Of a DNA stretch of 37,799 nt, positions 1 through 37,799 are shown piece after piece. Position numbers and translations under genes: made by a program. Location of the stretch: assembly GCA_011109175.1 (NCBI GenBank), contig RDEW01000007.1, positions 1,016,980 to 1,054,778 on the forward strand. The letters are read 5' to 3'. Position 1 is the stretch's first letter. Every line of letters starts with the position of its first letter. The stretch is from Dicyema japonicum (lineage: Eukaryota > Animalia > Dicyemida). The notes under the pieces were generated by a model. That model made no database searches. It was given only the letters and a program-made list of their open reading frames with translations, and had not been told where the DNA came from.

Positions 1-449
1 GTTCCTGGTTAGCGGGGATTCGTAAACTGAATCTTGTAAAAGAGTTATTTTCTTTTCTGTGGTGATTATCGGAGGAATATTCGGTTCTTTTATACAATTT
101 AATTTAAATGAAAAAAAATCGCCTCGTTAAGAACATCGATCATATCATTTTCATAGATAATACCTGTTGCATTAGGTTTTAGATTCTGAAAACTTCTAAG
201 ACAAATATATTATGAACAGGATTGGAGATACGCTAATTTTTTAGATCTGCATTTCTCATTTTAAGTGCGATGCGGGTGTCATCCTGCAAGGGCGTGCCTA
301 GAGGGGGCCATAAGGGCAGCAGATCCAAGTTATATAGTTCATGTTATTAAGTTATGATCACTTTTTTCTCTACTTTTTCTCATCATAGATAAGATCGACT
401 GCTAACGATCACGATCACCATGCTCTACTGACATCAAGCGCATGGGTTT

Positions 450-657
450 TAATCGATGACAGCGCCTGTCAAGTTTATCTTTGATCAGCATTGAAAATAA
501 ATTCCTCACAAGTTAGGTGAAAGAAGCTGTGGTGCAGATTTCAGTGAATACACCCTGCGGAAAGGATCGTATATAAAGGACTCACATGCAACAAAAAGAA
601 AAAAGGAAGTGAAGAGCATTCTTTGGTTCTCCCTTTCTACGATTAGTTATCATAACG
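450..657 (+). mobile_element. Diverged copy of tRNA-derived SINE family A: inverted 5' half (450-541) joined to forward 3' half (542-657)
   Basis: 542-657 matches 21345-21450 (ctgcggaa...aaggac...gaagtgaaga.catt...ggttc...acgattagtta). 450-541 carries the anchors gatgac, tgtcaag, agcat, aggtgaa, agattt in the order of the reverse complement of 21268-21347. Confidence 0.6.
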
Positions 658-669
658 TAACAAAACAAT

Positions 670-900
670 TAAAGTAATTGAATGGCTGTTTTCCCTGACA
701 AATACCAGAGAAATCCTTTTGAACGGCCATTCGGTTTCCCGACGTTTGTTACTCGCTTTCGTTATTAGGACCCAAGCAATCTTAAAAAAGAGAACGTCTT
801 GGGCCCGAAGATTCCGCTCGTCTCTACAGCAACGGGATTAATTTGATTGTTTTGTTACGCCTGGTCAAGCTGTAGGAAATATGGATCTCACTAAAAGTGC
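670..900 (-). mobile_element. CRE-clade retrotransposon, degenerate endonuclease C-terminal fragment
   Basis: Minus-strand translation PVAVETSGIFGPKTFSFLRLLGS...RETEWPFKRISLVFVRENS parallels the FVPIAIETSG...WLRQRIGIAVIRGNA end of the 4749-7849 element. Confidence 0.65.
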
Positions 901-1350
901 GGTTTATTTTTTGGCCTTTTTCTCTGTTTGCTCGAGTACGAAGTGTTCGTAATTTTTTCGATTTTCTGAGTTTCTACTCGCAGAATTAGAAGCGAAAACA
1001 TTTCGGTTTTTTGATCGTATAGAGGTCTTGTCTATTAGCAGTTCCGGTTTTTTACATTTGATTTCCTTTAACATTTTATGAGGATATACCTTCCAATGTA
1101 TCATACTTTTAGCAAATGTTACTTTGTTGGATAGTTTCGCCATTTACCAAACTCTTAACACACATTAATGTACCATGTTGGTTATTTTTTGTCCCAGTCA
1201 ATGTAGTAATGTGCCTTGCTGAGTGTTTGAATGTAGTATTGCACATATTCAATTTATTCATGTTACAAAATTCAACCATATTTTCTCTAGGAAGATTTCT
1301 TCTGTTTCTTCTTTGTGATCCAAGGACTCCGTCATGTGCTTAACAATCCA
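900..1350 (-). mobile_element. APE-type LINE (RTE/Proto2-like) endonuclease fragment
   Basis: Minus frame GVLGSQRRNRRNLPRENMVEFCNMNKLNMCNTTFKHSARHITTLTG fits the APE NTxF...HxTTW region and resembles the 23851-26610 element. Confidence 0.65.
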
Positions 1351-1662
1351 GTTTCCAGCAAAAAATAAGAAACGGGAAGTGGACAGTTTTGCATATATAA
1401 TTAGAGGGCTTCATAAAACTCTTCTGGCTCTTTTATGTTTCTTGCAACTTTCTCAGAAGTGAGGGCATAAAGAGATTGGGAAGGAAGGAACACAAACTAA
1501 TAGTCAATAAAATTCATCATCTGATAATGGTAAATTAAGTAATTCAAATTAATAATAAAATTTAAATATAAAAAAAACTATGTGATAAAAAGTCGCAAAA
1601 ATAAAAATGAAACGTGCAATTCTTTATTTTTCAAATGAAATTAAAAATATTGGGTTTTCCCA

Positions 1663-1777
1663 TCAACAACGACACTTCGTCAACCAATAACGACATATGG
1701 TCAATGAATAACGACAATAATCAATCAACAATGACACAAATGCAATCAATAACGAAAATAGTCAATCAATAACGACA
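1663..1777. repeat. Degenerate minisatellite, about 6 units of 20-22 bp
   Basis: Recurring core tcaa.caataacgaca (tcaaccaataacgacatatgg, tcaatgaataacgacaataa, tcaatcaataacgacagaa). Confidence 0.75.
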
Positions 1778-1799
1778 GAAAACTTAATTTTTATATAGG

Positions 1800-2635
1800 T
1801 CAAGAGGATTCTACACTCCTACCCGAATTCTCAATTGACCAAGACATAATCCACGCACGAGAAGCCTGGAATGCCACCAACCTCCCCCTGCCTCTTTCAC
1901 AAGACTGCCAGCGAATCCTGGACAATTTATTGTGCTGGAAATCATTTGGACTCCTACTGGAATCGGCCAATCAGCACCGACGCGCTTGTTTGCTTTCGGG
2001 GGCTTCCCTTGAGAGCGGAGCTTGGCTAAACGCCATCCCAAATGGAGCTCTGGGCATCTTTGCTGATAACGAATGCGTTAGAATTGGTATCTCTCTGCGG
2101 CTAGGACTGAAAGTATGTGTACCTCACCCGTGCCGATGTGGCATCCTGATAGACTCTTATGGCCTGCAAGAAGAGCGCTGGCAGATCTCCAAGGCACAAG
2201 GCTCTGAATGAGATTGTCAAGCGGGTTATGGATGCTGCTGGATACTCGGCCATTCTTAAACCGGTCGGGTTTATGCAGAAGTGACGAGAAACGACCGGAC
2301 GGGATATGCATATTTCCCTTTGAGCACGAGAAACCACTTGTTTGGACGTGACATGTACAGACACGTTCGCCCCGAACAATCTTCACGAGTGCGCTTCAAG
2401 GGCTTGCTCTGCAGCCGTAAAAGCGGAGAAGGACAAACTCGAACAATACGTGGACCTTCCCGATAATGTCAAATTTGTTCCCCTTGCTATGGAGACTTCC
2501 GGATCCTACTCCCCCTCTACACTTGAGTTTTTCGGACGTATTGGAAACCGGATCACCTCATGCACTGAAAATCTCCGTGAACGACGCTGACTATTTGAGC
2601 GAATTTCGCTCGCAATTATAAGAGGGAACAGTCAG
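1800..2635 (+). mobile_element. CRE-clade retrotransposon 3' fragment (divergent subfamily), frameshifted
   Basis: SGAWLNAIP, HPCRCG (CCHC knuckle), RHKALN, RPDG, DVTCTDT, FVPLAMETSG, ISLAIIRGN across ORFs 1930-2211 and 2342-2590. Confidence 0.9.
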
Positions 2636-2900
2636 ACAGCGGTTGATAGTGCTTGTACTTACGGATATTTTCATCTCCTCGAACAGTTTTATTTTCAAAA
2701 GTCATGTTGCATTTTCATCAACCCACTGCCTTATTAAATTTTTCTGATCAGCAGTCAAGATTGTTCTATGATCCCCGCCACGCTTGCCACAATTGGTCTT
2801 TTCATTATTCAGATATGAAGAAACAATTGTATATACAGTTATTAGGAAGACCCATAATTCGGGAGATCTCAGTATTGCCAGGATGATTCTTAGCGTGGTT
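2630..2900 (-). mobile_element. IS630/Tc1-like transposase N-terminal (HTH) fragment
   Basis: TVYTIVSSYLNNEKTNCGKRGGDHRTILTADQKNLIRQWVDENAT*LLKIKLFEEMKISVSTSTINRCL resembles the paired/winged HTH region of IS630-Tc1 transposases. No DDE region or TIRs found. Confidence 0.6.
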
Positions 2901-3039
2901 AATGACGGAGTATAAATTGGGAGTAGAGATGATTTACTGTCAGGTGGAAACATCTCTTGTAGTACCCAAGTAGCGTTTTTACAAAGTTAATCCTAGGCGT
3001 ATAAGACACATTCTTTGGTCTAGACTTCAAGAGTTCATC

Positions 3040-3230
3040 ACTTAGTTCATGCTTACGATAACAGTAGAAGGACTTATATCCATTCCGAAGATAAGGAGAC
3101 ATTTCGTGAACCTTACTAGTGATAACCATTTGGTTAACAAAAGGGTGAAATGACGCGATGGCTTTTCCAGAAGATTGGGCTCGCAATTATGAGAGGTATC
3201 TCCCATTCGTGCTCAAAACCTGCAGGTAAT
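3040..3230 (+). mobile_element. CRE-clade endonuclease C-terminal fragment (old)
   Basis: 3150-3200 reads MTRWLFQKIGLAIMRG, nearly identical to the motif at 11760-11830 on the minus strand. Confidence 0.6.
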
Positions 3231-3359
3231 TAACAACTATATTTAACAATATTTGATGAAAAAGTTTTATTTGGTTAACTGATCTTATATTGTTAGCAAA
3301 ATTATGAAATTGAATTATGTAAACTACGTAATATTCAAGTAATAATTAATATAAAGTAA

Positions 3360-3581
3360 GGCCGAGTCATCGGGAGCCGTTGGTCCAACAACGGCTGAGT
3401 TCTTGCGGGAACTCAGATGAATGCTTGCCAGAAAGAAAAGGGATCAACGAGAAGGGTTACGGCTGAAACAAAAGATTGGAATCGCCATACTCCGAAGGAA
3501 CTCGTTCTCGATCCACGCAGCCGGCTTCCTCAACTAAAATTTGTTTCTTTGTTTATTAGTTTTCTTTAATTTGCTTTAAAA
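3360..3581 (+). mobile_element. 5'-truncated CRE copy with short poly(A)
   Basis: ESSGAVGPTTAEFL...RLKQKIGIAILRRNSF, closely similar to 32237-32658 (-). A7 tail and possible 7-bp TSD aaagtaa (3353-3359 / 3582-3588). Confidence 0.8.
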
Positions 3582-4099
3582 AAAGTAAAGTCAGAAAAAT
3601 AAGAACAGCAAGAAAGAATCTCATCATATTGCACATTTAAACAAAATTTGGCTATCAAATAGCTCCAATTCGTATAAAAATAAACAAATACAAAATTTAA
3701 AAATTTTGCTCCCATTGAAATTAGAAGACATTTATGTATTAATTCTCGATTCGAATTATTCAAATTAATTTCACACTTTTTTAAATTAAGAAGATTGGTT
3801 CAAAACACGAATACGTAATTATATTTGTAATATTTCACCGGCAACTTAATCTTGTTATTTATATTTCCACGAATGACTCTTTGTTATTGTTATCATACTA
3901 TTTTGGTAAATATAATTTCTCGGATCATTATTTTATATTCATTAACAAATAAAAACGTATTAAATGTGGATGCCAATGAGTAATCCATATTTTGATTATT
4001 TTTATTATTTGTGAGAAAATAAGATTACGTACCGCACCAATAAGAGAGAATCGATATTTATAGTTGTAAAACAGAAAATTCAAATCTGACTGGAACGTG

Positions 4100-4730
4100 A
4101 TTGTAGAGCATTCAATTTTTTTCAAAACATAAATAAGCAACTATATTTTGGTTATATTGCATTACTCGATTCGGATTATTTTTTATTTTATACTTTCGCT
4201 CCAACACCTCTTTTGTCTACAATATAATAGCAGCCTGATTGTCTGTTTTAAGACTATAAAGCCGGAAAACCTAATCAATCCACTTTTGGAATCCTTTTTG
4301 TGTAACACGTCATTATCTCAATTTTACTTTCTACGAAAACAGTACTTTTTCTTCGTCGTTGAGAATGAGTTAATATAGACAATTTTTACTAATGCAAAAA
4401 TAGACGATGCAATATCATGGTGCAACTTATATCATTATCCTTGCCTACTAATCATTTATGTGATGATCAATTATTATTTTTTCTTAACTCCGCGAAATTA
4501 TCCGCTAATTTTTGTATTTCTTCGTCCGAGACTGTCTTCATTTCTTTCTAAAATAGAATTGAAACAAGTTAAGAATCTATTAAATGTCTGTAACGACCGA
4601 TTTTCTAGAACATTTGATTCATTTACTTTATTTTCGGTTTAAAATCTATCAGATTTCTTTTATTTTTTTTCAACATAATTTTCCAGATGGTATATCATAG
4701 GTTAATTGCTTTGGGAATTTAGAAATTCCT
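4100..4730 (-). other. Possible fragmented host coding sequence with a candidate 22-nt intron
   Basis: Protein-like reads KEMKTVSDEEIQKLADNFAELRKN and VLHKKDSKSGLIRFSGFIVLKQTIRLLLYCRQKRCWSESIK; GTAAAT...TTCTAG at 4626-4605. No continuous frame could be built. Confidence 0.25.
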
Positions 4731-4807
4731 CATTTAATGTCCTTTCTTTTTTTTACAGGGAATTTTTGAAAATCACGTGTGGTCTTGTTGTGAATAATTG
4801 TATCATC

Positions 4808-7800
4808 ATGGAGCGTCGTTCATACAATGGATCAACACACATTACACCCGAGAGACTGGACACTACATGCTCTACATGCGGGTTTGCCAATGCACGCAAA
4901 TATGGACTTTTCTGCTCGTCTTGCCGTGACTTTTTCCACCTTGGATGCATAAAGATGTCTCAGCGGGCTGCGTGCTCGCTCTGCCTTTGGAACTGCAGTG
5001 TCTGCATGGGAACTGGTCGGAAAACCCAGAGGATCATTCCAAATGAGCACGTTGAACCAAACGAGCCTCTAGACTTCAATAATATGGACAACCTCTTGCT
5101 CTTCTTGTCGGATCTAAGGAAAGCCATGAAGATCCCAATCAGGATCCCAAGACCCGTCCGGATCCCCGCGGCTACATGTCTGGCCTCTGCAATTGACAAT
5201 GCTCTCACTTCCGACGACCTGGAGGCCTGGCTAAAACTCCTCAGTTTTGCTCCGATGGGGAATTCCATTTATCGACTCAAAGGGAGATCAACGGAATTCA
5301 GAGGAAAGCACGACACTTGGAAACTCCCTTTCCTCAAAAATGAAGAAGAACATCCAGGTTTTCTATGTGCATTCTCTCACCAAGACGGAAGTCAAGAAAT
5401 CAAGACATTCTGATTCCAATCCTCTGTTTATTTGAATGGCCCGGAAAAACTTAAAGAGAGAGTGAACCGCAAACTATTCGAAGGCGACGTCCGAGCGGCG
5501 TTGCGCGTCGTCGCCAGCGACGAAACTGTTATGGCTGCGACACCTGAGGTGCTAGAACTACTCAGACATAAACATCCATGTGCTCCGGAAGATTACCGCC
5601 CATTCGTGCTTCCGGGAAATTTGTCAAGGATGACCGTCACCGAAGGCGAAGTGCGACGCGGCATTTCGTCCTTTGCGGCGAGTAGCAGTGGAGGCATCGA
5701 TGGCTTGCGGCCGGGTCACATCAAAGATCTTACGGCGGAGGCTACTGCAGAAGCTGGCTGCAACCTTGTCAAATCAATTACAAAACTGGTTATGCGTATT
5801 TTGAACGGAGATATTCCTCCCCACGCAAGGGAGCTCCTTTTCAGTGCACATTTATTGGCCTTCAAAAAACCTGAAGGTGGGGTCCGCCCCATCGCAGTCG
5901 GCAACTATTTCAGAAGATTGACAGCGAAAATTGCATGCAGCATTGTCTCTCCGAGAATATCTGAAGAATTTTCCCCCTCCAACTGGGGGTTGGTGTAAGG
6001 AACGGATGCGAGGCGGCAGTGCATGCTGCGAGGTGTTTTTTTGGACAGAATGACGAACAAAACCCACACATTGGGGTCAAGCTGGACATCTGCAATGCCT
6101 TCAATTCATTGAGGAGGGATCAAATTTTCGAAACTACAAGCAAACGAGCCCCGGAACTTATTCCACTTGTCTTCCTCGCTTACGGAACAAATTCTTCACT
6201 GGTTTTCGGGGACAAGATTATCTGTTCGGAGACCGGAGTTCAACAAGGAGACCCACTTGGTCCACTACTCTTCGCTCTGGCCATCGATGAAATTGTCCGC
6301 TCTATAAACACACAACTTAACCTTTGGTATCTTGATGACGCCACAATTGGAGGGCCGTGGAGAAAAGTACACGACGTTCTGTCACATGCCGTGCCAGCAC
6401 TACGAAACCTCGGACTTGAGATAAACATAAAGAAATCGGAGCTAATAAATATCACATACTCGGAGAGTGATTTCATCAACGTGGTCGAGTCTTTCAACTC
6501 GGTATTACCTGGAATTACTGTCGTACCCAGGGAGCGGACATACTTTCTTGGGTGCCCACTTGACGAAAAGGAACTGCGGAGCCATCTACAAACAAAAGAG
6601 GATGAACTCTCCAGAGTCACGGAGAAACTTTCCTTACTCGATGGTCATACAGCGTTTTTCCTTTTGAAGAATAGCATCGGCTTGCCCAAACTCCTATATG
6701 CTCTCCGATGTTCTCCCTGCTTCAAACATCGTGACATCCTCCTGTCACTGGATAGGACATTGAGAAAATCGCTGAATTACTTCTAAACATCCAGTTTGAT
6801 GCGCCGAGTTGGAACCAATGCAAGCTTCCTACACGCCTCGGTGGAACGGGTCTCAGGTCGGCGCTGGAGATCGCCTATCCAGCATATGTGTCATCGCTCT
6901 CAAGTGGAAGCCTTTTGGTCCAAGAAATCCTACGTATTACAACCGGACTCTCTTGGGAAAAAGTCTTCGACGAAGCTCGTTGCGAATGGTGTGAAACTGG
7001 TTTGGATATGCCGAACGATCCTTCGAGGCAACGTGACTGGGATGATATTTACTCCAAGAATATCTTCGACGTGCTAAAGTCTGAGGCCAACCAGCATCGT
7101 CTTGCATGCCTCGTGTCCGCCGCCAACCATGGGAGCGGAGCGTGGCTGGATGCACTCCCGTCTTCCTCCCTGGGGACCCTATTGGACGATGACTGTATTC
7201 GGATTGGAATCGCACAACGCCTGGGAGCTGATGTTTGCGTCGAACACCAATGTCGCTGTGGAGGGATCGTCGATGCCAAAGGGCTGCACCCGCTCTCGTG
7301 CAAAAGGAGTGCGGGCAGAGCACCCCGCCATGCTGCTATGAACAACATTGTCTTGCGAGCTCTTGAAGCGGCAGGCTTCCCGGCAGTATTGGAACCTGTG
7401 GGATTGGACCGCGGAGATGGGAAAAGACCGGATGGGTTAACTGTCTTTCCGTTCACTGAGGGAAAATCGCTCGTATGGGACTGCACTGTTGTGGATTCTT
7501 TCTCGAACTCGATGATGCTCAGCTCGGCGCAGTCTGCTGGATCGGCAGCCGATCTGGCCGAAAAAATCAAGATTAAAAAATATGGCGAAATTGGAGACCG
7601 CTACCGTTTTGTACCGATAGCAATCGAGACGTCTGGTGCGGCTGGAAGTATTACAGCCTCTTTCCTAAAGGAAATCGGGGGAAAATTGGCCCACCGCAAG
7701 AAAGACGTGCGGGAAGCGGTCTGGCTGAGGCAAAGAATTGGTATCGCTGTTATTCGCGGAAACGCTTACTCCGTGATGTCAGCAGCCGCTCTCCCCATAG

Positions 7801-7811
7801 TTAATAAATAA
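4808..7811 (+). pseudogene. CRE polyprotein (~1,000 aa): PHD finger, reverse transcriptase, CCHC knuckle, PD-(D/E)xK restriction-like endonuclease; 4 frameshifts (~5250, ~5428, ~5970, ~6774)
   Basis: RT motifs RPIAVGNYFRRL, KLDICNAFN, GVQQGDPLGPLLF, WYLDD; [17 protein letters not shown]; RHAAMN; RPDG..WDCT..FVPIAIETSG. ORFs 4706-5413, 5247-5435, 5432-5998, 6019-6786 and 6888-7811 join into one reading. Confidence 0.93.
4868..5005 (+). other. PHD-type zinc finger (C4-H-C3) at the CRE N-terminus
   Basis: CSTC-x11-CSSC-x4-H-x2-C-x12-WNCSVC matches canonical PHD spacing, including the Trp two residues before the last Cys pair. Confidence 0.85.
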
Positions 7812-7944
7812 TATTTTATTGTTAATAAATTTTTGTTTAAAAAAAAAAAAATGTCCTTTCTTAGATATAGGTATGATCTTCCATCGAAAATATAGTAATA
7901 TCATCTAAGTTTAACTTTTGGGTTATGAAATTAAGAGTTTTTTT

Positions 7945-8075
7945 AATAAAAAATTCTACTATAAACATGACACCACATGCACCGACACATTATCCCTATA
8001 CAACATACATCAGAGTGCCCCTGGAGCCTACTCTGTAGCTGAGAAGGACAAGGGATCTCACTATTTACCTCTGAC
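7945..8075 (+). mobile_element. Old CRE endonuclease fragment
   Basis: HDTTCTDTLSLYNIHQSAPGAYSVAEKDKGSHYLPL resembles the WDxTCxDT...AAxxAExxKxxKY region. Confidence 0.6.
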
Positions 8076-8630
8076 AACAGATTGGGAAAAAAGACAGTCA
8101 TCTTGAAGTTTAAACATTGTCGGCATCCCTTTCATCAGATGTCAAAGGATCTTGGGTGTGACAATTGATATGCATCTCTGTTTGACACCGTGAAAAACAT
8201 TCTAGTGAAATGTGAGAAGAAACTGAACGTATTGAAAAGTTTATCGGAAATATGGAAGAGTGGTACTCACCCAGTCTTGATGAACGTGTACAAACAGTAC
8301 ATCGAGCCATGTTTCTCATATGCATGCACCTCGTGGGGACCGTCCATTGCTTGGACAAATATGAGGAAATGAAAAAGAGGGCTTACAGAGTAACGGAGCG
8401 TTGGATTTGTTAAGATCACCGAACCTGACCTACGCCTCTGGAGGCCTCTTATGAGACTAGACTCCAGATCACGGGAAGGTTGCCTTGAAAATTCAGGCAG
8501 CCGTCCTGTACGTTCATGCGCGAGCACGAAAAAAGAACACCGGGAAAAGATGAGGTCTCTGTTAAAATGCATCGGGATCACGTGATGATTAGTTTGGTTT
8601 TTACCGTGGTCTTGGGTTAAATAAAAATGG
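8075..8630 (+). mobile_element. I/Jockey-group LINE 3' fragment
   Basis: KDLGVTID...KCEKKLNVLKSLS..W...VLMNVYKQYIEPCFSYACTSW. Ends ...MRSLLKCIGIT* plus 3' UTR tagtttggtttttacc shared with 12855-12990 and 13056-13445. Confidence 0.75.
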
Positions 8631-9198
8631 CAAAAATGTTGTAGTTATGACTAATTCTGTATAATGAATTAAATGAAGCAACCAGAATCGCATGGTCTCA
8701 AATAACGAGTGAAACTCAGTCGAACAGGAACATCGTTCACGTAGGTAAGTCTGATCCCAAAGTCGATTAAGAAATTCTACTGTAAATAGTCTCGTGGTAT
8801 CGGAAATCTCAACAGATAGAAAAATAAACAACATTCCATGTAATTGTCAATAATCAATATTTGATTATAATGTTAAAAATCAAATGACCAACTGGCTTAA
8901 CGGTTAGTTGGTTACAGCTTGGTGTTTCAATTCTGTTTGCTTCGGTTTGTTCTGACCCATAAAAGGAAACGGGTCTTTTTTCGGTGTTCTTTAATGACTT
9001 TTAAACATTCATTCAAACTGAAGGGGAAAAATCGTCTTTAAACTTGTAGCATCTTAAACAAAATAAAGGGGTTCCAAAAATGATTGGAATCCAGTCGCAA
9101 AAAGAGACATCGCTTTACAATTCCGTCGATGCCGGCATGAATCGGAATCCAGCCAATGCTGAGACCACAAGAGAGTGGGTGCCCGTAATTTTTTCAAA

Positions 9199-9231
9199 GG
9201 GACGATACGAAAAAAAGGTTGAGAAATACTG
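9199..9231. mobile_element. Solo terminal end of a Buster/Charlie-type hAT
   Basis: gggacgata...aaaaaaaggttgagaaatactg (reverse complement CAGTATTTCTCAACC) resembles the right end at 17356-17405. No partner end found. Confidence 0.55.
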
Positions 9232-9282
9232 TTTTAGATATAGCTAATGACTTTTAAGTATCAAAATCAATTTTGTTTATTT

Positions 9283-9406
9283 ACGACACAGCTTTTGAAG
9301 TGGATCTTCCTACCTACTCCCTGACCAAGTTCACTGGTGAAGATTACCATTATTACAAAGATTGTAAGCCTAAGGCCTGGTTAATAATAATAAAAATAAT
9401 AATAAT
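9283..9406 (+). mobile_element. Truncated, internally deleted copy of SINE family R
   Basis: acgacacagc...ggatcttcctacct...tgaccaa...tgaagatt matches 27460-27530 (-); ends gcctggttaataataataa like that SINE. Confidence 0.7.
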
Positions 9407-9579
9407 GCCTTTAGTTTTATCCAAGTTGACCATGTATCTTCGTGATTAAAATATCATATTAATAGTCCTGGGTTCGATTCCCTGGTAAAAAATTTTTTTT
9501 CCTTTTTTTCTGTTCTTACTTTTACGTCGTTTTGAGAGCATCAAAAATAGGAGGTCTTCTATGTCAGTCTATTTAATTA

Positions 9580-9900
9580 AGTCTCATTTTTTATCCTTGC
9601 CAATTCCCTTAGATTCATGCTCTCTGTTTGTTTAAGATCATAAAGAAGTTAGATACATATCATTGGTACATTAATGGGTTGCTCACTTCTCAACAGCCAA
9701 TATTGGGATCTCACTCGAATTTCACTCATGTAAACTGTATTATATGGAGTACCACATGTGAGCCAGTCTATTTTTGCCCACCTCACAGAACGTGATTGTC
9801 TCTTAGTACTTGGGGGATCATTAGATCCATTTAGGTTCAAATTCCACGTCCCCAACATAGTAGTTTAGCAGAGAAATTGCTTAATCACTTAATGCAAGAT
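9580..9900 (-). mobile_element. Highly decayed LINE 3' fragment
   Basis: Weak C-terminal LINE-like reads (LLYDLKQTESMNLRELARIKN). Assignment tentative. Confidence 0.3.
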
Positions 9901-10059
9901 ACTTATCGTATTTTCTAGTAGTTTGATTAAATCACCACAAACTCGCTTATTAGTATCAGATTTGACGTAGTCACTTATAAGATAATATTTATAGGAACTG
10001 CTTAGTGGTGAGAATAATACGAGTATGTTCATTATCTGACAACGAGTAACTTAATACTA

Positions 10060-11167
10060 ATATATTTCATTGGATTTTAATCAACAAAAAAAATTAATGA
10101 TTTAAATTATTAAAAAAATCAAAAAAATTATTTAAAATTTTTTAATGTCAGGAAGAAAGCAGATGCCTTTTGGGTTCACTTCGATAAACGTATTATTCCT
10201 GGAAAGACCGGGAGTCGAGCCAGATGCCATAATTGAGGAAGGAGGTACAAGGTCTCGGATGAGGCAGCATCATTTATGTCGAACTAATATTGATATCCCT
10301 GAAAATCCGTCGAAACCTGAAAGTGATTTGATCAGCGAATTCCTCTCAAGGATGAGGGACCAGTCCTTAATCAATTTCATCGAAGAAAAATTTGATTGAT
10401 ATGCAACTCGCTGGATACATATATTCCAGTAACACTCCTTTTGCTAATGTAGAACATCCGAAATTTGTCAAATTCGTCCAAATGCTTCTTCCTGGGTATC
10501 GTTTCAAAATGATTCTACGACTATTAGTCATGCTGTAGAAATTAGGAAAGAACTTGAACGGACTTATATTGACTTTGAATGTACGACTATTTTAGAAAGT
10601 GAAAACTCGAGCAGATCAAGCATTAACACCTTTCCACTTACTTGCTAATCTAATGGACCCAACACGTTGTGGGTGATCTCTTTCACTGCTGAGATTGACC
10701 TCGCCTTGGAGTATTGTGCTGAATATGTTCTTCCGACTCTGATTATTTTCAGAGCAAAAGCTGTTCCATTCAAACTATACATGTTCGCTCCGAATTTATA
10801 GAGCAAAGTATCACCTATAGCTTGGTGGGAGTCGACTCTTACCAGTAACCTTCTGAAGTAATTTCACTCTGCAAAAAAATTCTTGGAGCAGTTGCTTCCA
10901 CAGGTGGAATAGAACGAATTTTTTTCAACTTTTGGATTCTTACATTCAAATGTATGAAATAGGCTGGGATTTGAAAAAGCTGCCAAACTTGTCTTTGTTT
11001 ACAAGCTTTTAAATAAATACGATTTCCATTGTTTTTATTTTACTTTGTTTCCGAATAAAATTATTTAATTCAAAAAATCTGATTTAAATCAAAAAATCCT
11101 GTTTAAATCAAAAAAATCAGACTTTTTCGATTTTTTTCATAAAAATCATGATTTTTTAACAACCCTG
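10060..11167 (+). mobile_element. Internally deleted hAT transposon (DUF659-like transposase plus hAT dimerisation domain)
   Basis: MSGRKQ start; QLAGYIYSSNTPFANVEHPKFVKFVQMLLPGYR; IAWWES; ERIFSTFGFLHSNV*NRLGFEKAAKLVFVY; subterminal gatttaaatcaaaaaatc repeats; right TIR CAGGGTTG (11160-11167 reverse). Left TIR and TSD not found. Confidence 0.85.
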
Positions 11168-11754
11168 ATACCCTCTCAGTTTGCCCAGTTCCTGATAGAA
11201 TGAAAAAGATGATTTGCTATCTCCTATTCCACTGAAGAGGTTCTTACAACTGCAAAAATGATGTTTTCTTTAAGCTGGGATAATATCAGGCTTAGTATGC
11301 AGTCTACCATTATTATGCCAACCTTATCCTATGCAGCGTATGACTGATGATTCTCAAGTTCTTTCAATTTTAAACCTGACGATATTCTAACTCGAATACT
11401 AAAATAATATTAAAGTGACCGTGTATAGAGTTCACAGGAAGAATGAGCCAATTTGCTGTGCTGTGAGCGCTTGGGTGCGGTATTTCAGTGAAAAAAGCGA
11501 AAAGTGCAGGGAATCTTGAGGAAAGTCAGGAGATATGCAATTCTGATGGAACATTAAGCTATTTAAGGAGATAATCGAGAAGATCTTGGGACGATTTAAT
11601 TTCGATAATTAATTTATGATCTCATGCAGGAAGAAGAGGACGTTCCGAAACACTGTCACTAGATGGCGAAAAAAACGTTCTCTCCCTAACGTTCTTTGCC
11701 ATGAAATTATTTTTTTCATTCGAATTAATTTGTAAAAAAATATTTTAACAGATT

Positions 11755-11940
11755 TTTTTCGGAGTTACCCCTTATGATCGTGAGTCCAAAGTTCTGAAAG
11801 AGCCATCGTGTCATTCTGGGATCTCCCTTCCTCAGTTCTGAATGCCGTGACATTAAGACCACACGTCTTCTCAACCGAAAAAAGATAGAAGAAAAGTTTG
11901 TCACTCAAAGCCCGATTCTCTTCTCTCTGAACTCCCAGAA
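11755..11940 (-). mobile_element. Old CRE endonuclease C-terminal fragment
   Basis: ALSDKLFFYLFSVEKTCG, then after a frameshift KGDPRMTRWLFQNFGLTIIRGNS. Confidence 0.65.
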
Positions 11941-12480
11941 TAGCATTTTTACAATATTTTATAAAATTGAATTTTGGACTTCTTTTAAGTAGGTGACGGA
12001 GTATCACCAGAAAAGATTAAGGACATGTCGACATTGAGATCCTCAACGAGACAAAGATGAAGGAAACAAATGTCGCAGAGTTTAACAGGTATACTGGTTG
12101 TTTATCTACATTGGGGTTTGAGAACAGAATCTATCGGAGAACGAGTCCAGCAGCCGTCGTCCATGGTACCTCATCAACCCCCTAGTTATTCCCCCACCGT
12201 CGGAGGAATAAATATCAAGCAGTTGTGGTTGTTATGTGGGACTATATTCATTCTGTTTATGCATCCAAATTGTCTTTTTTTAAAAATCTTAACTCACAGC
12301 ATTTATAATTAGGTTGCATGTCAATCAATCAAGGTTAGTGTCCCTGCTAGAAGTGGTTAGCGAGCTTGGAAAACAGATCAAGACTCCTCAACGAGGGATA
12401 AAGAAAGTTTCGTATAGCTGGCGAGCGAGACGTGGTATAGGGTTCGCAAGAGAATAAACTGTGAGATCTGACTTACAAAA

Positions 12481-12820
12481 TTAATTGAAGAATTTCTTGC
12501 TAAAAGGGAAGAACTCATCTTCACATGTTTTGTATCCTCCAAATGGTAGGTGATCCGGCCGAAATTGCAGAGATTTTCTTAGCATTATCCTTTGGAAACT
12601 TTGGCAGTGACGAATTTTAGGGGTCATATTTTTCAGTTTAGCAAAAAACTGTTCGAATTTGGGATTGACATGGGATGAACATACTTTTAATGTCTCATCA
12701 ATTTGGAAGGCTTGAGGGAGTCCATTTCCACTACAGCATTGCATGCATTGAGCTTCGTCGCAACCATTATTCACGGAAGAGGGATTTTTTGTAAATCAAA
12801 ATTTGACAAAAATCTGATCA
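12481..12820 (-). CDS. Possible terminal exon of an unknown Cys-containing host protein
   Basis: 97-aa ORF NNGCDEAQCMQCCSG...KKFFN* with no TE motif. Links to an upstream tttgatcag acceptor only if one A is added to an A6 run near 12785-12790. Confidence 0.3.
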
Positions 12821-12854
12821 AACATTTTTTTAGAATCCTCAAGAACACACTAGA

Positions 12855-12990
12855 TTTTTTATTTTAACATCCCAACCAGGTAAAAACCAAACTAACTATC
12901 ACTGGATCCCAATGTGTTCCATCAAAGTCCTCATGTTCCTCTCTCTCGTCGATTGCACAGAACACATGACGTCTTCGCTTCTCAAAGTCT
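12855..12990 (-). mobile_element. I/Jockey-group LINE extreme 3' end
   Basis: RERNMRTLMEHIGIQ* plus tagttagtttggtttttacc...ttaaaataaaaa; same family as 8075-8630. Confidence 0.7.
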
Positions 12991-13055
12991 AGCCGCAGAT
13001 TTAAATCAAATTTTTATAAAAATAATTTTATTGATTTTTAAATTGAAAATTTAAG

Positions 13056-13445
13056 GTGAACGCTGGTCTAGGGAAAGAAACCACCGTCCTGAATTCTGTC
13101 TACAAACAGTACGTCGAACCATGCATCTCCTATGCTTCTGCTTCCTGTACCCCATTTATCTCTCGGACAAATTCCTTGAAGATCGAAGCTTGCAAAAATG
13201 GGCATTTAAAGTTACTGAGCGGTGGACTTCCGGAAATGTCACCTCTCCAATGCCTCTGGAATTCCTAATCCGCATGAACAGAGGAGCGTGTCCATGCGAC
13301 TACGAGCATCAAGTAATACAGGCGATACGTTCTTGTGTGAACTCGAAAGAGGAGCATCGGGCCAGATGAGGTCTCTTTTGGAGCGTACAGGGATCAAATG
13401 AGTAGTTAGTTCGGTGTCTTTGGAATTTCTCATTTAAGAATAAAC
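13056..13445 (+). mobile_element. I/Jockey-group LINE 3' fragment
   Basis: TVLNSVYKQYVEPCISYASASCTPFISRTNSLKIEA...MRSLLERTGIK*. Confidence 0.75.
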
Positions 13446-14319
13446 GACGATTCATTACTATTTTGGTTAAGGAATCAAAGTTTCAATGATCAGGATACCG
13501 GTCTCTAGTCTAAAGGTTCAGTTTCTGACTTAACTCACTGCAATATGTCTCTATCACGTCATTAAAAATTTAATCACGCATTCCCATTTTTTAATTGACT
13601 GAATGACATCTCATGAAGTTTAGGGAACTAAAGAAAAGTAGGATAAGCGATGATCTCTGGTTTGAATCCCACCTTAAAGCCTTAACACTGTGAATAGAGA
13701 GTGTGGTAGATGGACTCGGAGTAGTCGTCTAAGACATAGTGGGATGACTATTAGAATAGATTAGTGTAACCTTCGGGAATTTACTTGTTCTTATCAGGTA
13801 TATGGTACTTTTGCATGTTTCCCCAATTTTGGCCTGATAGGACTTGAATCCGCAGTCATGTTAGATTCTTTAAAATAAGTAATGGTTTGTTGAAAATTGC
13901 CTAGAATAATAATACTGGTGGTTTCGATCCAATTCGAGACGATAAGGGCGGGGGGAGAAGAGATAGGATGAGTTGGTAGTAAAAGAGAAGGAACATTATA
14001 AAATGTTTAATTGTGTGTATCCGTGTGTCTGATTTATGCGATCGATTTTTAAACGAAATTTTGATTTGAATTTTGTATCAATTCGACTGGGATCACATTT
14101 TCCATCGTCGGTACCATAATAACCCTCCATTAAGGGGATTTAAACATCGGATGACTTGAAAAATTTTATTAGCGCGAACAGAAGAATTAGCAAATATCTG
14201 AAAATAGGAAGAAACTCAATGTTGCTATAATCTGAAAGCCCACGTGTTAGTTCTCTGGTCTCCGCGTGTCTAGTTATATTGGTTAAGAAAACAATAATAT
14301 GACTCACTTGACATAAAGG

Positions 14320-14840
14320 TTAAAGTTAGAGGATTCAGCCCACATTCACACAAAATATAAATTATTCCTAAAGGAAAATTTGTTCACACGCGAGAACACA
14401 CTTGATAATTCTCAACATAAAAGTAAATTCTGGTTGAAAACATGGTGAATTGATATGCATGTTTATCCCTTAAAATAATAAAAATAAAAAAATTCATTTG
14501 TGCATGCATTTTTTCGAAAATTCCCTTGATTTTAATATAAATTTCGAGAAATTTAAAATAATTGATGATTTTATTTTTATTATCAGTTTATCACTTAGCC
14601 GATGCAAGTTTGACTTTGAATGACCGAAATTTGGCACGAAAAAAATCCTTGCTGGAGATTTTCAAAAATAGAACAAGAGAAAGGAATAATCCAGAGATAA
14701 TCGGTAGAATGTGTAACATTGATAGAGTCATGGATTATAACTCGTTTTTAGATATGATGGATTTGTCAGAGACAACTGATGGTCACATCATTGATATGCA
14801 ACCCCCAAAAACCGACTTTAATCACTATTACCGTTTATAA
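14320..14840 (+). CDS. Last two exons (about 14320-14422 and 14587-14840) of an unknown host gene
   Basis: Open frame DSAHIHTKYKLFLKENLFTRENTLDNSQHK ends at donor GTAAAT (14423, phase 1). Acceptor ttttattatcAG (14586, phase 1) continues in frame to ...FNHYYRL*. AATAAA at 14864. Confidence 0.55.
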
Positions 14841-14909
14841 CCACATGATTTTGTCTTGTTTCGAATAAATATATTTTAATTCACACTCGGGTACACTGAG
14901 GAAGTTGAT

Positions 14910-15236
14910 AATAATATAATAATTAAGCACTACCGCGTTGCCATAAGCACGTAAGATGCCTAGGGTTTCGCTCGTGCAGAACACACATTTTATTTAAGTA
15001 AAGAACAGTTATTATAACTAATCGTAGAGGGAGAACTAGGAAATGCTCTTCACTTCTTTGTTTTTTTTCTTGTGTGTATGTCCTTTTGACTATCCAGTTC
15101 CGCAGTGAACCTCCACTGATGGTAGATGCAAAAGTGGCTTAGATTACGTGTTCGATTCTCGCTGCTGTTCATCTGGTGGAATGTTCCACGCATCTACGAT
15201 GCGAAAAAGGCTTGACGAGTGACGCCGTCATCAGTG
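14910..15236 (-). mobile_element. SINE family A insertion with inverted 5' part (twin-priming structure)
   Basis: 12-bp TSD gaggaagttgat (14898-14909 / 15237-15248). 14910-15121 is the reversed 3' half with (TTA)n tail; 15131-15236 is the 5' half in the opposite orientation. Confidence 0.85.
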
Positions 15237-15558
15237 GAGGAAGTTGATGGTCAACAAATAATATATGATCGCAGAAGCAAAGCCTTCCAATACCACACAA
15301 GTCCATCCAGAAAAAGACGTCCAGTCCATGCAGTTTTGGAAAATCCTTTAGTGGAGTGGGGTATCGAATGACTGGTGCCATCTTGCGACTGGGAGTTAGC
15401 TGAGACAGGTGTTCAAACGACGCTAATTATTAAAAAAAAGAAAAAAAATAAATATATGAAAGGAAGAGAAATTTTGACCAAATAACAAGCGGGGGGATTC
15501 AGACCCAGGAACAGTGTTACAAATATCACATTTAGCAGCTATGCTACATAGTCTAGGG

Positions 15559-17405
15559 CAGTGGTTCTCAACGAGGGCGATTTTTTTGCCAGGGGGCGAT
15601 TTTATTTATTTATTTAATAAGGGGCGATTATTCTCGAGGAGCTCATTGTCATTATTATCAATAGCACTTTCGAAGAACCAAAAAGGTAATTTATTTAATT
15701 AAGGTTCCGCTTGTGCCGTATTTTTCTTCAGGTTATTCTTTCTCCCACAATTCTCTTAACTAACTTCCTCCATGCTCCACGGTAACTGGCAATTATTCTG
15801 AGCGTATTCAAATCGTCTCCTGTTTTCAATTTTCGTCTTACATTGGTCAGGTCCTTGTGTAGAACCTCTGGCAAAGTTATGCGAGGTCTCCACGGAACGA
15901 GGGATTCACTTTTGGGCATAAATAATTCTCCATTGCTATTTTAGCAGGCGTCATCTGGCTCATCCGAAGGATGTGACCAAATAGACGCCATCTTGATTCA
16001 AGGATATCCAGACTCAATGGTCTTGCATTACATATTTTGTATAGATTCTTGTTTGTAATTTTTTTCCCAGTTGATGCCAAGCAACAGTCGGAGTTGTATA
16101 CGATAGAAGGCATCTAGTTTGTCTATTACTGCTTGTGAGACTCCCCAGGTTGCAGCGTTGTACATTAGGACCGGTTTCACGAAGGCATTGTATAGTCTTA
16201 CACGTAGTTGTGTGCTAATTTGTTTACGATGATTCAGACTACTCCCTTTTTTCTAAAGGCCGCGACGGCCAATATTTTCCTGTTAGTGATATCCTCAGCG
16301 TCTCCGAGCAACGACCCCAATTTTTTACAGTGTCTCCATTTTTCATCAGTTAGGGTTAATTCACGGCGTATGGTTGTTGTCTCCTTTTCCGTATTGACTT
16401 TGATGAACCATTTTTCTAACACATCTGGCATCCTTCTCCGTATATAGTTTAATGTTTTATCGTCGCTGGATATATAGTCGATATCATCTGCATAAATCAC
16501 TTCAGTTTGAGGTAAGTCGCCAATTAATAGTCTGAAGTCTCTGAGTGCCGCCTCCAGATATGTCACAAAAAGTACCGGTGACTAGGAATCTCCCTGCGGT
16601 ATCGTCATTTGAAAAATTAAATACGGATAAATAAACGAGTCTTATATTATTTATATTATATTAAAACTATAACATTTATATTATTTTTTTATTTAATTTA
16701 ATTAACGTTATTTCATAACTTCGTGATGATGCTTGTTAAAAAAAAGTTAAAACCTATAAAGAGGAATATATTTCTTGTGGATTTATTAAAAATCCTCAGT
16801 ATCCTCATAAACCGCTTTGTTTGCAATGTGGACAGTGTTTTCCAATGATGCAATGAAACCATCGCGTTTAATCGATCATTTAAAGCGTAAACATCCCAAC
16901 TCAATTGGGAAAAAAAACAGAAATTTTTTTGAATTAAAAAAATTATGAAAATAAAAACACTTTAACTTCTTTTTTAATAAAAGTATATTTCAAAATGTTT
17001 CTGGACTATTTTATTCATTCAAAGTTGCAAAGATAATTTCAAAAACTGGTTATTTATTTTAATTTGTAGGCCATTCGATAGCAGTTATTCGCCCGTCTTT
17101 AGATTCATTTACTCACGAAATTTTACAAAAAGATTCTTTAAACGTACTGGATTTTTATTTGAATTGGATTTTTAAAAATTTGAATAAAGTTTCATCGGCA
17201 TTACAAGGGGATTAATTTAATTGATTGGAAAATAATTATTAATACGTTCATTGAAAAAGTTGAATTTTATCAATTTAGCTTGATTAAAAAAATTTTAGAC
17301 CTCTAGATTTTACCCCCTTCTGTACGTGGTAATAACCTTTTGACTTGTGAAATAAGGGACGATAAAAAATTGCAGGGGCGATTAAAAAAAGGTTGAGAAC
17401 AAATG
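15559..17405 (+). mobile_element. Buster/Charlie-type hAT, internally deleted, with nested LINE
   Basis: 8-bp TSD gtctaggg (15551-15558 / 17406-17413), TIRs CAGTGGTTCTCAACG / CATTTGTTCTCAACC, BED-finger remnant VFSNDAMKPSRLIDHLKRKHP and FKVAKIISKTG. Confidence 0.9.
15690..16610 (-). mobile_element. RTE/Proto2-like LINE, RT-to-3' fragment, nested in the hAT
   Basis: PQGD...TYLEAAL, IYADD, KKLGSLLGD, SRWRLFGHILR, RPRITLP; 3' end ggcacaagcg shared with 23851-26610. Confidence 0.9.
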
Positions 17406-17443
17406 GTCTAGGGTTTCATAGAATTTATTTTAATTACACAGCT

Positions 17444-18003
17444 CGATGCCAAAGGGCTGCACCCGCTCTCGTGCAAAAGGAGCGCGGGCAGAGCACCCCG
17501 CCATGCTGCTATGAACAACATTGTCTTGCGAGCTCTTGAACCGGCAGGCTTCTCGGCAGTACTGGAGCCTGTGGGATTGGACTGCGGAGATGGGAAAAGA
17601 TCGGATGGGTTAACTATCTTACCGTTCGCTCGTATGGGATTGCACTGTTGTGGACTTTCTCGAACTCGATGATGCTCAGCTCGGCGCAGTCTGCTGGATC
17701 GGCAGCCGATCTGGCCGAGAAAATCAAGATTAACAAATATGGCGAAATTGGAGACCGCTACCGTTTTGTACCGGTAGCAATCGAGACGTCTGGTGCGGCT
17801 GGAAGTATTACAGCCTCTTTCCTAAAGGAAATCGGGGAAATTGGCCCACCGCAAGAAAAACGTGCGGGAAGCTGTCTGGCTGAGGCAAAGAATTGGTATC
17901 GCAGTTGTTCGCGGAAACGCTTACTCCGTGATGTCAGCAGCCTCTCTCCCCCATAGTTAATAAATAATAATTTATTGTTAATAAATTTTTGATAATAAAA
18001 AAA
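17444..18003 (+). mobile_element. 5'-truncated CRE copy, close relative of the full-length element
   Basis: High nucleotide identity to 7272-7849 with small deletions; poly(A); 12-bp TSD aattacacagct (17432-17443 / 18004-18015). Confidence 0.95.
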
Positions 18004-18399
18004 AATTACACAGCTTAACTGATTATTTAGAAAGAAATTTAAGATTTATTCATTACTGAATTATTACGACTTAATTTTATTTAAGTTTTTAATCTTGAGT
18101 CGTCAATATGAAGGAATAGCTACGGAATCTTCTGGTTCTGCCGAGAACGAGGAAATCCAATATGTTAATTCATGTCACGATCTGATAATGGGAGATCATT
18201 CATCAGATAACAGCCACCAGCGACTTCCTCTGTTTCTTGTGGTTAAAACTAGCTAATGTTATTTTAATGTAAGTCACGGTAACTGCTGTATGACTTTCGG
18301 TTTCTTTTAAATTAATTTAATAATAATTTTGGAAATTAATTAATAAATATAAAATTAATGATAACTCTTCTGAGTAAACGAAACAATTTAATTATTTCC

Positions 18400-18720
18400 A
18401 AGAAATCATTGAGCCATCTGTCAGCTATGCCTGTGCGTCTTGGGGAATTAATCTGTCCCGGACGAACTAACAGAAAATCATCGATATTCAGTCCTTGACA
18501 GCTACTATTAGTAATAATGGAAAATTAGAAAAACTACTCCCTTAATCACTTAAAGACCTTATACGACATAATGGGAAGGAAACTGTTTCCTGTGACGTGT
18601 CTTACGAGAAGGGTATACATCACCTTTTTCGAATTTATATTCCCAAAATCATTGGATCCCAGAAGGTACACTAAGAGAAGATGAGTAATCTGTTCGAGGC
18701 TGTCGAGGTCACTTAATCAA
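18400..18720 (+). mobile_element. Decayed I/Jockey-group LINE 3' fragment
   Basis: IIEPSVSYACASWGINLSRTN matches 8290-8360 and 13110-13170. Confidence 0.6.
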
Positions 18721-18739
18721 TTTATATAATTAAAAAGTT

Positions 18740-19200
18740 AATTTATATGACAAAAGCTCCATAATGGCATTCAGGCAATGAGCGAGCGATGGTAGTTAAC
18801 CCTCATGATCTCGAACTAAATGTTCCGTAAGAGTCATTTTACTTTGATAGTACTTATTATTTTTGAAAAGTCAGCCAGTTAGTATGTTAATAGACTGCAT
18901 CATTATTAAAGGAATTTCTGGAAAATTTATGCACAAAAAATATTAAATTTTTATTTATTTCAAAAAACAGAAAAATAAAAACCTAAAGAGCATACATTTA
19001 TGAACGATTTGCTAGGTGATTCTCAACAACAGCCTGAACTACTGAACTTTTAAGTCTTTCTGCAATGTGATACCCCATATTTGTTGCAGAAAAGTAGGCG
19101 CATAGACATCACCTCATTATGCCGCCACATTCGAAAGGCTATGTTTTTTGTAAATCAGACTTGAAAGATTGCCTATATCCTATTGGACAAAAAATCAAAA
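18740..19200 (-). mobile_element. Heavily decayed Tc1-type DDE transposase fragment
   Basis: Collinear weak motifs GGIM, IAERLKSSVVQAVVENHL, a DNA..HT-like stretch and LPSLAHCLNAIMELL (like WPxQSPDLNPIENLW). Confidence 0.4.
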
Positions 19201-19519
19201 ATAAAAAGGGAGACAGCCATTGATATGGTAATTTTTAGGAAAGCAAAGTCAAGTTCTTCTTGGCTACATATTTTACTGATTAATCAGACAGCTTCTAACA
19301 CTATCAACCCTTTTCAGGAATCCTCTTATTTGGGTTGTTAGTTATTTTTGGTACCGTATTTAAGCCCCTCTGTATTATTAAAATTATTGCAAGTTACATA
19401 ATAGTCAAGTCAAAAGTCCACAAGAAAAGGTTATTATAGTAATTTTTAAGACTTAAAAACTATGGAGCACTCTCAATCAGAAGCAGAAAGGGCAGCTGGG
19501 ATGGGATTTAACCTTTTTA

Positions 19520-19850
19520 ATCGAAAACATAAAGTCAATCAAAAATGACAACATAATCAACGTTGCGTTGCCTTTCAAGATCTCAACAGATATCAACTGG
19601 GGAAACCGTCGAGTCTCACGTGAGTCGTGGCTTTTTAGTATAGCTAGGCGTCCCAGTTTCTTTAGGATCGAATCGATCACTCGCTTATTCCTCATGTTGT
19701 CTCAACTACGATGGGGCAGAACATGAACCGATCGTGCAACGCTTCGTATGTTTCTCCTTTGCTTTCATTTTTTTCCGCGGCATACAGTGTGTCTACCACA
19801 CTCCCGACAATGTTGGATGGGCAAAGGGGTCGACGCATGTGCTCTAAATT
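19520..19850 (-). mobile_element. Old CRE endonuclease fragment
   Basis: CVDPFA...YEALHDRFMFCPIVVETT...LKKLGRL...DSRETRRFPQLISVEILKGNA. Confidence 0.75.
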
Positions 19851-20153
19851 AGATCTCCATTATCGAAGAAGTGATTACCGATTGTTCGACATTCAAATTT
19901 TCAAATTGCTAATCTTCCAGCTATCGATCTCGTTGTTGAATTTCCATCATAACATATATGGAAGTGTTCTCTATCAAAAGTACTCCTCTTTTTGGCTATC
20001 GACGATCTAATACTGAATGAAGGTACTTTTTCAATTATTAATTCTTACAGTAAACACTATTATTTGTCTGAAGGTTTTTTTCAAATATTCAGCTTGCAAA
20101 TGTTCGCTCAGTATTAATAAACTCAAACTCAGTTCCCATCGTGACTAGAGCCC

Positions 20154-20181
20154 TGAAAATAAGCCCAAAGGCTTATTTTCA
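20154..20181. repeat. Perfect hairpin, 12-bp stem and 4-nt loop
   Basis: tgaaaataagcc-caaa-ggcttattttca. Confidence 0.8.
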
Positions 20182-20424
20182 AAAAACCCCCGTACGTTGT
20201 TGTGGTTGGTTATTATTTTATTCGTTCTATTTTTATGTTGTATTGGAAGATAATCAGTATGCTATATTGTATTATTAAAACAAAAACAATCCATTGATAA
20301 CTAACAATCAAAATAATTCAACTGCTTTTATTATTCACATCAATTAGTGTTAACCATCTCTACAAGTCCTTCCAGAGATCATTTAGTTACATTAATATTT
20401 CAGATTATAAGGTAATTCTGATTG

Positions 20425-20540
20425 TTGATCTCACAGACGAAATGTGCTGAGACGTCCCAGTATTTTAGAATAAGATTGATTTCTCGCATAAACCTCCGGT
20501 TGTCTCCATAATAATGGCAGATTCCAGTATGGACTCATTT
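20425..20540 (-). mobile_element. Old CRE endonuclease fragment
   Basis: ctgccattattatggagacaacc...ctgggacgtctcagc aligns with 19640-19715 (-). Confidence 0.6.
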
Positions 20541-21214
20541 AGTTGCTCTATGCTCTAACGTTAAGAATCTATAAGTACAATAATCTTTTAATAAAATGAA
20601 ATTAGACAAAAAAGTAGTCTTCGTTAAGTTCAGAAAATCTTATTAAGTTCACAAGATATCGGTCACGTGAGGGGGTATGCTATTAATGGCGTAATTGCAA
20701 GTCTAGTAATCATCAAACGGAAAGACTGCAATAATTAAAAAGTTAAACCTGGCAGAAATGATACTTGGATACGACACTATATACCTCAATTCTCGTGATC
20801 GTGTAAAATTTGTTTTTTATCAAACTATAGAAAAATACTAGTAAATGACTTGGGGACCATTCGACTGTTTTTTGAAGAACTAGATATACTTATAACTATA
20901 AACTAACCAAACAATTTACGTCATATCCACCTCTAGTTTATCCTTGAATGAAAGTGATATTTTGTTCATAGCCAAAGTGAATAGACACTCAAGAATAATG
21001 GTCATTTTTCTAAAATTCAAAATTTGAGTCATAATAGGTTATTTTTTCAGATGCATCTCATATTTTCGTTATAAAAATTACCGGCAGCCATAAATCAACG
21101 TGAAATATTATTTATTTTTTAAATTAATTATTTAAATCATATAATTTATATATTTTTTTATAATATATTTAAGTAATTGGACCTCTTTTCATTTTTACAA
21201 TCATTTTTCAATCA

Positions 21215-21544
21215 AGAGGGTGGCATAGTGGTTAGGTGTCGGGCTTAAGTGGCTTAGGCTACGTGTTCAAATCTCGCTGCTGTTCACCTGGTGGAAAATT
21301 CCACACATCTACGATGCTAAAAAGGCTTGACAAGTGACTCCGTCATCAGTGGGCTATAACTGCGGAACTAGATAGTCAAAAAAGGACCCACACACAAGAA
21401 AAACAAAATAGAAGTGAAGATCATTCCTTGGTTCAACGATTAGTTAAAATTAACTGTTCTTTACTTAAATAAAGTTTGTGTCCTGCCTATGCGGAGCTAT
21501 AAATACCACGGCTCTGTGAAAAAGGCCGTTATTATTATATTATT
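21215..21544 (+). mobile_element. Intact-orientation tRNA-derived SINE family A
   Basis: Pol III A box TGGCATAGTGG (21221-21231), B box GTTCAAATC (21265-21273), body shared with 450-657 and 14910-15236, (TTA)n tail. Confidence 0.85.
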
Positions 21545-21599
21545 TTAGTCAACATACGGATTTACTTGGTCTCTTGCACAAATGTCACATTTGACATCT

Positions 21600-22260
21600 A
21601 TCAGCCTATCTCTCTTGGCAACCTAAAAGTACGAGGACTCAATCCCATGTATAAAAAAACTTCAGCTCGGACAAAACCTGGAACAATATGTTTCCTACAG
21701 GAGATTAAGATAGCAGACAACAGAACATAGAAAGTTGAAAATTACTTTCTGATTACCCTCCCAACAACCTACTGTCACTATGGACTTGGATATGCAATCC
21801 ATCTTACAATGTACAATCGTATATTCCGGGTGTGCTCCTTCTCGTATAGAATTGCTGTGCCACAAATTAAATAAGGAACCAAAACCAATCCCGTGGAGAC
21901 AATCATCAACTTATACGCGTCGATTGGAATCCGAGCCTCTGCAAACCCAGAAGAACTCGATAAATTTTACTCTATTCTCACAAGAGTATATAACTCACTC
22001 AGTTCATCATACTTATGATGCCGCAAACTGGAACACTAAAGTAGGCTGACCGAGAGAAACATCTATTGCTCTGATTCAATCCTGGAACTGCTCTGATTCA
22101 ATTCTGCAATTTCCCATAACTATTTTTATTAACACGGTATTTCGCATCCAGATAGACACAAAACAACATGAGTTGGAATCTGTTAGGATTCAAATAGAAA
22201 CAGTAAGCAAATATTCAACCAAATCGGTTACATTTTATGCACACGTGCTCAAAAACATTA
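21600..22260 (+). mobile_element. RTE/Proto2-like LINE APE fragment
   Basis: VRGLN...FLQEIK; IINLYA...NPEELDKFYSIL; NWNTKVG, parallel to 26121-26453 (-). Confidence 0.7.
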
Positions 22261-22602
22261 CTGTGGATTTGCGAACTTGTGTAGTACTAGAGACAAATAG
22301 CAACTACAAGCATGTGATAACTAATTTACAAGATCCACAACCAGTTGAAGAAACCTATCAATGACAAACATTATCAAGAAATAAAATGTCATCTTTAAAA
22401 ATTTTAGATTGTTGTCTTTTGTTGAGGATGATGATGGTACCCGATTTATAGTAGTTTCAGCGTTCATCCGCAATGATCAGATAAGCGCCGATTATAGTTC
22501 TAAAATGAAATACATGTTGAGAACTGTAGGTTCACATAATGGAATTTTCTAGAATAGTTTAATCATCAACGCGCTCCTTCTGTTTTATCGGTATTTGAGT
22601 CT

Positions 22603-23230
22603 TTATGTTATGTTATCCAATTAAGTCGTGTCCGACTCTTGGAGATCTCATGAACGTGTTTCCTCCACTCTCCCCGATCCGTTGCAATTTGGAATAGCCT
22701 TGATGTATGCATTCCCGTGACGTCTTCCACCGTGGATAGCCACCGAGTCCTCGGTCGGCCAGGTCTTCTCTTCCCATTAATATTGCTCAGCATAATGGTT
22801 TTCTCCAGTGAATCAGAGCAGACAACATGCCCAAAGAACGCCAATTTGTGTTTTACGATTCTTCTTTCTAGCGAAATGTCCGTCTCTACCCGTTTGAGTA
22901 CATCGATGTTTGTTATTTTGGAAGTCCAAGGGATTCTTAGTAACCTCCAGCACCACAACTCAAAAGCATCAATTTTTCGTCTATCCGCTTTTTTCAGTAT
23001 CCATGATTCTGCGACGTATAGAAAAATCCAAAATGAGTTTTTATGTTGTCATAAAATTTATTTCTGAAGAAATATTTGCGTGAAGAGCTATTTGTATCTT
23101 TTCTAGTCGTATCTAAGTTCTGATGCAGTCTTCCACCCATTTTGGGTTTGGAAGAAATGAGTATATCAGAGACGATTTTCTATAATGAGTTTGTCCTCTT
23201 TATAATCTGAGGGAGATTCTTCTTACATAG
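22603..23230 (-). mobile_element. RTE-clade (BovB-like) LINE 3' fragment
   Basis: FLYVAESWILKKADRRKIDAFELWCWRLLRIPW, FFGHV, GKRRPGRPRTRW, DRGEWR; (ATAAC)n tail at 22603-22617. Confidence 0.9.
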
Positions 23231-23479
23231 TTTTATATTTTGAAGGCTTCCAATAAAACACAGTGCACTTCTGGTTAACAAATCTACTTATAAGACGACA
23301 CAAGTACATTTTAAATATTTTTTGAATTTTTACATTTTCAATAAAATTTGTGGAAATAACGATTCGAAAAATTCAAATTCAAGTATTATCGATTTATTCA
23401 TAAATTCCTCGGTAAAATTAACCTTTTTGATAAAATATAAATTTATATAAAAAAATTTAAAGTTAAAAAATAGAAAATA

Positions 23480-23790
23480 AGAATTTTGTCGAATATCCAA
23501 TCGCTCACGCCACGTGGGTATAAAAATATTCATTGAACCCACACGACCTCCACCAAGGTGTAAAGCTAATCAATTGGGTGATCTCTATCTCTTCACGAGT
23601 TTCCACCAGCAACACCACCATTATACGGAATTGTCTTTGGATATCTTTCCACATGACCGATCGACATTTCTCCACATTAATAATTTTACTTCCAAATTAC
23701 TCCTCCTTGGCTGGTATTCGACGACAGCAGCAGACTGGCAAATGTGTATGAGAGAAGTCTGTACACATGAATGGATTACCTCATTAAAAT
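23480..23790 (-). mobile_element. Decayed RTE-like 3' fragment
   Basis: IGHVERYPKTIPYNG and a WRERL-like end; weak. Confidence 0.35.
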
Positions 23791-23850
23791 CGAAAATCGG
23801 TATATCTGTTTGATATATTATTAATAATACCGCAAAACAACGTTAGTAAA

Positions 23851-26610
23851 GTTATTGTTATCTCGCTTGTGCCACCCTCTCGCTTGATGCGTTTTGTTAA
23901 TCGCTTCCAGTTCCCTCTGTTCCTCGATAGGTCTATCAGGTGCTCAACATCATCTGCCGACGTCAACCCTTTCCCAATCGAAGTTAGGTATTGATGTAGA
24001 AGGGTTGGTTGAGTAATTCGTGGTCTTCCTCGGAACGTCGATCCCGGATGAGGAGCATAGTGGTGCTTCATTGCGAGATTAGCGGAAGTATTCCTGTCCA
24101 TTCTTAGGATGTGACCAAATAAGCCCCATCTGTTACTTCTTATTTCTCCGTCCAATGGGTGGATATTGTAATGGGAATAGATGTGTTTGATTGAGATGTG
24201 CTTTGGCTAGGAAATTCTTCGAATCTATCTGAGCTGCATTCTATGAAAGGAGTTCAGACTTTTAGACATTGTGAATGCCCAAGTGGAAGAATTGTACAGT
24301 AAAACCGGTTTTACGAACATATTGTATAATTTGATTTTTAAAGAGGCAGAAATTTGTTTACCTCGTAACCATACGTTGTTTAGTCATTTAAGAGGAAAAA
24401 CTGCTAGTGATTTTCTTCGTAGTATGTCTTCTGTATCTTCTAATAGAGCGCCAAGTTTTTTAAGTTTTTTCGTATGTCTCCATTTTTCTTCGTGTCGTTG
24501 TTTGCATCGCCTTACTATAGTATATTCTGTTTTCTCAGTGTTAATTTTTAGGAATGATTTTTCAAATGTTTTGGCCAATTTGTCGATAATACTTATAATT
24601 GGTGGTCTGTTGCCGTGAGGTCTATGTCATCTGCGAAGATGACTTCCGTTATATGTTTGGGTATATTATTCCTGGCTCCCCTAGGGTTGCCTCCAGATGT
24701 GCGATGAATTAGACCGGGGATAGGGCGTCTCCTTGGGAGAGCCCTTGTTTGTTCCGAATACTCTGGATTTCAGATTTCCGAGCTGGATAAATAGTTGAAT
24801 GGAGGAGAGTAGTAACGAATTATTCTGATGCAATTTTCCTCGAGTAATGGTGTTAATATTTGTATCATCTTGACTCTGCTGATTGAGTCAAATGCCTTAG
24901 ATTGGTCGATTTCCATTATGTGGTACTCCTCTTTATATTTTTGGCATGAAGCACACATCCATTTGTAGATCTAAACGGCATCGGAAGTTGATCTTCCAGA
25001 GACAAACCCACTTTGGCTAGCTCCGATAAATCCACGTAGTGGGGCTTTTATTATAGAATTTTGCGCCGTGAGTTGAATAGTATGATTGGTCTCAAGCTGT
25101 TTAGCTTTCCTTTTTCCTTCCCCGTTTTATGTAATGGGATTAATTTTCCGATTCCGATGTTAATTCTGGAGTGTTCCTCAAAAGTTTTGTTCAGAATGTG
25201 AGTATTGAGTTTTTAAAACTCTTCAGGAGCGTATTTTATGAGCTCTGCGTTAACATTATCTGAGCCTGGAGTTTTTGAGTTGTTTAGTCTGGTCACAGCC
25301 TTTTTAACTTCCGTCAAAGTTATTTCTGGTGATAGCTTTCTCGGGACTCCATCAAACGGATAAAACGTTTTTTCGTTTTCAAAATTGAAATATTTTTCGA
25401 AGTGATCAGCTATCGTGTCTGTGGTTGTTGTAAATGGTTCTTCCGGATCATCATGAACTGTTAGATTTTCAGATTTTTTCTTTCGCGCTAGTATCTTTAC
25501 AGACGCATACATTTGAGCTTCGTGTTTGTACTTTCCTACTTCATTTGCAAGGTTTTGTAGCCCTGTTTTGTGGTTTATCTGACATTTTTTCTTGATTTCT
25601 CGCATAATTTTGCTTCCTTGGATTTGAACTCAGTTGCTTTCATTTAGTTGTGGGTGTTCATGCATTTGATACGTAGATCCTATGTAATGGGAGAGGTGAT
25701 CTATATGTGGGTCGTGTATTCCTTTGAGGTTTTGGGAATTGTCCCAATCGTGTGAGCCACTGATTTTATTTTGTTTACGAGATTATTCCATAAACTTCCA
25801 GCAGGTAGATTGAGATTGATCGGTTCTATGGTTTGTGATATTTTAGCTGAATAGTTATTTCTGTGGACAGGATCGTTTCTTAAGAGTCGACTAACTTTTC
25901 TGTATTTGTTTTTGACTCTGTAAATCCAAAATCTTCTTTTAGATAAGTTTGGTTACCAATAGTTTATGGTCACTCGATGTTAGCGTTCCTCCATATGTTC
26001 GGGCATCTGAAAGTAGGGCTTTCTGTGATTATCGACACAGAATGTAGTCAATTTGGTTATATATTTTGATTACATGTCCATTTGAGTCTCGGCGTTATCC
26101 AGTCCAGGTCCTGATATGCCTTACAGCGTGCTGGGATGCTGTGTTGCAATTGAATAATTGTTTATTAATCGCGAAGTTGGCCATAGTTTGCTAAACATGT
26201 TCCTCCGACCTCTCCCATGGGTACCCATGAAGCTCAGTTCTCGGGCCCCTTTTCCGACCTTCGTATTCCAATCTCCACTTATGTAAAGTAGATAGATCGT
26301 GGATATTTCCATTAGGGTTGTAAATAGTGAACTGTAAAAGTCATCCAGTTCCGTTGGGTTTTTAGAGACTTTCGGAGATGTAGGTGCAAATAAATTTATA
26401 ATTGTAGAGTTAGATCCAGTTTCCAATTGAATTGCGCAAATTCTTTCATTCACTTTCCATGTCCTTCTTTGACTTTGGTCTCTTGCAGGCAGCAGATAGT
26501 AAAGTTGTATCGTTTCAGATCCCGGCAGAGTGACCTCCTTTTGACCGACGACTTTAGTCCTCGAACGTTGAAGGATGCTAGCATGAACAGAGAGTTAGAA
26601 GTGAGTGAAC
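23851..26610 (-). mobile_element. Near full-length RTE/Proto2-like LINE (APE plus RT), many frameshifts
   Basis: SFNVRG..LQETK, GDWNTKVG, KTPGSDNVNAELIK, IDQSKAFDSISR, QGDALSP, FADD, RWGLFGHILR, FRGRPRIT, and a taac-rich tail. Confidence 0.93.
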
Positions 26611-26637
26611 TGCGGTATGTCTTCTTTTAATGTTTAG

Positions 26638-27030
26638 AAAACTGACGAATATTTCACAAGGGGTTGCTGGCAAAAAGAAGACAAATAAAAAGTATTAAAA
26701 AACAGAACTGTAAAGATTGTCGAAGGCACAAACTCGCTCATTAGATTTCCATCTAATAATAAGAAAGTGGGGGTAAAAATCATTGAGGGCATTGATGAAA
26801 ATATTGTAAATTTCTTCACGATCACTATAGGGGGATCATTGTTATATATTTGTTCTGACGGAGCAGCCTTTGATGACTGGATAAAAACGTAAGGGACCAA
26901 ATTCTAGAAATTATTCATATAGTGGAATAACCTAGCATTTCTAACAAACACGGAGATAGTCGACTTATTGGACCAAAATAGCGAAGAATACAAATTTATT
27001 ATTCTCGGAAAAAGTCAGACTCATCTTTGA
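26638..27030 (+). pseudogene. PH-domain-like host coding exons (26638-26888, 26923-27030)
   Basis: ISQGVAGKKKTNKK/VLKNRTVKIVEG...NFFTITIGGSLLYICSDGAAFDDWIK fits the PH strand pattern and C-terminal helix Trp. Preceded by a 23-nt GTATGT...TTTAG intron (26615-26637); donor GTAAG at 26889. Needs two +1 A corrections in A-runs. Confidence 0.5.
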
Positions 27031-27213
27031 ATGAAAATATAAAATAAATATAATCACACTGAATGCGTTTAAAAAAAACAAAATTATCACAGAAAACCAA
27101 GAATACAGTCCAGGAACGTATCTGACTTTTATTGCATTTTTATATCAAACAAATAGGATCCACAATATTCATGTGCTAAGTTAAGAATTGGAGACTGGAT
27201 CACTAGAATTGAT

Positions 27214-27639
27214 TATTATTATTATTAACCCCAGGCTTACTATTGTAAGCCCAGCACAAACAGTCATAACTAACTAATCCGAGGAAAAAACCAAAGGGAG
27301 AACATCTGCTTGTGCCGACCAAATCCATCTTCCAATACTTCATTACAGGCTTCCACTTTTGAAGGGAGGTGGAGAAGTAGGTACGCCCTATTCCATTTTT
27401 GTCTCACGTCCTACCGTCGCGGAGATCACTTCATTCTTTAGCGGAATAGTTTTCATAATGCAATCTTCATCAGAGAGTTTGGTCAAGGAGAAAGGTAGGA
27501 AGATCCCTTTTAACAACTGTGTCGTACCAGAAGTACTCGTCGCCTCACGGGTGGGATCTGAATTGACTCCATTTTTCGGATTTGAACCCACAACCTTCAG
27601 ATCCGATGCCATCAGACGTTATATTCTGCCAGAAGGCCT
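27214..27639 (-). mobile_element. Full-length SINE family R (tRNA-Arg-like head, LINE-like tail)
   Basis: 12-bp TSD actagaattgat (27202-27213 / 27640-27651). Head ggccttctggcagaatataacgtctga...cggatctgaaggttgtgggttcaaatcc resembles tRNA-Arg. Terminal 7-bp stem-loop and (TAA)n tail. Confidence 0.85.
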
Positions 27640-27859
27640 ACTAGAATTGATGATAAGAGTTAGCTGAAGAGTCAAGAATTATCAGAAGATGGAATATTAA
27701 TCCATCACACATTTATAGTGCATAAACAAGAAATCAGTGGTCAAAGTCGCCCAGTTACCGATTTTAAGGCCATCCAGTACAACAAATTTTTAAATTTTTA
27801 TAAAATATTATAAAAATAAATTATAAATAACAATACATTTATTTAATATATTTAAAATG

Positions 27860-28165
27860 TGGAACAGAAATACCTTCCCTGCTGACGGAATCTACAACTC
27901 GTAGATGTGGTTCCGGATTTCTCCGCATTTACGAGGAAGATGGACACCCACTAAGCCTCTCACTGCTCCACGCAAGGTTGGCTAAGAAATTTCATTCCCC
28001 AATCGGCTTCCTCTGCAAGGATCAAAGAAGGCATTTCCGCTCTACAGTGGGAACAATGGAGACGCACAGGCTTCGGATGTTTGGTTGTAAGAACTGGGAT
28101 CACCTAACTAGTTGACTTTACTTTTGTCCTTCTTTCTCGGTGATCCCGGGGTTAATAAATATATT
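27860..28165 (+). mobile_element. LINE 3' end (I/Jockey-group-like)
   Basis: Ends VRTGIT* like RTGIK* at 13400, followed by a 3' UTR ending ggggttaataaat. Confidence 0.45.
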
Positions 28166-28167
28166 TA

Positions 28168-29807
28168 CAGTCCGACCTCGATTCAGAGAAAACCTCACAT
28201 CAGTTTTTGGAACATTCTCAGATTTTTAATACTTGGTAGGATTGGAATAGAAATGGACAAGACTAAAAACCTCGATGTGGAACAAAAATAATTATTTATG
28301 AATTATTTTATAGTTTATTTTTTATTTTAAAAGAAAATTTCACGTTGGCGTTTTTAAAATGAGCTAAAATAACAAGAAAAACTTGGAATAGCTATTCTCC
28401 TATGGAAATTCTCACAGATTCTTAACACAAAGGGAACGAGCATTGAATCTATAGCTCGAATAAAAAAGATATAATGCCTCTTGTGATTGGTGGGAACATC
28501 TGTTCAATTACTAAAACTCGTAAGAAAAATGAAGATACTTTTAAATTGTTGGATTCAAAGGTTCTCGATGTACTTCAGCACCTGAGAATGCAAAATGTTC
28601 TAGTGACCCACTCATTAACAAAATTGATAATCTCCATATTGACTCTTTGGTTTAAACATTGCAAATATATTTCGCTTTAAGACTTTTAAGGCATCATATG
28701 GGCGGTTAAAAAACTTAAAAAAAAACATGAGTTTAAGTTAAAATGTCTTACAGATGACAAAAATTCACATTTAACCGATGGAATTGATGGTATGTGTCAC
28801 TCCTTAATAAAAATATCCAATACGGGAAGGAAAATATTTTTAACAGCAATGAAATCTGTCTTTTCTCAAAAAACTCATAAACATCATTTCTCCGAGGAAA
28901 CAATAATTCATTTGGCTATAAGAGAAAAGAAAAAATTTTTGTTCTTTTTGCAGCTACATTGGAGAATATTGAATCCAATATTAGTTGGGAAATTTAGAAA
29001 TCCCAGATGTTTTTAAATTTTAATCCAAAGATCACAACGTTATGTACTCATCATCCCAGAATGTTTGGATGACAAATATATTTTAATTCATGGTTATTTT
29101 GAATAATAAAAATTCCAAAAAGAAAAAACCGTATTCTACTCGAAAATGCTACATGTCATGAAAAACAAATTCAAAAATTGAATTACTCTTCCTGCCAAAG
29201 AATTCTATTCCAATTCTTCAGCCATTGGATGGTTGAATTATAAAATCTTTGTCGACTAAGAAGATTATTTTTTAAGAAGATCCTTAACAAAAGAAGATTT
29301 TTGACAAAGTTGATTTACGACACTGATTTAAATATGTGGGATGACAAAATATACATCATGAATCTGTTATAAAACGTTGAACAGTATTTACAACAAAGAA
29401 ACAATCTCAATAATCAAAGCGATGAAAAAGTATGAGAAATTATAGAGGAAATACACACGAAAGAAGTCTATGATGAAATGTAGTGGTAAATCAAGATAAA
29501 ATGAAGCAATACAAGGAACCCTCAAACAAATTAATTATATGGAAGGTCCATTTTAGATATCGATCCGGATTCCCTGAAAGAGTTTTACTCGTTTAGGAAA
29601 AAAACTACAGCTAAACTTGAGAAAGAAATATGGAATTGGTGGCAGAATTGAACATTTTTGCTAATAATCCACAATAAAATTTGTTAAGTTTTTATATATA
29701 TTATTATTAATAAAATTATAATTTTTTAAACTTTTAAGTAAGAACCTCAATTTTTTGAACAACCTCAGTTTTTGGAACGTTTGGTGTTCCAAATCGAGGT
29801 CGGACTG
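28168..29807 (+). mobile_element. pogo/Tigger-like DNA transposon with decayed transposase
   Basis: Perfect 16-bp TIRs CAGTCCGACCTCGATT, TA TSD (28166-28167 / 29808-29809). Remnants LWFKH, GRLKNLKKKH, PILVGKFRNPRCF, WMT, ILQPLD. Confidence 0.9.
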
Positions 29808-30663
29808 TATAACTCCAAAACCGCCGAAAAAGGTGGTATTAAAACCAACTCATCAGTTGACCCCAGCCTACACTAGATTTCGAATTATTCTAGAACGATT
29901 CGCCAGCGATTCCATCATTTCTTGTAGCACCTAGGAGGAATGCCGGTGAAGGAACTCGATGGGGGTATCCTTCTTCACGATTGATTCCCCCGCATGAATA
30001 ATCTATTTAATAGAATTGTGTCCTAGTAGTCCTAAAAGTCAGCAATTTCAGCAGATCTTTATTTTATTTAAAAATTAATCTTCCCTGCATGTTAATCATC
30101 CAATCAGCTCTCCATGGGATCCTTGTCTGTTTTTCAATTATTTTCTTAGCATTTAGTTCTTGGAATTTGTAATTCTCTTGTTCGGGTTTACTAGGTCGCC
30201 TACGTTAAGCAAACCAGGAGGATAAAGAGTTCACAGGAAGTAGACGTTCATGATAAAGAGTCACGTCACATCTATTATCTCAAACAGATTAATCGAAATG
30301 CGAATCGTAAACCTCACTTTACATCAAATTACGTGTATTTTTTTAGTCCACGTGAGTTAAAAAAACGACGAAGAGAGTATAAATTCACAACAAAGCTACA
30401 GATCCTACTAAGAGTGACCTCTACTTGTATCCACAATCTTATTCGATATTTTCACTTAAGTATGATTCTTTAGCTCAGAGTTTCTTCACTTTTTTTACAC
30501 GCCTCCCTTAGAAAAAGTATACAATCTTGCGCCTCTTTTTATATTCCATGATATAATGTAAATATTATTTTTAGCAGAAACAATTTTTAACACAAAAGAG
30601 TGCTACTCGTAGCTTATTATGCACTAATAATCGAGTTCGATATTTAGATTTCATTGCAGTTCN

Positions 30664-31862
30664 AAAACATGAGTTTAAGTTAAAATGTCTTACAGATGAC
30701 AAAAATTCACATTTAACCGATGGAATTGATGGTATGTGTCACTCTTTAATAAAAATATCCAATACGGGAAGGAAAATATTTTTAACAGCAATGAAATCTG
30801 TCTTTTCTCAAAAAACTCATAAACATCATTTCTCCGAGGAAACAATAATTCATTTGGCTATAAGAGAAAAGAAAAAATTTCTGTTCTTTTTGCAGCTACA
30901 TTGGAGAATATTGAATCCAATATTAGTTGGAAAATTTAGAAATCCCAGATGTTTTTAAATTTTAATCCAAAGATCACAACGTTATGTACTCATCATCCCA
31001 GAATGTTTGGATGACAAATATATTTTAATTCATGGTTATTTCGAATAATAAAAATTCCAAAAAGAAAAAACCGTATTCTCCTCGAAAATGCTACATGTCA
31101 TGAAAAACAAATTCAAAAATTGAATTACTCTTCCTGCCAAAGAATTCTATTCCAATTCTTCAGCCATTGGATGGTTGAATTATAAAATCTTTGTCGACTA
31201 AGAAGATTATTTTTTAAGAAGATCCTTAACAAAAGAAGATTTTTGACAAAGTTGATTTACGACACTGATTTAAATATGTGGGATGACAAAATATACATCA
31301 TGAATCTGTTATAAAACGTTGAACAGTATTTACAACAAAGAAACAATCTCGATAATCAAAGCGATGAAAAAGTATGAGAAATTATAGAGGAAATACACAC
31401 GAAAGAAGTCTATGATGAAATGTAGTGGTAAATCAAGATAAAATGAAATAATACAAGGAACCCTAAAACAAATTAATTATATGGAAGGTCCATTTTAGAT
31501 ATCGATCCGGATTCCCTGAAAGAGTTTTACTCGTTTAGGAAAAAAACTACAGCTAAACTTGAGAAAGAAATATGGAATTGGTGGCAGAATTGAACATTTT
31601 TGCTAATAATCCACAATAAAATTTGTTAAGTTTTTATATATATTATTATTAATAAAATTATAATTTTTTAAACTTTTAAGTAAGAACTTCAATCTTTGGA
31701 ACAACTTCAGTTTTCGGAACGCTTGGTGTTCTAAATCGAGATCGGACTGTATAACTCCAAGACCGCCGAAAAAGGTGGTATTAAAACCAACTCATCAGTT
31801 GACCCCAGCCTACACTAGATTTCGAATTATTCTAGAACGATTCGCCAGCGATTCCATCATTT
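30664..31862 (+). repeat. Near-identical direct duplicate of 28722-29920, starting right after an N (30663)
   Basis: Constant 1942-bp offset; includes the Tigger 3' half, right TIR and ~110 bp of flank; scattered SNPs. Confidence 0.95.
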
Positions 31863-32236
31863 TGCACTTTGTACGAAATTTTAGACGTTTTCGTTTTTTA
31901 AATTTCTTTAAAAAATTCTACTTTTATTTTAAAAAAATTATGGATATATTCCGAATGAATCGTTTCAAAATGTCTACTTAATATGCATAGCCTCATAGTA
32001 TCTGCTGCAAGTGTTTTGTATAAAGCAACAGAGAAGTATTTCAAAGGGATTAATAATAATAATACGTGTGAATCCTAACGATAAGTAGGATGTACAATAT
32101 TTTCTTGTCTCTGGAGTAGTATTGATTATAATCAAATTATTTTGACTATTTGAGACACCATCAAAATCCTCACTATCGGTCAATTTTCTTTTACAACCAC
32201 TAAAGAATTTATCCATTTGTTGAACTAATTTAAATT
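31750..32236 (-). mobile_element. Buster-type hAT transposase N-terminal remnant (host of the Tigger and CRE insertions)
   Basis: MDKFFSGCKRK...TRKYCTSYLSLGFT...RHFETIHSEY...ELVLIP resembles the ZBED5/Buster N-terminus. Confidence 0.65.
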
Positions 32237-32658
32237 TTTTTTTAAACAAAAATTTTTTTAATAATTAAACAAATGTCAGTTGAGGAAGCCTGCTGCGTGG
32301 ATTGCAAACGAGTTCCCTCGGAGTATGGCTATTCCTATCTTTTGTCTTAGCCATAACCCTTCTCGTTGATCCCTTTTCTTTCTGGCAAGCAATCCTCCGA
32401 GTTCTTACAAGAATTCAGCCGTCATTGGACCAACGGCTCCCGATGATTCGGTCGCAACAAGAGTAAATCGGTGGCGATCCCCGAGGCAAGAATATTTCTT
32501 GATTTTTAGGTTCTCCGCAGTCGAAGCAGCTGTTCCAGGTGTCTGAACCGATTTAAAAATGTTCGTGCTTGAGAACGTGTCTATGCAAGTTGCGTCCCAG
32601 ACCAAAGATCTTCCAGACGTGAAGGGGAAAAGGGTCATCCCGTCAGGTCTCTTCCCAT
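32237..32658 (-). mobile_element. 5'-truncated CRE copy
   Basis: GKRPDGMTLFPFTSGRSLVWDATCIDT...VATESSG, poly(A), 12-bp TSD (plus strand ctaatttaaatt at 32225-32236 / 32659-32670). Confidence 0.92.
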
Positions 32659-32789
32659 CTAATTTAAATTCGATTGATTTTTTTTAAAATATAAATTTTA
32701 AAATTAATAACTATTATTATTTTTATATAATCACATTTTTATATAGATTTAATTTTACAAAAATACTAAAAAAAAGAATCGAGTCTAAG

Positions 32790-33768
32790 AATGATCCAAA
32801 TTTTTTATCTAACACAGAGCTCCTTGTGAGAGTTGGAAAAACCTAGTCAAGAAAATTTGAAACAGACACAGGCACTCCTCAAGGAGACTCCCTCTCTTCG
32901 CTACAATTCACAATATACTTGGAGGCCGCTATGAGGGAACTGAGACCATGACACCAAGAAAAATAGAAGAAGTGATTTATGCTGATGATGTCGACCTTAT
33001 CTCCAAGACAAAGAACTCCTGGAACATTTACTAGAAAAAGCACCAGATATACTTGGGATATGGTTTCTCATCGTGAAAAGGTAAAATACAGAACGGACAG
33101 AAGAATAACTAATAAGACGAATGAATAACTCACTCGAAGAGAAATAGGGACACACAAAGAAACTTGGTTCCCTACTTGGAGATAGTGAAGATATCATACG
33201 GAGAAAACGATGGAAAATGCGGCATTAACACAGGCTGAAAAACCTATGACTAAAACGGAAAGGGAATAACATAAAACAAAGAATAATGTTTTATGACACC
33301 TTTATCAAACCAATCCTCCTATACAATTCTAGGACCTGAGGCATCTCAAAAGAGGATTGGAGAAGCTAGACTTGTTTCACAGGAATCATCTAAGAAACAT
33401 AACTGGAATGTCCTGGCCATCCAAAATCTCGCGGAAAGGATGTACAATAAATGTGACTGTACACCAATAAGTCTCGAGATCATTAGCTCTCGTTGGAGAC
33501 TTTTGGACACATCCTGAGGTTGCACCCAACATCCGTCTACGATGTGGGCGCCACCCATATCTACTAGCTTGATGTACTCTGCTCTTTTGCAACCTCCACG
33601 TGCTGACAACAAATCACCTATTTCAATGTCATGAATTGGCACAACATTTCTCCACAATGCCGGAACTGACCGATCTATGGAGCGACCAAACATCTGCTGC
33701 GTACAACTTAATAGCTGCTGGGCCTCTTGCAAGTTAGTGAGGCTGGGGTTACTTAACTAACTAACTAA
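32790..33768 (+). mobile_element. RTE/Proto2-like LINE RT-to-3' fragment
   Basis: PQGDSLS..FTIYLEAAMREL, VIYADDVD, KKLGSLLGDSED, SRWRLL; (TAAC)n tail. Confidence 0.9.
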
Positions 33769-34199
33769 TGACAAAAAATGATTTAATGACAGGTGATGTC
33801 AACCAGTCCAGTAAGTCACATATTAGCATCAATCACACGTTCACTTCAATCAAACCTTGCCACAAGTAAAATGAGAACATGACAATTCGAACTCGAAGAT
33901 GCTGAATGTCCCACATTTCTTTAGTTCAAAGCTGTGATTGTCCAAGTTTTCAGAGTCTTCCATTTAACAATAAGACTTTCACACCTCATCAAGGTGCGTA
34001 GACAAATCTCGAAATTAAAGTCACCACCAATACAGTTTCACTATTGCACTGCCATGCTTAAAGCAGTGCAACATGAAAAATCAACAGCAGCGCCACTCTC
34101 CTATGCTATCCTGTTGCTACAAACTCCATATCCATCTCACATTCTCCTCTCAAGACAACTTCAATCCATGTCCCCGTAGAATGGTTTACGTTCGTTAGG

Positions 34200-36650
34200 A
34201 GCATCAGTAAAAATAACTACCGGACTAAAAATAATAGAAATCAAATATAAAAGCAAATCTAACGAAAAACAGTAAAAGACTAATTGTCATTCAAAAAAGA
34301 CTTCATTTTCACAATACTCTTTTCACGGTCCTTATTACAGCATTATCATTGCTGACATCAAACGTAATCTAGGTGACCACAAAGTAAACCCGAGAGGCTC
34401 TTTCCATCATCTCATTCAGTTCATTGTCAGTAGGGTCGCATTCTGTAGTATATTTGTCGCTTTCTTTATCACACTGGACCGCCACGTTGACGTGACGAAT
34501 GGATCCACATCTAAGGCAGAATGTTCAAATGATGGACACATGAAGTTTTCCATAAACGCTATATAATTGTTGTAGAAACCCTCGCTAAAGTCACTCCAAC
34601 CCTCCTCGGAATTGGTCTTATTCCGTTACTAAGATTAAGTACCTCGATTTTAGGGGGGAGTAAGTTTTTTTCAGATTATCATGATCTTCTTCCGGTAATT
34701 CAACCACTATGAGAATAAAAAATCAAATTTACTTTCTTTTGTGTGATCCTCGGGATAAATCCAAAGTACTCGTCATAATATCTCGCATAATGAACTCAAC
34801 AAAAACTAAAAATTAAATAACTCCCGCTAATTTATTTTAGATATTAATTATTAATTTAGAAAAAATTATTTAAATTGTATAAAGATTTCAAATCATTGCT
34901 TCTCTTTAAAGATTTCGGACAGAAAACAATGGGGAAGGTTTTCTGCGTTTCTGCAAGGAACAGTAATTAAAATTTCAAAAAAATCGCATTTTTTAAATTT
35001 TATTAATAATTGTTTCTGGAATCATTAATTCGGATAAACGGTACAGCATGTCTGCTCTATCGGCCAGTTCTCTATCCAGTACTTGTGCGAGGTCACTGTG
35101 GCACTGTTAAAGGCCTTGTTTTTTAACTTTACTTTTACTTTATAACAAAAGAAAGTAAAGAGGATTTTAATTTGAAGCTTTTTACTGAAGGTCCTGCCAT
35201 AGCTTGGACTCTCCTCTGCGATTCAGACCCCTATTTTGGTTCATTCCATGCTGCGACATACGAGTCAAAAATAGCATCTCTTTTAGTCTGCAATCCTTTT
35301 TCTATCACTTCTCTGGTCGACATTGACAAAGATTGTCGTCCTCATCTAACGTCTCGCCGAGCCGTTTGTGTAGGGTAATTTTGATCCCTGCTCTTCGCTT
35401 TTTTGAGAAGCAAAATAAAACGCTCCTTGTATGCAGTGTAATAGCACAATGATCTTGTGAAATTTGGCTGAAAAAAGTGTCCCTCAGGGCTCAGTGCTCA
35501 GTCCTATATTATTCAACATTATAATGAGTGGATTGCCTTGCCCAGAAAACCCACGTATAGAAATCTTGATATACGCAGATGACGTCATAAATTATGATGT
35601 CTTTTTAAACCCTTTGGTATCTGAGAAACGGTTGAAGACGTACATGGACTAGATCGAAGAGTGGTGTAATGAAAACTTACTTTCAGTTGCACATGAGAAG
35701 TCTGGTCTGGTGAGGATAACTGGATGCAGGAGGCTGGCTAACCTTAAGAACTCGTTACAAGACATACCTCGGAAGAAGACTTGAAATACCTTGGGCTCTT
35801 AATTGACGAAGATACATGCTAAGATACAAAAACAAAAAACTACAAACGCTCTGTTTTGCATTAGAAAATTAAAACTCGAGTTGGAGACCCTTGTTTATGT
35901 CTTCACTCCGCAATATTTCCTGCAATGTTATACGGTTTAGAAGGATGGTACGACTCAAAAAAGAGACACAATTATCAAGAAATTTGAAAAAACGCGTAAT
36001 TTTACTCTAAAGCTTACTTTTGGGATAAGTCTTCGTATGCAATGTGCAAGGTTTGCGGAACTATCGAAAATCTTATTAGAGGTTTCGTAAACCGCACTAA
36101 AGTATCTGGTACTAATCTTCAGCGATGACTTTTTACGGATTTCTTAAAGAGACTGTAGTGGAGAAGTCGGTTGGCAAGCCCTACCGTTTCATATACTTCC
36201 CACATCACTTAATTTGCAGTGTTTTCTTTATAATAACTTACTTACTTGACTGGTGCCCACATGATGTTCTATAGAGATACCTTCCTCAGGTAGGATGGAG
36301 TCAACTAAAGACTTACAGACTCCGATCTCGTACTTTACGGAAATCACTTTTTCCTCAGTAGCATAACCATCTGACACGACACATTTGACAGTATCCACCA
36401 TTCCATCCATTTCTTGATAGTCCTTGTTACTTAAGGTCCAAATAAATTCGTTTCCATTTTGAATGACTTGGAACATGGAATTTGCTCCATCCAATTTTCC
36501 ATTGTACATCCACGTTATATTGAGATTCCTCGGGGAATCGACCTTTCTCTTGCATTTAATTTCAGAAATTGACTTTGAGAAATTATCACATCCCCACCAT
36601 TAACATAAATCTTGACTGATCTCAATTTATCGAAAATAAAAGGGGTTGAT
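34200..36650 (-). pseudogene. Disrupted immunoglobulin-superfamily gene (two Ig-like plus FN3-like segments)
   Basis: Ig1: FLKLK/C...SPRNLNITWMYNG...VKCVVSDG. Ig2-like: HCKLSDVGSI*NG...SSLKIS...AVYE..SN, then GTAAG donor near 36014. FN3-like: AWNEPK*GS (~35240) and YLILV/NKTNSEEGWSDFSE (34580-34640). Several stops and frameshifts. Confidence 0.55.
35440..36000 (+). mobile_element. I/Jockey-group LINE RT fragment inside the Ig/FN3 locus
   Basis: VPQGSVLSPILFNII...LIYADDV, KSGLV, LKYLGLLID, FPAMLYG..GW. Confidence 0.8.
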
Positions 36651-36809
36651 CTGCAAATTTGAATTCTAGCAACCATAAGACGAGACAGTGAAATGTTGCC
36701 TGTATTCTACTCACGCCTATGCGCGGAGAGCACATGTCATATTTTTTATAAAATAAATATAATTTTAAAATACCTCAATAAATTCAGAACTATCTTATTA
36801 ATTAATAAT

Positions 36810-37799
36810 AGGATCATTCCAAACGAGCACGGGCACTGGTCGGAAAACCAAGAGGATCATTCCAACGAGCACGTCGAACCGAATGAACCTCTAGGCTTCA
36901 ATGATGTGGACAACCTCGTGCTCTTTTTGTAGGATCTAAGGAAAGTCAGGAAGATCCCAATCAGGATCCCAAGACCCGTCCGGATCCCCGCGGCTACATG
37001 CCTGGCCTCTGAAATTGACGATGCTCTCACGTCCGACGACCAGGAGGCTTGGATAAAACTCCTCAGTTTCTCCCCAATAGCACAAAGAATTTCATTTACC
37101 GAGTCGGTAAATGAGATCAACGGAACACAGGAGAAAGTACGAGACTTGGGAACTCTCTTTCCTCAAAAATGAAGAAGAACATCCAGGTTTTCTATGTGTA
37201 TTCTCTCACCAAGACGGAAGTCATGAAAATAAAACATCCTGATTCCAATCTTCCGGTTTCTTTGAATGGCCCGGACAAACCTGGAGAGAGAGTAAATCGT
37301 AAACTATTTGAAGGCGACGTCCGAGCGGCGTTGCGCGTCGTTGCCAGCGACGATACTGTCATGGCTGCGACGCTTGAGGTGCTTGAACTACTCAGACGAA
37401 AACATCCATGTCCTCCGGCAGATTACCGCCCATTCGTGCTTCCGGAAAATTTGTCAAGGACGACCGTCACCAAAGGCGAAGTGCGGCGCGGTATTTCGTC
37501 GTTTGCGGCGAGTAGCAGTGGAGGTCTCGATAGCTTGAGGCCAAGTCACATCAAGGATCTTACGGGGGGCTACTGCAGAAGCTGGCTGCAACCTTGTCAA
37601 ATCAATTACAAAACTGATTATTCGTATTTTGAACGGAGATATTCCTCCTCATGCAAGGGAGTATCTTTTCAGTGCACATCTACTGGCCTTCAAAAACCCG
37701 AAGGTAGGGTCCGTCCCATCGCGGTCGGCAACTATTTCTGAAAACTGACAGCGAAAATCGCATGCAGTATTGTCTGTCCGAGAATATCTGAAGAATTTC
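36810..37799 (+). mobile_element. Second long CRE copy, 5'-truncated just after the PHD finger; runs off the window
   Basis: Collinear with 5005-5970, with its own stops (36929, 37739) and frameshifts (~37110, ~37565); duplicated 21-nt segment at the 5' junction. Confidence 0.95.

Follow-up and report, generated by a model that had tools for sequence, protein, structure and literature searches.

Does a retrotransposon of Dicyema japonicum choose where it inserts by reading chromatin rather than DNA sequence? The question is raised by an element in a 37,799-nucleotide stretch of the genome (hereafter, the window) whose protein begins with a PHD finger. An earlier note had likened this finger to readers of unmethylated H3K4 and proposed that it could anchor integration in repeat-rich chromatin away from promoters, in the manner of chromovirus chromodomains.

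Judged by its ends, reading frames and motifs, the element at 4749 to 7850 is a full-length but dead copy of an abundant non-LTR retrotransposon family of the restriction-like endonuclease (RLE) type (Table 1). Homology among about 30 copies stops at 7847 to 7854, and the alignments of other copies to the window element begin at 4766 or 4775; the 5' ends of the youngest copies (at least 99% identity) are based on two copies. That it was inserted by target-primed reverse transcription is shown by its poly(A) tail, by a target-site duplication (TSD) of 12 bp and by how often sister copies are truncated at the 5' end. The stretch that leads into the reverse transcriptase (RT) contains GGIDGLRPGH (5690 to 5719) and FKKPEGGVRPIAVG (5861 to 5902), and the RT core carries LDICNAFNS (6082 to 6108), GVQQGDPLGPLLF (6235 to 6273) and YLDD (6328 to 6339). 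The RLE region was recognized by the motifs RHAAMNN (7326 to 7346), KRPDG (7422 to 7436), WDCTVVD (7476 to 7496) and KIKKY (7569 to 7583); no Pfam model matched the nuclease region of the window copy or of the intact L031 open reading frame (ORF), and an AP endonuclease was likewise without a match. Between the finger and the RT lies a helical region in which P114, A122, L125, W141 and F147 are conserved (A1), and for which structural comparison returned no convincing fold match. A scan of the whole window matched no Rfam family, and thus no HDV-like ribozyme is called at the 5' end of the element. The element was absent from the RNA runs searched.

Table 1. Features of the element and related fragments, in window coordinates.
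Feature	Position	Strand	Evidence or remark
5'-truncated fragment, same superfamily	1858-2635	+	tblastn with L031 ORF, 42-45% identity
TSD, 5' copy	4737-4748	+	exact 12-bp repeat, 13 counting the preceding A; matches 7851-7862
5' UTR, short, 59 nt	4749-4807	+	between TSD and ATG 4808
N-terminal part of ORF, open, without stop	4808-5257	+	aligns with N-termini of 25 relatives
PHD finger (C4HC3), residues C21-C66	4868-5005	+	ligands fully or almost invariant across 26 sequences; pLDDT 89-97
Helical region after PHD, conserved, IPK..AR...W..L..F motif	5129-5254	+	predicted helices, pLDDT 84-92
Segment out of frame, flanked by two gaps; contains an apparent in-frame TGA (5411-5413)	5258-5422	+	
N-terminal extension and RT start	5432-5976	+	tblastn with intact L031 ORF
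C-run, one base shorter than in older copies, giving a -1 frame change	5972-5976	+	
RT core	5980-6770	+	RVT_1, 54.9 bits
One-base gap, giving a frame change	6770-6771	+	relative to 7 of 8 sister copies; common only to L005
CCHC zinc knuckle, between RT and nuclease	7251-7301	+	17 residues; motif also in intact L031 and L051 ORFs
RLE region, PD-(D/E)xK type motifs	7326-7583	+	motif level
Stop codon, short 3' UTR, poly(A) tail of 13 nt (7838-7850)	7809-7850	+	
TSD, 3' copy	7851-7862	+	exact 12-bp repeat of 4737-4748, at element ends
Family fragment, C-terminal part	17442-17930	+	tblastn with L031 ORF
Family fragment, C-terminal part	32285-32659	-	tblastn with L031 ORF
Further copy, N-terminal region to early RT, runs past window end	36888-37798	+	tblastn with L031 ORF

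The single RT-RLE ORF previously ascribed to this copy is not intact: its frame is broken by four lesions, at about 5258, about 5422, 5972 to 5976 and about 6770. The family does have this architecture, as two intact PHD-RT-CCHC-RLE ORFs lie elsewhere in the genome (L031, 1003 aa; L051, 967 aa), and RVT_1 scores 57.5 bits in the former. The lesions at about 5258, about 5422 and 6770 were placed with a nine-copy alignment of the window copy and eight sister copies. At the first, sister copy L036 has five bases more; at the second, L036, L025, L027, L005 and L004, five of the eight sister copies in the comparison, each have one extra base. The TGA falls within the out-of-frame segment that these two lesions flank, where the family-like peptide reads in a different frame. 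The short C-run of the third lesion is common to all copies that are at least 99% identical, plus some at 96 to 98%, and is one base longer in L011, L017 and L032. Programmed -1 frameshifting at this run was ruled out, as an X XXY YYZ slippery heptamer is absent in frame. By identity, the window copy is a member of a young cohort (at least 99%) to which the RT frameshift is common throughout. Since the whole cohort carries a frameshifted RT, it was probably mobilized in trans by the proteins of intact relatives; given its homopolymer position, the cohort frameshift could be an assembly error.

The finger itself proved to be what the earlier note had called it, a canonical C4HC3 PHD with the spacing C-x2-C-x11-C-x2-C-x4-H-x2-C-x15-C-x2-C, in frame with the ATG at 4808, and the residues quoted for it are present (LDTTC ahead of Cys1 and FFH around the His ligand). 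The zinc ligands are C21, C24, C36, C39, H44, C47, C63 and C66, and W61, the Trp two residues before Cys7, is kept in at least 90% of aligned family sequences. Alone, the window finger scores 17 to 21.5 bits against the Pfam PHD model (PF00628), for which the gathering cut-off is 24. The call is nevertheless secure because of the family evidence: all 26 aligned members match PF00628 (best E 2.5e-9), the family profile matches solved PHD fingers at E of about 1e-10 (PHF8, 1.4e-10), and PF00628 is also annotated (precomputed) in several relatives from public data. The top structural matches of the AlphaFold model are all PHD fingers, with AL1 and AL3 found by Foldseek (target TM 0.77 to 0.84, rmsd 1.3 to 1.4) and ORC1b, Pygo and PHF2 by VIA-align (Z 6.0 to 6.4), the latter led by ORC1b at Z 6.4 and an rmsd of 1.7 over 48 residues. 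The solved fingers nearest by sequence are the H3K4me3 readers PHF8, PHF2, Alfin and BPTF, not those of BHC80/AIRE type; CFP1 and KDM5 PHD3-type fingers are also among the best sequence matches. A search of 1.84 billion representatives with the PHD profile was topped by multi-PHD chromatin proteins (KDM5, a SNF2-family protein and an ORC3 fusion) and offered no clue to the donor of the PHD.

In this RLE family, the N-terminal PHD is a true and conserved domain: both intact ORFs have it, and its region occurs in more than 150 places of the genome, with identity falling to about 35% (34 to 40%). In a tree of the RT-RLE core, built with the heads left out, 19 of the 20 PHD-headed rows fall into one clade (SH-aLRT 99), whose only rows without a PHD are P0008, P0034 and seven in which the N-terminus is truncated. 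Where these elements have the PHD, sister lineages have a C2H2, CCHC-like or Cys-rich head, and OTU and RFX modules also occur among them. Because the PHD-headed elements form one clade whose sisters have other heads, the domain is, on this tree, ancestral to a single well-supported branch within a large RLE group that spans the animals. A captured host exon is ruled out by this clade together with the genome-wide spread of the PHD. The headless relative P0024, used as a query against the genome, gave only matches of 34 to 51% identity, known PHD-family loci among them. Clusters with PHD and RVT also occur in public data, where the few taxon-labelled members are cnidarian or arthropod, and some relatives pair the PHD with extra modules (a C-terminal USP/UCH deubiquitinase or an RFX DNA-binding domain).

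Copies of the family insert at unrelated sites, as had been claimed: the flanks of about 30 copies are dissimilar and all TSD sequences are different. The family thus lacks the site-specific insertion that is a trait of the CRE clade, and has the poly(A) tail and variable-size TSDs found in CRE elements. TSDs of 10 to 30 bp were present in 11 of the 19 copies having both junctions; they start with A, and the preceding bases end in T or C, giving a loose T/AA junction. GC content beyond the tail rose with distance, from 17% over the first 20 bp to 23% over 50 bp, 30% over 200 bp and 36% at 400 to 1200 bp, against a background of 37% (AT-richness at insertion sites, Mann-Whitney test, p = 1e-8). 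This sharp, short-range AT-richness points to a preference at the level of DNA. As the signal decays within about 200 bp, it is of DNA scale, implies no chromatin-domain signal and needs no chromatin reader. Nor does the local pile-up of copies described earlier exceed the genome-wide density. About 8,000 first-look family candidates in the 67.5-Mb set predict about 4.5 per window, and the six family fragments in these 37.8 kb are therefore not unusual.

What could such a finger bind? All 26 members are net basic, with charges from +2 to +10 (mean, +5.8), which sets the finger apart from the acidic histone readers nearest to it; the PHF8 stretch aligned to it has zero K/R and many D/E. Readers of unmethylated H3K4 (H3K4me0) of the BHC80/AIRE type have conserved acidic residues ahead of Cys1 and on the surface that contacts H3. 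In the 26 family sequences, the three positions ahead of Cys1 are unconserved, the Asp before Cys1 (D18) is unique to the window subfamily, and a conserved acidic residue for holding K4 or R2 is absent. The PHF8 residues that we take to form its aromatic cage (Y7, Y14, M20 and W29) align with T20, A27, G33 and F42, of which the first three are small and only F42 is aromatic, and all four positions vary across the family. Two residues ahead of the His ligand, this genome's subfamilies and those most closely related to them invariably have F or Y; some relatives have W (GWFH, GWLH and GWYH), and about half of the 26 members have a non-aromatic residue there. When the PHD (A2) was modelled in complex with residues 2 to 40 of an H3-type histone from the same genome (L047), the prediction scored 0.00, which gives no verdict. 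From these alignments, we infer a strongly basic PHD variant that lacks a methyl-lysine cage and an acidic H3-binding surface.

We give somewhat better than even credence to the following account. The protein of the family consists, in order, of a PHD finger, a helical region, an RT, a CCHC knuckle and an RLE. The window copy, now one dead member of an abundant RLE LINE family, was inserted by target-primed reverse transcription into a short, very AT-rich patch, and its young, frameshifted cohort was probably mobilized by proteins of intact relatives. The ancestral, basic PHD would be a non-sequence-specific contact module, touching either nucleic acid (target DNA or element RNA) or the nucleosome surface; it would stand in for the sequence-specific fingers of site-specific relatives, and unmethylated H3K4 would not be its target. 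Going by the family's residues, this contact role is the most likely one for the finger. Several observations count against it. PHD fingers that bind nucleic acid are rare, and histone tails are the ligands of most characterized PHDs. Every one of the solved fingers nearest in sequence and in fold is a histone reader, and the aromatic residue two before the His leaves room for a partial cage. Furthermore, the basic surface could bind the nucleosome acidic patch, which would amount to chromatin tethering.

It may be, although we consider it unlikely, that an animal-wide clade of RLE LINEs swapped its sequence-specific finger for a nucleosome-tethering PHD, acting via a histone tail or the acidic patch. 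The finger may also have no part in target choice and instead serve RNP assembly, nuclear import, protein stability or host-factor binding, as the PHD on the ORF1 proteins of CR1/L2 LINEs may do, a possibility that we place well short of even. The PHDs on CR1/L2 ORF1 occur beside RRM and CCHC RNA-binding modules (PMC4120745), the combination of PHD with USP/UCH and RFX modules suggests that it is not the DNA-targeting part, and the nuclease and poly(A) priming alone can account for AT-rich sites; however, the PHD sits precisely where related RLE elements carry their DNA-binding fingers.

Tethering through unmethylated H3K4 to non-promoter, repeat-rich chromatin is improbable. Although the finger has a true PHD fold with unmodified-H3 readers among its structural neighbours (ORC1b, UHRF1, ATXR5, CHD4 PHD2 and TRIM24), has Phe in place of the cage Trp, and heads an element that has lost sequence-specific targeting, the Asp on which the argument drew is conserved in no relative outside its subfamily, and a net basic finger without a conserved acidic residue disfavours the very basic H3 tail. 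The targeting role proposed earlier for the PHDs of CR1/L2 LINEs (PMC4120745) would be in keeping with such tethering, but the sequence-nearest solved fingers read H3K4me3, the AT-richness of targets is of DNA scale and the fragment density in the window is at genome level. H3K4me0 reading is thus a weak proposal, to which the sequence of the finger lends no support. A reader of H3K4me2/3 type that steers insertion to active or open chromatin, at least in lineages keeping the aromatic residue two before the His, is very improbable: the best sequence matches (PHF8, PHF2, Alfin-like, BPTF, CFP1 and KDM5 PHD3-type), the W of some relatives at this position (F or Y in this genome's copies) and the likely proximity of AT-rich, nucleosome-poor DNA to regulatory regions are countered by the T, A and G at the other cage positions, variable across the family, by the many members with a non-aromatic residue and by the basic surface.

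Among known systems, the CRE clade of trypanosomatids (CRE1, CRE2, SLACS and CZAR) resembles the window family in its single ORF with RT then RLE, N-terminal zinc finger(s), poly(A) tail and variable TSDs (PMC12278014). However, CRE elements target one position in spliced-leader RNA genes and have zinc-finger-like head motifs, whereas the window family inserts anywhere AT-rich and has a PHD head. A published maximum-likelihood tree has the CRE references as sister group of a clade of 13 Octopus sinensis clusters, two of which RTclass1 assigns to CRE; the R4 clade is also found in octopus by this tree (PMC10294476 supplements). Going by this published tree, CRE-sister and R4 are both live candidate clades for the window family. 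The R4/Dong (R4, Dong and Rex6) and HERO clades are likewise RLE LINEs that include non-site-specific members: according to Mukha et al., all known R4 elements make TSDs (PMC3636483), and Kojima and Jurka describe HERO as the clade with many non-specific families (PMC4640811). In the curated Octopus vulgaris annotation, 'Dong-R4' is the abundant, recently active RLE class (PMC13282606), which makes R4 a live alternative, although its mean insertion is about 4.2 kb versus 3.1 kb for the window element. No PHD in the R4/Dong and HERO clades is reported in the accessible literature.

PHD fingers also occur at the N-terminus of ORF1, ORF2 or the single ORF in CR1/L2 LINEs (Jockey superfamily). Their best structural templates, Pygo (2vpb and 3zpv) and PHF8 (1wep), are the same entries that top searches with the window finger, and a general targeting role was proposed for them without experiments (PMC4120745). 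Unlike the window element, with its RLE and one ORF, CR1/L2 elements have an AP endonuclease and usually two ORFs. In the open literature searched, descriptions of PHD fingers turned up for CR1/L2 LINEs but for no RLE LINE. R2, an rDNA-specific RLE LINE, shares the order of an N-terminal nucleic-acid-binding head, RT, CCHC and RLE, but recognizes a single site in 28S rDNA through its C2H2 and Myb domains, and target-site deletions are made by most R2 elements (PMC3636483). The best solved matches of the window RT are R2 proteins (9nl3 and 9dou, E of about 1e-10), with similarity limited to the RT. The analogy drawn at the outset was to the integrase chromodomain of chromoviruses, in which a domain that reads chromatin is joined to the enzyme of a retroelement. 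Chromoviruses, however, are LTR elements with an integrase and a chromodomain for which histone binding is demonstrated, whereas the window finger is without reader-type residues.

For the window alone, the result is modest: one dead copy, and a histone-reading mechanism without sequence support. Because RLE LINEs are the model of site-specific retrotransposition and engineering of them as gene-insertion tools is now under way, the manner in which their N-terminal heads determine target choice has practical interest. The PHD-headed clade and its sisters with C2H2, CCHC-like, Cys-rich, OTU and RFX modules form a comparative series on head function. If nucleosome tethering were true, the family would be a LINE counterpart of the chromodomain-guided chromoviruses, and tethering would explain how an ancestrally site-specific lineage turned into a genome-wide colonizer.

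We find that the window element belongs to a genuine and ancient variant of LINEs with a restriction-like endonuclease (RLE), one headed by a PHD finger. The C4HC3 pattern was found where the earlier note had placed it. In Pfam, the window PHD scores 17 bits, below the cut-off of 24, and RVT_1 is matched at 54.9 bits. We aligned the finger across 26 sequences: that of the window, those of three further subfamilies in the genome, and those of 22 distant relatives at 19-41% identity. In this alignment the eight zinc ligands vary little or not at all; the same holds for K31 and for the Trp W61, which lies two residues ahead of Cys7, and PF00628 was matched by every one of the 26. The family profile matched the solved PHD fingers PHF8, PHF2, Alfin-like, BPTF and CFP1 at E 1e-10. 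Furthermore, AlphaFold gave a pLDDT of 89-97 over residues 11-70, and the top structural matches were PHD fingers only, both in Foldseek and in an independent VIA-align search (for example, AL1/AL3 at an rmsd of 1.3-1.4 Å; ORC1b, Pygo and PHF2 at Z 6.0-6.4). The window finger is thus a genuine PHD finger.

We delimit the element to 3.1 kb because about 30 sister copies cease to match it in its poly(A) run and a 12-bp exact repeat flanks it. Its 5' UTR measures 59 nt. Just downstream, 250 bp of the window (8110-8358) are 81% identical to another locus of the genome (L045:2453-2704), which marks a further interspersed repeat beside the insertion.

Features of the window element, with the three gaps called against eight copies
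Feature	Position	Strand	Basis or comparison
12-bp exact repeat, first flank	4737-4748
Element	4749-7850
Open frame from ATG	4808 to about 5257		translation
PHD finger, C-x2-C-x11-C-x2-C-x4-H-x2-C-x15-C-x2-C	4868-5005		inside the frame open from 4808
5-base gap	about 5258		relative to L036, the sole sister copy covering that part
1-base gap	about 5422		common to three of the eight copies
RT motifs GVRPIAVG, LDICNAFNS, GVQQGDPLGPLLF, YLDD	downstream of finger	forward frames
Fourth frame change (RT frame, -1)	C-run 5972-5976		in every young-cohort copy (at least 99% identity)
1-base gap	about 6770		common to one of the eight copies
CCHC knuckle	7251-7301	forward	motif reading
RLE motifs KRPDG, WDCTVVD, KIKKY	3' of RT motifs	forward	motif reading
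Stop codon	7809-7811	forward	translation
Poly(A) run, 13 nt	7838-7850
12-bp exact repeat, second flank	7851-7862

Although a real PHD-headed retrotransposon had been recognized, the single RT-RLE open reading frame (ORF) attributed to the window copy is not there. Translation in the three forward frames splits the protein at 4808-7811 over several frames, and alignment with eight copies (98-99.8% identical) places gaps at three points, with a fourth frame change in a C-run (see table). The TGA at 5411, which looks in-frame, falls between the first two gaps, where the reading frame is displaced. The short C-run is carried at the matching site by loci L001, L004, L005, L019, L022-L027, L030 and L036, and the run is one base longer in three older copies (L011, L017 and L032). 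The site does not fit a slippery heptamer. Either the whole young cohort stems from a source with defective RT and was amplified by proteins that intact relatives supplied, or the homopolymer reflects an assembly error. Note that in three copies (L032, L039 and L040, on C224, C182 and C13) long mid-copy N runs make spurious long ORFs appear in each of the six frames.

Across the 67.5-Mb genome set, a first look returned about 8,000 candidates for the C-terminal third versus 834 for the PHD region, an excess that shows the 5' truncation typical of LINEs. Matches to the PHD region range in identity from 100% down to 34-40% and represent many subfamilies, two of which have intact ORFs with the complete architecture (L031, 1003 aa; L051, 967 aa counted from its first Met). 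Capture of a host exon by a single copy is therefore ruled out. Just upstream of the ATG of the intact L031 ORF (L031:3190-3300), about 100 bases of the coding start, among them the first half of the PHD, are duplicated in tandem, so that this full-length element begins with a 5' duplication. Five more family fragments lie in the window, the count predicted from genome-wide density, so the local pile-up that had been proposed is not special to this region.

What precedes the conserved IPK..AR helix varies among the 120 best relatives, which include Octopus sinensis matches: it is a PHD in some, and in others a single C2H2 finger, a C-x2-C...H-G-P...C finger or a Cys-rich module, with no head where the gene call is cut short. 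In a maximum-likelihood tree of the RT-RLE core, with heads excluded, one clade (SH-aLRT 99) takes 19 of the 20 PHD-headed rows, both intact ORFs among them; its only non-PHD rows are seven with a truncated N-terminus and the public proteins P0008 and P0034. The C2H2, CCHC-like and Cys-rich heads lie on the opposite side of the tree. Because PHD-headed rows cluster in a head-free tree, the PHD is an old feature that one sub-clade has inherited vertically. PHD plus RVT_1 clusters in the ESM Atlas have few members with a record, and these are labelled cnidarian and arthropod. Some public relatives carry other domains: P0014 and P0017 (PHD-RT-RLE) have an additional C-terminal ubiquitin hydrolase (UCH/USP, PF00443; 133 bits in P0014), and P0081 and P0114 start with an OTU-like cysteine protease, followed in P0081 by a C2H2 finger and RT. 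In P0089, a PHD and then an RFX DNA-binding domain (69.8 bits) precede the RT; either one LINE protein joins a chromatin-type finger to a DNA binder with sequence specificity, or the gene call is chimeric.

Published placements of octopus clusters leave two live options for the clade, CRE-sister or R4. In a supplementary ML tree, 13 O. sinensis clusters are the sister group of CZAR, SLACS, CRE1 and CRE2, with Cnl1 outside, and RTclass1 called clusters 113 and 126 'CRE'; a second, far more abundant set joins R4-1_AC, DongAG, Rex6 and R4_AL, and a few clusters fall within HERO (PMC10294476). A curated O. vulgaris annotation labels the abundant young RLE class 'Dong-R4', at about 4.2 kb per insertion (PMC13282606). 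Like this family, both CRE and R4 have a single ORF, a poly(A) tail and variable target-site duplications. Classic CRE elements, however, are defined by a site specificity that this family lacks.

Target-site duplications of 10-30 bp were found in 11 of the 19 copies having both junctions, and no two target sites were alike, in agreement with the unrelated targets first reported. Insertion sites are nonetheless non-random. Against a background GC content of 37%, the DNA past the tail has 17% over its first 20 bp, 23% over 50 bp, 30% over 200 bp and 36% at 400-1200 bp (Mann-Whitney P = 1e-8), and the junctions show T or C followed by AA. Because AT-richness decays within about 200 bp, the preference is a property of DNA and not of a chromatin domain. 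Nuclease preference, together with pairing of the poly(A) template with T-rich DNA, could produce such site choice.

The proposal that the PHD reads unmethylated H3K4 and so guides integration remains a minority possibility, supported neither by its residues nor by the site pattern. It drew on an Asp before Cys1 and on a Phe in place of the 'cage Trp'. That Asp, which precedes Cys1 by three residues, is unique to the window subfamily, and the three pre-Cys1 positions are unconserved across the 26 sequences. The cage position is F or Y in this genome's lineages and W in a handful of relatives, while about half of the sequences have a non-aromatic residue there. The other three cage positions of PHF8-type readers align to Thr, Ala and Gly in the window finger. 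The most telling argument is charge: the finger is net +2 to +10 in every member (mean +5.8 over 46 residues), with a conserved N-x-R-K loop, whereas the aligned PHF8 stretch has zero Lys/Arg and many acidic residues. A basic finger would fit the very basic H3 tail poorly, and histone reading is not suggested by the sequence. A complex prediction that paired the finger with the tail of an H3-type histone of this genome spoke neither for nor against binding. A divergent H3-type gene (L047:1483-1893; G000:C343) is canonical over the first 13 residues after Met but diverges along the remainder of the tail and in the core; it recurs several times on contig C343, at an array spacing of about 5-10 kb.

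PHD fingers in LINEs are on record for CR1, a description credited to Kapitonov & Jurka (2003). A survey of CR1/L2 ORF1 PHDs by Metcalfe & Casane found Pygo (2vpb and 3zpv) and PHF8 (1wep) as best templates, the same as for the finger of this family; its authors proposed a general targeting role and noted that functional studies were absent (PMC4120745). In full-text searches of the literature outside Repbase Reports, we found no description of a PHD in an RLE-type LINE, and the architecture is apparently undescribed. In R2, target-DNA-binding fingers sit where the PHD stands in this family. We prefer to read the basic PHD as a module through which these elements may contact nucleic acid or the nucleosome without sequence specificity.
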